Shown here: piece after piece, positions 1-64,000 of the stretch | How positions within the stretch are numbered: the first letter of the stretch is position 1 | Layout of the letters: each line of letters begins with the position of its first letter | Assembly (NCBI GenBank): GCA_019057385.1 | Contig: JAHQJS010000003.1 | Coordinates: 83,212 to 147,211 of the forward strand | DNA: 64,000 nucleotides | Source: Candidatus Borrarchaeum weybense | GTDB taxonomy: Archaea; Asgardarchaeota; Sifarchaeia; Borrarchaeales; Borrarchaeaceae | Reading direction: 5' to 3' | Notes under the pieces: generated by a model | What the model saw: only the letters and a program-made list of their open reading frames with translations | Databases searched by the model: none | What the model was told of the DNA's origin: nothing | Program-made: the position numbers and the translations under genes

Positions 1-815
1 TTAGTTCGTTTAAAGAAGTTAAACGTGCTTTAAACTATGAAATTATTAGACAAAAACAAGCTCTTCGACGCGGGGAGTTTATAGCACAAGAAACTCGACA
101 TTGGGACGAAGATCGCAGAATAACTTTTACTCTTCGAACGAAGGAGGAAGAACATGACTATAGATACTTCAGGGAACCTGATCTACCGATTATTGAAATT
201 TCAGATGAATGGATTAAAAAAATCAAAACAACCATGCCTGAGCTACCAGATGCTCGAAAAGAAAGATTTCGGAGAGATTATCAAATCCCTGTTTACGATG
301 CAGAAGTATTGACAAGTGAGAAATATTTAGCAGATTTCTTTGAAACATGCATAACTTATGACGTGGGTGCAAAAAAAGTCAGTAATTGGCTTATGAGTGA
401 TTTTTTACGTTTTGTAAACGAACTTGATCTTGAATTTACTGAGATTCTCCTTACACCAGAAGATTTAGCAAATATGATCCGTTTAATTGATCAAGAGCTG
501 ATTAGTGGAAAAATTGGTAAGACAGTTCTGCGGGAAATGCTTGCTACAGGAAAGACCCCGCAGACCATAATAGAAGAACTTGGTCTTAAGAAAATTGATA
601 ACACTTCTATCATTTCTGATAAAGTAAAAGAAGTCTTTGAAGAATACCCAGATGCCGTTCGCGATGCCATGACTAACAAGAATGCTATTCGTTATCTTGT
701 AGGACAGGTAATGGCGAAAACCAGAGGAAGGGCAGATCCTGTTTTAACAAATGAAATCATTGAATTAAAATTGGAAGAATTGAAGTCCAAGAATACACAA
801 TTCGATGAAAATTGA
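1..815 (+). CDS. gatB: Asp-tRNA(Asn)/Glu-tRNA(Gln) amidotransferase subunit B, 5'-truncated by the window edge
   Basis: Frame is open from base 3: SFKEVKRALNYEIIRQ...QETRHWDE...RTKEEEHDYRYFREPDLP, then the C-terminal YqeY-like GQVMAKTRGRADP. Confidence 0.95.
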   Translation, partial: SSFKEVKRALNYEIIRQKQALRRGEFIAQETRHWDEDRRITFTLRTKEEEHDYRYFREPDLPIIEISDEWIKKIKTTMPELPDARKERFRRDYQIPVYDAEVLTSEKYLADFFETCITYDVGAKKVSNWLMSDFLRFVNELDLEFTEILLTPEDLANMIRLIDQELISGKIGKTVLREMLATGKTPQTIIEELGLKKIDNTSIISDKVKEVFEEYPDAVRDAMTNKNAIRYLVGQVMAKTRGRADPVLTNEIIELKLEELKSKNTQFDEN

Positions 816-817
816 AT

Positions 818-1828
818 TTAACTGTTCATTAAATTTTTGTCAATAATTCTATCTATCGTCTCATTAACTCCATCCCCAGTGAGTGCGTTTGTTTCAAAGC
901 ATTCGTCATTAATTAGTTCCAGGAGTTCGTCACTCCTGCTTTTGTCTACTAAATCTATCTTGTTCACGACAAGATAAAGTTCCCCAAAAAGTTCTTTAAG
1001 ATCCTCATATAAAGAAATTTGCTCCTTCAATGGATATCCACAAGTTTCTGAGGGATCTACAATATACAGAATAACATGAGCCAAGTATTTTAATGCAGTA
1101 ATTGCCTGTAATTCTATTGGATTCCTTTTATCGAGTGGACGATCAAGAAGACCAGGGGTATCCACAAGTTGATATATTGAAAGACCTCTTTGTATATGGC
1201 CTATCGTTACAGCTCGCGTGGTGAAGGGATATTCAGCTATTTCTGGTTTTGCCGTAGATGCATGTGCCACAAAACTACTTTTCCCAACATTCGGGTATCC
1301 CGCAATAACTATCGTAAGTTTTTTAGGATCAACCGATGGCAATTTCCGTAATTTTGGTCTAGCTTCTTGAATTATGTTTAAATTGTTCTTAATTCTATTA
1401 ATTATTGAACTTATACGCCCGTATGCCGCTCGACTTAACTTAATAACCTCAGTTAATTCTTTTGCTCTCTTGATTTTGTAGATATAGTTTTGAATTAGTT
1501 TCTTAACCACTCTACGTGTACCATAAATTGAGCCAAGCGCATTTTTGAGTTGATCTCTGCCAACCAGTATATCAGCTAATTCAGAATAAAATGGATGTAC
1601 ATCATCTATCGAAGGAATCTGTTTTACTATGCGTTTGAGTCGTGAATCTAGAAATCCCTCTATAACTCTTAATTTCTTACTTTCCTTTCGTTTCGTCCTT
1701 ATGATGCGTGGCACTTTTCTGGGAATCTTAACTTCAGTACGAGACGCTTTTCGAAATGCTTGATCCAAGAGTTCCTTTGCAGTAGGGACGTAGTTAATCT
1801 TGGTAAATGGATTTCCGTTATTAGAAAT
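818..1828 (-). CDS. NOG1-family GTP-binding protein
   Basis: GYPNVGKSS, YPFTT, DTPGLLDRP and NKID motifs. The conserved N-terminus (NPFTKINYVPTAKELLDQAF) extends to an ATT at 1828 after an AGGTG Shine-Dalgarno (SD) site, with an in-frame stop just upstream. Confidence 0.9.
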   Translation of the reverse strand: MSNNGNPFTKINYVPTAKELLDQAFRKASRTEVKIPRKVPRIIRTKRKESKKLRVIEGFLDSRLKRIVKQIPSIDDVHPFYSELADILVGRDQLKNALGSIYGTRRVVKKLIQNYIYKIKRAKELTEVIKLSRAAYGRISSIINRIKNNLNIIQEARPKLRKLPSVDPKKLTIVIAGYPNVGKSSFVAHASTAKPEIAEYPFTTRAVTIGHIQRGLSIYQLVDTPGLLDRPLDKRNPIELQAITALKYLAHVILYIVDPSETCGYPLKEQISLYEDLKELFGELYLVVNKIDLVDKSRSDELLELINDECFETNALTGDGVNETIDRIIDKNLMNS

Positions 1829-1867
1829 TTATGACACCTTCTTTGCAGAGTATATAGTTCTAATCAA

Positions 1868-3340
1868 CTATTTTGCAGTAGAAGAAGAATCTTCTGTTCT
1901 GAACATGCTTTTTAATTGGCTCATTTTTTCCATTGTGAGATTGAATAACTGTTCCGAAATTATAGATTCTTCTTTAGCATATTCAAGTTTTTCTAAATCG
2001 ATGACACGTGTAAAATCTTCAGTTCGGATTAAATCGACTTCAAGATCAACGTATCTGATCCGATGAGGTTCTGGATAGAGTCCTGGATAGATCTCCACTG
2101 GAGTATTTATATTGAGATACTCTCCTTTGTAAATTCCATCTCGCGAGAAATATGTCGTTTTTACAAAAAATTCTCCTTCAATTATTTCCATAACACCATA
2201 ATCACCTTCTTCTTTGGGAAGATTAAGACCATCAAATTTTCCTCCAGCCTTAAACATTCGTTTTATGAGTAGTTTTCTTTCATTTGGATCGCTTTTTATT
2301 ACATACCCAGGCGATAGAAAAAGTGTCCTTCCATTAAACTTAACGTGGTCAATACAGACTTCAGAGCCTAATGAAGGAAATGTTTCAGAAAATACGAAAT
2401 CTGCAGCCTCGTTAATAATAACATAATGTTCAGGCAATTTGGCAAGAATTCTTTCACCAAAATCAACTAATAATGATAAATCGTAACCCATTGCTTTGAG
2501 TTGGTGATGGTTTCTAACTGTTGCAACAACTTCGCTTCGAATTTCATCAAGTTTTACTTTGGAAAGACTTGGAAATTCCAAAAAAGTTGTTGTATTCTCT
2601 TCATATACGGCTGCTGGCGCTTTGGTCTTTTCCGCTTTCTTAGATATCATCTGTGCTAATTTTTTTAAGTCCTCGATTTCGGCAATAAGCACTGTTACAT
2701 CTTCTGAGGCTGCGGCTGTGCGCCATAAAACTCCCCATGAATCAGGTTTGATGGTTTTCCCCAAAAAGAATAACTCATCTCGTTTTTTCCCACGAATTTT
2801 ATGACTTATCCGAACCACATTTTCGGGAATCAAGACAGCATATTTGCCAGCTATTGTTATGTTTGGCTGTACTTCAGATAATCCAGGTCTAACTTTTTCT
2901 ACACGTACAAGAAGTTCGTCACCTTCATTGATTTCTTCATTAAAGTTAGTATTATCCAGATGAAGTATGCCGTCTGTTCTCCCTAAATTTAATATCGCGT
3001 AATCTCGCTCCAAATTTACTCTCGTGACAATTCCTTTATAGAAGCCATTTGGACTAACTTTTGTATAAAAAACCGTAAGATCAGGAAGAAGCGACCGTAA
3101 AATTTCAAGCAATTCTTCAATAGTCTCTTCTTTCCCATTGAGTTCTACGCCCTGTCTATTCCGTCTGTCAAAAATATCTATATCGAAAGGCACACGTAAA
3201 TCCTCAATTGCTCCCTTGAAACGTTGCAAAATAACAGTTGAAGGATATGTTAGTTTAAATCCATGATCTATGAGGATTTTTGCTAATGCGGTCGAATATA
3301 TTCCTCTGAGGCGAACTGTTGTTGCCTTTTTTTCCATCAT
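1868..3340 (-). CDS. fau-1: FAU-1-like RNA-binding protein / ribonuclease (S1 + DUF402)
   Basis: VRLRGIYSTAL N-terminus, WGVLWRTAA, YLNINTPVEIYP...RYVDLEVD. Confidence 0.85.
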   Translation of the reverse strand: MMEKKATTVRLRGIYSTALAKILIDHGFKLTYPSTVILQRFKGAIEDLRVPFDIDIFDRRNRQGVELNGKEETIEELLEILRSLLPDLTVFYTKVSPNGFYKGIVTRVNLERDYAILNLGRTDGILHLDNTNFNEEINEGDELLVRVEKVRPGLSEVQPNITIAGKYAVLIPENVVRISHKIRGKKRDELFFLGKTIKPDSWGVLWRTAAASEDVTVLIAEIEDLKKLAQMISKKAEKTKAPAAVYEENTTTFLEFPSLSKVKLDEIRSEVVATVRNHHQLKAMGYDLSLLVDFGERILAKLPEHYVIINEAADFVFSETFPSLGSEVCIDHVKFNGRTLFLSPGYVIKSDPNERKLLIKRMFKAGGKFDGLNLPKEEGDYGVMEIIEGEFFVKTTYFSRDGIYKGEYLNINTPVEIYPGLYPEPHRIRYVDLEVDLIRTEDFTRVIDLEKLEYAKEESIISEQLFNLTMEKMSQLKSMFRTEDSSSTAK

Positions 3341-3408
3341 CTCTTCCTCATTATTTATCTAGTCTAAAATGCTATAAAAAGTCAATCCGCTATCCCATGA
3401 GTAAAGAG

Positions 3409-3585
3409 TGGTGCGGGGGATGGGATTTTCGTTCTGGCGGTTTATCGCCAAGGAATTCGAACCCACGCAGGCGATCGCGAAACCTAAGGCATCTAATGCT
3501 TCTCTACGCCACAGGATCCTGAGTCCTGCTCCTTTGGCCAAGTTCCCGTTACTCTCCATCGAGAGGAGACCTCGGACACCCCCGC
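3409..3585 (-). tRNA. tRNA-Leu(CAG) with 3 non-canonical introns (D-loop, variable arm, T-loop), CCA encoded
   Basis: GCGGGGG/CCCCCGC acceptor stem + ACCA. Anticodon arm CAGGA-CT-CAG-GA-TCCTG (anticodon at 3519-3521). GGGTTCGAA[insert]TCCC T-arm. Confidence 0.9.
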
Positions 3586-3734
3586 ATTGAAATTCATCAC
3601 GATCTGATCGCTTCTTTAAAGACATCTATTTAAAAATATAGGGAAACAGATCTACAAATATCATATGCATCTTAAAACCGTATTAGAGATACCTGGTGCC
3701 ATTTTTTAATTTGTATAGAGGCTATCGAATCTTA

Positions 3735-4298
3735 TTATGATTTCGGGACCTTTAAATCGCTCAGAGACCATTTCTCTTTACGAACATTAAGTACAATTGA
3801 GGTATTTGTACGCTCTATGTCGTGTATAGAAAGAACTTCCTTAATAAACTTATCAAGATCATTTCGAGAACTAAAGCGCGAAATTACTGCTATGTCATAC
3901 TCCCCTGTAATATCATATACCGCCATTACTGGATCATGCTGCGCTATCTTTTCCTCCACCTCAACGAGTTTTCCTCCACTAACCCTTACAAGGGTTAGCG
4001 CAGTAAATTCATAGCCCAATTTCTCATAATCTAAGACAACAGAGTATCCTTTTATGACCCCTTCCTTTTCAAGATTTTTCACACGATTATGTACTGTTCC
4101 AGCAGCTTTCTTGCGTCCAGTTTTTTCAAGTTCCTCGGCAATTGAACGGTAACTAAGACGTGCATCCTCTTGAAGAAGTTTTATGATATCTAAATCTGTC
4201 TCATCGATGGTAAATTCACGTTTTTCTTGTTCTTCTTCTTCTTCTTCTTCTTGTGGCATTTTTGCACACAGCCTAATTATGTTGCTGTTTTTGCTCAC
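3735..4298 (-). CDS. Lrp/AsnC-family transcriptional regulator
   Basis: IDETDLDIIKLLQEDARLSYRSIA HTH and VYDITGEYD RAM domain. N-terminal poly-Glu is encoded by a (GAA)n run; the start may be 4259. Confidence 0.9.
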   Translation of the reverse strand: MSKNSNIIRLCAKMPQEEEEEEEQEKREFTIDETDLDIIKLLQEDARLSYRSIAEELEKTGRKKAAGTVHNRVKNLEKEGVIKGYSVVLDYEKLGYEFTALTLVRVSGGKLVEVEEKIAQHDPVMAVYDITGEYDIAVISRFSSRNDLDKFIKEVLSIHDIERTNTSIVLNVRKEKWSLSDLKVPKS

Positions 4299-5959
4299 CT
4301 TTCAAGATGAGACACACTAACTTGTACGATTTCTTTAAGTAGTTGGTGTAATTTCTTTGTGAGTGTACCTGCATATAATTCTTCTGGGATGATAAATAAA
4401 AGATATCCTAATTGTTGACATAAAGAAGTCATTTTTTGAGTTATAAAGGAGTTCCACTGAGAGGCATTATTGAAGAGAATGATGATTCTGTAGTTTGATT
4501 TATGAATATTGAGATATTCTTCAAAACTTTCCCAAGCAAACTTAAGGCTTGCTCGATCAATGATTCTTGAAGTTTCATACTGAGAAAGAGGATATATATT
4601 TTCAACTTCACTAGGAACGCATCCAAAAGGAATAACAAAAGTCACCAAATGTAAATAAGGAAAATATTCACTAAAAACTTCTTTTAAACTCTCAATTAAT
4701 CGGATATGTCCAGGAGATGATCGAAATGGTTTTATGTTCGTCTCAGGGAGAATAGTTAGAATTGGAGCGTCTGATGGTGGATGATAGTACGTTGTTACAT
4801 GCTCTTGATGCCTAACTAGATTAGGTCTGGATAATCCTTCTTTTCCATAAAAAAACAAGGCCCTTCTCTTTGAGATAGGATCAAACTTTTCTAGCCAATC
4901 ACGGTATTTTTTTAGATGAGAAAAGGCTTGTAAAAACCTGGGATGCATGCGTGCCCTTGCTTCCAGGAGTTCCCAGAGTCGTCCGTCTAAAATTGCTTGA
5001 CGTATTGTACGAATTTCTTGGAGAGAAATATACAAATTGTGACTTGCCAAAAGTTCATATCTCAGTTCTGCATTAGTTGCTTTTAACTCTGAAGGTGTAT
5101 ATTTGATACAAACAGGACATGAACACGGAAATACCTCTAATGAATCCAATAGATAAGTACCACTTGGAGTCATGTAACGGTTTTCTTTTGCAAACAATGC
5201 ATAAGCAGCTGAATCAAAAGTATCGCAACCTAAAGCAATAAGCAATGAGAAAAAAAGAGGATGTCCAGCACCAAATAAGTGAAATGGTCGTTGAATTGGT
5301 AAATTCATCTTTGCAGTAGCAATACCTTCAACTAACTTTGTGAAATTATATTGCTCCATAAACGGAGTAACGCTTCCAAGAGCATACATATCAAAAGAGA
5401 GATCATACATTGTTTTTGCACAATGCTCAATAAGTTCTGAGTAAGCACCACCTTGAATAGGTCCCACCCAAAGAATATCTTCAACATTTCTAAGATTCAG
5501 ACTCTCCTTCGCTCTCTGTAACGTCTGTGCGACATTATATTTAGCTTGTTCATAGGTAAGATCAGGACCGATAGGGAGGTCTAATATAACTGCAATGTCA
5601 GAATGAATTTTTTCTTGAAAATCAATTACCTCTTCAGGGGTTATTGATACACCACCGTAATGTAGGATCTGAAATGCGCCTGAATCAGTCATTATAGGAC
5701 CATTAAAATGGAAAAAAGAGTGAAGATCCGATAGATTCTCACTGCTTCTTGCAATATATTGTTTCAGTAGGTACGCACTTGTAATAATTATTTCACAATT
5801 AAATTCAGTTTCGAGTATTTTAGGAGAAATCGGCTTTTTTGTCGGAATTAAAACAGGAATTAAAGCAGGAGTATTGACAACGCCATGGCGGGTGTAAAGC
5901 TTGCCAATACGACCTCCAACATCATGTTCTATAACTTCAAAACTCAAAGAAACTTTCAC
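4295..5959 (-). CDS. tgtA: Archaeal tRNA-guanine(15) transglycosylase
   Basis: MTDSGAFQ, VGPIQGG, HLFGAGHP, GCDTFDSAAY, CSCPVC, HNL. Confidence 0.93.
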   Translation of the reverse strand: MKVSLSFEVIEHDVGGRIGKLYTRHGVVNTPALIPVLIPTKKPISPKILETEFNCEIIITSAYLLKQYIARSSENLSDLHSFFHFNGPIMTDSGAFQILHYGGVSITPEEVIDFQEKIHSDIAVILDLPIGPDLTYEQAKYNVAQTLQRAKESLNLRNVEDILWVGPIQGGAYSELIEHCAKTMYDLSFDMYALGSVTPFMEQYNFTKLVEGIATAKMNLPIQRPFHLFGAGHPLFFSLLIALGCDTFDSAAYALFAKENRYMTPSGTYLLDSLEVFPCSCPVCIKYTPSELKATNAELRYELLASHNLYISLQEIRTIRQAILDGRLWELLEARARMHPRFLQAFSHLKKYRDWLEKFDPISKRRALFFYGKEGLSRPNLVRHQEHVTTYYHPPSDAPILTILPETNIKPFRSSPGHIRLIESLKEVFSEYFPYLHLVTFVIPFGCVPSEVENIYPLSQYETSRIIDRASLKFAWESFEEYLNIHKSNYRIIILFNNASQWNSFITQKMTSLCQQLGYLLFIIPEELYAGTLTKKLHQLLKEIVQVSVSHLER

Positions 5960-5993
5960 ATCGTTTCTTGGTTACTAAGAACTTCATAACTGA

Positions 5994-6434
5994 TCAAGAT
6001 GTTTTTCCGCTGGCTTTTTCTTCCATATATTTATCATAAACCGCGCTAATCCTCTCAGCAAGAGGGCCTTCGCCTTCAACTCCAGCTTCGGTTACAGTTA
6101 TTTTGTTGTCTAAAACCGAAATTACTCCTGCTGATTCGTGTAGTTTAACCTGACCAGGTTGTGGAAAAAGTTTCGAGATTTCATCTGCTAATCCTTTCAT
6201 ATCAAAAGGTTTTTCTACTTCGAAAATGGCGGCGATTTCGTGACCTAGAATAAAAGCACGATGATATTTAATTCCTTCAGAATCATTTGTATTGATCAGA
6301 CAAAATGAAAGCGTATTCTGATCAAAACCCTGAAGTTCACCTTCAAAAACTTGCTTTGCGACCGTTACGACTCGCACTTTCTTGTTCATAAGGTTCTGAA
6401 GTTCGATGAAGAATTTTCGTGTGCTACTTGACAT
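5994..6434 (-). CDS. Extended Sm/Lsm protein (SmAP3-like)
   Basis: Sm fold (KKVRVVT...FEGELQGFD) plus C-terminal extension ending VEGEGPLAERI. GGGAGG SD before ATG 6434. Confidence 0.8.
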   Translation of the reverse strand: MSSSTRKFFIELQNLMNKKVRVVTVAKQVFEGELQGFDQNTLSFCLINTNDSEGIKYHRAFILGHEIAAIFEVEKPFDMKGLADEISKLFPQPGQVKLHESAGVISVLDNKITVTEAGVEGEGPLAERISAVYDKYMEEKASGKTS

Positions 6435-6559
6435 TATACGTTCCTCCCATCTAAAACCCATTAAGAACTAAGGATTTTTAAATTAATCCCATTAAATTTT
6501 TATGACAAAGAAAATTTTTGGATATATCTACGAATTGTAAATGAAAGATTGTGAGAAAA

Positions 6560-6910
6560 ATGGTACAAACTATTTTCAGTGTGCAAAGAATTGAACCTAC
6601 TGACCTTGAGGATATTTTTAAGATAAGGTTAACATCCCAAGATGGGAAAATGGAGCTCTCATTTGAAATAATAGAAAATCTATTTGATTTTAAAGAAAAT
6701 ACTGAGTTGGATATTTATATTGATAAAATACCTCCTAAGAAAGCTGATGCAGCTAATATACTTATGCAAGGAGATGTTTTTAAGGTACAAAAAAAACAGG
6801 ACGTAGTTCAGGTTTTTGGCTCACTTGGAGGACTGCAACTTCGTCTTATTCATCCTAAGAGTAAAGAACTATTTCAAGCAACAGACCCTCTTATTTTAGC
6901 AATTTTTTAA
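6560..6910 (+). CDS. rpo8: RNA polymerase subunit Rpo8 (RPB8-like)
   Basis: OB-fold size with MQGDVFK...GSLGGLQLRL, matching the RPB8 GGL motif. Confidence 0.75.
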   Translation: MVQTIFSVQRIEPTDLEDIFKIRLTSQDGKMELSFEIIENLFDFKENTELDIYIDKIPPKKADAANILMQGDVFKVQKKQDVVQVFGSLGGLQLRLIHPKSKELFQATDPLILAIF

Positions 6911-6923
6911 TGGAGCTGGAGAT

Positions 6924-7661
6924 ATGTTCAAAATAAAGAAAGCTATAACTAAGCGTGATTTTTTAGATAATATTCTCATAACAGGTTTTCATGGAATAGG
7001 AGAAGTCGGATATATAGCTTCAACTCAACTAATAGAGGCCTTCGAGGGTGAACGTATAGGCATAATTGATAGTGAAACGTTACCATCTTTTGTTGCAATG
7101 GACAAGAATAGATTATCCCTCCCCTTTGAAATATTTAAATTTGATAGGTTTGTGACTATTTTACCCAACTTTCAGCCCAATCCTCAAGAAATTCATGGAT
7201 TCTGTAAGGGGATTGTTGAATGGGTAATCTCTAATGAATTTAAGGAAGCATTTCTAATTGGAGGACTTGATAATCGATTCCAAAAAAGTGACGAAAAACC
7301 GTACAGGTGTGTACTCACACAGAAATATGAAGAAAAGGCAAAGAAATTGGACTTACCGATGCTTGAGCGAGGATTGTACGTCACCGGTCCGCTCGCATTG
7401 CTTCTTGCTTACTTTGAGATGGAAGATTTTCCAGCATTAGCTGTACTTCCGTACGGAAAAAGAGATCGTCCAGATCCGCGGGCGGCTTCAATAGCAGTTG
7501 AAGAATTTAGTAAAATCTATAATGTTGAAATAGACATATCAGAATTGCTAAAGGACGCACAAAGAGTAGAAGAAGAACTAGAAGAAATGCTAAGGCAGCA
7601 AAAAGAGAAAATGATGGAAGAAGCTCAGAGTCCAATTGACCGAACCAACTATTACATTTAG
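6924..7661 (+). CDS. PAC2-family proteasome assembly chaperone
   Basis: ITGFHGIGEVGYIA, LIGGLD, TGPLALLL, PDPRAA. Confidence 0.9.
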   Translation: MFKIKKAITKRDFLDNILITGFHGIGEVGYIASTQLIEAFEGERIGIIDSETLPSFVAMDKNRLSLPFEIFKFDRFVTILPNFQPNPQEIHGFCKGIVEWVISNEFKEAFLIGGLDNRFQKSDEKPYRCVLTQKYEEKAKKLDLPMLERGLYVTGPLALLLAYFEMEDFPALAVLPYGKRDRPDPRAASIAVEEFSKIYNVEIDISELLKDAQRVEEELEEMLRQQKEKMMEEAQSPIDRTNYYI

Positions 7662-7759
7662 TATGAATTAAATCTTATCGTTAGTTCTTTCATCAATATA
7701 AGATAACTTAGTTTGATTCTTACCGTTCCTTTCATAATAGACATCTATTACAGCGAATA

Positions 7760-8054
7760 GTGTCTATCCACCCACGATAAGAACATGAGTGGAGGGCCCG
7801 CTAGGACGGTTAAGCGGGATACCTACCGCCATATAGGGTGCAGGCCTTGCGTGAACGAAACGATGATTTATTATCAGCGTTCCCGCAGAATCGACGGCGT
7901 ACGGGAGTGCTGGGCTGAAGTCCGTGAAGTGGTCCCGGGGCGAATGCTTAAACCTCCGGGTGCCTCATCTTACCATCAATTCTCACTTATATACTGGAGG
8001 ACCTGCTTTATAAACACCACGCCTCACGCGTTCACTGTGGAACCCCTTGCCCGC
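7760..8054 (-). ncRNA. Unassigned GC-rich structured RNA (family unknown; possibly a degenerate IS200/IS605 derivative)
   Basis: Clearly more GC-rich than its flanks, with many hairpins. CCACTCATG/CGTGGGTGG pairs fully only on the minus strand (two G-U pairs). TTTTATA box about 26 nt upstream of 8054. Confidence 0.45.
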
Positions 8055-8093
8055 GAAAGAATCGTCTATATTTGTCTATAAAATAAATAACTG

Positions 8094-8384
8094 TTAATCA
8101 CCCTCTTGTAACTTTTGTTTGATCACAAAAACTCGTATTTTTTCCTCTGCAATTATAAGTGTATCATTGATGGATTTAATTACAGAATGAGGAATTAAAA
8201 TTGTTCCTTTCTCATCGCGCGGAAATTTTTCAATATCTGGATGTTTAGTAGGCTTCACACACACCGCTAATAGGTGGCCATCTCGCGAATTAATTATGAA
8301 ATCAACTACCTTTCCCATAGCAGAACCTTTTTCATCAGTTACAGAAATACCAACTAAGTCCCGGATATCGATGATTTCCGACAT
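8094..8384 (-). CDS. PRC-barrel domain protein
   Basis: DLVGISVTDEKGSAMGKVVDFII...LIPHSVIKSINDTLII. Confidence 0.85.
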   Translation of the reverse strand: MSEIIDIRDLVGISVTDEKGSAMGKVVDFIINSRDGHLLAVCVKPTKHPDIEKFPRDEKGTILIPHSVIKSINDTLIIAEEKIRVFVIKQKLQEGD

Positions 8385-8634
8385 TTTTCATCCCATCAGA
8401 CCTTGCATGAGTCGGTCTATGTTAAATCAATATTTTTTGCTATTAATATCATCTGCTTCGAGTTATAAATTAGTCAAGTCATATTGACAGAACCTTTTCA
8501 AAAAGCAAAAATGAGAGTAGAATTGGAAAATTCAAAATTCGATTCAATAAATCTCGAATGAAAAGTGAAAACTAAAGAACGCTGTGCAATTATCTTCGTT
8601 TAAATCATACAAAAGTCTATCATAATGCAGGAAA

Positions 8635-8659
8635 TAGGAGGGAATAATCCCTCCTTATC
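8635..8659 (-). terminator. Hairpin closing the 3' side of the RAMP island RNA
   Basis: AGGAGGG-AATAAT-CCCTCCT inverted repeat just downstream (minus strand) of repeat copy 1. Confidence 0.4.
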
Positions 8660-8700
8660 TAATATTTACAGGAATGCCGATTAAGTCGCGGATATTTTTT

Positions 8701-8791
8701 TGACATTTTTCGTCCCCTGCGAGTCATTCATTCCCAACAAGTGAGGCGTCGGACCTCTAATTTGGTTCAGTCTCATGCACAAGAACGTGTC
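8701..8791 (-). repeat. RAMP-associated structured repeat, copy 1 (candidate ncRNA scaffold)
   Basis: 82/91 identical to 9813-9903. Outer stem GACA-CGTTCTTGTG/CGCAGGGGACG-AAAAA-TGTC and inner GAGG/CCTC hairpin. Confidence 0.85.
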
Positions 8792-8850
8792 CCCCGTGAT
8801 ATACGAAGAACATTCCGCCTTGTAACTCATTAAACCTCTTGAAAAGAGTC

Positions 8851-8859
8851 TATATAAAC
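8851..8859 (-). promoter_or_regulatory. TATA box for a transcript containing repeat copy 1
   Basis: GTTTATATA on the minus strand, just after the stop of 8881..9708, with no real gene downstream. Confidence 0.5.
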
Positions 8860-8880
8860 ACCGCGATTCAAAACAAAGAT

Positions 8881-9708
8881 TCATTCTTGCCATGTATACA
8901 AACCACTCTTCAAGTCATCAAGATAGAGATTTACCATAAGGAGTAGGTGATTTTTTAAAGATGAAAAGCCAAATTTTAGCGCTTCGCTGATCTTATCAAA
9001 CGCTTGACATTTTCGAATATAAGTATAAAGAGCATAAGGGGAATATTGACGCCTTTCTATCTCTATTTTTAATACATCGAAATCAATTTTTTCTAATTCT
9101 GTCACACGATAACGAGAGGACGCTGACCATCTAAATTTTCGAGAAATCATTGCAGATAGTCGGTCATAATGTTGTAATAAATAAAGCCAAAGAAAATCTT
9201 TTTCATCTATATCATAATTGTGATGATTCTTTGCAAGTTTGAAGACATCTTCGTCAGCTATATCAACATCAGTATAAATTTTACTTGGATGTCGATCAGT
9301 GCCTACAAAATCATGCAGGAGCATTGCTATAATTAACTTTTCCTGCATATCTGAGAGTTTAGGAAGTTTCTTACGAATCTTAATTCTTCTTGTAGTATAG
9401 AGAGGCTTTTTCTTGAGTTTTTTGAGAGAAGTCCAAAAGATTCGTCCCATCCCCTCACATGTATAACTTCCAACACTATCAATAGCAAGTGCTTCTTCAA
9501 GTTTATGTTCTGAAACGATAAACTCAATATTACCAAACCACGCCCTAAAGGTCATTGGCGCACGTCTTTGTCCTACCGTTAATTTTCCGAATACCCTGGG
9601 ACGACCTTTTATGGTCATCGCTCCAACGTCGGTAACTCCAAAATGTCTACGCTTTGAAACAATAGGAGTTTTTGTATAACCAATTAATTTAAAGTATTTC
9701 TGTGGCAT
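8881..9708 (-). CDS. Compact RAMP (Cas5-like) domain fused to an HD nuclease domain
   Basis: RAMP beta-1 (FKLIGYTKTPIV) and G-rich loop (VGSYTCEGMGRI), followed by HD motifs MLLHDF...NHH...YDRLSA. Confidence 0.7.
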   Translation of the reverse strand: MPQKYFKLIGYTKTPIVSKRRHFGVTDVGAMTIKGRPRVFGKLTVGQRRAPMTFRAWFGNIEFIVSEHKLEEALAIDSVGSYTCEGMGRIFWTSLKKLKKKPLYTTRRIKIRKKLPKLSDMQEKLIIAMLLHDFVGTDRHPSKIYTDVDIADEDVFKLAKNHHNYDIDEKDFLWLYLLQHYDRLSAMISRKFRWSASSRYRVTELEKIDFDVLKIEIERRQYSPYALYTYIRKCQAFDKISEALKFGFSSLKNHLLLMVNLYLDDLKSGLYTWQE

Positions 9709-9758
9709 TTTATTCCCTCTTATAAGATTTTACCTCCTCTTTGAACAAAAGAGAGGAG

Positions 9759-9771
9759 ATATAAACCTTGC
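9759..9771 (-). promoter_or_regulatory. Promoter motif GCAAGGTTTATAT upstream of the RAMP-HD gene
   Basis: Identical 13-mer at 10808-10820 upstream of the Cas7-like gene; contains a TATA box. Confidence 0.6.
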
Positions 9772-9812
9772 CAAAGTAAACACGTTTGCAACTGTTGTTT
9801 GTAAAGTGGGTA

Positions 9813-9903
9813 TGACATTTTTCGTTCCTTGCGAGTCATCCGTCCCCAACAATTGAGGCGTCGGACCTCTAAGCTGGTTCAGTCTCATGCACAAGAACGT
9901 ATC
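9813..9903 (-). repeat. RAMP-associated structured repeat, copy 2
   Basis: 82/91 identical to 8701-8791. Outer-stem differences keep pairing (G-U to A-U, C-G to U-G). Confidence 0.85.
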
Positions 9904-9962
9904 ACTCACATCAGTAAGTGATAAACCGTAATGAGATGAGAAAAAAAGTTGAAATAAATGTG

Positions 9963-10772
9963 TCACACAGCCACCTTCTCATCCTGTTTACTCATAGTAT
10001 TCAAAGAAGTTCTCCAATCCTCGATTTTACTTAGAGAAAGCGGAATTTCAGTGGTTTCTTCTATAATTTTATAGTTTCCTTCGCTATCCTCTTCGACTCT
10101 TCGAAAAGTCTCAACCTTCTGAAGAGCAATATTAAGGATTTTGACGCAACCATATCCACTTGACCGTCCTGCCCCAAGAATTTCTACGTAGAGCATTGCT
10201 TCTATAAGAAACTTGATTTCAACATCAGTTAGATTAGTGACATCAATTTGAAAGGAAAAAAATCCACTGAAATAACTCTCACGAAAGTCTTGGATGGGAG
10301 TACCATCATAGGCAAGCGCTATTCTGTTTTCACTAGAGATGTGGACATTTTGAACTGGCACTATTGTTATAAAATCTTTGTGTTTAATCGAGGCAATAGG
10401 GTCTGCTGCGACAACAATAGAGGACTTTTCACGGAAGGTGCCAAAGATTGTTCTGAGAATACAGGGAGGATCGCATGTACCAAGCGCATGAAATCCTTGC
10501 GGAAGAACACTTTTACCATCTTTAAGTTCAGTTTTTTCAGAACTATGACATACTTCGATGTTGCAGTCTTGAGCAAGTTCCATACAGGCATGTCTTAACA
10601 TCCCTCGGATACCTTTAATGTAATAAAATTTAGTATTGAACGTTTTTTCTCCATTCACATAAGGAAATTTCCCTAACAAGAGCATGCTAGAATTTTTCTG
10701 AATCGAGGCATTGATAGGCTTTGCTATGGGTGTAAAGGCGTGAACAACTATCTGGTTTTTGATTTTTCTCAT
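9963..10772 (-). CDS. Cas7-like RAMP superfamily protein
   Basis: IVVHAFTPI beta-1, IKGIRGMLRHA helix, Cys/His insertion ending CDPPCILRTIFG, C-terminal G-loop ILGAGRSSGYG. Confidence 0.85.
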   Translation of the reverse strand: MRKIKNQIVVHAFTPIAKPINASIQKNSSMLLLGKFPYVNGEKTFNTKFYYIKGIRGMLRHACMELAQDCNIEVCHSSEKTELKDGKSVLPQGFHALGTCDPPCILRTIFGTFREKSSIVVAADPIASIKHKDFITIVPVQNVHISSENRIALAYDGTPIQDFRESYFSGFFSFQIDVTNLTDVEIKFLIEAMLYVEILGAGRSSGYGCVKILNIALQKVETFRRVEEDSEGNYKIIEETTEIPLSLSKIEDWRTSLNTMSKQDEKVAV

Positions 10773-10807
10773 GTTTCCAACCTCAAATATATTTAGTACA
10801 AGTACCT

Positions 10808-10820
10808 ATATAAACCTTGC
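10808..10820 (-). promoter_or_regulatory. Promoter motif GCAAGGTTTATAT upstream of the Cas7-like gene
   Basis: Identical to 9759-9771. Confidence 0.6.
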
Positions 10821-11115
10821 TCAAAATAAACACTTTTTCTACTCTTGTTAGTAAAATGGGGTTTAAAATGACTTCCTTTTTAGAAATAAAGTATTTTAAA
10901 CAGGTTTTATGTGAAAAACCATTGTATGTTTAGAACCTGATTTATAAATCACAATGTAACATTCAATTTACATCATCATTTTTTTAAAAGAATAGTTGTT
11001 TGATTTAACAAAATTAAGTTTCTTCGGGAATTCAAAAAGAGTACATTGATGGTATCAACTAAACTAAAAATCGTTCGAAAAAAATAATTGTTCCATTGAT
11101 GGTTGCTAATAAAAA

Positions 11116-14100
11116 TTAGGGCAATAGATCTTTTACTGTAACTGGAGGACCCTTTTTCTGTGGTTTATAGATGCCTTCTAAATGTTGGAATCTTTCAAAC
11201 ATTAAGTGGAGAGTTTCCTTATCTGGAGCGTAAATAAAGGGGATGAATCGCTTATTTTCTAGCAAAAAATCCTTGAGTTGTACTGCACACTGCCTTAAAG
11301 CCTCCATTACTGTCATCTTCTGTTCAAGATAGTATATTTCTTGATTGAGTATATCATCAACTAGTCTCTCAACTTTGTAGTGTCCATTCCATGTTAGGTG
11401 ATAGAATTGTTCGTGTTCAAGCGTTTTACGCTTCTTGAAATCAGCTTTTGTAAATTCACCATACAAACATGCTAAAATTAGGGTGAGCCTGAACAAGGGA
11501 ATAAACATTTCTCGAAAATCAAAGATAGTGCCTAGAAAGGAGCGTTGGGTTTTTTTAAAGTGCAGTATCAGTTCATCCGGTACCCAAGAAAATCCTACTT
11601 CAGCGAGTGCTTTTCGACAGTAAAGGTTAAGATGACGATAAACAGCATTGAGTGCAGCACTAAAGGGTGTACGTGCTTTTACTTCTCCTAAAAGGACAAC
11701 GGTGGAAATATAGCGTTCTAGGGTACGACTAATGATCTCAAAGTAGGTTCCTCTTAGCAAACGTTTAGGGATTTCCCAGGCAACTCCTTCAACTAAGCCT
11801 TCAAACCCACGGAGGTTGTCAATATTACCCCTCCAATAGAGAAAAGTATATGCTACTCGATCCAGCAATTTAGATAAGAGCTCTTGAGCATTTTCAGCAG
11901 ATAACAACCCCTCTTTTTCAACTTGGAGTACTGAATTGGCTAGACCTATATCTTTACTTATTGTCAGAAGCCATGCTAGCAATTTGCCTCGTTCTGTTCC
12001 TCTGATTCGCTGAGCGGCATATTTCAGTTCGTCGGCTACCTGTTGTTTCTTTGGAGTTAGTTTATTTTGTGCAAAGAAACTACCTTTTGGTGTATTTGCA
12101 TCAATGAGTTTCTTGCTATATTTCTTACGAATGTATTGCGATATATCGCCACCTTCAATGATGATATTACGGATAGCACCGACTAAATACCGTTTTGTTT
12201 CTCTTCCGTCTTTTAGTGTATGAACAAATCGTTTTTTTCTAATATCGAGCCTTTCATTACACTTGACACGGATATTTCGTTTTGGTCTTCTGATATAGAC
12301 CTTTGTCTTTTTAACTCTCTGAACATAATTCCCGGGCTTACCTATAAGCAGTTCTAAATTTGTTTGCAATACATCACGATAACCCGGTTTTATTACAAGT
12401 TCACCATTAACGGTCAAATGATAACTGGAATTGCATTCAGGACAGACTGTATATTCCATATATGAGGACGGTAATTCCACAATGCCACGAGGTTTACAGT
12501 TTAAACATGTAATGCTGCCATTTGTTTCTTGCAATATTCTTATTTTACGTTTTTTTAACCTTTGAACATTTTCGTGATGTTCGCATGCACTCTTCCTTGG
12601 TGTGGCGTAAGGATTTCTTGCTCGTTTTCCTACTTGTTTGTTTAATTTGCAGTTTAACACACAAACATGTGCATGTTTCGATCTTCGACGGTCCTTTATA
12701 GGGTTTATCTGAATGAACTTACAAGATCCACAGGTGAGCCGAAGATGTTCAGGAATACTTGCGTTCACATCAGCTACATAGATTTTGGGGCGCCCTCGAA
12801 GCTGACCTTGAGAGATAACCTGTATTTGCTCTTGTATTTTTAACTGCTTGATGTGCTTAACTATCGTAGTATAGTGAACATTTTGATTGTATTGCTTGCG
12901 AACCTCTGACAAAATAAAATCGTAAGAAATGATTCCATGTTTTTTAATAATGTTATAAATTGCTTTATGAAGTCCGGGATATGGTTTCGGTCTTTGCTTT
13001 GGATACCAACGTCTCTTTTTAACTTTTTTCGCTTCATTAGCTTTAAGCTCATTATATTTAGCATTTAGTTTAGTTGAGAGTTCTTTAGCGACTCGTGCTT
13101 CTCTCAGGTCTCTTTGTCCCAAAAAGCTATAACTTGCTTCTGCGATCCATGAGGCTGTTTTCTTATGAGATTCAGCATCACCCAGTCGTATTTTTGCCTG
13201 AATTGCAGCTTCTGTTACTGTAGATCCTTGACTTAGTAACTTAATGAAGGCTGTATACTGTTGGGCGTTATACCGTTTGGTGTTACTTAGTTCACGCATA
13301 CATTGCCCAACAAGTTTGACTAATTGTTGGGAAAACTCCTGTTCTGAAGAGGAATGATTTGTGACAAAAAACTTCTTGATCCTTATTGCAATTTTGATCG
13401 GCAGTAAATATTTACTTGCCCAACGACCCTTGTCTGTTGCACAGAACCTTCCTCCATTTTTTCTAACAAAACCTTCCGTGATCAGCGTTTGAAGGATACC
13501 CTGTTTCTTATTTCTTTCATCAGACTCAGGTTTAGCCAATAGATCTCCTTTTAATTGCTGTTTGAAGTCTTTCAATTTGTCATAGGTGAATGGTGTGAGA
13601 AATAAGCGAAGTTCGCCGTATTTAACCTTGTTTGCAGTGGTTCTTTTCCTGATCCAAATGAAAAATGTTCGAGTTAATCGTTTCAAGTCGTTCGGCAGGG
13701 AACCTTTGTGTGCGTCGAATAGTATTAACAGTAAATGATTTTCATTATTAAGTTGGCATAGTTCCTCTTCTTTGGTCATAAGTGCACTATTCATTAGTTC
13801 GAACCAGTTCCGTAGCATTGTTTTGTATTGATGAAAGAAATAGTGCCTTTCAAGTTTGCTCAGTAATTGATTCGAGGATACAGAACCCTTAGCTATTAAT
13901 GTAAGTACAATATCTGCCATTGAAGAACGTGCTTGGCTTTTAATGCTATGTTCTTTCACTATCAGTTGTCCTTCAACGATTTGTATCTCCTTTTGTTTCA
14001 GAAGTTCTTGGTCGTTTCCAACAAAGATCAAGTCAGCATACCCAATCCTATGATGTCGCGGTCGTGCCGCCCTGCCACTCAGTTGTATAAGCAGTTGGGG

Positions 14101-15099
14101 GCTGAACATTTCAGCATCGTTGATTATCACTCGTTTAATCGGAAAGTTAACCCCCTCTCCGTATTGGATTGTTGAAACAAAGACCTGAAATTCGCCATTG
14201 TTAAGTCGCCTCATAGCTTCTCGTTGTTCTTTCTTACTGAGTCCTGCGTGACTGTAGCCAACTTTGAGATCGAAACCAGAATTCTTGAGAAAGATCTGCA
14301 ATATTTCAGCATATTTCTCAACCTGTTTTCGTGTGTAACAGAAGAGTTGCACGATTTTGATCTGATGTTCATCATTCGAAGGTTGCTCAAAGGTCTTTTT
14401 TATCAATCTAGCGAAAAGAAAAATCTTTTTTCGTTCAATTTGTTCTAATTTATTGCCTGAAATTCCAAAAGTCGACACAATAAGTGTCGATCGCCGCTCT
14501 TTTGTGTGTATAAGATGAGCATCGAGCCAACTTGCCAGATCTTCAGTATTACCTAATGTAGCCGAGAGATAGATAATTTGCGGACGAGGACGCAACCACG
14601 CTTTAGCATTAACAATTGCGGTTTCTAGGTGCACGCCCCGCCCTTTTTTGCCTAAATTGTGCAGTTCGTCAACTACCAGCAATCCCACTTGGTCTAAGAA
14701 TGGATATTCAAAATGTTTGGCTAGTAGTCCATTAAAGGATTCGTAGGTGATGACGAGAATATCCGCACTTTGAATCTCTTCAGGAGCTGGTCGATCATCT
14801 CCGCTGACCCTGAGGATGGTACATGTGTCTTGATACCACTCTTTGAATCTATCGTACATTTGATCGATTAGACGCTTGGTCGGCTCAAGGATCACACAGC
14901 GCAAACCTTTTCCTAGTATTTTTGTAGACATTATTTGAGCGATCAAGGTTTTTCCCGAAGCTGTGGGAGAGTACAATATCTTATCCTGTCTTTGCTTCCC
15001 AGAAAAACATGCTTCCCATTGAAAATCGTAGAGAGCTTTGATGTCAGCCTGTTCTAATCGTTGACGAATGAATTCGTAGTTAAACCCTCTTTTTGTCAT
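11116..15099 (-). CDS. SF2 (Ski2/Hel308-like) helicase - wHTH/Zn-finger - Cas1-like integrase fusion
   Basis: N-terminus: PTASGKT, VVDELH, LSAT, HAGL, QLSGRAAR. Middle: CGSC, CLNC, CPEC. C-terminus: Cas1-type LRGFEG, SAALNAVYRHL, GFSWVPDELILH, FDFREMFIP. Confidence 0.8.
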   Translation of the reverse strand: MTKRGFNYEFIRQRLEQADIKALYDFQWEACFSGKQRQDKILYSPTASGKTLIAQIMSTKILGKGLRCVILEPTKRLIDQMYDRFKEWYQDTCTILRVSGDDRPAPEEIQSADILVITYESFNGLLAKHFEYPFLDQVGLLVVDELHNLGKKGRGVHLETAIVNAKAWLRPRPQIIYLSATLGNTEDLASWLDAHLIHTKERRSTLIVSTFGISGNKLEQIERKKIFLFARLIKKTFEQPSNDEHQIKIVQLFCYTRKQVEKYAEILQIFLKNSGFDLKVGYSHAGLSKKEQREAMRRLNNGEFQVFVSTIQYGEGVNFPIKRVIINDAEMFSPQLLIQLSGRAARPRHHRIGYADLIFVGNDQELLKQKEIQIVEGQLIVKEHSIKSQARSSMADIVLTLIAKGSVSSNQLLSKLERHYFFHQYKTMLRNWFELMNSALMTKEEELCQLNNENHLLLILFDAHKGSLPNDLKRLTRTFFIWIRKRTTANKVKYGELRLFLTPFTYDKLKDFKQQLKGDLLAKPESDERNKKQGILQTLITEGFVRKNGGRFCATDKGRWASKYLLPIKIAIRIKKFFVTNHSSSEQEFSQQLVKLVGQCMRELSNTKRYNAQQYTAFIKLLSQGSTVTEAAIQAKIRLGDAESHKKTASWIAEASYSFLGQRDLREARVAKELSTKLNAKYNELKANEAKKVKKRRWYPKQRPKPYPGLHKAIYNIIKKHGIISYDFILSEVRKQYNQNVHYTTIVKHIKQLKIQEQIQVISQGQLRGRPKIYVADVNASIPEHLRLTCGSCKFIQINPIKDRRRSKHAHVCVLNCKLNKQVGKRARNPYATPRKSACEHHENVQRLKKRKIRILQETNGSITCLNCKPRGIVELPSSYMEYTVCPECNSSYHLTVNGELVIKPGYRDVLQTNLELLIGKPGNYVQRVKKTKVYIRRPKRNIRVKCNERLDIRKKRFVHTLKDGRETKRYLVGAIRNIIIEGGDISQYIRKKYSKKLIDANTPKGSFFAQNKLTPKKQQVADELKYAAQRIRGTERGKLLAWLLTISKDIGLANSVLQVEKEGLLSAENAQELLSKLLDRVAYTFLYWRGNIDNLRGFEGLVEGVAWEIPKRLLRGTYFEIISRTLERYISTVVLLGEVKARTPFSAALNAVYRHLNLYCRKALAEVGFSWVPDELILHFKKTQRSFLGTIFDFREMFIPLFRLTLILACLYGEFTKADFKKRKTLEHEQFYHLTWNGHYKVERLVDDILNQEIYYLEQKMTVMEALRQCAVQLKDFLLENKRFIPFIYAPDKETLHLMFERFQHLEGIYKPQKKGPPVTVKDLLP

Positions 15100-15640
15100 A
15101 ATAATGATCTGCCCCCTCAGCTTCGTCTAATTAGATATTAGCTAAAATTCATTTATAAAGCGGGTAAACTTTCAAATCGATTGCTAGAATGTTCTATTCG
15201 ATAAAAAACAAGTTTGCCTTCGGCATAGTTACCTTCGCTATGTCGCTTCTCAAAAAAAAACCACCGTTGAAGAAGGTAATTAATCCTTCTCTTCAATGAT
15301 AGAGGAGGGTTCGATTTTAATCACCTATAGAACATAATGAAATACAGAGGACAAAAAACTACAATAAGACTTATTGCTTCCAAAGTATTTAAACTCGACA
15401 ACTCGTGATTTAAGTAGTTAATCAAGAAGGCTAAACTTCTTAGAAAATATGGTAGAAGAATCTTCATCGAAAAAGGTTTTTGAGGGAAAAGAAAAACATC
15501 TGTGACATTGTTCCTACTATAAGTTTGCCGATAAAGTTAAAAAAAAGACTTCGTATAGATATTGTCCAATACTTTGGCACAATAATGTAACTCGTGGACT
15601 ATTTTAATAATATAAGTTCCCTTGTAATCAAACAATTGAA

Positions 15641-15817
15641 GCGGGGGTGTCCGAGATCTCCTCTCAATGGAGAGTAACGGGAACTTGGCCAAAGGAGCAG
15701 GACTGAGGCTCCTGTGGCGTAGAGAAGCATTAGATGCCTTAGGTTTCGCGATCGCCTGCGTGGGTTCGAAGGAATAAAGCAAAATGGCTTATTCCGAAAA
15801 TCCCATCCCCCGCACCA
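15641..15817 (+). tRNA. tRNA-Leu(GAG) with 3 non-canonical introns, CCA encoded
   Basis: Near copy of 3409-3585. Anticodon GAG at 15705-15707; different T-loop intron. Confidence 0.9.
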
Positions 15818-15906
15818 CTCTTCACTCACGGAACAAATTACTGGTTTTTAATGGGTTAAATATGCGCCTTAATGTTGCAACATAATGTATTGTCAATTTT
15901 CTCTTA

Positions 15907-16221
15907 GTGAGCTACCTCGTGCTAAAGCTTTGAGGCTTCCTGCTTCTACGACAGACTCGATCCCCTGGCGGGTTACGGAGGTCTTATCTCCACAGGCTTA
16001 ACATCCCTACGCCCCGTAGGTACGGTTAACCATCGTGATGCAATCGAAGTATGCATCTTGACTACAAGTGTGCGTGTGATCCCTCCAATTGCAGTTGATA
16101 TCTCGTCATACCAGCTATATAACTCTTAGGGAGACCCCTCGATGCAAGTGATAAAAGTGAACACATATTATTGCAATTCATCACCACGCTGAAGCTTTGG
16201 TGCTTTCTTGCTCAGCTACTC
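15907..16221 (-). mobile_element. Non-autonomous IS200/IS605 (TnpB-type) miniature element
   Basis: Subterminal hairpins, right end ...TAGCTCAC, TTAC next to the left end (16222-16225). Homologous blocks at both ends of 43000-43588. Confidence 0.8.
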
Positions 16222-16243
16222 GTAATTTTTCATTAGATTTCTT

Positions 16244-17233
16244 TCAGATTTTGACGGAATAATAGAGCGAGGAAGGAGCACCTGACAGAAGAAGCCAAAT
16301 AAAACAAACAAACCAATCCAATATAGCAATTACAGAACATATAACGAGCGCACTAGGGAACAAAAAAGCAAATAAGCCGATCATGAATAACATTTGGGAT
16401 AGACCTGCAGGGTTAACGATACTCGCACCTAATAAGTATGAAGTTGCACCGATGAACAATGCTACACCAAAGGAGAGAGGATAGCCCACAGCAATTGAGA
16501 GGATGTAGACTTTACTTGCTTCGAGAATCCAAATTGGAAAGGCAATAAGGAGTGCAAGAGGTGTATTTCGCTTATCAGTAATAAGATCTTCAATATCTTT
16601 CGTTAGTTCTGACATTCCTTCAACTGCTTTCTTCTGAATTTGCTTAGCAGGCTTAAAGATCGTTTGTAGAATTTTAATGCAGAAATTGACGAACCAAGGC
16701 TTTCTAATTAAAACGAAAAAAGCGATAAACAAAGCAATAATACCAACAGAGAACAACCACGACTGAATAACACTTTGTAAGTCACTAAAAATGAATATGA
16801 TAGAAAACGAGGTAATTATAACGAGTGCAACACTATCAACAAAGCGTTCAACGATTACTGAGGTCAAAGATTTAGAGAATGTGGTTTTTCTGTCTTTCGA
16901 TAACCAATAACTTCTAACAAACTCTCCGACTCGAAGTGGGATGATTGTGTTGATAAAGATACCAGAGCACAAAATCGGAAATAGTCTTATACTTGGGGGC
17001 AGTTTATAAGAAGAAAGAAGAAGATTCCAGCGACCAGTTCGAAGAGAAAAGGATACAATTATTAATAAGAACGTGGGGAACAACAAAAGAGTATTTGCTT
17101 GCTTTATGGCATCAAGAATAGCATTAAAACCAAGCTGGCTAAAAATATAGATGATGATGGCACTAGTTACCATGAAGATAAGAATGACAAACAATGTTTT
17201 GCGTAGAGTAAAATTAACGGAAATTACTCTCAC
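16244..17233 (-). CDS. Lysylphosphatidylglycerol synthase TM-domain / flippase-like membrane protein
   Basis: LRTGRWNLLL, FINTIIPLRVGEFVRSY, VIVERFVD; multiple TM helices. Confidence 0.85.
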   Translation of the reverse strand: MRVISVNFTLRKTLFVILIFMVTSAIIIYIFSQLGFNAILDAIKQANTLLLFPTFLLIIVSFSLRTGRWNLLLSSYKLPPSIRLFPILCSGIFINTIIPLRVGEFVRSYWLSKDRKTTFSKSLTSVIVERFVDSVALVIITSFSIIFIFSDLQSVIQSWLFSVGIIALFIAFFVLIRKPWFVNFCIKILQTIFKPAKQIQKKAVEGMSELTKDIEDLITDKRNTPLALLIAFPIWILEASKVYILSIAVGYPLSFGVALFIGATSYLLGASIVNPAGLSQMLFMIGLFAFLFPSALVICSVIAILDWFVCFIWLLLSGAPSSLYYSVKI

Positions 17234-17259
17234 CTATTTTAAATCTACAGAGATAGAAG

Positions 17260-18009
17260 TTACTTCCTCTTTTTCCTACCTGCTCGTCGAGCAGCAATGA
17301 GTCCTACTTTTCGACCTGGGGGTGCATTTCGTGATACTGTTGTTGGACCACCTGGTGCCTGTTTGCTGCCTCCGCCGTGCGGATGAGATACGATATTCAT
17401 AGCTACACCACGTACATGTGGCCATTTTCTCCCTTTTGCGGTTATAAAGTGATATTTAGTGCCAGCTTTGACAAACGGTTTTTCAGGGCGACCTCCACCT
17501 GCAACTACGCCAATTGTAGCCCTACATTTTGAATTAATTATTATCGATTTTTTTGAGGGCAATTGTACGATAGTAGTGCCTTTAGAATGCGAAATGATTG
17601 TTGCATAGCAACCTCCTGATCTTATAAATTTCCCACCATCTCCTGGATTCTTTTCAATATTAAAGATGGGCGTTCCTTCCGGAATGTTTTCAAGTGGAAG
17701 AACATTTCCAATAGAAATAGTTGCATTTGAGCCATATTCAACAACTTGACCGATGTAAGCAGCTTCGGGTAATAGCAATAAACTTTTTACTCCATCTTTA
17801 TATTTTATGACGCCAACAGGTGCGCCACGTCCTGGATCATGATATAGACCAGTTATCACACCAGTTATTATACGTTCTACAGTTGATTTTTCGAGAGGGC
17901 GATACTTTACAGCGCCTCTTCTCTTGTGAGTATGAGCACGGAATGTTGGAGAGCCACGTCCTCTTCTTTGTACAAGAACTTTTTTACCCACGCTTTTTTG
18001 CCTCCTCAT
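17260..18009 (-). CDS. rpl2: Ribosomal protein uL2
   Basis: QRRGRGSPTF, HDPGRGAP, WPHVRGVAMN, HPHGGG. Confidence 0.97.
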   Translation of the reverse strand: MRRQKSVGKKVLVQRRGRGSPTFRAHTHKRRGAVKYRPLEKSTVERIITGVITGLYHDPGRGAPVGVIKYKDGVKSLLLLPEAAYIGQVVEYGSNATISIGNVLPLENIPEGTPIFNIEKNPGDGGKFIRSGGCYATIISHSKGTTIVQLPSKKSIIINSKCRATIGVVAGGGRPEKPFVKAGTKYHFITAKGRKWPHVRGVAMNIVSHPHGGGSKQAPGGPTTVSRNAPPGRKVGLIAARRAGRKKRK

Positions 18010-18026
18010 AAATATTGAAAGGAATT

Positions 18027-18311
18027 TTAGAACATTCCCAATTTTGCAGCGAGATCACCTGCATCTTCTTTATCAGATAAGCGTACATACGCTTTTTTTC
18101 TTCCATCAGGCAGAATAAGTGTATTAACACGGTCAACTTTTATATCGTAAAGAACTTCAACTGCTTTCTTAATCTCCCGCTTATTGGCACGCCTATCTAC
18201 GATAAATGCTAATTTATTTTCATTTTCGATCATATCGAACAACTTTTCACTGATTACTACATTATAAACAATTCGATGTAGCTTACCGCTAAGGATCGAT
18301 TCTTTTTCCAT
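18027..18311 (-). CDS. rpl23: Ribosomal protein uL23
   Basis: ENKLAFIVDRRANKREIK, VNTLI...KKAYVRL. Confidence 0.96.
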   Translation of the reverse strand: MEKESILSGKLHRIVYNVVISEKLFDMIENENKLAFIVDRRANKREIKKAVEVLYDIKVDRVNTLILPDGRKKAYVRLSDKEDAGDLAAKLGMF

Positions 18312-18341
18312 TTTAGATTTTCTCCAAATAATTTATGGTTC

Positions 18342-19133
18342 TTAAGCCATTTGTTTAGCAAGATACTCTATCGCTGATTTTACCCAGATGGTAAGCCTTC
18401 CAGGGTGACCACCAGGAGCTAAAGATTCTGTATTAAGGTTATTAACATGAATAATATCTATGCCCGGATGATTTCTTGCCGCTTTTATAATCCCATTGTC
18501 TTCAGAAATCACAATAAGCGGACCTTTAGGCTTTTTATATTTGCGTCCTCTTAGTTTACCCTTTCCGCTTCGGATTTTTTTGCCGCTTTTTGCCCGAATA
18601 ACATCTGTCCAGATACCGAGTTTCTCGAAAACACTTTTAGTTTCACTTGTTTTGGTTAATAATTGAAATTCATCTGTTAAGATAATTGGGAATTTTGAAA
18701 TCATCTCAATAGAATGTCCTCTTTTGCGAACGAGAATTTTATTTGCAGTCGCAGCTATGGCAGAACGTAGTGCAAAACGTCTCTCATTTTTATTTATTCT
18801 TTCAACATGTATCTTTTCTGGTTTGGGAGGATGAGCTTGTCTTCCTCCAACAGCCATAGGGACGAAGGCACCTCTTGAACCAGCGTGATGTCTACTTCCT
18901 TTTATACGAGGTACCCGAGCAATCCCTCGACCAACACCCATAGATTCAGCAGAAGTTCGCTGACCTGCCTTTTTGTTTACACCATAAGGTTGAATACGTG
19001 CAGTGATCGCTGCAATTACTGCACGTTGAATTAAGTCTGGGCGAAAGGGTGTGAAAAATATTGATGGTAAAGTGATTTCCTCTTTAATGGTCCCATCTAG
19101 ATCATATACAATTCCTTTTTCTGGAATATTCAT
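18342..19133 (-). CDS. rpl4: Ribosomal protein uL4
   Basis: SAESMGVGRGIARVPR, LAPGGHPGRLTIW. Confidence 0.97.
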   Translation of the reverse strand: MNIPEKGIVYDLDGTIKEEITLPSIFFTPFRPDLIQRAVIAAITARIQPYGVNKKAGQRTSAESMGVGRGIARVPRIKGSRHHAGSRGAFVPMAVGGRQAHPPKPEKIHVERINKNERRFALRSAIAATANKILVRKRGHSIEMISKFPIILTDEFQLLTKTSETKSVFEKLGIWTDVIRAKSGKKIRSGKGKLRGRKYKKPKGPLIVISEDNGIIKAARNHPGIDIIHVNNLNTESLAPGGHPGRLTIWVKSAIEYLAKQMA

Positions 19134-19194
19134 TTGAATCGCCTATTACATATTGATTTAAATTGAAGGAGTCATATTAAAACCTAAAGAGTGA

Positions 19195-20190
19195 TTATCG
19201 CCGTATATATGAAAGTGCAGGTGCTTCTGAAGGCGCATTAACAGGTGAACGTATTGCATATCGCATTTTAATTAAATTTTTTCTATGTCCAGTAATTGAG
19301 CCCTGTATGATCATATAATCTCCACGAATAATGCCATAACGGATGAATCCACCGGGAGGTGTGATTTCATCACCATCCTCACCTATTTTCAATATTCGCT
19401 TATTATAATCAGTTCTTTGATGATATCCTAATTGTCCTGCTCGTGGTACAGTGTAGAACATATGATGTGGTTTCCATGGACCAATTGCACCAACACCACG
19501 TTTTGTCCCCCTAGATTTATCTTGTAAGATGCGAATACCCCAACGCTTCACCGGGCCTTGAAATCCTTTGCCAATCGAAATTGAACCAGTATCCACAAAC
19601 TGTCCGTTTTTCAAGATATCCGTAGCACGTATTTCTTTCCCTAAGATGGAATTTGCGTAATCAAATTGCTCTTGTATACCCTCTCCTCCACCTATTTTCA
19701 CTTCAAAGAGATGAGGCTTCCGTCGCGTAACACCACTTAAAATAGGTTGGGTATGAACTATAGCCCTTACTTCTGCTGTTGTTTCAATTGATTCTTTCAA
19801 CATATTCAAAGTTACTGAAGTGTTATAGTCTTTAGGAAGAGGAAAAACTCGACTTAGATCAGAATTTAAATCTGAGAACCAACTTTCACCAATGACACTT
19901 AGCCCATAAGGCGTTGATTCATAGGTACGCATTCCACATACGAAGAGGGGGGGTGTATCAAGTACAGTAACAGCCATAACACGTTCTTGTCCGTAGAAGG
20001 GACTATGTTCGTGATCTTCAATTAAAACTACATGAGTCATTCCTGCTTTGTAACCTGCAAAGCCAAGAAGTGTTGGTGGGCCAATCCAAGAAGGCCAGGT
20101 TTTAATCTTGCCAACTGGATGTGCCGCTCTACCACGAGGTAGATAAGCGAGTGATCCTCTTTTTGGTGCATGTCGTTTTCGATGACCCAT
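19195..20190 (-). CDS. rpl3: Ribosomal protein uL3
   Basis: MGHRKRHAPKRGSLAYLPR, GYKAGMTH, GKGFQGPVKRWG. Confidence 0.97.
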   Translation of the reverse strand: MGHRKRHAPKRGSLAYLPRGRAAHPVGKIKTWPSWIGPPTLLGFAGYKAGMTHVVLIEDHEHSPFYGQERVMAVTVLDTPPLFVCGMRTYESTPYGLSVIGESWFSDLNSDLSRVFPLPKDYNTSVTLNMLKESIETTAEVRAIVHTQPILSGVTRRKPHLFEVKIGGGEGIQEQFDYANSILGKEIRATDILKNGQFVDTGSISIGKGFQGPVKRWGIRILQDKSRGTKRGVGAIGPWKPHHMFYTVPRAGQLGYHQRTDYNKRILKIGEDGDEITPPGGFIRYGIIRGDYMIIQGSITGHRKNLIKMRYAIRSPVNAPSEAPALSYIRR

Positions 20191-20622
20191 AGTATTTACC
20201 TCCACAAATTACTAAAAAGGGCAAATAAGATAATCTGCAATTTATTTTTATTATCGGTGGTATTACAAAGGTTATTATTAATCTTGATATTGATTCTGGT
20301 AGGTACATGATTTTATGACTACCGTAAAAACAAGAGGTATCTCATAGAAGCGTATCCCTCTGTTTGAGCAGTCTGTCTAAAATAACCGTTATATTGTAAC
20401 CTACTTTTTTTGTTTCATTTTTATGTCTTCTGCTGAAAGAAAGGATAATTCAATCTTCCACTTTACACCTTCGGAATCGTTTGAAAAATCTTAAATAGAA
20501 CTCAACACTTCATTGCACTAAATTTCATTTCAAAATATCATTTAAACGATAAAATATATCCTTAAGTGAGGATATTCTAAGAAAATGTGAATAAATAGTT
20601 TTCATGTATTAGGGAGGAAAAA

Positions 20623-22125
20623 ATGATGCCATTACCCTATATGACTCAATCACTGTGCCCAGAATGCCTCAAAGTCATTCCTGCAGAAATTAAGGCAGAA
20701 AATGGCAAAGTTGTCATAGAGAAGGAATGTTCTGAGCATGGCTTTTATAAAGATACGTATTGGGGCTCTGAAGAGGATTTCCTTCGCGTCGAGAAGTGGT
20801 GGTGCGATGGGAGATTAGATAACCCTCGCACTGAAACAAACAAAGGTTGTCCACAAGACTGTGGGCTTTGTCCAGAGCATAAATCCCACACTGGACTGGC
20901 GCTCATTGATGTGACTAACCGATGCAATCTTTCCTGTCCAATTTGTTTTGCAAACGCACGAAGTTCAGGCTATGTTTATGAACCAACATTAGAGGAAATT
21001 CGTGGTATCCTTGAAAATTTACGCGCAAATGAGCCTGTTCCAGCTCCCGCGGTACAATTTGCTGGCGGTGAGCCCACTGTTCGCAAAGAATTGCCAGAAA
21101 TTATATCAATGGCAAAGGAATTCGGTTTTAAAAATATAGAAATAGCTTCTAATGGGCTAAAAATAGCTGAGAGTTCAGATTATTTAGCGAAATTATCAGA
21201 AGCGGGACTAAGTACAATATACTTCCAATTTGACGGAATAACACCTGAGCCATACATTGCTGCAAGAGGAAAAGATCTATTTCCTTTAAAAAAGAAAGTA
21301 ATTGAAAATGCACGAAAAGTAGGGTTTGATAGTATTGTATTAGTGCCAACATTAGTTCGCGGTCTAAATGATGCTCAGGTAGGTGGAATAATCGATTTCG
21401 CTGTACAGAATGTAGATGTAGTAAGAGGTGTCATCTTCCAGCCAGTGTCTATTACTGGAAGGATCGATCGAGAAAAATTAGATGAGATGAGAATCACAAT
21501 ACCTGATTTAATGCGTTTAGCTGAAGAACAAACAGGTGGTACAATTAAGGCCAAAGATTGGTATCCTGTATCAAGTGTAGCCACCTTTTCAAAAGCATTG
21601 GGGCATTATCGTGGCGAACCAGCTGTAGAATTTACTTGTTCGCCTCATTGCGGCATGGCAACATACATTTTTGTGGAAGAAGGAGAGATTCAGCCTATTA
21701 CAGAATTTGTTAACATCGATAAATTCTTCGGTACGTTAGAAGGTATAAATAAGGATTATGAACGGAACTCTCGCTATGGCAGAATAAAAGCCAAACTTCG
21801 TCTCTTCTTTAGTCTTCGCCATTTCAAGAAAAAAGGGCGTGTAATCAAATTAGTTCGCAATATAATGAATAAACATTCATATGATGAACTAGGCGAATTC
21901 TCCCGCTCGTCCATATTAATTGGAGCTATGCATTTTATGGATCCTTACAATTATGATCTACAACGAGTTAGTCACTGTGTTATTCATTATGGAATCCCTG
22001 ATGGTCGTATAATTCCGTTTTGTGCATATAATACGTTGCACAGAGAGTCAGTCGAAAAAGAATTAAGTATACCGATAAGCGAGTGGCGCAAAAGAAATGC
22101 ACAAACTGCTAAAGCGGAGATATAA
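20623..22125 (+). CDS. tes: Tetraether lipid synthase (radical SAM, Tes/GDGT-MAS family)
   Basis: TQSLCPEC, CPQDCGLCPEH, NRCNLSCPICFA, CSPHCG, HFMDPYNYD...CVIHY...IPFCAYN. Confidence 0.88.
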   Translation: MMPLPYMTQSLCPECLKVIPAEIKAENGKVVIEKECSEHGFYKDTYWGSEEDFLRVEKWWCDGRLDNPRTETNKGCPQDCGLCPEHKSHTGLALIDVTNRCNLSCPICFANARSSGYVYEPTLEEIRGILENLRANEPVPAPAVQFAGGEPTVRKELPEIISMAKEFGFKNIEIASNGLKIAESSDYLAKLSEAGLSTIYFQFDGITPEPYIAARGKDLFPLKKKVIENARKVGFDSIVLVPTLVRGLNDAQVGGIIDFAVQNVDVVRGVIFQPVSITGRIDREKLDEMRITIPDLMRLAEEQTGGTIKAKDWYPVSSVATFSKALGHYRGEPAVEFTCSPHCGMATYIFVEEGEIQPITEFVNIDKFFGTLEGINKDYERNSRYGRIKAKLRLFFSLRHFKKKGRVIKLVRNIMNKHSYDELGEFSRSSILIGAMHFMDPYNYDLQRVSHCVIHYGIPDGRIIPFCAYNTLHRESVEKELSIPISEWRKRNAQTAKAEI

Positions 22126-22159
22126 TTTTTTTTATTTCTCTTTTATAACTACCTCGCAA

Positions 22160-22192
22160 GAAGACCCCCCAACTTGTGAGGGGGTGATTGAC
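22160..22192 (-). mobile_element. Solo IS200/IS605 terminal hairpin remnant
   Basis: Minus strand GTCAATCACCCCCTCACAAGTTGGGGGGTC resembles the end of the IscB element at 54126 (GTCAATTACCCC...GGGG). Confidence 0.45.
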
Positions 22193-22212
22193 TTTGGCTA
22201 TGGTTACTTCGT

Positions 22213-22446
22213 CTATTCTTTATGATATTGGTCTATGAAGTCTCCATAGGCATCCACCGGCTCTGTTAACTTACCTGCAGGCACATTGTATTCAATGCCG
22301 CATGCACCACAGTGAACACGTGCATATCCATCTTCTCTGAAAAGTTCTACTGTAACCGCGCGAGCATCACAATCCGGGCATACAAAAACTTTTGGGATTG
22401 TTCTTTGATGTCTCTTAACTACCTTTTTTCGTCTTCTTCGTCCCAT
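22213..22446 (-). CDS. elf1: Transcription elongation factor Elf1
   Basis: MGRRRRKK...FVCPDC...CGACG...EPVDAYGDFID. Confidence 0.9.
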   Translation of the reverse strand: MGRRRRKKVVKRHQRTIPKVFVCPDCDARAVTVELFREDGYARVHCGACGIEYNVPAGKLTEPVDAYGDFIDQYHKE

Positions 22447-22616
22447 TGATATCACCTAGGTTTTCAAAATAGATTTTTTTATGTGAACTAAATAATTCCT
22501 TACATTAAAACGGTCATTCTGACAATTTTTCCTTTCTTTTTCTGATTTTTAAGCTTTTGTTGAAGGCAACTATTACATATTTTCAAAGCGATCGTCTGCT
22601 TGGATTTTTGTCGTAT

Positions 22617-24413
22617 TTACTTTTCTAAATGAGTTATAATTTTTTTAGCCTCTTCAAGAGTATTGGATACGCGTATCTGAGAAATATTGAGTTCAATGGC
22701 ATCTAGGACTTCATTTTTTATTATTTTTCCAGCCGCAATAATCTCTTTTCCAATGATTTTTGGTGCATATTTTCGAATCGGTGCATCTGGAAACTCTGCA
22801 TTCTCAATACTAGTAACTAATTCATCTGTTGTTAATTCTAGAATCTTTTCGCCCTCTTTTCCAATGACGACAAATCTAATATTGCCACTCCCATCATCCA
22901 AGATGCCGCTTAGCAATAATCGTGGAATTGATTTGTCAATTTTCCCGCAGTTTGGACATATTTTTTCATTATTCTCTGACTTTACCCTTCTACGGCATTT
23001 AGGACACGCTTCATAAATCGGATTTCTTTCATATAGTTTAAGTATAGTGCCGCGTACCTCAGCAAACTGATTTTCTATACAATCTTTGATGAATACTTGA
23101 TGATATTCCTTTACCGTTTCAGGGGTTAGTTTTTCTTCTGTAAAAGTCTCTTTTACTTGTGATATTAATTGTCCTTTCTCTTCCAATTCCTTTGGGTTGA
23201 TAACAACGTTAGATAGACGTCCAACATGAAGTTCTGTTTCTCCACTAAGCCCTTCTCTTGTATATGCGTTTTGTATTAAAAGAAGATCTCCTAGATTCGC
23301 ATTTTGCACTAAATTTACACTTTCATCCCAAAGGACAGTTCTAACATCTCCAGTTGTATCTTTTACATAGAGAGTTATCAATCGTCCGCTTCTTCCATCC
23401 TTTGTAGTAAATTCGCGGAGATCCCCTATATGCATTATTCGCACGAAAATATCGACTGAACGCATATTCGGCTGTAAATCCACGATGTCGATTATCTTTG
23501 GTTCACCAATTGAAAATTCGATTGACGTTTCTGGATCAATCACAACACCCGTGCGTCCTCCTCCATGGACTTCTACTTGATTTTTTAGCCCTTCTTTAGT
23601 GTATGCCCCCTCTAACCTTAAAATAGTCCCAACATCTATTTGATCTATAATTTCCGCGCTTTTATCCCATAAAACTACCCTAGTTGAGCCTGTGTCGTCT
23701 CTTAGTATAAGACTTGCTCTCTTTCCTTCACTTCCATCTTTTCGCTGAAATGTTGAAATTGGATAAACACTCTCTACTACACCTAAAATATCGATGTCAT
23801 TTAGATTTGCTTCCAATCCATCGATCTTATGTGTGAATTCTTTAACAAAAGGAAAATCTGCTGCATTTGCATCTTCCGGATTAATAATTATACGTCCTCG
23901 GTATCCAACATGTAATTCAGGATCCTCTTGTAAACCTTCTTTCACATATCCAGAAAGTATTCGTAGAATGTCACCTCTACTTATCTTATCTATATTCTGT
24001 GCATGATCGCCCCATAAAACTGTACGGATCGTTTTTGTTTTGTCACCAATTATTAGATTTACAACATAACTCTGTTTTCCATCTCGAACAAATTCTCTTA
24101 AAGCATAAATCTTCATAACACGTCCTATAACAGAAATATTATTCATTCCAGGGATAAGATCTTTGATGAATAGCTGGGTAGTTGACAATTTTTGATCCTT
24201 AAAGAGATCAATACCTAATTCTGAAGCCACAATGTGTGCGGCTCCTTCTTCGGTAATTAATCCTCCTAATTCCTCTCTTTTTACTCTTATTCTTTCCTCA
24301 AGTTCTTTTTTTGAGATCTTTGTTTCTGAAATTATTTTATCAATAATTTCTTCTAATGAGAAACTTATACAACCACCCCCATGAAATTCATATGAAGATG
24401 ATATAATCTGCAA
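22617..24413 (-). CDS. rpa: Replication protein A (multi-OB-fold ssDNA-binding protein with Zn finger)
   Basis: GGLITEEGAAHIVA, repeated D.TG..R.VLW OB folds, CPKC...CPNC. The start may be ATA at 24368. Confidence 0.9.
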   Translation of the reverse strand: MQIISSSYEFHGGGCISFSLEEIIDKIISETKISKKELEERIRVKREELGGLITEEGAAHIVASELGIDLFKDQKLSTTQLFIKDLIPGMNNISVIGRVMKIYALREFVRDGKQSYVVNLIIGDKTKTIRTVLWGDHAQNIDKISRGDILRILSGYVKEGLQEDPELHVGYRGRIIINPEDANAADFPFVKEFTHKIDGLEANLNDIDILGVVESVYPISTFQRKDGSEGKRASLILRDDTGSTRVVLWDKSAEIIDQIDVGTILRLEGAYTKEGLKNQVEVHGGGRTGVVIDPETSIEFSIGEPKIIDIVDLQPNMRSVDIFVRIMHIGDLREFTTKDGRSGRLITLYVKDTTGDVRTVLWDESVNLVQNANLGDLLLIQNAYTREGLSGETELHVGRLSNVVINPKELEEKGQLISQVKETFTEEKLTPETVKEYHQVFIKDCIENQFAEVRGTILKLYERNPIYEACPKCRRRVKSENNEKICPNCGKIDKSIPRLLLSGILDDGSGNIRFVVIGKEGEKILELTTDELVTSIENAEFPDAPIRKYAPKIIGKEIIAAGKIIKNEVLDAIELNISQIRVSNTLEEAKKIITHLEK

Positions 24414-24566
24414 TTTTTTACTTGCTTTTTCATTTTCTTATAGTATTTTTTTCTTTTTAACGCTATTAGTTTGCGTACGCGCACGGTTTTAAAATATCCA
24501 AAAGAAATAAAATTCCCCGAAAAGGTTTTTCTCAATAGAGTTTAGTTAGAATTAAATTCACGTAAG

Positions 24567-25391
24567 ATGATTAATATGGGTTTCTGGAAGACTTTGAAAG
24601 CAACTACTGTCAGAAATTTACGGGTAATTTTCAAGTATAAGTTTGAAATATTTATCAACATAGGTTGGCTCATTTTGGACATAATCGCATTTTCTTTGCT
24701 AGGACACATCGTAGAATCGACTTCAGTGGACTTAGAATACTCGTTAAGAGATTTCTTGTTAGTTGGAGTCTTTTTCTGGGCTTTTTTTGGGAAAAGTTAT
24801 GATGATACAGTGAATTGCATTCCAGAGGAGGCAAGTCGAGGCACTCTTGGCTTCCTCCTAACGAATAATGTAAGTTTTGTGACGTTACTCACAGCTAGAG
24901 CGGCAGCGTCAAGTATAATCAGCGCTGTTGTTGCAATATGCATTATATTTCCGATTTTAGCACTATTAGATGTACTTCAGCTTCAACTTCAATGGCTTCT
25001 TCTAGCGATGGTGATCTTTTTCTTGTGTTGGTTATTTATGCTGGGCGTTAGTTTATTAGTATCGTCCGTAAATGTTTTGTTTAAACGAATTGGCTTATTT
25101 TCTGCACTCTTTCTTTGGGCTCTAAAGATCCTAAGTGGATATTTTTTTCCAGTTGAAGCACTTGACGATTTTGTACCTGGATTAAGTTTTATGGCGATGA
25201 GTTTACCAACTTCTGCTGGGCTCCAATTGATTCGATGGGTATTAATCCTCGGCGCCCCTCCACCTGAAATGATGTGGAACGCATTGACGTCTCTTTTAAT
25301 CGGCACTACAATAGTTATGGTTGCAGCCATAATAACTTTGAAGCAAATGGAAAAAATTGCAGCAAAAGTTGGAACTTTAGAATTCTATTAG
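24567..25391 (+). CDS. ABC-2 type transporter permease
   Basis: Six TM segments, EEASRGTL, LSGYFFPV. Confidence 0.85.
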   Translation: MINMGFWKTLKATTVRNLRVIFKYKFEIFINIGWLILDIIAFSLLGHIVESTSVDLEYSLRDFLLVGVFFWAFFGKSYDDTVNCIPEEASRGTLGFLLTNNVSFVTLLTARAAASSIISAVVAICIIFPILALLDVLQLQLQWLLLAMVIFFLCWLFMLGVSLLVSSVNVLFKRIGLFSALFLWALKILSGYFFPVEALDDFVPGLSFMAMSLPTSAGLQLIRWVLILGAPPPEMMWNALTSLLIGTTIVMVAAIITLKQMEKIAAKVGTLEFY

Positions 25392-25403
25392 AATAGAAAT
25401 TAG

Positions 25404-26354
25404 GTGAGCAATGTGGAAGACGTAGTTATGGTTGAAAATGTTGTAAAAGAATTTCCGATAGGGGCATTTCTACGTAAACGTCTTCGTATTTTAAATGGGA
25501 TTTCTTTCAATTTGCCAGATGGTGACAATCTTGCAATTGTGGGGCCTAACGCGAGCGGAAAAACTACACTTCTAAAAATGCTTGCATCGATTTATCTTCC
25601 TGATAGCGGATCTATTGAGATCTATGGTTATGATTTACAGAAACAAATAACACAAGTTAGGAATATGATAAGTTTTGTTAGTCCAAGCTTAACTTTTCAG
25701 GCTAAACTCACACTTAAAGAAACACTTGATTTCTTTGCCGGCGTGCAGGGCGTTGATATTGATGATATTGCATTAAAATTTCTAGAAGAAGTAAATCTTA
25801 TTCATATGATGGATAAACGATTAGAATCATTTTCTGAAGGTCAAAAAGCAATGGTTCGTCTTGTTGTTGGACTAATGAAACAACCACGCCTTCTACTTCT
25901 CGATGAAATTACAGCAACGCTTGATCTGACGCGTAAAGAAGCCGTAATCAATACTATAAATGAATTAGATAACCGCTATAAGTTTACAATTATTCTTGTA
26001 GACCATGATCCAATGGTTGTAGATAGAATTTGTGATAAAGTTCTCCTCCTTAAACGGGGTGGACGTGTTTTAAAATACAGCACGGTAGATGAACTACTCT
26101 CAAAAATTCCTTATAAATATGACATTAAAGTAACTCCAAAAAAGACGTTGGATGATGATTTTCTAAAGAATTTTGGATTCCCTTATAAGAAAATGGGAAA
26201 TATCATTCGCTTTTTTACCCAAAATCATTCTGAAGTCAATGAACTTAATGCCAAGTTGTTAGAGAAAGAGGACTATATTCTTGAGTTCTCGACAAGCGGT
26301 GTCAGCTTAGAAGACGTCTACTACTTTTGGATGCAGAAAGAAACTCAGGAGTAG
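25404..26354 (+). CDS. ABC transporter ATP-binding protein
   Basis: GPNASGKTT, FSEGQ, LLLLDE, SLEDVY. Confidence 0.92.
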   Translation: MSNVEDVVMVENVVKEFPIGAFLRKRLRILNGISFNLPDGDNLAIVGPNASGKTTLLKMLASIYLPDSGSIEIYGYDLQKQITQVRNMISFVSPSLTFQAKLTLKETLDFFAGVQGVDIDDIALKFLEEVNLIHMMDKRLESFSEGQKAMVRLVVGLMKQPRLLLLDEITATLDLTRKEAVINTINELDNRYKFTIILVDHDPMVVDRICDKVLLLKRGGRVLKYSTVDELLSKIPYKYDIKVTPKKTLDDDFLKNFGFPYKKMGNIIRFFTQNHSEVNELNAKLLEKEDYILEFSTSGVSLEDVYYFWMQKETQE

Positions 26355-26426
26355 AAGAAGTCTTAAGGATTGGCCTTTTAAGTTCTTATACTATTTTCTT
26401 ATTTTATAAATTAGTTCTGAAGACAG

Positions 26427-26563
26427 TGGGCGGGGTGGGATTTTCAGAAAAAGCGATTTTCGATTCTTCTTTTGAACCCACGATTTCCGATACCTCCATA
26501 AGTTTCTTATGAAGACACTCCGGAACCCGAATCCGGAATCATACCATGCTAGACTACCCGCCC
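26427..26563 (-). tRNA. tRNA-Pro(CGG) with 2 introns (variable region, T-loop)
   Basis: GGGCGGG/CCCGCCC acceptor stem. CCGGA-TT-CGG-GT-TCCGG arm (anticodon 26527-26529). Two hairpin-forming inserts. Confidence 0.88.
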
Positions 26564-27259
26564 ATAGTATTTTGAAATATGGTCCGTGAATTACCTTTAG
26601 GATAGGAACTTCTCGGACCTTGAGCCAAATAGTTTTCGGGCACTATGTATAAAGTATAAATTGGTTTCCATGACTATAAATAAAACTTTTGCCTTTTAGC
26701 AATCATTCAAATTTGGTTTTAGAATCCTTTACATTTATACGGGAGAAGGCCATGACAATCCATTCTGCGAATAATATAATAGTGAAAAACAAAATATTAT
26801 TTGGGCGAGCAATGACGATTCTGACCCTTCTTGAAATACACTAAATAGAAGTGGTGTACCTTACAATATATACCCCACAAAAATAAAATTGATGATAGGG
26901 ATCTTGAGTGAGTTGAGCTCGCTCTGTTTTTCACTTTTTCTAGTTTTATCCCGACAAAACCTGTTAAACTCCTGAATGTATTTTAAAAAAAAATTCACTT
27001 ACACATTAGTCTCACTGTTCCTTTAAATCGTATTCTGTAATAATGTAACTTAGAGAATGATGAAACTCCCAGAAAGCCAGAATCATTGAACATAGACAAA
27101 TGTGTTGTCCTTATATAGATTTTCTTGATAAAAAGATGTAGCTTGATGCAAGACAAAGCGACAGGGTCTAATAAGACGATGATGTAGAAATGGTTTTCAA
27201 GAACTTTGTATGCCCTCTAATAGGGCTTGAAAGGGTGTTTCTCGGAAGGTTTAGAAAAA

Positions 27260-28465
27260 ATGCTCTTAACTGATATTTTAGAAGAGGAATTAAATAGCCC
27301 TACAGTATTTCGGGATGAATCCAAATTAAGCGCTGCATACGTGCCATCTTCTTTACCCCACAGAGCATCATCACTTCGAGATTTGGTTCGTCTATTCTTA
27401 GGCGTGATGAAAAAACCAGGTGAAATGAGTCAACAAGTTACCATTAGTGGAAGTATAGGAATTGGAAAAACAGCACTATGCAAATGCTTCGGTAAGGTCC
27501 TAGAAGAATATGCCAAAACCAACAACATGAACCTACATTATATCCATGTTAATTGCAGGCGTAAAAAATCGCGCTTTTTAATTTTAAGAGAAGTAGTTCA
27601 TCACTTCAATCCAACTATCCCACATAGAGGTTATTCACCAGAAGAATTACTTCATATGTTACATCACTTACTAGAGTCTCAGAATATCCATTTGGTATTA
27701 GCTCTTGATGAATTTGATTTTATTTTGAGAAAAAAAGACGCTTCGCTTCTTTACGACCTGATAAGATGGACAGATGAACATATTGACGGTATACAGCGTG
27801 TTTCTCTTATCCTTATAGTCCGTGACAGAGTATATCTGAAAGAATTAGATGTTGGCACACTTAGTTCACTTCAAAATAATCATATCTATCTAGCGCCTTA
27901 TTCTGCCGAACAATTAGTAGATATTTTGCAGGAACGTGCAACTGATGCACTGTTTGACTTTGCAATTAATCCTGAGGTTCTCAATCTAATAGCCGATATT
28001 GCTAGTGAACGAGGTGATGCACGTTTCGCGTTGGAACTTTTATGGCGTGCAGGAAAGTATGCTGACCGCGATAGAGTTACCTCGATTTTTCCGGAGCATG
28101 TAAGATTAGCAAAAGGTGATATCCACCCTGATCTTAGAAAGGATATCTTCCAAGAATTATCATTACATCATCAGTTTGTACTATTGGCCATTATTCGGCA
28201 ACTGAAAAAACATGACGCTGCGTATACAACCACTGGAGATGTTGAAACTACCTACAACATTATCTGCGAAGAATATCACGAAACTCCGCGCAAACACACC
28301 CAACTGTGGGAATACATTAAAGAACTGGAGCAATTATGCCTCATCACGACTAAACTCTCTGGTAAAGGCATACGAGGCAAAACTACCCTGATTGGATTGC
28401 CGGATGCACCCTTGTTCTTGCTAGAAAAAAAGCTTCAAAACTATTTGAAGGAGTGTGAAAAATGA
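27260..28465 (+). CDS. cdc6: Orc1/Cdc6 replication initiator
   Basis: YVPSSLPHR, GSIGIGKT, HVNCR, LALDEFD, GDARFALELL, C-terminal wHTH with GIRGKTT. Confidence 0.93.
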   Translation: MLLTDILEEELNSPTVFRDESKLSAAYVPSSLPHRASSLRDLVRLFLGVMKKPGEMSQQVTISGSIGIGKTALCKCFGKVLEEYAKTNNMNLHYIHVNCRRKKSRFLILREVVHHFNPTIPHRGYSPEELLHMLHHLLESQNIHLVLALDEFDFILRKKDASLLYDLIRWTDEHIDGIQRVSLILIVRDRVYLKELDVGTLSSLQNNHIYLAPYSAEQLVDILQERATDALFDFAINPEVLNLIADIASERGDARFALELLWRAGKYADRDRVTSIFPEHVRLAKGDIHPDLRKDIFQELSLHHQFVLLAIIRQLKKHDAAYTTTGDVETTYNIICEEYHETPRKHTQLWEYIKELEQLCLITTKLSGKGIRGKTTLIGLPDAPLFLLEKKLQNYLKECEK

Positions 28466-28803
28466 CACTTGACATGACAGATATTCTTATTCAAAGTTCT
28501 CCCTTTCCGCCTATTGAAGAAGTACTATCTTCAAAAGGAAAAATAAAAATTTTAAAGATTTTAACGCATTACGAAGAATTAAACATCTCTGAGATCGTAA
28601 GAAGAGCGCAACTTAATCATGCTACCGTCACTCAGCATCTCGATTACTTTAAAACCATCGGAATCGTAGAAGAAAAATCATTTGGCCGCATAAAGATTTA
28701 TCGGTTATCACCAGAGGATGCAATAGTCAAAGTAATTCGTGATCTAATGGAATCTTGGGAGCACTCAGAATTAAGCAACAATACTCGCAACTCATATGTA
28801 TAG
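28462..28803 (+). CDS. ArsR-like winged-helix protein
   Basis: LSSKGKIKILKIL...LNISEIVRR...GIVEEKSFGRIKIY. Confidence 0.85.
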   Translation: MTLDMTDILIQSSPFPPIEEVLSSKGKIKILKILTHYEELNISEIVRRAQLNHATVTQHLDYFKTIGIVEEKSFGRIKIYRLSPEDAIVKVIRDLMESWEHSELSNNTRNSYV

Positions 28804-29616
28804 GTTTTTGATAAACCCAAGATTTATTCCATCAGTTAAATACGCAGTCGCATCATCAAATTCAATGCATTTTTTAGTAAAAAGTGGTCCTAAGAACTTT
28901 GACTGCAGGTCATTAAACGCCGTTCCTTTGATTAAAGGATGAAAAGCTGGAAATATTATGATTTCAGGATTTCCTATCTTTCTTTTAATAATATGATTTG
29001 TATCAACTTCTTTATCGCTTGCTGAAACTTTATTTTGTGCAAAGAGGTTTTGAAGCTTTTTCTTGTCCCATTTTGTTCTTATCCATACTTTTTCTACGTG
29101 ATGTATTCCTAAAGAATCCTTTAATCTAATCGCAGGATGGTTATGTCCCATAAATAATGAATTTACATCTAGTAAATCATTTGCTGGCCAAGTATGGCCA
29201 TGTAACAATCCGATTTTCTTAGACCCATTCTGAATAGTAGATCCTTTTGAGGGATGATAGATTATATTTTTTGGAATTAACTTCTCCAAATTACCGTCGT
29301 GGTTTCCTGGAAAAATTTCAACTTTTATTATTTTTGCCAAGTTCTTAAAAAGACGTGGTATTTCTTTCCACTCTTTAATAGAAATACTTGGGATATTATG
29401 TTTCACATCCCCAAGAACTACTAACTTCGAGGGTGCGTATTCATTTATGAGTTTTTTTAATTTATCTTCAATTATAGGTGTTTGTGAAGGAAAATGAATC
29501 CCTTTTTTAGCAAATTGCCTTTCAAGTCCAATATGGAGGTCTGCTACAATGAGAACACTTTCATGAGCTTCAAGTAATAATGCAGCCTCTCCTTCTAATG
29601 GCATATATGACCCCAT
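28792..29616 (-). CDS. Calcineurin-like metallophosphoesterase
   Basis: ADLHIG, LGDVKH, GNHDG, HGH, GHNHP. Confidence 0.9.
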   Translation of the reverse strand: MGSYMPLEGEAALLLEAHESVLIVADLHIGLERQFAKKGIHFPSQTPIIEDKLKKLINEYAPSKLVVLGDVKHNIPSISIKEWKEIPRLFKNLAKIIKVEIFPGNHDGNLEKLIPKNIIYHPSKGSTIQNGSKKIGLLHGHTWPANDLLDVNSLFMGHNHPAIRLKDSLGIHHVEKVWIRTKWDKKKLQNLFAQNKVSASDKEVDTNHIIKRKIGNPEIIIFPAFHPLIKGTAFNDLQSKFLGPLFTKKCIEFDDATAYLTDGINLGFIKNLYI

Positions 29617-29692
29617 TTCAATAACACTCTTGAGGAGGAGAAACATGACTCAACCAGTAATAAATCATAAAAAAACTCACTTATACGGATAT

Positions 29693-30700
29693 TCATAGTT
29701 CAACGTCTTTGTAATTATCACCCAGAAGTACAAAATTTGCAAGAAGAGCATTAAGTTGAATTTCCTCATTGGCACCTTCGCTAAGCCTGAACTCTGCTTC
29801 TCCTAACAAATTCATAAGTTTAACTTTCAAGTCATCATTTTTAAAGTTCATTATTTCAGAATTCATTTGCTTAAGTATATCTATACCTGATAAACCGTAT
29901 TTGATGAGTAGTTTATGAAGTTGTTCTCGGGCATCCATAAAATTATTTTTAAGTGCGAATCTTATCATTTCTTTAATTTCTTCAGGATGGACACGGCCTG
30001 TTACTTGATAAACAACATCTGCTTTGATTTCATCATCAAACGCTGCTGCCGCTTGTAGGATGTTTATACTATTTCGCATATCTCCTCTGGAACTTTCCAA
30101 AATAGCATTAATGCCTTCTTCAGTAAGATCAACACTCTCTTTTTTAGCTATATTATTTAATTGCATTTTAACATCCTCTTGAGATAATGGAGGAAATCGA
30201 AATATAGAACATCGTGATTGTATTGGTTCGATAATCTTACTTGAGTAATTACCGATTAGTACGAATCTACAAGTGCGTGTGTATTTCTCCATTGTCCTTC
30301 TAAGTGCTTGTTGCGCATCAGAAGTCATGTTATCTGCCTCATCTAGCACTAGGATTTTAAATGGTACGTCTCCAAGTCCTTTTGTTCTAGCAAAGTTTTT
30401 TACTGTTGTTCGAATGACGTCAATACCTCTGGTATCACTTGCATTCAATTCCAACAAATTGCCTTCAAAATATTCTCCAAATAAATCACGAGCCAAGCAT
30501 AATGCCGCTGTTGTTTTACCTTTTGGGAGGTTTTATTAAAATAAAGACCTTGTCCCCGGAGGACCGACAAATAAACAATGCGGCATTGATTTCGTCTTAG
30601 CAAATGAGGTTAACCTTTGTACTATGCTTTCTTGGTTTATTATTTCTTTTAGACTTTTTGGGCGATATTTTTCTACCCACATCGCATATTCTTCATACAT
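29693..30700 (-). CDS. rfcS: Replication factor C small subunit, two exons (30552-30700 and 29693-30521), 325 aa after splicing
   Basis: Exon 1: MWVEKYRPK...[10 protein letters not shown](T). Exon 2: [10 protein letters not shown]...ELNASD...LDEAD...SRC. A 30-nt insert with an in-frame TAA lies between them. Confidence 0.92.
30522..30551 (-). other. BHB intron in rfcS mRNA (30 nt)
   Basis: GGGG-AC^A-AGGT...ACCT-CCCA-AA^A-GG: two 3-nt bulges around a 4-position helix (one G-A mismatch). Excision gives CCG GGG ACA GGT AAA ACA. Confidence 0.85.
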
Positions 30701-30972
30701 ATTTACCAGTTCTCCTAGTTCTTTGAAATTTTCCCTAAGAGATTAATAGTTTATCAGTAGATTATAGACACTTAATTGTTTTTAATTTTAAGAAATTATG
30801 TATCTCCTGATTCTATTGTCTTCTAAACTCTTAAATTGTTGTAAAGCGAAACTATTATAAGGTCATTGAAATGCTTGAATGATGGAGATACTTCTAAACA
30901 ATCCATATCCCTCAATAGTTTGAATTCCATCTCTATATACAAATATTTGGCCATAAATAAATACTAAAAGAT

Positions 30973-31192
30973 GCGGTCGTGGTCTAGCAAGAGGAATATT
31001 CTCCTAGAATGGCCTAGGACAACTAAGAATGAATAACTTTCTTAGATCGCACAGGCCTCCCAAACTGACTTCACAGTCGTGAAGAAAGCCTGATAAGTTT
31101 ATGTATCATCAATTATAGATGGTATGCATTTCAGGAGACCCGGGTTCAAAAAATAGGTGATGTTCTCCTATTGGAAACTCCCGGCGGCCGCA
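30973..31192 (+). tRNA. tRNA-Gly(CCC) with 5 introns
   Basis: GCGGTCG/CGGCCGC-A acceptor stem, GTCT/GGAC D-stem, CAGGC-CT-CCC-AA-GCCTG, CCGGG-TTCAAAT-CCCGG. Five hairpin inserts of about 20, 30, 24, 43 and 28 nt leave about 75 nt. Confidence 0.85.
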
Positions 31193-31324
31193 TCAATTTT
31201 ATATTCTAAAGATCGCTCTTACTAGAAAGTTATAGCCTAAATTAAAAATTATAAAATCTCAAAGAATTTAACTAAGATTCAATGATATATTATGTTTGAA
31301 ACACAGAATTTTCAAAAAAAGTGA

Positions 31325-31549
31325 TGCCGGGGATGGGACTTCCAGAGGAGGGAACCCCACACACTCTTTTGAACCCATGCGACCTTCCATAAATGCATTC
31401 ATTTACACTGGGTCAGCAGGTCTCTCTTTCTCTAGATTTTTGCGCTTTTGAGATCTCGAGCCTGTAGCGGATATGACTTTTGTTAAATCTGCCGCCGTAC
31501 CGTTTCCAGAATAACACATATTTTGGTGTGTTCTCTTGGCTACCCCGGC
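31325..31549 (-). tRNA. Class II tRNA, probably tRNA-Ser(CGA), with 5 introns
   Basis: GCCGGGG/CCCCGGC acceptor stem, GCAGG-CT-CGA-GA-CCTGC after removing two inserts, variable arm GACC/GGTC, ATGGG-TTCAA..-CCCAT. The discriminator base reads A. Confidence 0.72.
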
Positions 31550-31778
31550 GTATATTATATCATTTAGACATTGTAGTATTGGATTTAAAACACTTTTTCT
31601 CAATGTATAGTTCGATTTATGACTAAACGATCACATTCTATTTAGAAAAAAACAACTTATTTTCGAATTTCTTGACGGATATTTTTGAAAGGTTTTTTCT
31701 TTTAAGAGGGGGTTATAAAGGTCGCTGGAATGCTGGGGATGCTAACTGTAACGCTTAATTCAAAGTTTATCGGGGATT

Positions 31779-34715
31779 ATGGTGTCTCGTTCCGTAAAAT
31801 ACTGCACTCTACTTTTCATTAGTATGCTTGTGCTCGGTTTACCCTTCTACAGTCAACAGGCCAAAGCCGACATCTCCTTTGATGGGACAACCGATTATAA
31901 CGGCGATGGATTTATGGATCCTACCATCGATAACGGGCGGATCCGCATCAGTTTCATGACTGAGGAACGACTGGAAAATCCTCCGGGACAGCAAATCACC
32001 TACTTACCCTATTTCTTCGTGTGGGATGGAAACGACTGGACTGAAATTGCCACTATGGGACATTTCCAGATCTCAATAGCCCCAGATACCTCGCAATCGC
32101 CGGTTACAAATTACACCATCCAGGAAATCTATCCTAAACGGGTGGGTGTCAGTTGGGAAGAATTTTATCAGGAATGTGTCACCATCATTGACGCGAATGA
32201 CCATCAGTGGCGGGTCACCGATTATTACACCCTCCGGGACGGCTGGGATTACGTAGAGATCGAACGGCACTGGGAACATCTGAATGATTCCACAGAAGAA
32301 GCAGTGCTCCTACCTTTCAATCTATCGATCACCCACCCCGCAGCAGTTTCACCCCGTAAAGCTGATGCCCTGATGATGCCCGGCTGCTTTTACAACGGCA
32401 ACCTGTACGACGTGAACACCGCAGATCGTCAGGTAACACCTGATTTCCCCATGACCGATTTAAGCAACCAGTCCCAGTACCTCATCGTGGAACAGGAACG
32501 GCTCAGCATACCGTCAGTTATCTGGGAGTACGATGACTTTGTGTGCGGCTTACTGACCACTCCTACTTATATATATGACGGACAGGAGTATACAGGCAAC
32601 TCCTCGTTAGGTTATCAAGGGAATGATGAGCATTTCGACCTCATCAACTACTTAGGCGGGTGGACCAGCGGTGGTTCTCAACGAGAAGGCTATGCATATA
32701 CAAAACATCTTCATAATCAGATTAATCAGGATAATCCAGGTTGCCGCGACCAGTATGAGTGGACCTTCAACAAGAACGCACTGACCGTCGATGCCAACAC
32801 TATTCTCAAAAAAACCTACCGACTCTATCTGGGCATGACAGCAACCCCCCATTACGGGTTCATTGCACCGGTTCAATTGGGATGGGACTGGATTAACGGT
32901 AATTATTCGGCAGCCAATCCTACCTTAAATATGCAAGATGTCCTACAACTCAAAGCCGAACTCGCCTACCGCACCTTTTATCATAAAAATGACACTGATA
33001 ATGAATACTTGTTCTTGGCAGGCTTTTTCAGTGATGGAACTCCCGTAGATTTCATAGGCGGAAGCAGCGGTTCGATAGGCGGCCAACTGGGGCAACAGCA
33101 CGCCCTGGCCTATTCGTTGCTCTACTATGGCTATCAGACGGGTAATACCTCCATGATTGCCACTGCCAACCAGATAATCGATGACTTCGTGGACTTGAGC
33201 CGTAACCCCTCGGCCGTCACGCTAAGTGAGTACGGCTGGTTATTACCCGATTACTACCTAGAGACTAATACTTCTTACGCTAACGCCCGAGACCATGGCG
33301 GCGATGTACATACCGGCAAAAGCGGCGAGGTATTATACAACCTACTGCAATGCTATCTAGTGGCAGAGCAATACGGTGATAGCCACCCCGACTGGCTTTC
33401 GTATGTGGAAGCGGCCATCAACATCTTTATGGTCAAGCAATTTGCAAACGGGACGTTTGGCAACTCCTGGACCAATGGCATCAGTTCCAGTTGCAACGAT
33501 ATCGCAGGAGCCGGTGGTGTGACTCTTGCCCTGACCTTAATGGAATTAGCTACACTGACCGGCAATACCACCTATTCGGACGCCGCTACGCTGGCCATGA
33601 ATTATTATATTACTGAATTTGTCGATAAAGCCCGCTTCTTTGGGGCGGATACAGGTCGCTATGACTTCAATTATGGCTATAAAAAGCACATCATCGACTC
33701 TAAAACTGCCGAATATATGCTCAAGGGCCTACTTCGCTTTTACGAACTGACCGATAATACGGTCTACCTGACTAAAGCAAACTTGACCGCTGAGTGGCTG
33801 GTTACCTGGCAATACGCTTGGAACGTCCCCTTCATTGGGAGTTCACGCCTGGGAGAGCAAAACTTCAAAACCAAAGGGGCATTCGCCACCTCAGTAGAAC
33901 TCAACGCCCTTCGACCGGCTTACGGCAGCAGTTACGCCCTGCAAAAACTGGCTAACTACCTTAGTGATGCTGAGTTACAAAATCGGGCGGACTTAGTGAA
34001 TGCGGCCTCCAGGCAGATGGTGGTCACCTCAAGCGATACGATGGGAATGTCCAGCACCTTGATTGGCGCACAGGAAACCTACTGGTACCACGCCGGTTTT
34101 ACTGAAGATGCTAATGCCCCTCAGGGTGGCAGTTCGGGGCTGTGCTATGGAATAACCATCGCCGACGCCTACATAGGGACGAATATTTCACTTGAAACCA
34201 ATGGCCCTGACGATCCTTCAGATGGAGATGGCGGCAGCAACGGGGGCGGAGGTAGCGGAGATGATGACAACGGAGGGGGAGGTAGCTCATCAACTGAAAC
34301 GGCATCATTGGTAGTAACGGTTAATTTGGAAAATAACACTCGTCTTAGCAATAATGCCCAAAGGGAAATTCTGATAGAAGTTAATGATGAACAAGGTACC
34401 CCAATCGAGCAAGCCCATGTTACCATCACACTGAACTCTAATTATACTCTTAACTGTGAAGAAGTCGAGCCTGGTCTTTATAAAGCAGTGTTAGTTACTT
34501 CAGGGTTATCCCCAGGTGAATATATAATAACCTTCACCGTCGAAAAATCGGGTTACCAAACCTCACAACTAAAGCATAGTCTCACAATCACACAAGGTCT
34601 CAATCTCACAGGCATTTCATTAACTGCCAGAATAGGCGCGATAAGCGGCATCGGCTTGTTGTTGGCCCTCATTGGAAAACGAAAACTGTTTGATGACATC
34701 ACTTTGGAATTGTAG
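31779..34715 (+). CDS. Secreted, membrane-anchored glycoside-hydrolase-like (alpha/alpha barrel) protein
   Basis: Signal peptide, helical-barrel repeats (YELTDNTVYLTKA, WQYAWNVPF), G/S/D linker, Ig-like domain, C-terminal TM + KRK. Higher GC than the flanks. Confidence 0.6.
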   Translation: MVSRSVKYCTLLFISMLVLGLPFYSQQAKADISFDGTTDYNGDGFMDPTIDNGRIRISFMTEERLENPPGQQITYLPYFFVWDGNDWTEIATMGHFQISIAPDTSQSPVTNYTIQEIYPKRVGVSWEEFYQECVTIIDANDHQWRVTDYYTLRDGWDYVEIERHWEHLNDSTEEAVLLPFNLSITHPAAVSPRKADALMMPGCFYNGNLYDVNTADRQVTPDFPMTDLSNQSQYLIVEQERLSIPSVIWEYDDFVCGLLTTPTYIYDGQEYTGNSSLGYQGNDEHFDLINYLGGWTSGGSQREGYAYTKHLHNQINQDNPGCRDQYEWTFNKNALTVDANTILKKTYRLYLGMTATPHYGFIAPVQLGWDWINGNYSAANPTLNMQDVLQLKAELAYRTFYHKNDTDNEYLFLAGFFSDGTPVDFIGGSSGSIGGQLGQQHALAYSLLYYGYQTGNTSMIATANQIIDDFVDLSRNPSAVTLSEYGWLLPDYYLETNTSYANARDHGGDVHTGKSGEVLYNLLQCYLVAEQYGDSHPDWLSYVEAAINIFMVKQFANGTFGNSWTNGISSSCNDIAGAGGVTLALTLMELATLTGNTTYSDAATLAMNYYITEFVDKARFFGADTGRYDFNYGYKKHIIDSKTAEYMLKGLLRFYELTDNTVYLTKANLTAEWLVTWQYAWNVPFIGSSRLGEQNFKTKGAFATSVELNALRPAYGSSYALQKLANYLSDAELQNRADLVNAASRQMVVTSSDTMGMSSTLIGAQETYWYHAGFTEDANAPQGGSSGLCYGITIADAYIGTNISLETNGPDDPSDGDGGSNGGGGSGDDDNGGGGSSSTETASLVVTVNLENNTRLSNNAQREILIEVNDEQGTPIEQAHVTITLNSNYTLNCEEVEPGLYKAVLVTSGLSPGEYIITFTVEKSGYQTSQLKHSLTITQGLNLTGISLTARIGAISGIGLLLALIGKRKLFDDITLEL

Positions 34716-34746
34716 TTTTTGGCTTGTTAGTATCTTTATTTTTATT

Positions 34747-35592
34747 CTAAAATTTAAAAAAACTAACAATATAATCTAAAATCCTTTCTCCTATAACTTT
34801 TAGTTCTAAGTACGGAGGTAAGGTCCATTCTGCCCAAGCAGGTAAGCCTAAAACATACCTAATGTAAATCACTACAGCGAAAACTATCGTGACAATTACA
34901 ATAATGACGTAATCGACTAAGGACATTTGTAATTCATATAAAAATGTCCTTTTTTTTGCAGCACCCCAGGCTTTCGAGTCCATCGCTTCTGCGAGTTTCC
35001 ATGCTCTTTTAATTGCAGATATAAAGAGAGGTACTATAAGCGGGATATAGTTTTTTATTCGTTTCAAAAAGTTTCCTTTTTGAAATTCAATGCCTCTTGA
35101 CATTTGTGCATCAATTATTTGCTGTGCTTCTCGTGCTAATGTAGGAACATAGCGATAGGCAGTGGTTATAGCCCAAGAAAACTCGTAAGGCAGTCCTAAT
35201 TTTACAAGAGCTTGCCCCAGATCATCAGGATGTACTGTTTGGAAAAATACTGCAAAAGCAGTCACTAAAGCAAGAAGACGTACGACCATACTTAAGGCAA
35301 ATGTGGTGGGATGAGGGGTATTTGATGAACTAAAAAACACGTTTATAATGAAAATGATGAGGATAAGAAATATAAATCCTTTTAGGGAAACGAGCCACTC
35401 ATGGATAATTCTAGCAATGAATAGAAGGGGGATAAGTGTAAAAAAGATGATAACAACTGGAACTAGTTGTTGAAATTGCAAAATGATGATTGATGTAAGA
35501 ACAACGAAATATAACAAAGTTCTAGGATCAAGATGATGAATAAACGTATCTTTTCTTTTAAACTCAAATGCGGATAAAGGTGAAAGCATCAT
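34747..35592 (-). CDS. ecfT: ECF transporter transmembrane component
   Basis: HHLDPRT, YRYVPTLAREAQQIIDAQMSRG, LAEAMDSK. Confidence 0.93.
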   Translation of the reverse strand: MMLSPLSAFEFKRKDTFIHHLDPRTLLYFVVLTSIIILQFQQLVPVVIIFFTLIPLLFIARIIHEWLVSLKGFIFLILIIFIINVFFSSSNTPHPTTFALSMVVRLLALVTAFAVFFQTVHPDDLGQALVKLGLPYEFSWAITTAYRYVPTLAREAQQIIDAQMSRGIEFQKGNFLKRIKNYIPLIVPLFISAIKRAWKLAEAMDSKAWGAAKKRTFLYELQMSLVDYVIIVIVTIVFAVVIYIRYVLGLPAWAEWTLPPYLELKVIGERILDYIVSFFKF

Positions 35593-35594
35593 GG

Positions 35595-36413
35595 TTATCC
35601 GAGTCCCAACAATTTTGTTTTCATTTCAGTAATTGAAATTAGATCCTTCGGAAAGGATTCTTCTTGTTTTGCGATTTCCCAGGCTAATGCTGTAATTTGT
35701 GGTGGGCGAAGTTTTGTTTGTGCCATTGCTTCTAAGTTTGTCAATACATCTTTAGCCTCCCCATCTGCGATTATGCGGCCATCGCCCATCAAAATAACGC
35801 GAGGTTGGTATTCTGCTACAAATTCAACATCATGAGTTACTATAGCAATTGTTCGTCCTTGTTGGTTTAACTCTGATATTATTTTCGCAATATTTCTTTT
35901 TTGTATTGCATCTTGTCCCATTGTTGGTTCATCAAGGATGAGAATTTCAGGATTCATTACAAGTACTGAGGCTAATGCTACTCTTTTTCTTTCTCCTTCA
36001 CTTAAAGAAAATGGTGAGCGTTTGAGAAGGTTTTTAAGATTTAAAAACATTAAAACTCTTTCCATATCCTTTTGAATCTGATCTTCAGGAATATCAAAAT
36101 TTGTTGGACCAAATTTGATTTCTTCTTCTACTGTTGTTAAAAATAGTTGATGATCTGGATTTTGAAAAACGAATCCTACAATTTTCGCCATTTCAGCAAC
36201 AGAACGTGTTGTTGTTTCTATTTCATTTACAAGAACCTTCCCTTTAGTAGGTTTTAGTAATCCATTAAAATGTTTTATTAATGTCGTTTTTCCAGCACCG
36301 TTTGCACCCATAATTGCGATGTAAGTCCCCTTATTTATTTTAAGAGAAACATCATTTAGTGCTGTGACACCAGAGGGATATGTATATTCGATATTTTCAA
36401 CTACAATACTCAT
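35595..36413 (-). CDS. ecfA: ECF transporter ATPase
   Basis: GANGAGKTT, VFQNPDHQLF, LSEGE, ILDEPT. Confidence 0.92.
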   Translation of the reverse strand: MSIVVENIEYTYPSGVTALNDVSLKINKGTYIAIMGANGAGKTTLIKHFNGLLKPTKGKVLVNEIETTTRSVAEMAKIVGFVFQNPDHQLFLTTVEEEIKFGPTNFDIPEDQIQKDMERVLMFLNLKNLLKRSPFSLSEGERKRVALASVLVMNPEILILDEPTMGQDAIQKRNIAKIISELNQQGRTIAIVTHDVEFVAEYQPRVILMGDGRIIADGEAKDVLTNLEAMAQTKLRPPQITALAWEIAKQEESFPKDLISITEMKTKLLGLG

Positions 36414-37285
36414 TCTGATGAACTCCTAATTAACCCCAGTTCTTTTAAAATAACTGATGCCGCCTGTGGTACATTAAGCGGAATTTGCTGAATAGGGATC
36501 CCTTCGTTAATCAACTGCATAAATAACCGAACTAACGAAGGTATTTGAACTCCATATGTCTCATCTGGTGTAATATTTGTCGCTATTAACTTCTCAGGTT
36601 TATCATCAAATACAAGCTCCCCATCATGTATAATAAGAAATCGAGTAGCATTTTGAAGTACTAATTCAAGTCGATGTTCAACGATTATAACAGTTATTTT
36701 CTTCTGGGCTCGTAAATTTTCGATTATATTAAGTATATCTACTGCACTTACAGGATCTAAATTAGCGGTAGGTTCATCTAACACTAGTATCTTTGGTTGG
36801 AGCGCTAATACGCTTGCTATTGCTACGCATTGCTGTTCTCCTCCTGAAAGTTCGTGAGGTGCTCTTTCTCTCAAATGTTGAATTTTTGTTAATTCTAGAG
36901 CTTCTTCTACACGTGCTCTAATCTCCTCTCGTGGAAGTCCAAGGTTTTCAGGACCAAATGCAATATCACGTTCCACTGTGAGCGACATTAACTGTGATTC
37001 GGGGTCTTGAAAAACCATTCCCACCTTTTGAGTTATTTCGTAGAGAGGATGCTCTCGTGTATCTAATCCATCAACTATGACACTTCCTTTCATAACACCC
37101 GATCTATAAAAATGTGGGATAAGACCATTGATACATCGGCAAAATGTTGACTTTCCGCAACCGCTAAGACCTGCTACCACAACATATTCTCCTTTCTTAA
37201 TGTTTAAATTGATTTCGCGAATAGCTGGCTGTTTAGAAGTTGCGTAGCTAAATTCTAATTCGCTAATTTGAACTATATTCTCCAT
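36410..37285 (-). CDS. ecfA: ECF transporter ATPase
   Basis: GLSGCGKST, VFQDPESQ, LSGGEQQ, VLDEPT. Confidence 0.92.
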   Translation of the reverse strand: MENIVQISELEFSYATSKQPAIREINLNIKKGEYVVVAGLSGCGKSTFCRCINGLIPHFYRSGVMKGSVIVDGLDTREHPLYEITQKVGMVFQDPESQLMSLTVERDIAFGPENLGLPREEIRARVEEALELTKIQHLRERAPHELSGGEQQCVAIASVLALQPKILVLDEPTANLDPVSAVDILNIIENLRAQKKITVIIVEHRLELVLQNATRFLIIHDGELVFDDKPEKLIATNITPDETYGVQIPSLVRLFMQLINEGIPIQQIPLNVPQAASVILKELGLIRSSSE

Positions 37286-37354
37286 GATTTTCGTTTCCTT
37301 GCTTTTCTTATGGATTAACAATAATTTTTTTATGGTGCACCTAGATCTTCAATT

Positions 37355-38371
37355 TTAATTCTCTTGAATAAGATCACCTTTGATTGTGAGACTTTTTTGA
37401 ATCAATATTAATATTTCTTTTATCCCGGCGTTTAGATTAGTCGTTCCGTTACAAGCGGCTGCATTTTGATGGCCTCCTCCCTCACCATTAATAAATAGAC
37501 CGATTTTTTGAAAGATCTTTCCTAAATGTAGTCCCGTTTCTTGTGTAATTCCTCTTTTTGCTCTACCGCTAATTCTAACATTTTTTTCTTTCTTTTTTTC
37601 TGAGGCTACTAGCGCTACATCGGCTCCAAGATCAAGTAGGGATCTTGCCACTGATGCTTCAAATGCACTTATTCTTGAAACGACAATTATCCATCCTTCT
37701 ATAATGTGTATTTTGTGACGTTTTGCAGCCTTTAATCTTGCAATACGTTCTGAATAGTCCAACTTGCTTCTCAGAAGTTCAATAATCTCTTCATAATTTG
37801 CACCAAGACGCATTAATGTTGTAGCTGCCTCAAAAGTGTCTGGAGTGCCTAATATGAAATGTCTTGAATCGTAAGTGATGCCAATTAATAAAGCATAGGC
37901 ATCCAAAGACCTAGGAATCATATTTAGTTTCCTATAGAGATTGTAAACTACTTCGCATGCTGAACATACAGAATCATCATGTATATATAAGCTAGAGATT
38001 TTTTTTCCTTCGGGATGGCATTGATGATGATCTACTATTATAATTGGCTTAGATACTTCTTTTACATGGTCTTTAAGGACTCCTAACTGTTCAAAATTAC
38101 TAGTATCTACTAAGAAGTATAAATCGCACTCATTAATATCGTATCCAGTAGAAATATTCATTTTTAGGTTTTTTACAACTTTCTTAGATATTTTATTTAG
38201 TCCATCTGAAAAACATTGTATTTTGACTTCAGGAATAAGCCTCTTTAGAAGTCCTGATAGTGCAAATGCACTACAAATTGCATCTGGATCTGCATTTTGA
38301 TGACATAATATGCAAATCTTTTTGGGACAAATTTCATTAAGTATTTCTAAAAATGATTTGAAATAATTCAC
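37355..38371 (-). CDS. DHH-family phosphoesterase (DHHA1)
   Basis: HQNADPDA, LVDT, VDHH, GGGHQNAA. Confidence 0.92.
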   Translation of the reverse strand: MNYFKSFLEILNEICPKKICILCHQNADPDAICSAFALSGLLKRLIPEVKIQCFSDGLNKISKKVVKNLKMNISTGYDINECDLYFLVDTSNFEQLGVLKDHVKEVSKPIIIVDHHQCHPEGKKISSLYIHDDSVCSACEVVYNLYRKLNMIPRSLDAYALLIGITYDSRHFILGTPDTFEAATTLMRLGANYEEIIELLRSKLDYSERIARLKAAKRHKIHIIEGWIIVVSRISAFEASVARSLLDLGADVALVASEKKKEKNVRISGRAKRGITQETGLHLGKIFQKIGLFINGEGGGHQNAAACNGTTNLNAGIKEILILIQKSLTIKGDLIQEN

Positions 38372-38454
38372 ATTTTGCCCCCAAATTAGATAAGAAAACT
38401 AAAAAAAAGGAATGCTTAATGTAACTCATTTTAAAACTCATATGAAGCTACTCT

Positions 38455-38817
38455 TTACGCTGCAGTTCCTGGTTCTCCTTGGATTTGCCGAGCTAATTTC
38501 TCCCTCATCTCATCCCTCTGTTTTTTCGATCGTTCTTCTTGCCTCTGTAATGTTTTTATTCGCATACCTAAAGTTTCTTTCTTATCAGTTAATTCTTCTG
38601 TTAATTTTTTCATATCTGATTTAATTAAAAGCATTCCTATTGACTTATAAACACCAACACCTTCTTCTGCACCCTCTAATTCTTTTAGTGCATTCTCCGT
38701 CTCTCTTAATTGTAGTTCAAGTTGCGTTCTTTGTTGGGTTAATACTTTTACTTGCTGGTCTATTTGTTGTAGTCTCATTAGTTGGTGTTGTAGTTGCTGT
38801 GGTAACTCTTCACTCAA
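38455..38817 (-). CDS. pfdB: Prefoldin beta subunit
   Basis: Coiled coils around VYKSIGMLLI. TTG start after GGAGG. Confidence 0.93.
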   Translation of the reverse strand: MSEELPQQLQHQLMRLQQIDQQVKVLTQQRTQLELQLRETENALKELEGAEEGVGVYKSIGMLLIKSDMKKLTEELTDKKETLGMRIKTLQRQEERSKKQRDEMREKLARQIQGEPGTAA

Positions 38818-38990
38818 TATCTCGCCTCCTTTATTAAAAAAACTCATTAAATACCTTTGATACACGTGTTGCTGATCTTTATTAATATGAGTTTTTGTGT
38901 AGAATGGTTTAGTTAGATTTATAAATTATCAGAAGATTTATAAGCTGGCTGATAACGAAAAACTTATTAAGAACCGCTTAGGTGAGTTTT

Positions 38991-39260
38991 ATGGGACGAA
39001 CAAAAAAAATTGGATCCGCAGGACGATTTGGAGCAAGATATGGCTCAACAATACGAATGCGAGTGAAAAGAATTGAAGAAAAGATGAAACAATTACATAA
39101 ATGTCCCAGATGTGACATTAAAGCTGTTAAAAGGAAAAGTACAGGAATATGGAAATGCAAGAAATGTGGATATACGTTCACTGGCGGTGCTTATATTCCA
39201 CTAACAGATATTGGTAAAGTTGTTTTAAGGTCGACCAGACGTATTCGAGAAATGAAATAG
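38991..39260 (+). CDS. rpl37ae: Ribosomal protein eL43 (L37Ae)
   Basis: [26 protein letters not shown]. Confidence 0.96.
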
Positions 39261-39320
39261 CAAATAAACTCAACATTCTTTTCCGCTTTCTAAAATCAAC
39301 GACCAAAAAGATCTATTTCT

Positions 39321-39575
39321 TCATAATTGGATTGTTTTGTTAAGATCCTGTATTAAAACAATGAGTTTTAATATAGAATTAGTTGTTGAACGCAAGGCAG
39401 TGATATCAGCCGCTTCAATAATGAACTTTATACTTCTTTGACTTCTTTCAACGGAAAAATCGATTTTTGCCCTCTGTGAAGAGAAAGTCTTTATTTCTGG
39501 CAATAAAATGCTATATATTACTTCTGTGGTTTCTAAATCTGAACAGACCATTCTTAGATCCATTTTATATCGCAT
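39321..39575 (-). CDS. pcc1: KEOPS complex subunit Pcc1
   Basis: IYSILLPE...IEAADITALRSTTNSILKL. Confidence 0.85.
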   Translation of the reverse strand: MRYKMDLRMVCSDLETTEVIYSILLPEIKTFSSQRAKIDFSVERSQRSIKFIIEAADITALRSTTNSILKLIVLIQDLNKTIQL

Positions 39576-39837
39576 GTTCAATATATCTTCTCCATTGATT
39601 ACGTTCATTTTGATTATAATAGTCATTTCGGCGCATTTTCAGTTATTTTTAACTGAAACCGCAATTAAGCTGCGTAAACTGACTTGTATTTTTTTAAAAA
39701 ATCGGGGACTATTTATAACCTTTTGGAAACCGATTCTTGAATCTCTTTATCCCATCATTTAAAGATCTGGAAGAGATTTCAAATAAATATTAAATTTATG
39801 CCCTCCAAAAATAAAAGATGTCTATAAGAGGGATATA

Positions 39838-41433
39838 ATGACGATTTCAAAGTCTCGATATGACTCTAAAGTTGTTGAACACTATATTATAGGTCCATAT
39901 CACATTAAAATTTATGAACGTGCTGGAAAATACACCAGCGAAGCACTTTATACGTACACTACTTTGTCTGAGACTTCACCCTTTGGTGAGATCATTGAAT
40001 CTATTTCTAAAAACCTTGCAGAAAATGTGATTACAGAAGACGATATCAAAAGCAAATCCTTAGATCCTCGCTTTTATAGTTTACAGGAACTTTTCGATAG
40101 TAGAAGGGTTCTTGTTGAAGAATATATTTACCAACACTATCCTGAATTTAAAACCATGAAAGATTTAGATGATTTGATAGAACTCGCTTGCTATAAACTC
40201 ATTGGTATTTATAAAATTGCCCCTTTTCTTATGGATGAACATATCGAGGAGTTTTATTTAGATTGCCCCAACACTCAGCTCTATTTAGATCATCGCACCT
40301 TTGGACGGTGTAAAACCACAGTAACCTTGTCTGATGATGACTTAGAACGTATAAAAACGCGATTACGCTATGAAAGCGGTCTGCTACTGGATGAAAGCAA
40401 CCCTTCTATCAAGACGGAGTTGATAACGGATCGTTTTCATGTTCGCATCTCAATGGATATCGCCCCGCTAGCAGCAGATGGTCTTCATTTAGACGTACGT
40501 AAACTAAAACGTAAGGCTTTTACTCTACCAGAATTAGTAGATAATGGTACTCTTCCTGTGGAAATCGCTGCTTACATGTATTTTGCACTGGTGCGACGCC
40601 GTAACATTACGGTCATTGGGGAACCTAATTCAGGTAAAACCACACTTGTCAATGCACTGGACTTGATCACCCCTCCTGAGTGGAGAAAAATCACAATCGA
40701 GGATGTGATTGAAAGTGTTCCTCAACATAATTACGATAAACACCAAGTACGTTTACAAGTCATTCCCTTCGAAGGTGAGAACACATTACGAAGTAAGAGT
40801 AAGGAAATCGTGAAATTATTGCATCGTTCGCCTGATTATGTTTTCTTAGGAGAAATTCAAACCCAAGAACATTCACAAGCTGTGTTTCACGCTCTTACAG
40901 CAGGTCTACACTTAATCCAAACTTGTCACGCCTCGTCGCCTGAAAATCTGATTGTCCGCTGGGTAGAACATCATGGTATTGCCCCCATTAATCTGTTAAC
41001 TTTGGATCTCATCATCTTCATGCGAGCTTATTATCGGCAGAAACTGGTTCGCAGGGTAAGAAGGGTCAGTGAAGTGACAAAGCCTTATGGAGGCGCCGAT
41101 ACACTATTAGAGATCGATTTGAAAATTAACAAAGTACAGTTATGTGACACTTTTAACCTAGATACACGATTGGCAAAAAAGGTTTCCGAATTGTTTGATA
41201 CCCCTGCCCTAAGAGAAATCAGAAATGTGGAGGGGTTAAATTTGGAAGAATTCGTTGAAGAAATGTCCACATACATTGAACTGATTAATTATTTAGTGCA
41301 AAATCACTTATTCGATCCTCAACTCAATGTAAGAGTATTTCATGGACTACATGCTGAAAAACTCAAACAATTAAGAGCATATGGTAGAATAAATTGGCCT
41401 ATACTCTATAATCACGTCATAGAGTTGATCTAA
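39838..41433 (+). CDS. Type II/IV secretion (TadA/VirB11-like) ATPase
   Basis: GEPNSGKTT, ITIEDVIE, LHRSPDYVFLGEI, TCHA. Confidence 0.88.
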   Translation: MTISKSRYDSKVVEHYIIGPYHIKIYERAGKYTSEALYTYTTLSETSPFGEIIESISKNLAENVITEDDIKSKSLDPRFYSLQELFDSRRVLVEEYIYQHYPEFKTMKDLDDLIELACYKLIGIYKIAPFLMDEHIEEFYLDCPNTQLYLDHRTFGRCKTTVTLSDDDLERIKTRLRYESGLLLDESNPSIKTELITDRFHVRISMDIAPLAADGLHLDVRKLKRKAFTLPELVDNGTLPVEIAAYMYFALVRRRNITVIGEPNSGKTTLVNALDLITPPEWRKITIEDVIESVPQHNYDKHQVRLQVIPFEGENTLRSKSKEIVKLLHRSPDYVFLGEIQTQEHSQAVFHALTAGLHLIQTCHASSPENLIVRWVEHHGIAPINLLTLDLIIFMRAYYRQKLVRRVRRVSEVTKPYGGADTLLEIDLKINKVQLCDTFNLDTRLAKKVSELFDTPALREIRNVEGLNLEEFVEEMSTYIELINYLVQNHLFDPQLNVRVFHGLHAEKLKQLRAYGRINWPILYNHVIELI

Positions 41434-41463
41434 TAAGTTTAGTGCTAGAACGAGGGATTTAAG

Positions 41464-42285
41464 TTGTTGTCAAACCTTCCATTGAGTTTATGTAAACTAT
41501 TCGCAGTTCAGCCCTTCAAGTTATTAGGAAAACGATTTTGTCCTTCTAATTTGATAAATCCATGCAATTATTATGAAGATTTGGATTTATCACCAGAAGA
41601 AATTTCTGCTGGAGCTAAAGGTTTCGCTGCTATAATCTTTCTCATTACTATCAGCATATCACTCATCTGGAGATTAGGTCCTTTTTTATATCTTTCAATA
41701 GCCCTTCTTATGGCCTATATAACTCATGGATTACTAATGCGTGCTCTCCCACTAAGATACGCTTATGAAAGGCTAACCATTGAAAAATATGCGGATTTGA
41801 TCCTGAATACCATGCTCTTAGCGTTACTTGCCGGATCAACATTCGATGCCATCTATTTCGTAGCTAAAAGTGACTTTCCACAGGTATCACAGGATTTTGA
41901 AAGGATCCTATATCAGGTTAATAATAATGAGCCGCCAGAAAAACTTCTCTTGGACTACGCCTATAAACAGCCATCAACTACCCTGCGCAAACATATCGCT
42001 ACTCTGTTTTCTATCAATGACTTAGATTCTGCAATTGAAATGATGAAAGAGTCAACCCAGTTTGAAGTACGTAACGCATATGATCAGTTTACTCTTGAAT
42101 TGGATAGTCGATTTGCCCTATCTATAGGTGTTTCTACTTTTATGCCAATTTTTATGGGCTTATTTCTCATTGTTTATGGGCTTGCTAGTTCACCTTTCAT
42201 TCTACTTACAGTACCAATGCATATTTTTCTAATACGTTTTCTTAAAAACCAAGTTCTAAGTAACAAAGTGGAGTTAGTCGGATGA
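41464..42285 (+). CDS. TadB/C-like (T2SS F) membrane platform protein
   Basis: TM-soluble-TM layout directly after the ATPase. Confidence 0.6.
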   Translation: MLSNLPLSLCKLFAVQPFKLLGKRFCPSNLINPCNYYEDLDLSPEEISAGAKGFAAIIFLITISISLIWRLGPFLYLSIALLMAYITHGLLMRALPLRYAYERLTIEKYADLILNTMLLALLAGSTFDAIYFVAKSDFPQVSQDFERILYQVNNNEPPEKLLLDYAYKQPSTTLRKHIATLFSINDLDSAIEMMKESTQFEVRNAYDQFTLELDSRFALSIGVSTFMPIFMGLFLIVYGLASSPFILLTVPMHIFLIRFLKNQVLSNKVELVG

Positions 42286-42992
42286 AATCCTTACTTAAAA
42301 CCACAATTTCGTCATCCTCAACCGATGAGGAACTGAGTGAAGTTGCTAATTTCCTCAGTTATTTTGCCGATGAATTGAAATTAGGTATCTGTCCAGAACA
42401 GGCCTATAGATATGCGTTGGGGAAATATAATGGATCTTTAAAGCCAATTTTTATGGATGGCGCCCGCCAATTAGTTATAGGGGCACAACCTCTAAAACAG
42501 GTACTAATGGGTATTGCAAATTCCCTAAGTAGTTTGAATAGCAATTATTTCCTTCAACTTAGTTGTAAGTTCTTGGAAAAGGATTCGATGGAAGCAGGTA
42601 GAATATTGATGTCTATGATCAGAACCTTAGAAGAGAATTCCACTCTGATTAAGAAACGTAGCCAGTTTATGCGCGCAAAAAATCTTAAGACAAAGATTTT
42701 GTCATTAGCTACCTCACTAGTATTGGGTTACGTAGCAGCCCTTACACCCCTATTTGCAATGCTATTCTTGCTCCGTCAGCAAAATATAGGTGAGATTACA
42801 ACAACCTTGAACTTTAGTCCTTTAGTTTTTTGGCCAGCCATTGCAAGCTTCTTCTTCATTGGCATTCTCACGTCATATCAACTCGCTGAATTCACTGAAG
42901 GAGAATCATCTTGGCCAATGCTTTTTCTTTCCGCCTTGATTTTTGTTATTACATTTTTACTAACTAGAAGCCTCTTGGCAATCTTAATCTAA
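42282..42992 (+). CDS. TadB/C-like membrane platform protein
   Basis: ELKLGICPEQA motif and C-terminal TMs; overlaps the previous stop. Confidence 0.6.
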   Translation: MKSLLKTTISSSSTDEELSEVANFLSYFADELKLGICPEQAYRYALGKYNGSLKPIFMDGARQLVIGAQPLKQVLMGIANSLSSLNSNYFLQLSCKFLEKDSMEAGRILMSMIRTLEENSTLIKKRSQFMRAKNLKTKILSLATSLVLGYVAALTPLFAMLFLLRQQNIGEITTTLNFSPLVFWPAIASFFFIGILTSYQLAEFTEGESSWPMLFLSALIFVITFLLTRSLLAILI

Positions 42993-42999
42993 TAACTGC

Positions 43000-43588
43000 G
43001 TGAACTACCTCACGCTAAAGCAGTGAGGCTTCCTGCTTCCACGACCGAACTTGCTGTCACATAGGGAATACCATTTAAGTATTCCAGTGATACCACAGTA
43101 GAGGATTCAGTCTCCACAGGCTTAACATCCCTACGTCCCGTAGGTACAACCACGTGTTGGTTTAATCCTTCGGTCTCGATATTCACACTGGCATTATGGT
43201 CTCTGTCCATCACTAACCCACAGACCTCACAGACATAGACTCGTTCATCCAACCCGATTTCCCGGATATTACCGCAACGCGAACAGGTTTTGGTAGAAGG
43301 AAACCACCGATCCACTTTAATCGCAGTCTAATGGAGTATGCACCTTTACTTCAAGTGTGCGTGTGATCCCTCCTTCGGAATGCGGCTGATAGCATGCTCT
43401 GAACTGTGACACTACCAAAAGTCTTAGTGTTGGAGGTAGCGATCCCAGCCTTTCACTCGCTAGTCATCTTAGTATAAGAGGCACACCACTATTAAAGTAT
43501 TAGACAGACCCCTTAATGAAAGTGAACATACACACCTACCGCAATTCATCACCAAGCTGAAGCTGTGGTGCTTTCTTGCTTTGTTCAA
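43000..43588 (-). mobile_element. Internally deleted IS200/IS605 element retaining the tnpB 3' end
   Basis: Ends homologous to 15907-16221, right end ...TAGTTCAC, TTAC at 43589-43592. Confidence 0.88.
43010..43315 (-). pseudogene. tnpB: TnpB C-terminal fragment (Zn ribbon + RuvC-III)
   Basis: WFPSTKTCSRCG...CEVCGLVMDRDHNASVNI; RuvC-I is absent. Confidence 0.88.
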
Positions 43589-43649
43589 GTAAATATATAA
43601 GAAAAAATGTTCATTTGTTTAAGTTAATTCGTAAGAGAGGCGCTGGAAC

Positions 43650-44708
43650 GTGAAGTTTCAAGTTCACGATATGGATGGATGGGCAAGAAGTGGAACTTTG
43701 CATGTTAATGGAAAAATATTACAGAGTCCATGTATATTCCTTGGACATTCATTGAATCGAGGAAACCCTCTATCTTGGCACTATTTCGATGTTGAGAGTA
43801 TATTGCTTAATGCTTATGACCTATCAGTCCAAAAAATTGATTTTGTTCGTGTTCGTAAAATCTTGGGTTTTAATGGCGTACTAATGATGGACTCAGGTGG
43901 CTATCAGATTCAACGATTCAAAAGAAATATTGATCGAAAGACAATTATTCAAATCCAAGAGACAAGCAAGCCAGATATCGCTATACCATTAGATTACCCA
44001 TTAACTCCTAAAATGAAGAATGATGAAATCGATAAGAATATTGAGAAGACTTCAAGGAGCAATGAATATTGGAGGAAGCATTATCCGAATGATTTCATTC
44101 CAGTGATCCATGGATACAATGAAAAATATCTCATCGACCAAATAAATAATTTAGAAAACACAGCCTTTCTTGCAATTGGCAGTTTCGTGCCGATTTTAAT
44201 GTACTCTGATCGAAAAAGTTTAGTCGATTTACTCATCACTATAAGAAAAAAGTACCCCGACGTCTTTATTCATTTCTTTGGTGTTTCGTATCTTGTTGCT
44301 TTTCTTTTGTTTCTCCTAGGTGCCGATAGTGTAGATACATCTGCACACCTACATAATGCACGGTTTGGAAGTATACATTTGCAACATACAGGACCTCGTG
44401 CAATTGCATCTAATACAAAGAAAAGAAAGCGGCCTTCAGCACATAAAATATTAGATGAAGAAGCATTTCTCAATGAAAATTGTGGATGCCCTATCTGCCA
44501 TTATTTAGAATTTGATAACCTTAAAGTAAGAGGAGTCCGTGGATTACAATTGAGAGGAATTCATAACGCATGGGTGTATAAATCTGCACCAGCAGAATTA
44601 AGAAAAACTATCAAAGAAAAAAAAACCGCTAAGGTTATTGAGAAGATATTTTCCCAATCAGGACTAAATTACCTTTACAAATATGCCAAACGAAAGTACC
44701 TTACATAA
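43650..44708 (+). CDS. Second TGT-family (7-deazaguanine transglycosylase-like) protein
   Basis: MMDSGGYQ, PLDYP, IPVIHG, IHFFG, DSVDTS, CGCPIC, HN. Confidence 0.85.
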   Translation: MKFQVHDMDGWARSGTLHVNGKILQSPCIFLGHSLNRGNPLSWHYFDVESILLNAYDLSVQKIDFVRVRKILGFNGVLMMDSGGYQIQRFKRNIDRKTIIQIQETSKPDIAIPLDYPLTPKMKNDEIDKNIEKTSRSNEYWRKHYPNDFIPVIHGYNEKYLIDQINNLENTAFLAIGSFVPILMYSDRKSLVDLLITIRKKYPDVFIHFFGVSYLVAFLLFLLGADSVDTSAHLHNARFGSIHLQHTGPRAIASNTKKRKRPSAHKILDEEAFLNENCGCPICHYLEFDNLKVRGVRGLQLRGIHNAWVYKSAPAELRKTIKEKKTAKVIEKIFSQSGLNYLYKYAKRKYLT

Positions 44709-45717
44709 TTATGGGGGTTTCTTGTTGACCTTTGACATATTTTTTCAATAAAGTGCAATAATGATCGCGGACACTGTATTCGGCGACATTTAATATTTTT
44801 GCCAATAATTTTTGAGTGAGGACAGATCGTCTTTTACTCTGTTTCGCAATCAATAAATCAGCACCATAAATCACTGAGGCTGCAAAGATGTATGGATGTC
44901 TACCGCCGCGTTGTTCTGCAGTGATACTTTCTAAAAGCATGTATGCCGTTTTCATAAGATATGTTTGATACTCTGAAGGAGACCATAACCGACGCTTAAT
45001 GCGCAGTGCGACCTCAGGGTGTCTAACAATCTTGCTAACAAGTCGAGGGATATAATCTTCGCTTTTCCTTCTTTTTAATTCAATTCCTGGAGTTTTTTTC
45101 AACATCTCAATAATACGCATTACTTTATTAATAGGAATTCTATGTCCAAGTTGTCTAAATGCAGTTACAACTTCTTGTAGTGTAATAGGTACTCGCATTT
45201 CACGGATGGCTATGAAAAGTGCTGCAACCATTAAGACAGGATGAGTTGAAACTTCTTTGTGGTCAGCGTTTTTAAGGCTCTTTCTATAAATATAAGCGGC
45301 TCTCTGTTTTGTTTTATCAGATAACTGAAGCAAGGTAACTGCACGATTTAATGATTTTAATACTCTGTACTGGGACTCCTTATGACGTATACGTGCTCTA
45401 AAATTGTAAATTCGGTTTAATTTCCTGAAATAGAGTTCTTTTTCCTTTGTAAGTAAATTTCCCTGATGATCTCTTGTATTTTTTTCCTTAAAATTGCCGA
45501 TGTAACTACCTATCCCATCAATAATATCTATTCTATTGCCTGGGCTGACATATTGTTTTGATAACTCGTTTCTATCTGTTCTTACCGAAATGATATAGTC
45601 CTGAGGTACATACTGGATATCAGCCACTAGACCACATTTTTCACAAACATAGAGCCCTCTGTTTAGTACTATTTTACCTCTACATTCAGGACATGTTTGA
45701 AGAATACATTCAGTCAT
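44701..45717 (-). CDS. tfb: Divergent TFB/TFIIB-family protein
   Basis: CPEC...CEKCGLV Zn ribbon plus two cyclin repeats (LTQKLLAKILNVAEYSVR). Confidence 0.8.
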   Translation of the reverse strand: MTECILQTCPECRGKIVLNRGLYVCEKCGLVADIQYVPQDYIISVRTDRNELSKQYVSPGNRIDIIDGIGSYIGNFKEKNTRDHQGNLLTKEKELYFRKLNRIYNFRARIRHKESQYRVLKSLNRAVTLLQLSDKTKQRAAYIYRKSLKNADHKEVSTHPVLMVAALFIAIREMRVPITLQEVVTAFRQLGHRIPINKVMRIIEMLKKTPGIELKRRKSEDYIPRLVSKIVRHPEVALRIKRRLWSPSEYQTYLMKTAYMLLESITAEQRGGRHPYIFAASVIYGADLLIAKQSKRRSVLTQKLLAKILNVAEYSVRDHYCTLLKKYVKGQQETPIIM

Positions 45718-46107
45718 TTAAATCCTCCAAGAAACTCTTTTCCTTCAGGGACTCAATCAAGTAATTTCAAAATCTGTTCATTTTTATTAATAATGTTATT
45801 TGATCTTATAAGTATTTTTAAAAAAGAATATCTATTTGATTGAACAAATAGTTCGTTAGATAGAACCTACGTAGTCTACAGAGATTAGCGAATGTAATAT
45901 ATGACGGATCTAAAATCTATTTTTTTGCACTCCTCTGGTATTTTTTAGCATGAAAGCGGCGCAAATACTTTAAAGATAAAAATTGAAAGATGTTGTTAAT
46001 AATCCTTTTTAGGAGTTGCATAAAAAAGACTAAATATACAAAAATCTATTTAGATTCTAAGATATATTATTTAAAAAAAGATTTTCCTACGATACGGAGG
46101 CGCTTCT

Positions 46108-46488
46108 GTGTTTAAACTTAGTCCAAAAAAGCAACGTGATTTAACTGAAATCTTAAGAGAAGTCGTAAATTATGCAGAGCTTGAGGCGATTGCTGTTATC
46201 ACCAAAGAGGGATTACATCTTGCCTTTTTTGCTGCAGGAAAGGTGGACTCTGATCTCTTATCTGCTATATCAGCAGCCATATTAAGTACTGGAGAAATGG
46301 CTGTTGATAAAATGGGGTTTGAAAAACTGTCTGAAGTAATAGTAAGAGGAAAATCAGGCTATATAATCTTAACAGATGCAGGAAAGTTTGTACTTATTGG
46401 CGCTGGCCGTGAGGCAACAAGCCTTGGACTCTCTGTGAGAGTATTGAGGGCCTATGCAAAACGTGTTACTGATCTACTCTCTAAGTAG
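46108..46488 (+). CDS. Roadblock/LC7-domain protein
   Basis: AVITKEGL...LSAISAAILSTGE...VIVRGKSGYIIL. Confidence 0.88.
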   Translation: MFKLSPKKQRDLTEILREVVNYAELEAIAVITKEGLHLAFFAAGKVDSDLLSAISAAILSTGEMAVDKMGFEKLSEVIVRGKSGYIILTDAGKFVLIGAGREATSLGLSVRVLRAYAKRVTDLLSK

Positions 46489-46740
46489 TTTAAATTATGA
46501 ATGAGATAAAGTTTAACGAAGTTATGCAAATTATTTTTAGTTGAAAATTTATAGTTTTTAAAAAATTATTTAACAAGAATTTGCTTTCTGTATTCATTTA
46601 TAATAAAAGCGATTTCTTTAATAAATCTAGAACTTAACGTGTAAATCAATACTAACTTAAGTTTGCAGTATCCAAAACTCACAAAGTAATTCCGACAAAT
46701 CATATATTGCTTAAAGATTTTCTCTTTAACGTGATTTAGA

Positions 46741-48930
46741 ATGATCGATAGTAAATCCATATCACAAATATCTTTAGACGATATTCCAAAAATTGGTCCA
46801 AAATTAAAACAAAAACTTCTTAGCCATTTTGGATCAGAAGAAGCCGCCCTTCGTGCAATCGTCAATGCAGATATTGCCCGTTTAACTTCAATTCCGCTAT
46901 TGGGTAGCAAGTTAGCAATGTCCATCGTCATGTCAGCCTATGATTTACTTGAGGGTATAAGGCTTGAAACAGTCTTGGTAACTGAAGATATTAGAAAAAT
47001 CTATACACAAATACTAGATCTCATCCGTCCATATGCCAATACTTCATTTTCAAAACACAAAATGGCCCTCTTATTCCCATTACCACCTACTCACATTGAT
47101 AAAATAAAGGAGCGTCAAAAGACCTTTCTAAATGCTAAAGAATTAATAGAAGAACTTGGGGAAGAAGATATAAGTCGAATCTGTAGCTTTCTCTCAAGAA
47201 TGAAACCAATTGAAATACAAGAATATAAAACTCGAATTACAGATCGTGTCCTCTTAACTGATGATAAGGAAACCTATGAACGATTGATTACGCACGAAAT
47301 TAATGACGTATATAATATTAGTTTCGTGGATTCACCTCAGGAATCTCTGGACTATATTCAAACTTATGATTATATCATTTATATCGCTCACAAGCATGAA
47401 CTTGATTTTCTTGATAAAGGCTCAAATGTAGAAATAGTTTCCAAAAGTATTTCTGAAGATGAATTACTTCCAGAGAAAACTCTCTTCTTTTATTCCATTA
47501 ATTATGATGTCATTCTGGCTGCTTTTGACTTGGTTGAATTATTTTGGAGTTCATCTAATGATAAATTAAGAGAAATCGTAAATCAAGTTGAAATTCAATC
47601 GACTAGCACCATTAAGGCTATTATGAAGAATATCAAGCCTAATGGTGAAATAGCAGATGAATATGATCCTGAATTGGATCGTTTAAGATCTATATTAAGG
47701 GATTTTGATGGGCTCGTTTCCGATATCGAACTTTGGATTAATAAAGAACTTGTAGATAAACTTTCACAAAGTTCTCTAACAATAGAAGGCAATGAGATTC
47801 TTAACCTAATCAAGGCTTTTGGTTCAGAAACAGGATCCCCTCAACAATTCCAACATTATTTAAAAGATAATATCAGCGATTTAATGACTGACATTATCCA
47901 AGAAGCTGAAGATAAACTCTGTAATCAACTAAATTTCAAAGATGAAGAAGTTGAGTGGCTAGACAATCTCTTTCCAAGAGAATTGATGTATCCCATCGAA
48001 ATTAATCAAAAAAAGAGAAGACAAATCATTGATAATATTCGAAAGAAATTTGTTGCACGAAAGTATCAACTTCTAAAAGAACTTGCTAACAAAGGCAAAA
48101 TTCATATCTCCTTTATTCAGCAAATTGTAGAGACTCTACTTGACTTTGATTTATTCTTTGCTATAGGAAGATTTTCTAAAGAATATCAGTTATTATCGCC
48201 TACAATTGATACAATACACACAGGAATTGGTTTCCAAAAAGGTGTAAACCTATTTCTAAAGAATGAAGAACTTGAGGGTAAAGGAAGAGTAATACCCATT
48301 GATTATATTATTGGCAATGTGCCTCTTGCTCTAGAAGGGACTAATCAACAGCGAATTGCCGTTTTAAGTGGTGCAAACTCTGGAGGTAAGTCATGTACAC
48401 TTCAGTTGATCGGTCAAATTGCCATTTTGGCACAAATGGGACTACCTGTCCCTACTAGTGCTGCTTTCTCGTCTGTTTTTGAAGAAATCTATTATTTTTC
48501 AAAATCTGTTGGAATACTTAGTGCTGGGGCTTTTGAATCCACATTAAAAAGATTTGCAGAGGTTATACTTAGCCCTCAAAGCAAACTTATTCTAGTTGAT
48601 GAATTTGAATCGATAACGGAACCTGGAGCTGGCGCAAAGGTTATTGGTGGCATTTTAGAAATGCTTTATAAAAATGAAAAATGCTGTGCAGTCTTTGTAA
48701 GTCATTTAGCTGGTGAAATATCTCAAACTATTAAAGATCTTATTAGAATTGACGGTATTGAAGCAAGTGGATTAGATGAAAACCTTGAACTCATTGTTGA
48801 GCGAACACCAAAATTTAATCATTTAGCTAAGAGCACGCCTGAGTTAATAGTTGAAAAACTATATCGATCGACAGATCGAGATAACGAGAAAGAAATCTAC
48901 GAGGATTTGCTAAATATAATTAAAAAGTAA
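46741..48930 (+). CDS. Archaeal MutS-like ATPase with N-terminal HhH (no mismatch-binding domain)
   Basis: IPKIGPK HhH, SGANSGGKS, AGAFE, LVDEFE, VSHL. Confidence 0.85.
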   Translation: MIDSKSISQISLDDIPKIGPKLKQKLLSHFGSEEAALRAIVNADIARLTSIPLLGSKLAMSIVMSAYDLLEGIRLETVLVTEDIRKIYTQILDLIRPYANTSFSKHKMALLFPLPPTHIDKIKERQKTFLNAKELIEELGEEDISRICSFLSRMKPIEIQEYKTRITDRVLLTDDKETYERLITHEINDVYNISFVDSPQESLDYIQTYDYIIYIAHKHELDFLDKGSNVEIVSKSISEDELLPEKTLFFYSINYDVILAAFDLVELFWSSSNDKLREIVNQVEIQSTSTIKAIMKNIKPNGEIADEYDPELDRLRSILRDFDGLVSDIELWINKELVDKLSQSSLTIEGNEILNLIKAFGSETGSPQQFQHYLKDNISDLMTDIIQEAEDKLCNQLNFKDEEVEWLDNLFPRELMYPIEINQKKRRQIIDNIRKKFVARKYQLLKELANKGKIHISFIQQIVETLLDFDLFFAIGRFSKEYQLLSPTIDTIHTGIGFQKGVNLFLKNEELEGKGRVIPIDYIIGNVPLALEGTNQQRIAVLSGANSGGKSCTLQLIGQIAILAQMGLPVPTSAAFSSVFEEIYYFSKSVGILSAGAFESTLKRFAEVILSPQSKLILVDEFESITEPGAGAKVIGGILEMLYKNEKCCAVFVSHLAGEISQTIKDLIRIDGIEASGLDENLELIVERTPKFNHLAKSTPELIVEKLYRSTDRDNEKEIYEDLLNIIKK

Positions 48931-49003
48931 AAAAATGAGTCAGAGATAATTTGTGGGAACTATGAAATAAGAGCACCTCTCATTATTAACGAAGAAGAGT
49001 TTT

Positions 49004-49270
49004 TTATACAAAGAGGCTAATCCAGATACCAGTATCCAAGTAAAGAAATAGCATAAACAATAAGAATCCACCGAATATCATTTTCTTGCCATTCCTTTCA
49101 TCGATGCCTGACATGTAACATATGAGTCCAATAGCAAAGACAAAACCGCCAACCATCCAACCCAATCGGAAGATAAAAATCATTGTATCTGTTAATGTAT
49201 CTGTTAACAAAGTAGGAAGACTTTGAAGACGATCTAATTTCGACCATGGATCTCCATTCTCGCTTTGCAT
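49004..49270 (-). CDS. Small two-TM membrane protein
   Basis: Two hydrophobic helices flanking GKKMIFGG, loosely VirB2/TrbC pilin-like. Confidence 0.5.
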   Translation of the reverse strand: MQSENGDPWSKLDRLQSLPTLLTDTLTDTMIFIFRLGWMVGGFVFAIGLICYMSGIDERNGKKMIFGGFLLFMLFLYLDTGIWISLFV

Positions 49271-49364
49271 ATTGCGTCAACTCACACGCTATTAAAAAAT
49301 GTATATAAAAAACCAGCGCTTTTCATTTTCTATATTTTAAAACTGAAAATTCAAGAGATTTACA

Positions 49365-49808
49365 GTGACATCCTCCCCACCCTTTCGGTTGGGGCTTCCA
49401 GCTTTCCACTGCAGTTCTCGCTCTCTCACGGGAGGCGACGCTTCGCCACTGTCACTACACTTATGGGCTTACGGAAACTTACCAGGTTGCACACGCTGCT
49501 CACCCTTATCCTGCCCCTTCTTTATCTGCCTGCAGGATGCTATTGATCTATTACCTGCCTGACCGACAGGTTAGCAAACTGTAAACAACAAGGGGAATAT
49601 CTTGCCAAGCTGGATAAGACCTCATACACGGACATCCTTACGTTTAGCCCTGTCACGTGCTGACTGGTCGCTTACAGGAGGATATACCTCCACCCAGTCG
49701 GGCATTACGGGTACACTCATGGTACCATATATAGAGGGTTCAAGTAACTATAAAAAGACATCAACTTTCATCCCCTCCCTCTCGGAAGGAGATTTCCCGC
49801 CGATAAAG
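49365..49808 (-). mobile_element. Non-autonomous IS200/IS605-type element (second family)
   Basis: Right end GAAGCCCCAACCGAAAGGGTGGGGAGGATGTCAC, left-end hairpin TCTCCTTCCGAGAGGGAGGGGA, GC-rich interior, no transposase ORF. Confidence 0.75.
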
Positions 49809-49940
49809 TTAAAGATTAACTATTAAGAAATAATACATAGTTCGTTAAGAATAGCTTGTTATTTCCGGTAACAAAATTGCAGAACTTTTCAGTATAAACT
49901 TAATCAGTTAATTCAACAGGTAAAATTGCTGGTAAGTTAA

Positions 49941-50624
49941 ATGAAATTCGTGGACAAAATAAAAACCTCAGAATTTTTCATGCTTTTCGAAATCGCGAAA
50001 CTGGGTGCTCTAGAGAAAACGATAAAATTGACATCTGTACGAATTAGTGAAATATTTGCATTTAGCCAGCAAACTAGTGCAAGAAAACTTAGAAATTTAG
50101 AGCAATTGGGATGGATAAGCAGAGAAATTGTTCCAAAAGGGCAATTAATACGAATAACAAAGGAAGGAAGAGAAGTATTACAGAAAGTGTATTCAAATCT
50201 CAGTATTTTGTTCGTTAATCGGTTTCCTCCTGTAGTACTTGAAGGAGAAGTGTTTACGGGATTAGGAGAAGGTTCATATTATATCCAAAAGGAAGGCTAC
50301 TTAAAACAATTTAAGGAACAACTAGGCTTTACGCCTTATCCTGGAACACTAAATTTACGGCTTAGATCTAAAGCTGATATCAACGCAAAACAAGATCTTA
50401 GTACCATACCACACATCCCAATTGAGGGGTGGTCTAATGGTCAAAGAACCTATGGACCAGTCAAAGTATATCGTACTATGATCAACAATAAAGCCAGGGG
50501 GGCATTGTTGGACGCGGATCGCAGCCATTATGGTGAAGATGTTGTTGAGATCATAGCCCCAGAGTTTCTACGAAACATATTGGGATTAAAAGATGGAGAT
50601 ATTGTGCAATTATTATTTATCTAA
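49941..50624 (+). CDS. ribK: CTP-dependent riboflavin kinase with N-terminal wHTH
   Basis: SQQTSARKL HTH; GLGEGSYY, PYPGTLN, EIIAP..LR..LGLKDGD. Confidence 0.93.
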   Translation: MKFVDKIKTSEFFMLFEIAKLGALEKTIKLTSVRISEIFAFSQQTSARKLRNLEQLGWISREIVPKGQLIRITKEGREVLQKVYSNLSILFVNRFPPVVLEGEVFTGLGEGSYYIQKEGYLKQFKEQLGFTPYPGTLNLRLRSKADINAKQDLSTIPHIPIEGWSNGQRTYGPVKVYRTMINNKARGALLDADRSHYGEDVVEIIAPEFLRNILGLKDGDIVQLLFI

Positions 50625-50670
50625 CTTCATAATAGAAATCCTTCTTTATTTGACAACTAAAAGAAGTAAT

Positions 50671-52593
50671 TTAGTTGCTTTGATTTAGAATGATGTTTAA
50701 CTCTGCTTTTGCTCTATTTACTTCTTCTGATAACAAATGATTTGAGAGATTTGTTTTAACACAACCATATCGTTGCACGTACTTGAACAAGGCTGCAATT
50801 AAAGGAACATTTATCGCTTCAGCCAGTTTGTGTGAGGCTAAAATGATGAGTTTTCTTTTTGCACGTGTGATAGCAACATTGATTCTACGACTATCTTGTA
50901 ACACTTTTGCTGCCTTATGATTTAATCCATCATCTACTAAAGAAAGTAGTACTATATTGTTTTCTCGACCTTGATATGCGTCTATTGTGTTTGATTTGGA
51001 AATTGACCAAAGATTAATGACATTTATATGTTTTGAAAACAATTGTTTTATTAAACGTCCAATAAGTGCAGCCTGTAAACGGAAAGGTGTTACAACAGCC
51101 AAATCTTTTGCAAGGTTATATCCAGCTGTTTGATATTCTCTAATTATTCTGATAATTAGTGCAGTCTCAAATATATTGCAGGCTGAATATCGGTTTCCAA
51201 ACAGTTTCCATTCGATACCTTGACCATTAAGATTAAATGTATCGAGCCATGCAATGGGATACCGGCCAGATAAACTTTGACTTATACTATCCTTGTTTTG
51301 AGGAAAGTAATCAAGGTGGATATTTTCAATACCATAGGCAGTTTTTAATCGATCTTTGTAGATAAAATGGCTGGGAAACATGGCGATGTGTTTATTCGAG
51401 CGGTATTGGATATCTAAAAAGGTGCTAAAATCTGGATACTTAGTAATCAACATCTCAAATAGCGATTTTTCAAGTCGCTGATTTATGGGCACATTAAAAA
51501 TGGGTGGTAGTTGAAGATGGTCTCCCACCAAGATTATTTTCTTACCAAAAACCATGCCAACAAGCGTCAAGGGTATGTTCGCCATGCTAGCCTCGTCTAT
51601 GATGACATAATCGAAGGGAGGGTGATCCCAGTCAAAATCGCGTCGTAAAGTATACATTCCAGCTTTTGTTAATGTCGAACCCACGACTTTCCATGATTTA
51701 AAATCTTTGACACTGCTAATCGTACCTAACAGCGGTCTAATTGCTGGTAGCAACTTGGCATTCATACCTAAGCGCAGCAATATTTTCCTAAGATCGTGAT
51801 GTGTTGTGTCATGCAGGACGTCTATGAGTTTTTCCAAGGCATTATCAACCGCAACGTTGGTATGAGAGGTGATAAGGACGTTCTTATTTCTGATAAGGAG
51901 TTGTGTAACCAATTCTGCAATGGTGGTAGTTTTTCCAGTACCAGGAGGCCCATGAATCAAATAAAAGTAAGTCTCATCTGTTAAATTGAGACATTTTGTA
52001 ACGGCTTCCAATTGTGACTCGTTGAGTATTTCAGTGGTGTAATTTAGTGCACTAGGGAAGATTGGGTTAAACTCTGCTTGTCTTTCAAGCAGTTTTCTTA
52101 GTTTCTGTAGGTGTTTACTTTTCCCCTGCTCAATTCTCTCCAAAATATTTTCCTGAATCCTTAACAGGATTTGGTCATCAGCTTTTCGTAGACTAATTTC
52201 GTCACAACATCGTAATTCTTCTGGCAAGAAATTCCCTGAAAAGGAAATATAGTAATTTTTAGCATCATAGTCTATAATAACCCCATATTTCTCTCTCTTT
52301 GGATATAAAAGAGATCGATCTTTATTGTTTACTAAAAATGTACCATCATTTCCATTTCCCCATGTAGCTATTATTGCATCTCCTGGCTTAACTCTAAAAT
52401 CACCTATAGTTTGGATTTTTTCAACTTTTATATTTGCCAAGAAACGATATTTCTTTGAAATGTTAAAATCTGGTCGCCCAATTAGTCTAGGAGTTGTTTG
52501 TATTTGAGTTAGGTCTTTTTCCTTTGCCCTGGTTAAATAGTCCCATAAATGGCTATATGCAGAATCTTTGATGTCGAGTTCTTCAAGATTCAT
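50671..52593 (-). CDS. SF1 helicase (DNA2/NAM7/Upf1-like)
   Basis: HGPPGTGKTT, IIDEASM, GDHLQLPP, QYRS, YQGRE, RRINVAITRAK. The first 18 codons of the ORF track come from the IscB element end. Confidence 0.9.
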   Translation of the reverse strand: MNLEELDIKDSAYSHLWDYLTRAKEKDLTQIQTTPRLIGRPDFNISKKYRFLANIKVEKIQTIGDFRVKPGDAIIATWGNGNDGTFLVNNKDRSLLYPKREKYGVIIDYDAKNYYISFSGNFLPEELRCCDEISLRKADDQILLRIQENILERIEQGKSKHLQKLRKLLERQAEFNPIFPSALNYTTEILNESQLEAVTKCLNLTDETYFYLIHGPPGTGKTTTIAELVTQLLIRNKNVLITSHTNVAVDNALEKLIDVLHDTTHHDLRKILLRLGMNAKLLPAIRPLLGTISSVKDFKSWKVVGSTLTKAGMYTLRRDFDWDHPPFDYVIIDEASMANIPLTLVGMVFGKKIILVGDHLQLPPIFNVPINQRLEKSLFEMLITKYPDFSTFLDIQYRSNKHIAMFPSHFIYKDRLKTAYGIENIHLDYFPQNKDSISQSLSGRYPIAWLDTFNLNGQGIEWKLFGNRYSACNIFETALIIRIIREYQTAGYNLAKDLAVVTPFRLQAALIGRLIKQLFSKHINVINLWSISKSNTIDAYQGRENNIVLLSLVDDGLNHKAAKVLQDSRRINVAITRAKRKLIILASHKLAEAINVPLIAALFKYVQRYGCVKTNLSNHLLSEEVNRAKAELNIILNQSN

Positions 52594-52650
52594 TGAAATC
52601 GCCTTTGGAGACTCCTTACTTTTAAGGTGGAGAGGAAAGATGCGCAAAAA

Positions 52651-53853
52651 CTAACATAAACTGAATAATAACCCTTTTCCATATTTTACCAACTCCACTT
52701 TTTTAATTGTGACGCTGTGATTTTTTCCTTTAGGATTGTCCAATAAAACTCGTTTTCCGTAACAATGAACTCCTTTCACTCTATATGTACTATTATTATA
52801 CTTGACAAGGTCATATGGTAGCAACTGGTATTTTTGTCTCCTAATAGATGGTTTGAATCCCTTTCGATTCGTCTGTAGCGAACGGTTATTGCGCCTGACT
52901 TGTATCACCTCATATGGTCTGCAGCGTTCTTGGTTGGTTCCGCCGGCAATAACGAACGCGTCATTAACATGAGATTTTTCTAAACCTAACTTATTGCGGT
53001 GGTATTTAGTAACGTATCCGTAAGTATATTCTGCATCTAATTGCTCTACTAACTTCCAACGAATGCTATTCAGACACGCGGTTGCTTTAAGTGATTTCTT
53101 TGCCTTTTTCTGTATGTGTAGGTAGCCGAACTCCTCGGCGGTCTTATCTCCTTTTTTAAGGTTACATTTCTTGCATGCAATCGTCAAATTCGACACTCTA
53201 TCAGTTCCTCCTCGACTTTTAGGGACGATATGCTCAACTTCTACGGGAACACCCGTTTTACCACAATAGGCACATGTACGCCCCCATTTGTCTAAAAGGT
53301 ATTCTTTGACTTCGTAACCCTGAAGTTCGCCCTGTTGATACTCTACACCTGTAATTTCTGGGTTCTGCATTTTGTGAGCGTCGAAATTGCCCACCTCTAC
53401 CTTTTTGAAAGGTATTGGTAGCAACTTTTCAAGCGTTTCAACTAATCGAATATGTGACTCTTGTTTATGCTGAATACTGGGAGCTAACCAGCCTTCAGGT
53501 CGTGTTCGGTTATCAAATCGTGGTGGTCGATACCCTAATCTGCCTCTACGAGTTCTACGATACATACGTTTTTCCGCTAGCTTTTTAGAAACATCCTTGC
53601 GCAAGGTCAAAGTACCACTGATGACTTCTAACTTATCGGTCTTAGCACTAAATCCGATGTTCATATATCCGAGGTCCACTCCCAGTGCAATCGGTTGCCT
53701 AGTTTCTCCGGTAGCATAGTTAAACTGAATGGTAAAAGGGCATCGCTGAACAACGTGTGCCTTGCCTTCTTTTAACAACTTCTTGCCGTTGTGTTGTGTA
53801 GTAGGCATGAGCGGTTGCCCCCTCATGTTTACCACATAGATAGGTACTCTCAA
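52651..53853 (-). CDS. iscB: RNA-guided endonuclease IscB
   Basis: PLMP domain, RuvC-I GVDLG, Arg-rich bridge helix, RuvC-II E, HNH (CAYC..EHIVPKSRGG..NL..C..CN), RuvC-III SHVNDA. Confidence 0.96.
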   Translation of the reverse strand: MRVPIYVVNMRGQPLMPTTQHNGKKLLKEGKAHVVQRCPFTIQFNYATGETRQPIALGVDLGYMNIGFSAKTDKLEVISGTLTLRKDVSKKLAEKRMYRRTRRGRLGYRPPRFDNRTRPEGWLAPSIQHKQESHIRLVETLEKLLPIPFKKVEVGNFDAHKMQNPEITGVEYQQGELQGYEVKEYLLDKWGRTCAYCGKTGVPVEVEHIVPKSRGGTDRVSNLTIACKKCNLKKGDKTAEEFGYLHIQKKAKKSLKATACLNSIRWKLVEQLDAEYTYGYVTKYHRNKLGLEKSHVNDAFVIAGGTNQERCRPYEVIQVRRNNRSLQTNRKGFKPSIRRQKYQLLPYDLVKYNNSTYRVKGVHCYGKRVLLDNPKGKNHSVTIKKVELVKYGKGLLFSLC

Positions 53854-54126
53854 GTCCTATCGCCTCCTTTAACGTCTGTTAAAGTAGGTTGGTTCTCTTC
53901 GCCAAGGTTATCAGTCAGTACTCTACGGTGATCACTGAGAGTTTCCTCTCTGTTTAAACCATCATTTACAGAGCAAGGGACTAGAGAAGCATCCCTTGGT
54001 GTGTTCTTGAACTCTCCTGATAACTCAGATACCGCCATAAACTGTATGACCTCTCTTAGGCTAATCAACTAATTGCTCTCATTCCTCACGGAACAAGCCC
54101 CTACCCTTTAGGTTGGGGTAATTGAC
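53854..54126 (-). ncRNA. IscB omegaRNA scaffold (guide comes from the flank above 54126)
   Basis: Typical order GTCAA-hairpin, AGTTGATTAGCCTAAG, GGATGCTTCTCTAGTCCC, TAAACA, AACCTTGGCGAAGAGAAC. Confidence 0.85.
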
Positions 54127-54330
54127 CTAATACGACCTTTGTACTCTTTGTGGATGAGCCTAGAAATCTCTTTCCAACAAAGAAATTCACTTTTTCCGCT
54201 TCTTTTTCGATTCTTTCAGCTATTCACTCTGGAGATATAAAGAAAATATATAAACTCCACTTATCATTCATCATTGAGCATAGAGCTTGTGCTTCCTTAT
54301 GATAACAATGAATTAAGAATGGGAATCAAA

Positions 54331-55896
54331 ATGGGAAAGTTTGATCTGCAAAAATTGAAAGCAGAGATGGAAAAGGATTATGAAAAGGCCTGGCTCATGT
54401 CTAAAAGCCTTTTAAAAGAAAAAGGAAGGCTTTTACGTTTAAAGCCACAGGGAAAACCACATCCAATATTTACATTTATTGAAAGAGCACGAAAAACATT
54501 ACTGAGACTAGGCTTTAAGGAAACTGTTTTACCAATTATCGTAGATGAGGGAACCATATTTCGCGAATATGGACCTGAAGCATGCCTGATTCTTGACCGT
54601 ATATTCTATTTAGCAGGGTTACCACGACCTGATATCGGAATTTCCAAAGAGAAACTTGAACAAATTCAAGAAATTATCCCTGGATTTGAAAAGGTTTCTG
54701 AATTACAAAAAATCTTCAGAGAATACAAAGCGGGTAAAGTTGAAGCCGATAATATGCTTGAAGTTATTGTTTCAGATCTAGAAGTGAAAGAAGATGATGC
54801 AAGTAAGATGATTGATTCTGTTTTCTCAGAAATGAAAAGACTTGAGCCAATCCCTACAAAACTGACATTAAGGAGTCATACCACAGCATTATGGTTTCCA
54901 GCATTAGCCAAGATCCAATATTTGCAACCTCTCCCAGTACAACTATTTAGCATAGGCCCAAAGTTCCGAAGAGAGCAGAAACTAGATAGCACTCATCTTT
55001 ACTCAAGTTATACTATCTCGTATGTAATCATGGCAGATATGACATTAGAAGATGGTAAAATTGTTGTTGAAGATTTTTTGAAAGAACTTGGATATAAAGA
55101 AGTCATCTTTGCAAAAAAACGAGCTACATCGAAATATTATGCTCCTCAAACAGAATCAGAAATTTTTATTGAACATCCAAAGACTGGAGAAGTTATTGAA
55201 ATAGGAGATTTAGGTTTTTATTCACCAATAGCACTTGCAAACTTCGGAATAGAATATCCAGTATTTAATGCAGGTTTTGGAGTGGAACGTTTTGTTATGG
55301 TCGAAACTGGCGAAACAGACATCCGACAACTTGTTTATCCTTATTTTTACTCTAGAGTGGATCTAAAAGATGAAGAACTTCTAAAGGGGATTAAATTAAC
55401 TGAAAGCCCAGAAACAGATCTTGGAAAAGAAATAATGCAGGCGATCATAAATATCGCTGAAGAACATAAGGATGACAGTTCTCCAACAAAAGTATTAGCA
55501 TGGCAAAAACATTTTGAATCTCAACTCACGCAAATCTATGTTTGGGAACCTGATCCTGATGTCAAACTATTAGGCCCTGCCGCATTAAATGAAATTTTGG
55601 TCTCTGAAGGAAATATAATCGGAGTGGTTCCAACTGAAAAGTTAAAGAAGGAAGGTCAGTCGACTGGAATTCGATATTTAGATGCTGTAGTTGCCAAAGC
55701 AGCAAAAGATATAGAAGATCTACTAAAGAGTGACAGAAATGAGTATACGTTAAGAGTAAGAATGGTTAAAAATGCAGCTGATATAAATTTAACAATAGAA
55801 GAACCTACAAGGAGAATTATCACTTCAAAAGGAAAAAAAATCGATATTAGAGGTCCTGTATTTATTGGTATTCTTATGGAAACAAAATCACTTTAG
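54331..55896 (+). CDS. sepS: O-phosphoseryl-tRNA(Cys) synthetase
   Basis: YGPEA..ILDRIFYLAGLPRPDIG, TLRSHTT, FRREQKLD..HL, GPAALN, IDIRGPVF. Confidence 0.95.
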   Translation: MGKFDLQKLKAEMEKDYEKAWLMSKSLLKEKGRLLRLKPQGKPHPIFTFIERARKTLLRLGFKETVLPIIVDEGTIFREYGPEACLILDRIFYLAGLPRPDIGISKEKLEQIQEIIPGFEKVSELQKIFREYKAGKVEADNMLEVIVSDLEVKEDDASKMIDSVFSEMKRLEPIPTKLTLRSHTTALWFPALAKIQYLQPLPVQLFSIGPKFRREQKLDSTHLYSSYTISYVIMADMTLEDGKIVVEDFLKELGYKEVIFAKKRATSKYYAPQTESEIFIEHPKTGEVIEIGDLGFYSPIALANFGIEYPVFNAGFGVERFVMVETGETDIRQLVYPYFYSRVDLKDEELLKGIKLTESPETDLGKEIMQAIINIAEEHKDDSSPTKVLAWQKHFESQLTQIYVWEPDPDVKLLGPAALNEILVSEGNIIGVVPTEKLKKEGQSTGIRYLDAVVAKAAKDIEDLLKSDRNEYTLRVRMVKNAADINLTIEEPTRRIITSKGKKIDIRGPVFIGILMETKSL

Positions 55897-55979
55897 GAGA
55901 CATTAACTCTGAAATAATTGTATATTATGGTTCATAACGAGAAATTGTTTAACAATACAGAAATTTATGCAAAACAGGG

Positions 55980-56699
55980 ATGTGTTTGAACTTTCAAACC
56001 AAGAGGGTTATCACTCAATGTTTGATGAAAAGATTCTCTGAAAAGATTGAATATAACTCAATTGATCTTGATTCTCTTGGAAAAGAACAGATGTATCTTG
56101 CTAAAAAAGTTATTCTTAAAGACAAGTTTGGTACTCCCGTTGTTTTAGCAGGAGTAGATCTGTCATATAAAAATACTACTTGTATAGTTGCTTATGTTGC
56201 GCTTAAGTTTAAAACGTTAGAAATCTTAGAGAGAAAAGCAATAAAACAAAAAGTTGTTTTTCCCTATATCCCTACTTTTCTCGCATTTAGAGAGGGACCT
56301 CCTACCTTAGCGCTCCTAGAAAAAATTAATACACGCCCAGATGTCCTAATGATTAATGGTCATGGGATTGCTCATCCACTCTTTTATGGATACGCATCTC
56401 ATATAGGCGTCCTTACTAGCATACCAACCATTGGCATAGCTACTAAACTTCTATATGGAATGGTTTGTGAAATACCAGCTAATGTAGGATCATATTGCTA
56501 CGTAAGTTATAAAGGCAGAAGGGTGGGGGCAATTTTTCTATCAAAAAAGGGTTGTAAGCCCATCATTGTTTCGCCAGGACACCTAATAACTATTGATAGT
56601 TGCTTAAGAATAGTAAAATGTTCTTTAAAAGGCTATAAGTTACCAGAGCCACTTCGTTTAGCTCATAAACTTGCTCAAGAGGAAAAAATGGCTATTTAA
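55980..56699 (+). CDS. nfi: Endonuclease V
   Basis: GVDLSY, FPYIPTFLAFRE, GHGIAHP, VSPGH, LPEPLRLAH. The second catalytic Asp appears as Asn (MINGHG). Confidence 0.9.
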   Translation: MCLNFQTKRVITQCLMKRFSEKIEYNSIDLDSLGKEQMYLAKKVILKDKFGTPVVLAGVDLSYKNTTCIVAYVALKFKTLEILERKAIKQKVVFPYIPTFLAFREGPPTLALLEKINTRPDVLMINGHGIAHPLFYGYASHIGVLTSIPTIGIATKLLYGMVCEIPANVGSYCYVSYKGRRVGAIFLSKKGCKPIIVSPGHLITIDSCLRIVKCSLKGYKLPEPLRLAHKLAQEEKMAI

Positions 56700-56825
56700 T
56701 ATAATCAATGGCTTCAAAATTAATAACGGTGGGTTTTCTCGCTGATTTCGTAGGAACGAAAAGATTAAAAAAGAATGCCAATATTCTCCAGATAGAACGC
56801 GTTCAGTAGATTTTGGTGTTATAAG

Positions 56826-57020
56826 ATGATCATTCCCATTCGTTGTTTCACATGTGGAAAGGTAATTGGAGATAAGTGGATACCCTTCTCTCAGAAGATA
56901 AAACAAGGCGAATCTCCAAAAGAAATATTAGATGAATTAAATATAACAAGATATTGTTGTCGAAGAATACTTTTAAGTCACGTTGACCTAATAGATGACA
57001 TCCTAAAACTGATGCGATAG
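56826..57020 (+). CDS. rpoN: RNA polymerase subunit Rpo10 (N)
   Basis: [12 protein letters not shown]...RYCCRR. Confidence 0.97.
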
Positions 57021-57191
57021 ATTAAAATAAATGTATATGTAAAAATTAGGCGATTTATTTGGAGAATAAGAGTCGCTAATTCTGAGCAGAATGACCCTTT
57101 TCGGTTTTGAATAAACGTTTAGTTTCTTAAGTGTTGGAATGTGTTAGGAAGTAAATATGAAATCATAGGAAAATGAAAAGGAGGAGAAGAA

Positions 57192-57999
57192 ATGGTAGAT
57201 AAAAAGTCGGTACCACCTCTTAAACTTATATCTGATGAAGGTATCCGATCTGATGGTCGCAAATTTGATGAATTAAGACCAATGAAAATGGAGATTGGTG
57301 TGCTTAAAACGGCTGACGGATCAAGTTATGTAGAACAAGGAAGAAATAAGATTTACGCGGCTGTATATGGTCCACGAGAGTTACATCCGCGTCATTTAGC
57401 CTTACCAAATAAAGCTCGTGTAAGGTGTACTTATCGAATGGCATCTTTCTCAGTAGAAGGCATTCAATTTCTAAATAGCCTGCTGAAATGAAAGAAAAAG
57501 CCCTGCTCCAAGTAGAAGGGAACAGGAATTATCCATGGTCATTCGTGAGTCATTAGAGCCAGCAATTTTTTCCATTATGTTTCCTCGAACCGCTGTAGAT
57601 ATTTATATCGAAATTACACAAGCGGATGGAGGAACACGATGTGCTAGCATCACTGCCGCATCTTTAGCTCTTGCAGACGCAGGAGTACCACTAAAAGATT
57701 TAGTAGCAGGATGTGCTGCTGGAAAAATTGAAGGGACACTTGTTTTAGATCTCGATGACACTGAAGACAAATGTGGTGAGGCAGATCTTCCTTTAGCATT
57801 TATCCCTCGAACAGAAGAGATTACATTGCTTCAAATGGATGGATCATTTTCACCAAAAGAGTTTGAAGATGCAATGAATTTAGCTATTACTGGCTGCAAA
57901 AATATCTACGAAATGCAAAAAGAAACATTGAAGAACAAATATGCTGAGATTCGCGATGAAACTGATTCTGAGGATGATATCTCCGAAGAAGGTGATTAA
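57192..57999 (+). CDS. rrp41: Exosome catalytic subunit Rrp41, two exons (57192-57456 and 57488-57999)
   Basis: [25 protein letters not shown]|[25 protein letters not shown]. Frame is restored by removing 31 nt. Confidence 0.92.
57457..57487 (+). other. BHB intron in rrp41 mRNA (31 nt)
   Basis: TCTTTC-T-CAGT-AG^A-AGGC...GCCT-GCTG-AA^A-T-GAAAGA: 4-bp helix CAGT/GCTG, two 3-nt bulges, inner and outer stems. Confidence 0.88.
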
Positions 58000-58000
58000 A

Positions 58001-58804
58001 ATGGTTAAGTCTGAGAAAATCCTTTCTGAAATCGAACAAAACTATATTGAAAAACTTGTAAACAAGGGCAATCGTATTGATGAACGTTCGCTAGATGAAT
58101 TTAGGGAAATTACAATAAAGACCAACACTATTGAAAAAGCGAACGGCTCGGCTGATGTAATTTTAGGCAATACCAGAGTTTTAGCAGGAATTAAAATGGA
58201 AATGGGTACTCCATACCCTGATATGCCCGATGAGGGTGTTGTCACTGTAAGTGCAGAACTTGCACCAATTGCTTCCCCTTTCTTTGAAAGTGGACCTCCT
58301 ACAGAAGTAGGGATTGAATTAGCAAGAGTAGTCGACCGAGGCGTGAGACAATCACATGCTGTTGATACGAAAAAGTTGTGTATTATTGAGGGAGAAAAAG
58401 TATGGATTGTCTTTGTTGATATTTATGCCTTAGATCATGATGGAAATCTCATTGATGCTTCTGCCTTAGCAGTCATGGCTGCTCTTATGACAGCAAAAAT
58501 GCCGAAGTTAGAAATCAAAAAAGATAACGAAATTGAATATCTTGAAGAAACAATTCCACTCCCTATAGTTGACCATCCCATTGCTGTCACCATAGCAAAA
58601 ATGAATGGTGCTACGATAGTTGATCCATGTCTTAAAGAAGAATTTGCAATGACAGGGCGAATAACCTTTACATTTACTCAAGATGGAAATCTTTGTGCAT
58701 TACAAAAAGGAGGAGATGGAACTTTTAAGCTACCTGAAGTATTAAGTGCGTTTGAGACAGCAAGAAAAATAGCGCCTCAATTAAGAAAGTTCTTACCTGA
58801 ATGA
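58001..58804 (+). CDS. rrp42: Exosome subunit Rrp42
   Basis: RIDERSLDEFR, FESGPP, ELARVVDRG, HDGNLIDA, QKGG. Confidence 0.95.
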   Translation: MVKSEKILSEIEQNYIEKLVNKGNRIDERSLDEFREITIKTNTIEKANGSADVILGNTRVLAGIKMEMGTPYPDMPDEGVVTVSAELAPIASPFFESGPPTEVGIELARVVDRGVRQSHAVDTKKLCIIEGEKVWIVFVDIYALDHDGNLIDASALAVMAALMTAKMPKLEIKKDNEIEYLEETIPLPIVDHPIAVTIAKMNGATIVDPCLKEEFAMTGRITFTFTQDGNLCALQKGGDGTFKLPEVLSAFETARKIAPQLRKFLPE

Positions 58805-58878
58805 CCTTGTTTATCTAGACGTTTTCTCCTTATTCGATACCATATTTGAACATCTCAAATATTAATTTCAAGTAAGGT

Positions 58879-59283
58879 CTATCGATAGGATTTTTGGAAG
58901 CGCTGTCTCGCTCCTCTGCCACCAAATTTTTTCGGTTCTTTCCTTCTGGCATCTGAAACAAGAAGCATTCGGTCATACTCTAGGAATTTTCGCTTAATCT
59001 CGGGTTTATCTGTCCATTCTGATATGGCTTTTGCTAAGGCAGTTCTAACAGCCTCTGTCTGCCCCATAAACCCTCCACCTCTGACATCGAGGTTTATATC
59101 AATTTGGTTGATAATTTCTGTGCCTGCTAGTATCACTGGTTCCATAATTTTCCATCTGCATAACTCTGGTTCAAATATTTCTAAAGGAATCTTGTTTATT
59201 CGTATTTTACCCTTACCTGGTCTGATTATAGCCCGAGCAATCGCTGTTTTCTTTTTTCCTGATGTTAATATAACTTTAGGCAT
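58879..59283 (-). CDS. rps9: Ribosomal protein uS9
   Basis: [29 protein letters not shown]. Confidence 0.97.
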
Positions 59284-59284
59284 A

Positions 59285-59725
59285 TTATTCCCTCTTTGAA
59301 GGAGACCATCCAATCTCTTTACATATCTCAGATAGATAGACTTTCTTTCTGATAGTTTTACATTCAATCTTAGGGAGAGATTCGATTGGAACATCTTTAA
59401 GATGTTTTGGTGTACCCATATACACTTTTAGGCGTTCATATGCTGTTCTTCCGCGAGGTGTATCCCAAGGTAACATTCCACGTATTATACGACGAAGAAA
59501 TCTATCAGGCATACGTTGATGTAGTGGTCCTTTCCATGGGGCGGTTGCAGTCCTTATTTGTAACCTTCCTTTATATTTTCGCAATATGCTTTTTGGATCT
59601 CCAGTAATAATGCCTTTTTCTGCATTTATAATAATAATTTTATCGCCAAGTAGTAATCTTTTTGCAACTGAGCTTGATAATCGACCAACTATTTTATTTT
59701 CTGCGTTTATGACCAATTCATTCAT
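59285..59725 (-). CDS. rpl13: Ribosomal protein uL13
   Basis: [29 protein letters not shown]. Confidence 0.96.
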
Positions 59726-59790
59726 TCTTAGACCACCGAAAGGAGATTTAGTTAAATTACAAGGATTAATTAAATTATTTTTCAATTTGA

Positions 59791-60162
59791 TTATGTAATG
59801 ACCTTAATGTTCGATCCCTTTGGATTTTGTTTTATTAGTTCTTGTAAAGTAAGGCATTTACCGCCACTAAAGAGTATTTTTTCTCTTGCATGTTGAGAAA
59901 AATTTAAAGCCGCAATAGTAACATGATGCAAGAGTTTACCAGAGGATAATACTTTTCCTGGAACAATTACTATATCATCCTGCTTCGTTAGACGATTAAT
60001 TTTACTAAGATTAACCTCTACATTGGTTCTACGAGGCTTTTGTAAATAGTTGTCGACATCCCTCCAAATGCTAGCATGCCATTTATGTGCACTTCTACGT
60101 AAGTATCTTCTTATAGATTGCACATTAGGATTAGTTGGACCTGTAGATTTCAGATTTTTCAC
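59791..60162 (-). CDS. rpl18e: Ribosomal protein eL18
   Basis: TGPTNP, VNLSKINR, VPGKVL, NPKGS. The start may be CTG at 60153. Confidence 0.95.
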   Translation of the reverse strand: MKNLKSTGPTNPNVQSIRRYLRRSAHKWHASIWRDVDNYLQKPRRTNVEVNLSKINRLTKQDDIVIVPGKVLSSGKLLHHVTIAALNFSQHAREKILFSGGKCLTLQELIKQNPKGSNIKVIT

Positions 60163-60982
60163 CCTCTTGAATTAGTTCGATTTCTTCTTTGAATGCTTCT
60201 GCCTTTCCTTGGAGTATTTCTACAGCTTTTTTAACAATTTTTTCCGGAGATAATGCTCCAGTAGATTCCACAGAAAACGCAAAAATTCTATTGTCCCATC
60301 GTACTTTTATTGCATTAAAATCACATGTATCCTCGCACAATTTGCATAAAATGCAATCTAACATGTTTTGAATTATTAATCCACCTTCTTCTAATCTAAG
60401 AATGCTTTTTGGACAACTTTCTACACAATCACCGCATTCTGTACATTCTTGTTTTTTTAAGTCAATAATTGGAATATATTTATAGGAACAAGTTGCTACT
60501 GGTTGCCATTTTGCATGTACTTTTCCTTTTCCTAGTTGTGCGATTGCTTCTAATTCTGTGCGTTGACCTTTTGCCAGTTTAACAATAGGTATTAAATCAT
60601 TTACTGGAACAACCTCAGGATCTTGCGACACAAGATCCCCTGAATATACAATTACACTATCACCTTGATTATCTATTTCTTTTGCCTCTTTAACTAATGT
60701 TAAGGTCACGGAACATCTCGGGCAATTAGTTCCCCCGCATCCGCAATCCTGTGGTAAGACAAAAGACTCAAGATCAGTCTTTAGCGGTATTAATCCAAGC
60801 CTATGAGCTAATAATTCATCATACAAAGCAGATGTATTTTCAATGATTATGACATCTTCGATAGCAAAAGTAGGTACCTCTGCTATCATAACTCTTCTGA
60901 AAGCATTTGCAAAAGAGGCATCTACATCTTCTAATATAAATCGTAACATATCTTGTGTCTTTTCAAGTATCTGGACATTCAT
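60131..60982 (-). CDS. rpoD: RNA polymerase subunit Rpo3 (D) with 4Fe-4S domain
   Basis: FANAFRR..IAEVP, DELLAHRLGLIP, HAKWQP, CTECGDC..CP, CILCKLC. Confidence 0.96.
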   Translation of the reverse strand: MNVQILEKTQDMLRFILEDVDASFANAFRRVMIAEVPTFAIEDVIIIENTSALYDELLAHRLGLIPLKTDLESFVLPQDCGCGGTNCPRCSVTLTLVKEAKEIDNQGDSVIVYSGDLVSQDPEVVPVNDLIPIVKLAKGQRTELEAIAQLGKGKVHAKWQPVATCSYKYIPIIDLKKQECTECGDCVESCPKSILRLEEGGLIIQNMLDCILCKLCEDTCDFNAIKVRWDNRIFAFSVESTGALSPEKIVKKAVEILQGKAEAFKEEIELIQEGEKSEIYRSN

Positions 60983-61425
60983 AACAATATCTCACCAAAG
61001 GAAACCGTTAAAGAGTTGCTGATCAAATAATATTCCTTTTATTGGCTTATTCAAATTGAGAGACTTACCTTTCGAATTCTTTTTCTTTAAGAAAGGAGAT
61101 TTTTTGAATCGCCTATTCGCATCTTGGAGCAAGCATACAAGATTTATAACTTTTTCTTTTCTGACTGAATCTCCAATAATTGTAATTGACACTCACTTAA
61201 ATGCAAATTCTCTAAAGTGTTTTCCTTTATTTTTTGTTCTTAACTAGCGTACTGTTTTCTTAAAACTTCAAACGAACGTCTTTATTTCTAGATTTCGTCT
61301 CATTAAATCTCAGTTTAAAAATGTAAGTCTCAGCATATTCTATTCTCCAATAAAGAAGCGTCAGCTGGCATACAAAAACGCGGACTTTAAATAGACCGCT
61401 ATCAAATGTCAGTGGTGAACTGGTA

Positions 61426-61977
61426 ATGGGAATTACACAGTTATCTAAGACAAAGGTAACTAGTAAGCAAGAAAAAGTATTGAAATTTTTACTAATGGGG
61501 CCAGCAGGAGCTGGAAAAAGCACCTTTGGATCCTGTCTTGAGTGTGTAATTGAGGAAACTCAGTTAAATTCTTCTGGCATATATATGCCGACGCCAGGAG
61601 TTGCCTTTTATAAAGTGCCCTTGAATAATGGTAAGTGTTATGTTAATTGGGAATTGGGAGGTCAACAGCGCTATCAACCTCTCTGGAAACTCTGGTGGAA
61701 AGGAGCAACTGGTGCCTTCTTGATTATTGATTCTTCTAATGAAGAAGCCTTAGCAGTCGCCAAGAATATACACCAGTTGATTATAGGTGAATTACGTCTA
61801 CCATATGTGGTTTGTATTAACAAACAAGATTTACCTAACACATTATCTCCTGAGATGATTGCCAGTCATCTTGAAATTAACGATTCCACAATCATTTTTC
61901 CTACTTCCGCTGCAACAGGTGCAAATGTTAAGGAAGCGTTTCTTGAGTTAGTGCAAAGAACGGAAAGGGAGGCGTGA
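61426..61977 (+). CDS. Small Ras-superfamily (Arf/Rab-like) GTPase
   Basis: GPAGAGKST, PTPG, WELGGQ, NKQD, SAATG. Confidence 0.88.
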   Translation: MGITQLSKTKVTSKQEKVLKFLLMGPAGAGKSTFGSCLECVIEETQLNSSGIYMPTPGVAFYKVPLNNGKCYVNWELGGQQRYQPLWKLWWKGATGAFLIIDSSNEEALAVAKNIHQLIIGELRLPYVVCINKQDLPNTLSPEMIASHLEINDSTIIFPTSAATGANVKEAFLELVQRTEREA

Positions 61978-61980
61978 TTT

Positions 61981-62739
61981 GTGATCGGTGAAACCTTGTT
62001 CTTAAATTCCTATCCGTTGCAGGAATGTGGCATTAAAACAATCTTGCTCCTCAAGTTCGATGTCATGGCAGGACCCTATATTGCTTTTGAGGGTACATGC
62101 TCCGAAAGCAAAGTAGCGGAAACCCTAAAGGATCCCATCATTCTGGCACAGTTCCATATGGGGCTAGCCGAGACCGATGTTGATGTTATAGAAAAGCAGG
62201 GCGAACGCATGGTGATCGCCCGTCGCAACCGCATCATAGAGGGCACCGACGCTAAGGACATTCTAATCGTGATCATTGAGGATGACATCTCTACAGACGA
62301 AGCTGATAAACTGGCCAATGAGTTGTTGGGACGCACTGGCGGTGATCAAAACTATTTGCGTAATGAGTTGCGTCTTCTCTGTGACAATGCACAACAGTTA
62401 AAGGACCGTTTAAAACTACCAACTCCCCAGCCACTGTTTGTAAAAAAATCGGATCTCATGAAAGAAGCGGGCATGAAAATCCCGGTCATGACTCCTGAAC
62501 AAAAAGACAAGGTGTTAAGGGGAGAAATCGCCTCTAAACTGGTGAGTGATTACCCCATGGACTTGATCACCAACTTGGTACAAGGAGTCAACAACAAAAT
62601 CACCATCCTCAGTTTATGGAAGTTATATTCTCCCTTTGATATCGACCTACTGGAGGTCTATCAGTTTTTTATCACCCTGAACGAATTGGAGGTATGTCAA
62701 TTTGAGGAAACCCATTTCTACCATTCAAGAAAATTATAA
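61981..62739 (+). CDS. Hypothetical protein with possible longin/uDENN-like N-terminus
   Basis: ILLLKFDVMAGP beta-hairpin motif; starts 3 nt after the GTPase. Confidence 0.45.
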   Translation: MIGETLFLNSYPLQECGIKTILLLKFDVMAGPYIAFEGTCSESKVAETLKDPIILAQFHMGLAETDVDVIEKQGERMVIARRNRIIEGTDAKDILIVIIEDDISTDEADKLANELLGRTGGDQNYLRNELRLLCDNAQQLKDRLKLPTPQPLFVKKSDLMKEAGMKIPVMTPEQKDKVLRGEIASKLVSDYPMDLITNLVQGVNNKITILSLWKLYSPFDIDLLEVYQFFITLNELEVCQFEETHFYHSRKL

Positions 62740-63481
62740 GCCCTTGAACAATACACTCAGAGAGGAACCAATCGACTACCATACTAAATTTACTGGTGAC
62801 ACTTTCGAACTCATTTCATTATATGAACAGTTAAGAGACATGGTTATCAAAGGAGAGTCCCATTTAATCAAAGATCTCCTGGCTCAATTATTGGAGGCGG
62901 ATATCGACCCATTACGAATCCTTGAGATTGTCAGCGACGCCATGAACACCGTCGGACACCAGTTTTCCATCCGAGAACTGTTTATTGCCGACCTATGGAT
63001 GGCTGCACGCTGTGTGGAACTCATCAAGAACGCTATCGAGCCGCTGATAAAATCACAAGGACTCGACACGGACCGGGAAAAAATTGTCATGGGCACCGTA
63101 GAGGGCGACGTGCATAGCATCGGCCCTAAAATCGTTGAACTATTTCTGGAAGGCGCCGGCTATGATGTGATTAACCTAGGTGTGGATATCTCTCCTGATC
63201 GCTTTATAGAAGCCATCAAACAACATCAACCCGTATTTGTAGGACTCAGCGCCTGGTTGGACACCACCGCCAACTTCTCTCTCAAGCAAACCATTCAAGC
63301 CCTGGATCACCTACGAGCCCAGTATCAATTCAAGATCATAGTGGGTGGACCCTCTGTCACCCGCAAGTTCGCTAAAGAAATCGGTGCCGATGGATACGGC
63401 AATAACGCTGAAGAAGCCGTCCAAGTTGTGACTCAATTAAAAGAAGGACGCTATTTTTGGGAGTTTCCTGATGACGAATAA
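62702..63481 (+). CDS. Corrinoid (B12-binding) methyltransferase protein
   Basis: AMNTVGHQF cap, GTVEGDVHSIG, LGVD, GLSA, VGG, GADGY. Confidence 0.92.
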   Translation: MRKPISTIQENYKPLNNTLREEPIDYHTKFTGDTFELISLYEQLRDMVIKGESHLIKDLLAQLLEADIDPLRILEIVSDAMNTVGHQFSIRELFIADLWMAARCVELIKNAIEPLIKSQGLDTDREKIVMGTVEGDVHSIGPKIVELFLEGAGYDVINLGVDISPDRFIEAIKQHQPVFVGLSAWLDTTANFSLKQTIQALDHLRAQYQFKIIVGGPSVTRKFAKEIGADGYGNNAEEAVQVVTQLKEGRYFWEFPDDE

Positions 63482-63516
63482 TCAGCATATGTTGTTAAAA
63501 CTAATAGGTGAAGATT

Positions 63517-64000
63517 ATGGGGTTATTAAAACTGTTAAAATTAGTCATTAAAGCATCCGTCAAGAATAAATTACGCGGCTTCGGGGTAAAACTCACCCCT
63601 ATGGAACGCATCTTGTTGTTTAACTTAAATAAACTGCCTGATCGGGTAGCTACCATCCTAGCAGTCGCCAACATCCACCCACAATTCATCGACCCCTCAC
63701 TCAGTTGGATTGATCTGCTTCATGACGTCGATAAAAACGTTGAGCTCACCAAAAAACTCTACGAACGCTACCCCGCCGACAGCCTCACCATGCTCTACTG
63801 GGGGGGACCTTTGCTAGGTTCCGGTCTCTACGAAATGGGCGTACCCTTCCAGTTCACGGAATGGAATTACCCCACCAACACCGACAACATCATCAAAATC
63901 GCCGACGACATGAATACCATCCATCCCCCAGAAATCGAAGGCTACTTCGAAACCTCACTCCAGGTGTTCTGCAAGGTCCAAGAGGAACTGCCAGCCATCT
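63517..64000 (+). CDS. Uroporphyrinogen decarboxylase / MtaA-family methyltransferase, 3'-truncated by the window edge
   Basis: ATG after AGGTGA; LTPMERIL...LPDRV N-terminal motif; follows the corrinoid protein. Confidence 0.65.
   Translation, partial: MGLLKLLKLVIKASVKNKLRGFGVKLTPMERILLFNLNKLPDRVATILAVANIHPQFIDPSLSWIDLLHDVDKNVELTKKLYERYPADSLTMLYWGGPLLGSGLYEMGVPFQFTEWNYPTNTDNIIKIADDMNTIHPPEIEGYFETSLQVFCKVQEELPAI

What the first reader, a model, noticed from the sequence alone, without database searches (positions are those of the whole stretch)
57457..57487. BHB intron in exosome rrp41 mRNA
Seen: an apparent frameshift is explained by 31 nt with a well-formed BHB (helix CAGT/GCTG, bulges AGA and AAA, inner stem AGGC/GCCT, outer stem TCTTTC/GAAAGA). 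Canonical cuts give [15 protein letters not shown], the conserved Rrp41 motif. With rfcS, that is two mRNA introns in 64 kb. Inference: possibly many spliced protein genes genome-wide in a probable Asgard archaeon, each in a highly conserved motif.
Basis: partly seen in the sequence, partly recalled or inferred. Interest (0 to 1): 0.82.

Follow-up and report, generated by a model that had tools for sequence, protein, structure and literature searches.

The report
tRNA-type intron splitting Asgard rrp41
The only gene for the catalytic exosome subunit Rrp41 in this Asgard archaeon (Candidatus Borrarchaeum) is broken by a 31-base hairpin shaped like a tRNA intron, so its mRNA almost certainly has to be cut and rejoined by the tRNA-splicing enzymes, something published work confirms for only one archaeal protein gene (cbf5).

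Summary
rrp41 (window 57192-57999, +) is split by a 31-nt insert (57457-57487). It folds as a near-canonical bulge-helix-bulge (BHB), with one U·U mismatch beside the 3' bulge.

Cutting after the second nucleotide of each bulge joins G|AT (Asp) and gives FSVDERK. The exons match the Rrp41 model at positions 1-78 and 80-230, leaving one position for the junction codon.

All Borrarchaeum genomes and metagenome contigs examined carry the insert, in six variants of 31, 32 or 33 nt. Their arms are invariant and their loops variable. About 85 homologues outside the genus lack it. The length changes modulo 3, which excludes frameshifting and readthrough. Independent DNA assemblies hold the insert.

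The genome encodes two EndA paralogues and RtcB. A motif-free comparison found at least 8 such introns in 6 core genes: rrp41, rfcS, cbf5, secY and three in TBP.

No RNA data were available, so excision is inferred, not shown. A generic BHB-plus-ORF scan showed no enrichment over controls. The significance therefore rests on the homology-fixed position.

Earlier unchecked notes of this scan report rrp41, dnaG and rrp4 introns in other Asgard genomes. I rate this a new member of a known kind.

The parts
57192..57456 (+). rrp41 exon 1 (88 codons plus the first base, G, of the junction codon)
   Evidence: It matches TIGR02065 (Rrp41) profile positions 1-78 and Pfam RNase_PH positions 1-60. Variability by codon position among six genus variants is 18/10/49 %, the pattern of purifying selection.
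57457..57487 (+). 31-nt BHB intron. Removing 57458-57488 gives the same product, because A57457 = A57488.
   Evidence: It is 31/32/33 nt long in six genus variants. None of its 15 structured columns vary, against 6 of 18 loop columns. It is absent from all homologues outside the genus.
57488..57999 (+). rrp41 exon 2 (AT of the junction codon, 169 codons, stop TAA)
   Evidence: It matches TIGR02065 positions 80-230, RNase_PH positions 67-130 and RNase_PH_C. The conserved codons 57490-57534 have no in-frame start codon, so they can be translated only if joined to exon 1.
57444..57454 (+). Exonic 5' half of the BHB: outer helix strand 57444-57449, U57450 (mismatched), central-helix strand CAGU 57451-57454
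   Evidence: None of the 7 third-codon positions in the exonic BHB parts vary, against 127 of 251 elsewhere in the gene.
57455..57457 (+). 5' bulge AGA; predicted cut between G57456 and A57457
   Evidence: The geometry follows the tRNA rule: anticodon bases lie in the central helix and the cut falls after the second bulge nucleotide (PMC4090602). The same rule restores the reading frame at all 8 predicted mRNA introns (cbf5, secY, rfcS, rrp41, three in TBP), with seamless protein profiles where tested (rrp41, cbf5).
57458..57481 (+). Inner helix AGGC/GCCU (57458-57461 / 57478-57481) closing the variable 16-nt loop 57462-57477
   Evidence: Independent DNA contigs show loop indels of 1 and 2 nt at 57471/57472.
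57482..57495 (+). Intronic central-helix strand GCUG 57482-57485; 3' bulge AAA 57486-57488 (cut after A57487); U57489; outer helix strand GAAAGA 57490-57495
58001..58804 (+). rrp42, the downstream exosome partner gene (context)
   Evidence: NF003282 Rrp42, 335.5 bits, above the cut-off of 280.
30522..30551 (-). Second mRNA intron in the window: a 30-nt in-frame insert with TAA TAA that splits the Walker A motif GPPGT|GKT of rfcS
   Evidence: In the genus it is 30/30/30/28/31 nt long. The inner helix shows a G-C to A-U compensatory change, and the central helix is a full 4 bp (UGGG/CCCA) in relatives.

Best explanation
The 31 nt at 57457-57487 are an archaeal tRNA-type (bulge-helix-bulge) intron inside the coding sequence of rrp41.

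Proposed mechanism:
1. The gene is transcribed as one pre-mRNA.
2. Codons for S-F-S-V and E-R pair with each other and with the 3' end of the insert. This builds an outer helix and a 4-bp central helix flanked by two 3-nt bulges. The insert's own ends form the inner helix.
3. The splicing endonuclease EndA cuts after the second nucleotide of each bulge. Two paralogues are present, one with and one without the catalytic His, which fits the lenient (alpha-beta)2 type.
4. RtcB joins the exons, creating the codon G|AU (Asp) and the conserved motif FSVDERK. Only the spliced mRNA can give full-length, 258-aa Rrp41.

Shown here: the anatomy, exact restoration of the protein, conservation and distribution of the insert, its presence in DNA, and the presence of the enzymes.

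Inferred: that cleavage and ligation actually occur, and that EndA and RtcB are the enzymes.

The intron was most likely gained once on the branch leading to the genus Borrarchaeum. This lineage has heavily interrupted rRNA genes, and other protein genes carry introns of the same geometry.
For: 1. Exact restoration. Exon 1 covers TIGR02065 positions 1-78 and exon 2 covers 80-230, leaving one position for the junction codon. The summed score is about 337 bits against a cut-off of 318.7.

2. Distribution. All 5 genomes of the genus and 3 metagenome contigs carry the insert at this codon. Thirty-six other genomes of the phylum and about 50 further loci (Bathyarchaeia, Thermoplasmata and others) read FSV/T-D/E-ERK without interruption.

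3. Length. Six variants are 31, 32 or 33 nt long, and each gives a stop-free 258-aa ORF under the same cut rule. No single recoding event fits all three lengths.

4. Conservation pattern. None of 15 structured intron columns vary, against 6 of 18 loop columns (p = 0.017). None of 7 third-codon positions in the exonic arms vary, against 127 of 251 elsewhere (p = 0.008). In the named structure 97.6 % of cells are paired, against 30-51 % when the partners are slid.

5. Purifying selection acts in both exons, including the 15 codons after the intron that have no start codon. rrp41 is single-copy.

6. DNA assemblies from two other studies contain the insert, with loop indels only, and none joins across it.

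7. The machinery is present: EndA paralogues on C4 and C5 and RtcB on C5. Asgard EndA is reported as (alpha-beta)2 with the loop linked to broad specificity (PMC5829648).

8. Context. A motif-free tblastn census found the same geometry at the alignment-optimal junctions of cbf5 (35 nt, TIGR00425 positions 6-69 / 71-319) and two TBP introns (37 and 31 nt), and at the tblastn-defined junctions of rfcS (30 nt) and secY (30 nt). A third, stop-free 30-nt TBP intron was found by eye in the exon-1 translation. The rRNA genes span 2666 and 4804 nt for models of 1478 and 2987 positions.

9. Chance. A strict BHB at a fixed 31-nt spacing occurs at 1.9e-5 of genome positions.
Against: - No RNA read or contig spans the junction, so splicing is not observed.
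- None of the 14 base pairs shows a compensatory change; 13 never vary. Support comes from invariance, not covariation, and the six variants are close kin.
- The motif has a U·U mismatch next to the 3' bulge. The MFE fold prefers a 5-bp central helix, whose cuts would not restore the frame.
- The fold z-score is only -2.07.
- Protein alignment alone cannot choose between the junction residues Asp, Glu and Asn.
- A genome-wide BHB-plus-ORF scan found as many hits with slid partners as with true ones. The motif by itself has no discriminating power.
Confidence: 0.87

Rival explanations
1. Translational bypassing (a ribosome hop, as in phage T4 gene 60). The peptidyl-tRNA would take off at GAA 57456-57458 and land on GAA 57490-57492, skipping 31-33 nt of unspliced mRNA.
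For: Identical GAA codons flank the insert and are conserved in all variants. A hop, like splicing, does not depend on insert length modulo 3.
Against: - The product FSVERK would lack one residue that every homologue and the Rrp41 profile have.
- The codon after the take-off site is GGC, not a stop.
- A hop does not explain the invariant 4-bp helix, 3-nt bulges and inner stem, or the same geometry in seven other inserts.
- By my own reading of the cbf5 junction printed, the cbf5 insert has no usable matched take-off and landing codons. This was inspection, not a dedicated computation.
Confidence: 0.03
2. Programmed ribosomal frameshifting or stop-codon readthrough across the insert, translating it into 10-11 extra residues.
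For: The gene looks like a simple frameshift if only one genome is read. Crenarchaeal cbf5 introns were at first confused with frameshifting (PMC2738675).
Against: Insert lengths of 31, 32 and 33 nt within one genus would need -1, +1 and readthrough events respectively. The inserted peptide would not be conserved and would sit inside the most conserved motif. The 33-nt variants carry an in-frame TGA.
Confidence: 0.01
3. rrp41 is a pseudogene, or is expressed as two separate polypeptides (a 99-aa N-terminal piece and a 154-aa piece from ATG 57535).
For: Gene callers would output exactly these two ORFs.
Against: - It is the only rrp41 in the genome.
- Both halves are under purifying selection in six variants.
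- The 15 conserved codons 57490-57534 ([15 protein letters not shown]) lie upstream of the first start codon and would be lost.
- The insert's arms are invariant while synonymous sites elsewhere are half saturated.
- The break is conserved across the whole genus.
Confidence: 0.04
4. The insert is removed from RNA, but by a mechanism other than EndA and RtcB (another endonuclease and ligase, or self-cleavage).
For: No enzyme assay exists for this lineage. The motif is slightly non-canonical (U·U mismatch, G·U closing pair).
Against: The geometry fits the EndA rule to the nucleotide at 8 sites. Thirty-one nucleotides are far too few for a group I or II intron, and Rfam finds nothing at the site. 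EndA and RtcB are present.
Confidence: 0.04
5. An assembly or sequencing artefact in this MAG.
For: The window comes from a metagenome-assembled genome with 7 % estimated contamination.
Against: The insert is present in five genomes, three metagenome contigs and contigs of two further studies, with natural sequence variation.
Confidence: 0.005

Closest known systems
cbf5 pre-mRNA intron of Crenarchaeota (Desulfurococcales and Sulfolobales; Watanabe 2002; Yokobori 2009, PMC2738675)
   Same: It is a short (16-44 bp) BHB-type intron inside a protein-coding sequence. It sits in the codon of a critical conserved residue, varies in length (not always a multiple of 3) and is found in archaea with a hetero-oligomeric EndA. 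It was likewise first mistaken for a frameshift.
   Different: The host gene is different (rrp41, the catalytic exosome subunit) and so is the phylum (Asgard, genus Borrarchaeum). Splicing here has not been tested experimentally. In this genome the rrp41 intron is one of at least 8 in 6 genes, including cbf5 itself at the catalytic Asp codon.
Canonical and non-canonical BHB introns of archaeal tRNA and rRNA genes (Marck and Grosjean 2003; reviewed in PMC4090602)
   Same: The same hBHBh' geometry: a 4-bp helix, two 3-nt bulges and a cut after the second bulge nucleotide. The size range is the same (12-35 nt is typical), and exon sequence forms half of the motif.
   Different: The exon half is made of codons rather than tRNA stems. 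Removal therefore restores a reading frame, and it has to precede or compete with translation.
HAC1/XBP1 unconventional mRNA splicing in eukaryotes (IRE1 cleavage; ligation by Trl1 or RtcB)
   Same: A short, frame-changing intron (26 nt in XBP1) is removed from an mRNA by a protein endonuclease at stem-loop sites, without a spliceosome, and the exons are joined by a tRNA ligase (RtcB in animals). This rests on my own knowledge and on PMC4090602.
   Different: The endonuclease (IRE1) and its recognition motif are different, and that splicing is regulated by stress. Nothing here shows regulation.
Phage T4 gene 60 translational bypass
   Same: A coding gap of tens of nucleotides with a hairpin and matched flanking codons.
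   Different: There is no stop codon after the take-off codon, the predicted product would be one residue short, and the structure fits EndA rather than a take-off hairpin.

Membership tests
Archaeal BHB (EndA-type) intron | [quoted passage not shown] | tested here: met
   CAGU/GCUG (one G·U pair) lies between bulges AGA and AAA. Caveat: the MFE fold adds a fifth pair, U57450-A57486.
Archaeal BHB (EndA-type) intron | Flanking helices h (exon-exon) and h' (intron) | tested here: met
   The outer helix is 6 bp, after one U·U mismatch. The inner helix is 4 bp. Both are paired in 94-100 % of cells across six variants.
Archaeal BHB (EndA-type) intron | Cuts after the second nucleotide of each bulge give a functional mature product | tested here: met
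   The exons map to Rrp41 profile positions 1-78 and 80-230, with one codon at the junction. All six variants give a stop-free 258-aa ORF.
Archaeal BHB (EndA-type) intron | Structure maintained in relatives while the loop is free to change | tested here: met
   None of 15 structured columns vary, against 6 of 18 loop columns, and lengths are 31/32/33 nt.
Archaeal BHB (EndA-type) intron | Compensatory base changes in the helices | tested here: inconclusive
   There are none in rrp41: 13 of 14 pairs never vary. The sister intron in rfcS has one G-C to A-U change.
Archaeal BHB (EndA-type) intron | Splicing endonuclease and RNA ligase encoded by the genome | tested here: met
   PF01974 matches twice (99.1 and 76.8 bits) and RtcB scores 581.8 bits. 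One EndA paralogue keeps the residues I read as the catalytic Tyr, His and Lys, and the other lacks the His (my reading of the sequences).
Archaeal BHB (EndA-type) intron | Excision and exon ligation observed in RNA | not testable with these tools
   No RNA holder is listed, and the two runs labelled metatranscriptomic do not cover 57457-57487.
Rrp41 (NCBIfam TIGR02065, exosome complex exonuclease) | Whole-protein score above the curated cut-off of 318.7 bits | tested here: inconclusive
   The halves score 108.3 and 228.7 bits and cover positions 1-78 and 80-230. Their rough sum of 337 bits exceeds the cut-off, but the spliced protein was not scanned as one sequence. The neighbouring gene is rrp42.
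Programmed ribosomal frameshift | A constant frame offset between the two ORFs in relatives | tested here: not met
   The offsets differ: the inserts are 31, 32 and 33 nt long.
Translational bypass (T4 gene 60 type) | Matched take-off and landing codons, a stop right after take-off, and a product collinear with homologues | tested here: not met
   A GAA/GAA pair exists, but the next codon is GGC and the product would lack one conserved position.
Self-splicing group I or II intron | A ribozyme core of hundreds of nucleotides | tested here: not met
   The insert is 31 nt long, and there is no Rfam match in the window other than HEARO at 53888-54126.

The most novel reading that the evidence does not exclude
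In Borrarchaeum, and by unchecked notes of this scan in other Asgard lineages, removal of tRNA-type introns from mRNAs would be a routine, genome-wide step of gene expression. Dozens of introns would sit in the most conserved codons of core genes (TBP with three, SecY, RFC, Cbf5, Rrp41). Cells without a nucleus would then have to keep ribosomes off unspliced messages, or tolerate or exploit the truncated products. That would be a protein-enzyme mRNA splicing regime in the closest prokaryotic relatives of eukaryotes.
Probability: 0.45. Interest if true: 0.88.

Novelty: new member of a known kind. Interest (0 to 1): 0.72.

Why it matters
Published work has confirmed splicing-endonuclease introns inside an archaeal coding sequence for only one gene family, crenarchaeal cbf5 (PMC2738675). 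I found no paper on rrp41 or on Asgard mRNA introns in the searchable library.

Here an essential RNA-decay enzyme cannot be made without such splicing. The same genome shows the same device in TBP, RFC, SecY and Cbf5.

Practical consequences:
- Standard gene callers will split or discard these genes in Asgard genomes. That distorts marker-gene sets, completeness estimates and phylogenies.

Biological consequences:
- It raises the question of how a cell with coupled transcription and translation handles unspliced mRNA.
- It gives a concrete substrate set for testing the range of Asgard EndA and RtcB.
- It shows that introns persist where codons are most constrained, probably because the exon supplies half of the splicing motif.

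Tried and rejected
1. **Genome-wide BHB-plus-ORF scan.** I required 4/4 central pairs, 4/4 inner pairs, at least 5/6 outer pairs, and both flanks open and coding. It gave 139 hits, against 128-146 when the 3' partner was slid, and filtering by coding potential did not change this. The scan has no power, because its hits are mostly boundaries between neighbouring genes. Its hit in the window at 52644-52674 is the boundary between an IscB-like gene and a helicase gene.

2. **RNA evidence.** No RNA holder is listed. Two runs labelled metatranscriptomic (X19, X20) have contigs on rrp41 but none over 57457-57487. An X19 joint from 57298 to 57622 (skips 323 nt, 22-nt side, likeness 90) looks like another organism or a chimera, not the intron.

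3. **Census false positives.** These were set aside after inspection: uL6, ftsZ, a Nudix gene, an M42 peptidase, purD and several unnamed ORFs. Their "inserts" contain a stop followed by a start, or lie before the family profile begins, so they are gene boundaries.

4. **Local-alignment placement of in-frame junctions.** This misbehaved by preferring larger deletions. I replaced it with a test at the junction defined by tblastn.

5. **ARAGORN as a calibration of BHB geometry.** It finds only 32 tRNA genes, many of them dubious, so it could not be used. I took the geometry from PMC4090602 instead.

6. **Rfam.** There is no family at the site.

7. **Look-up of earlier scan notes by sequence.** No look-alike stretch was found elsewhere.

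Full report
**What is there**

On the + strand, an ORF starting at 57192 encodes the N-terminal part of an RNase PH-fold protein and stops at a TGA at 57489-57491. A second frame, shifted by +1, is open from 57487 to 57999 and encodes the rest.

Against NCBIfam TIGR02065 (exosome exonuclease Rrp41), the first piece cut at 57456 matches profile positions 1-78. The second piece, from 57490, matches positions 80-230. Pfam RNase_PH is split the same way, 1-60 and 67-130. Exactly one profile position is left for a junction codon.

Removing 57457-57487 joins G57456 to A57488-U57489 (GAU, Asp) and gives ...[20 protein letters not shown].... The downstream gene is rrp42.

**The fold**

The orientation is that of a pre-tRNA. 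The 5' exon supplies the 5' strand of the 4-bp helix, and each cut falls after the second bulge nucleotide. This matches the description in PMC4090602, where the first two anticodon bases lie in the central helix and the splice site is 37/38.

There are two blemishes:
- a U·U mismatch (57450/57489) lies next to the 3' bulge;
- the MFE fold pairs U57450 with A57486, making a 5-bp helix. Cuts on that alternative would remove 32 nt and would not restore the frame.

**Is it more than chance?**

The motif alone is not. A genome-wide scan for strict BHBs joining two open, coding-like frames gave 139 hits, against 128-146 with slid partners. Such folds are common at gene boundaries.

At a position fixed by homology the picture is different. 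The strict motif at a 31-nt spacing occurs at 1.9e-5 of genome positions. At most about 8 junction placements fit the protein alignment.

**Comparative evidence**

The window is G000:C3:83212-147211. Close relatives are titled Candidatus Borrarchaeum yapensis and Promethearchaeota archaeon, so this is an Asgard archaeon.

- All five genomes of the genus and three metagenome contigs have an insert at this codon.
- Thirty-six other genomes from 17 families of the phylum, and about 50 further loci, read FS(V/T)(D/E/S)ERK without interruption.
- There are six distinct variants, 31, 32, 31, 33, 33 and 32 nt long. The same cut rule turns each into a stop-free 258-aa ORF.
- The frame offset therefore differs among close relatives, which excludes frameshifting and readthrough.
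- Among the six variants, 127 of 251 third-codon positions vary, but none of the 7 inside the exonic arms do (one-sided p = 0.008).
- None of 15 structured intron columns vary, against 6 of 18 loop columns (p = 0.017).
- The named structure is paired in 97.6 % of cells, against 30-51 % when slid, but it shows no compensatory change.
- Both exons show the 18/10/50 % variability by codon position expected under purifying selection. This includes the 15 codons after the insert that have no start codon of their own.
- rrp41 is single-copy.

**DNA and RNA reads**

Contigs of two independent DNA studies cover the site. They differ only by +1 and +2 nt in the loop, at 57471/57472, and none joins across the insert. 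No RNA data cover the junction. Excision is therefore inferred.

**Machinery and context**

- The genome has two EndA-domain genes. One carries the residues I read as the catalytic Tyr, His and Lys, and the other lacks the His. This fits the (alpha-beta)2 enzyme reported for Asgard archaea and linked to lenient substrate choice (PMC5829648; PMC4090602).
- RtcB is present.
- The rRNA genes span 2666 and 4804 nt for Rfam models of 1478 and 2987 positions.

**Other protein genes**

To test the genome-wide inference without using the motif, I fetched a complete 1.4-Mb Asgard genome (G006). I ran its ORFs by tblastn against G000 and looked for hits split by a frame change or by a stop-bearing insert. 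About 840 ORFs had strong matches.

Clear cases:

| Gene | Intron(s) | Notes |
|---|---|---|
| rrp41 | 31 nt | the finding |
| cbf5 | 35 nt | in the catalytic Asp codon, GGTL\|DPG; TIGR00425 positions 6-69 / 71-319 |
| TBP | 37 and 31 nt from the census, plus a stop-free 30-nt insert found by eye | the 30-nt and 31-nt inserts sit at homologous positions of the two TBP repeats |
| rfcS | 30 nt | GPPGT\|GKT |
| secY | 30 nt | relaxed motif |

These rest. For the frame-shifted cases the best protein alignment and the BHB rule pick the same nucleotide, with 4/4 central and at least 4/4 inner pairs. rfcS and secY have relaxed motifs.

In the genus the rfcS insert is 30, 30, 30, 28 and 31 nt long. 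It shows a G-C to A-U compensatory change, and it has a full UGGG/CCCA helix in relatives.

That makes at least 8 introns in 6 genes. This is a lower bound, because stop-free in-frame inserts and genes without a G006 homologue are invisible to the census.

**Explanation and rivals**

The best explanation is a tRNA-type intron removed from the rrp41 pre-mRNA by EndA and RtcB (confidence 0.87).

- A ribosome hop between the flanking GAA codons cannot be strictly excluded. It would delete a conserved residue, it lacks the stop after take-off, and it leaves the BHB geometry unexplained.
- Frameshifting fails on the 31/32/33-nt lengths.
- A pseudogene or two-piece gene fails on selection, on copy number and on the start-less conserved codons.
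- An artefact fails on the independent assemblies.

**Comparison with the known**

The closest case is the crenarchaeal cbf5 intron: 16-44 bp, in the catalytic-residue codon, sometimes not a multiple of 3, and long confused with frameshifting. Its authors state that no other archaeal pre-mRNA splicing had been confirmed (PMC2738675).

I found no paper on an rrp41 intron or on Asgard mRNA BHB introns.

Earlier notes of this scan are AI-written, and I did not check them. They report rrp41 introns in two other Asgard genomes in a different sequence context, and dnaG and rrp4 introns elsewhere. Notes on this genome list the rfcS and secY introns, which I confirmed independently.

**Verdict**

I rate it a new member of a known kind, made more interesting by its company in the same genome.

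Noticed in passing
G000 C5, minus strand; locus L164:1353-1387 (35-nt insert), exons L164:1389-1628:- and L164:583-1350:-: cbf5 carries a 35-nt canonical BHB intron inside the catalytic Asp codon (GGTL|DPG), the codon that the crenarchaeal cbf5 intron is reported to disrupt. It is 35, 31, 35 and 30 nt long in four genomes of the genus (G000 and three relatives). An insert with the same central helix and bulges lies at the same codon in another Asgard family (G031, L177). Open frames of about 260 aa suggest the same split in G040, G011, G021 and G036. This points to an ancient or recurrent intron site shared by TACK and Asgard.
   Followed up: partly
G000 C6:542850-542879, 543062-543098, 543190-543220 (locus L166): The TATA-box-binding protein gene has three BHB introns (30, 37 and 31 nt). 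The first and third sit at homologous positions of the two TBP repeats (GKLVCT|G...) and have nearly identical arms. The first is in frame and has no stop, so it is invisible to frame-based detection.
   Followed up: partly
G000 C5, locus L165:1846-1875 (minus strand): secY has a 30-nt in-frame insert with a TAG between ...GPDPF and FWMRT.... It folds as a relaxed BHB: the CCGU/GCGG helix, with one extra C before the outer stem.
   Followed up: partly
window 52651-54126 (minus strand): A 401-aa ORF that looks IscB-like from its HNH and RuvC-like motifs (52651-53856; my reading of the translation, not tested against a family library) lies directly downstream of a HEARO (omega-RNA) Rfam match at 53888-54126 (121 bits). 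This stretch has by far the highest depth in four metagenome runs, so it is probably a widespread mobile element.
   Followed up: partly
window 49370-49720: A GC-rich stretch with no ORF and no Rfam match. Contigs of one DNA run and one run labelled metatranscriptomic (probably DNA) join 49502/3 to 49658 and so lack about 155 nt. It may be a structured RNA gene carrying an intron here that relatives lack.
   Followed up: no
G000 C1 (179 kb), e.g. 19435-19896: ARAGORN finds 11 compact, intron-less tRNA genes on this contig, seven of them in one tandem array, while tRNA genes on the main contigs are interrupted or undetected. C1 may be a contaminant or a mobile or viral element (estimated contamination is 7 %). 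A second RtcB-like gene missing profile positions 89-131 also lies on C1 (13917-15008).
   Followed up: no
G000 C5:332567-340196 (locus L184:568-8197): The 16S and 23S rRNA genes span 2666 and 4804 nt for Rfam models of 1478 and 2987 positions.
   Followed up: partly
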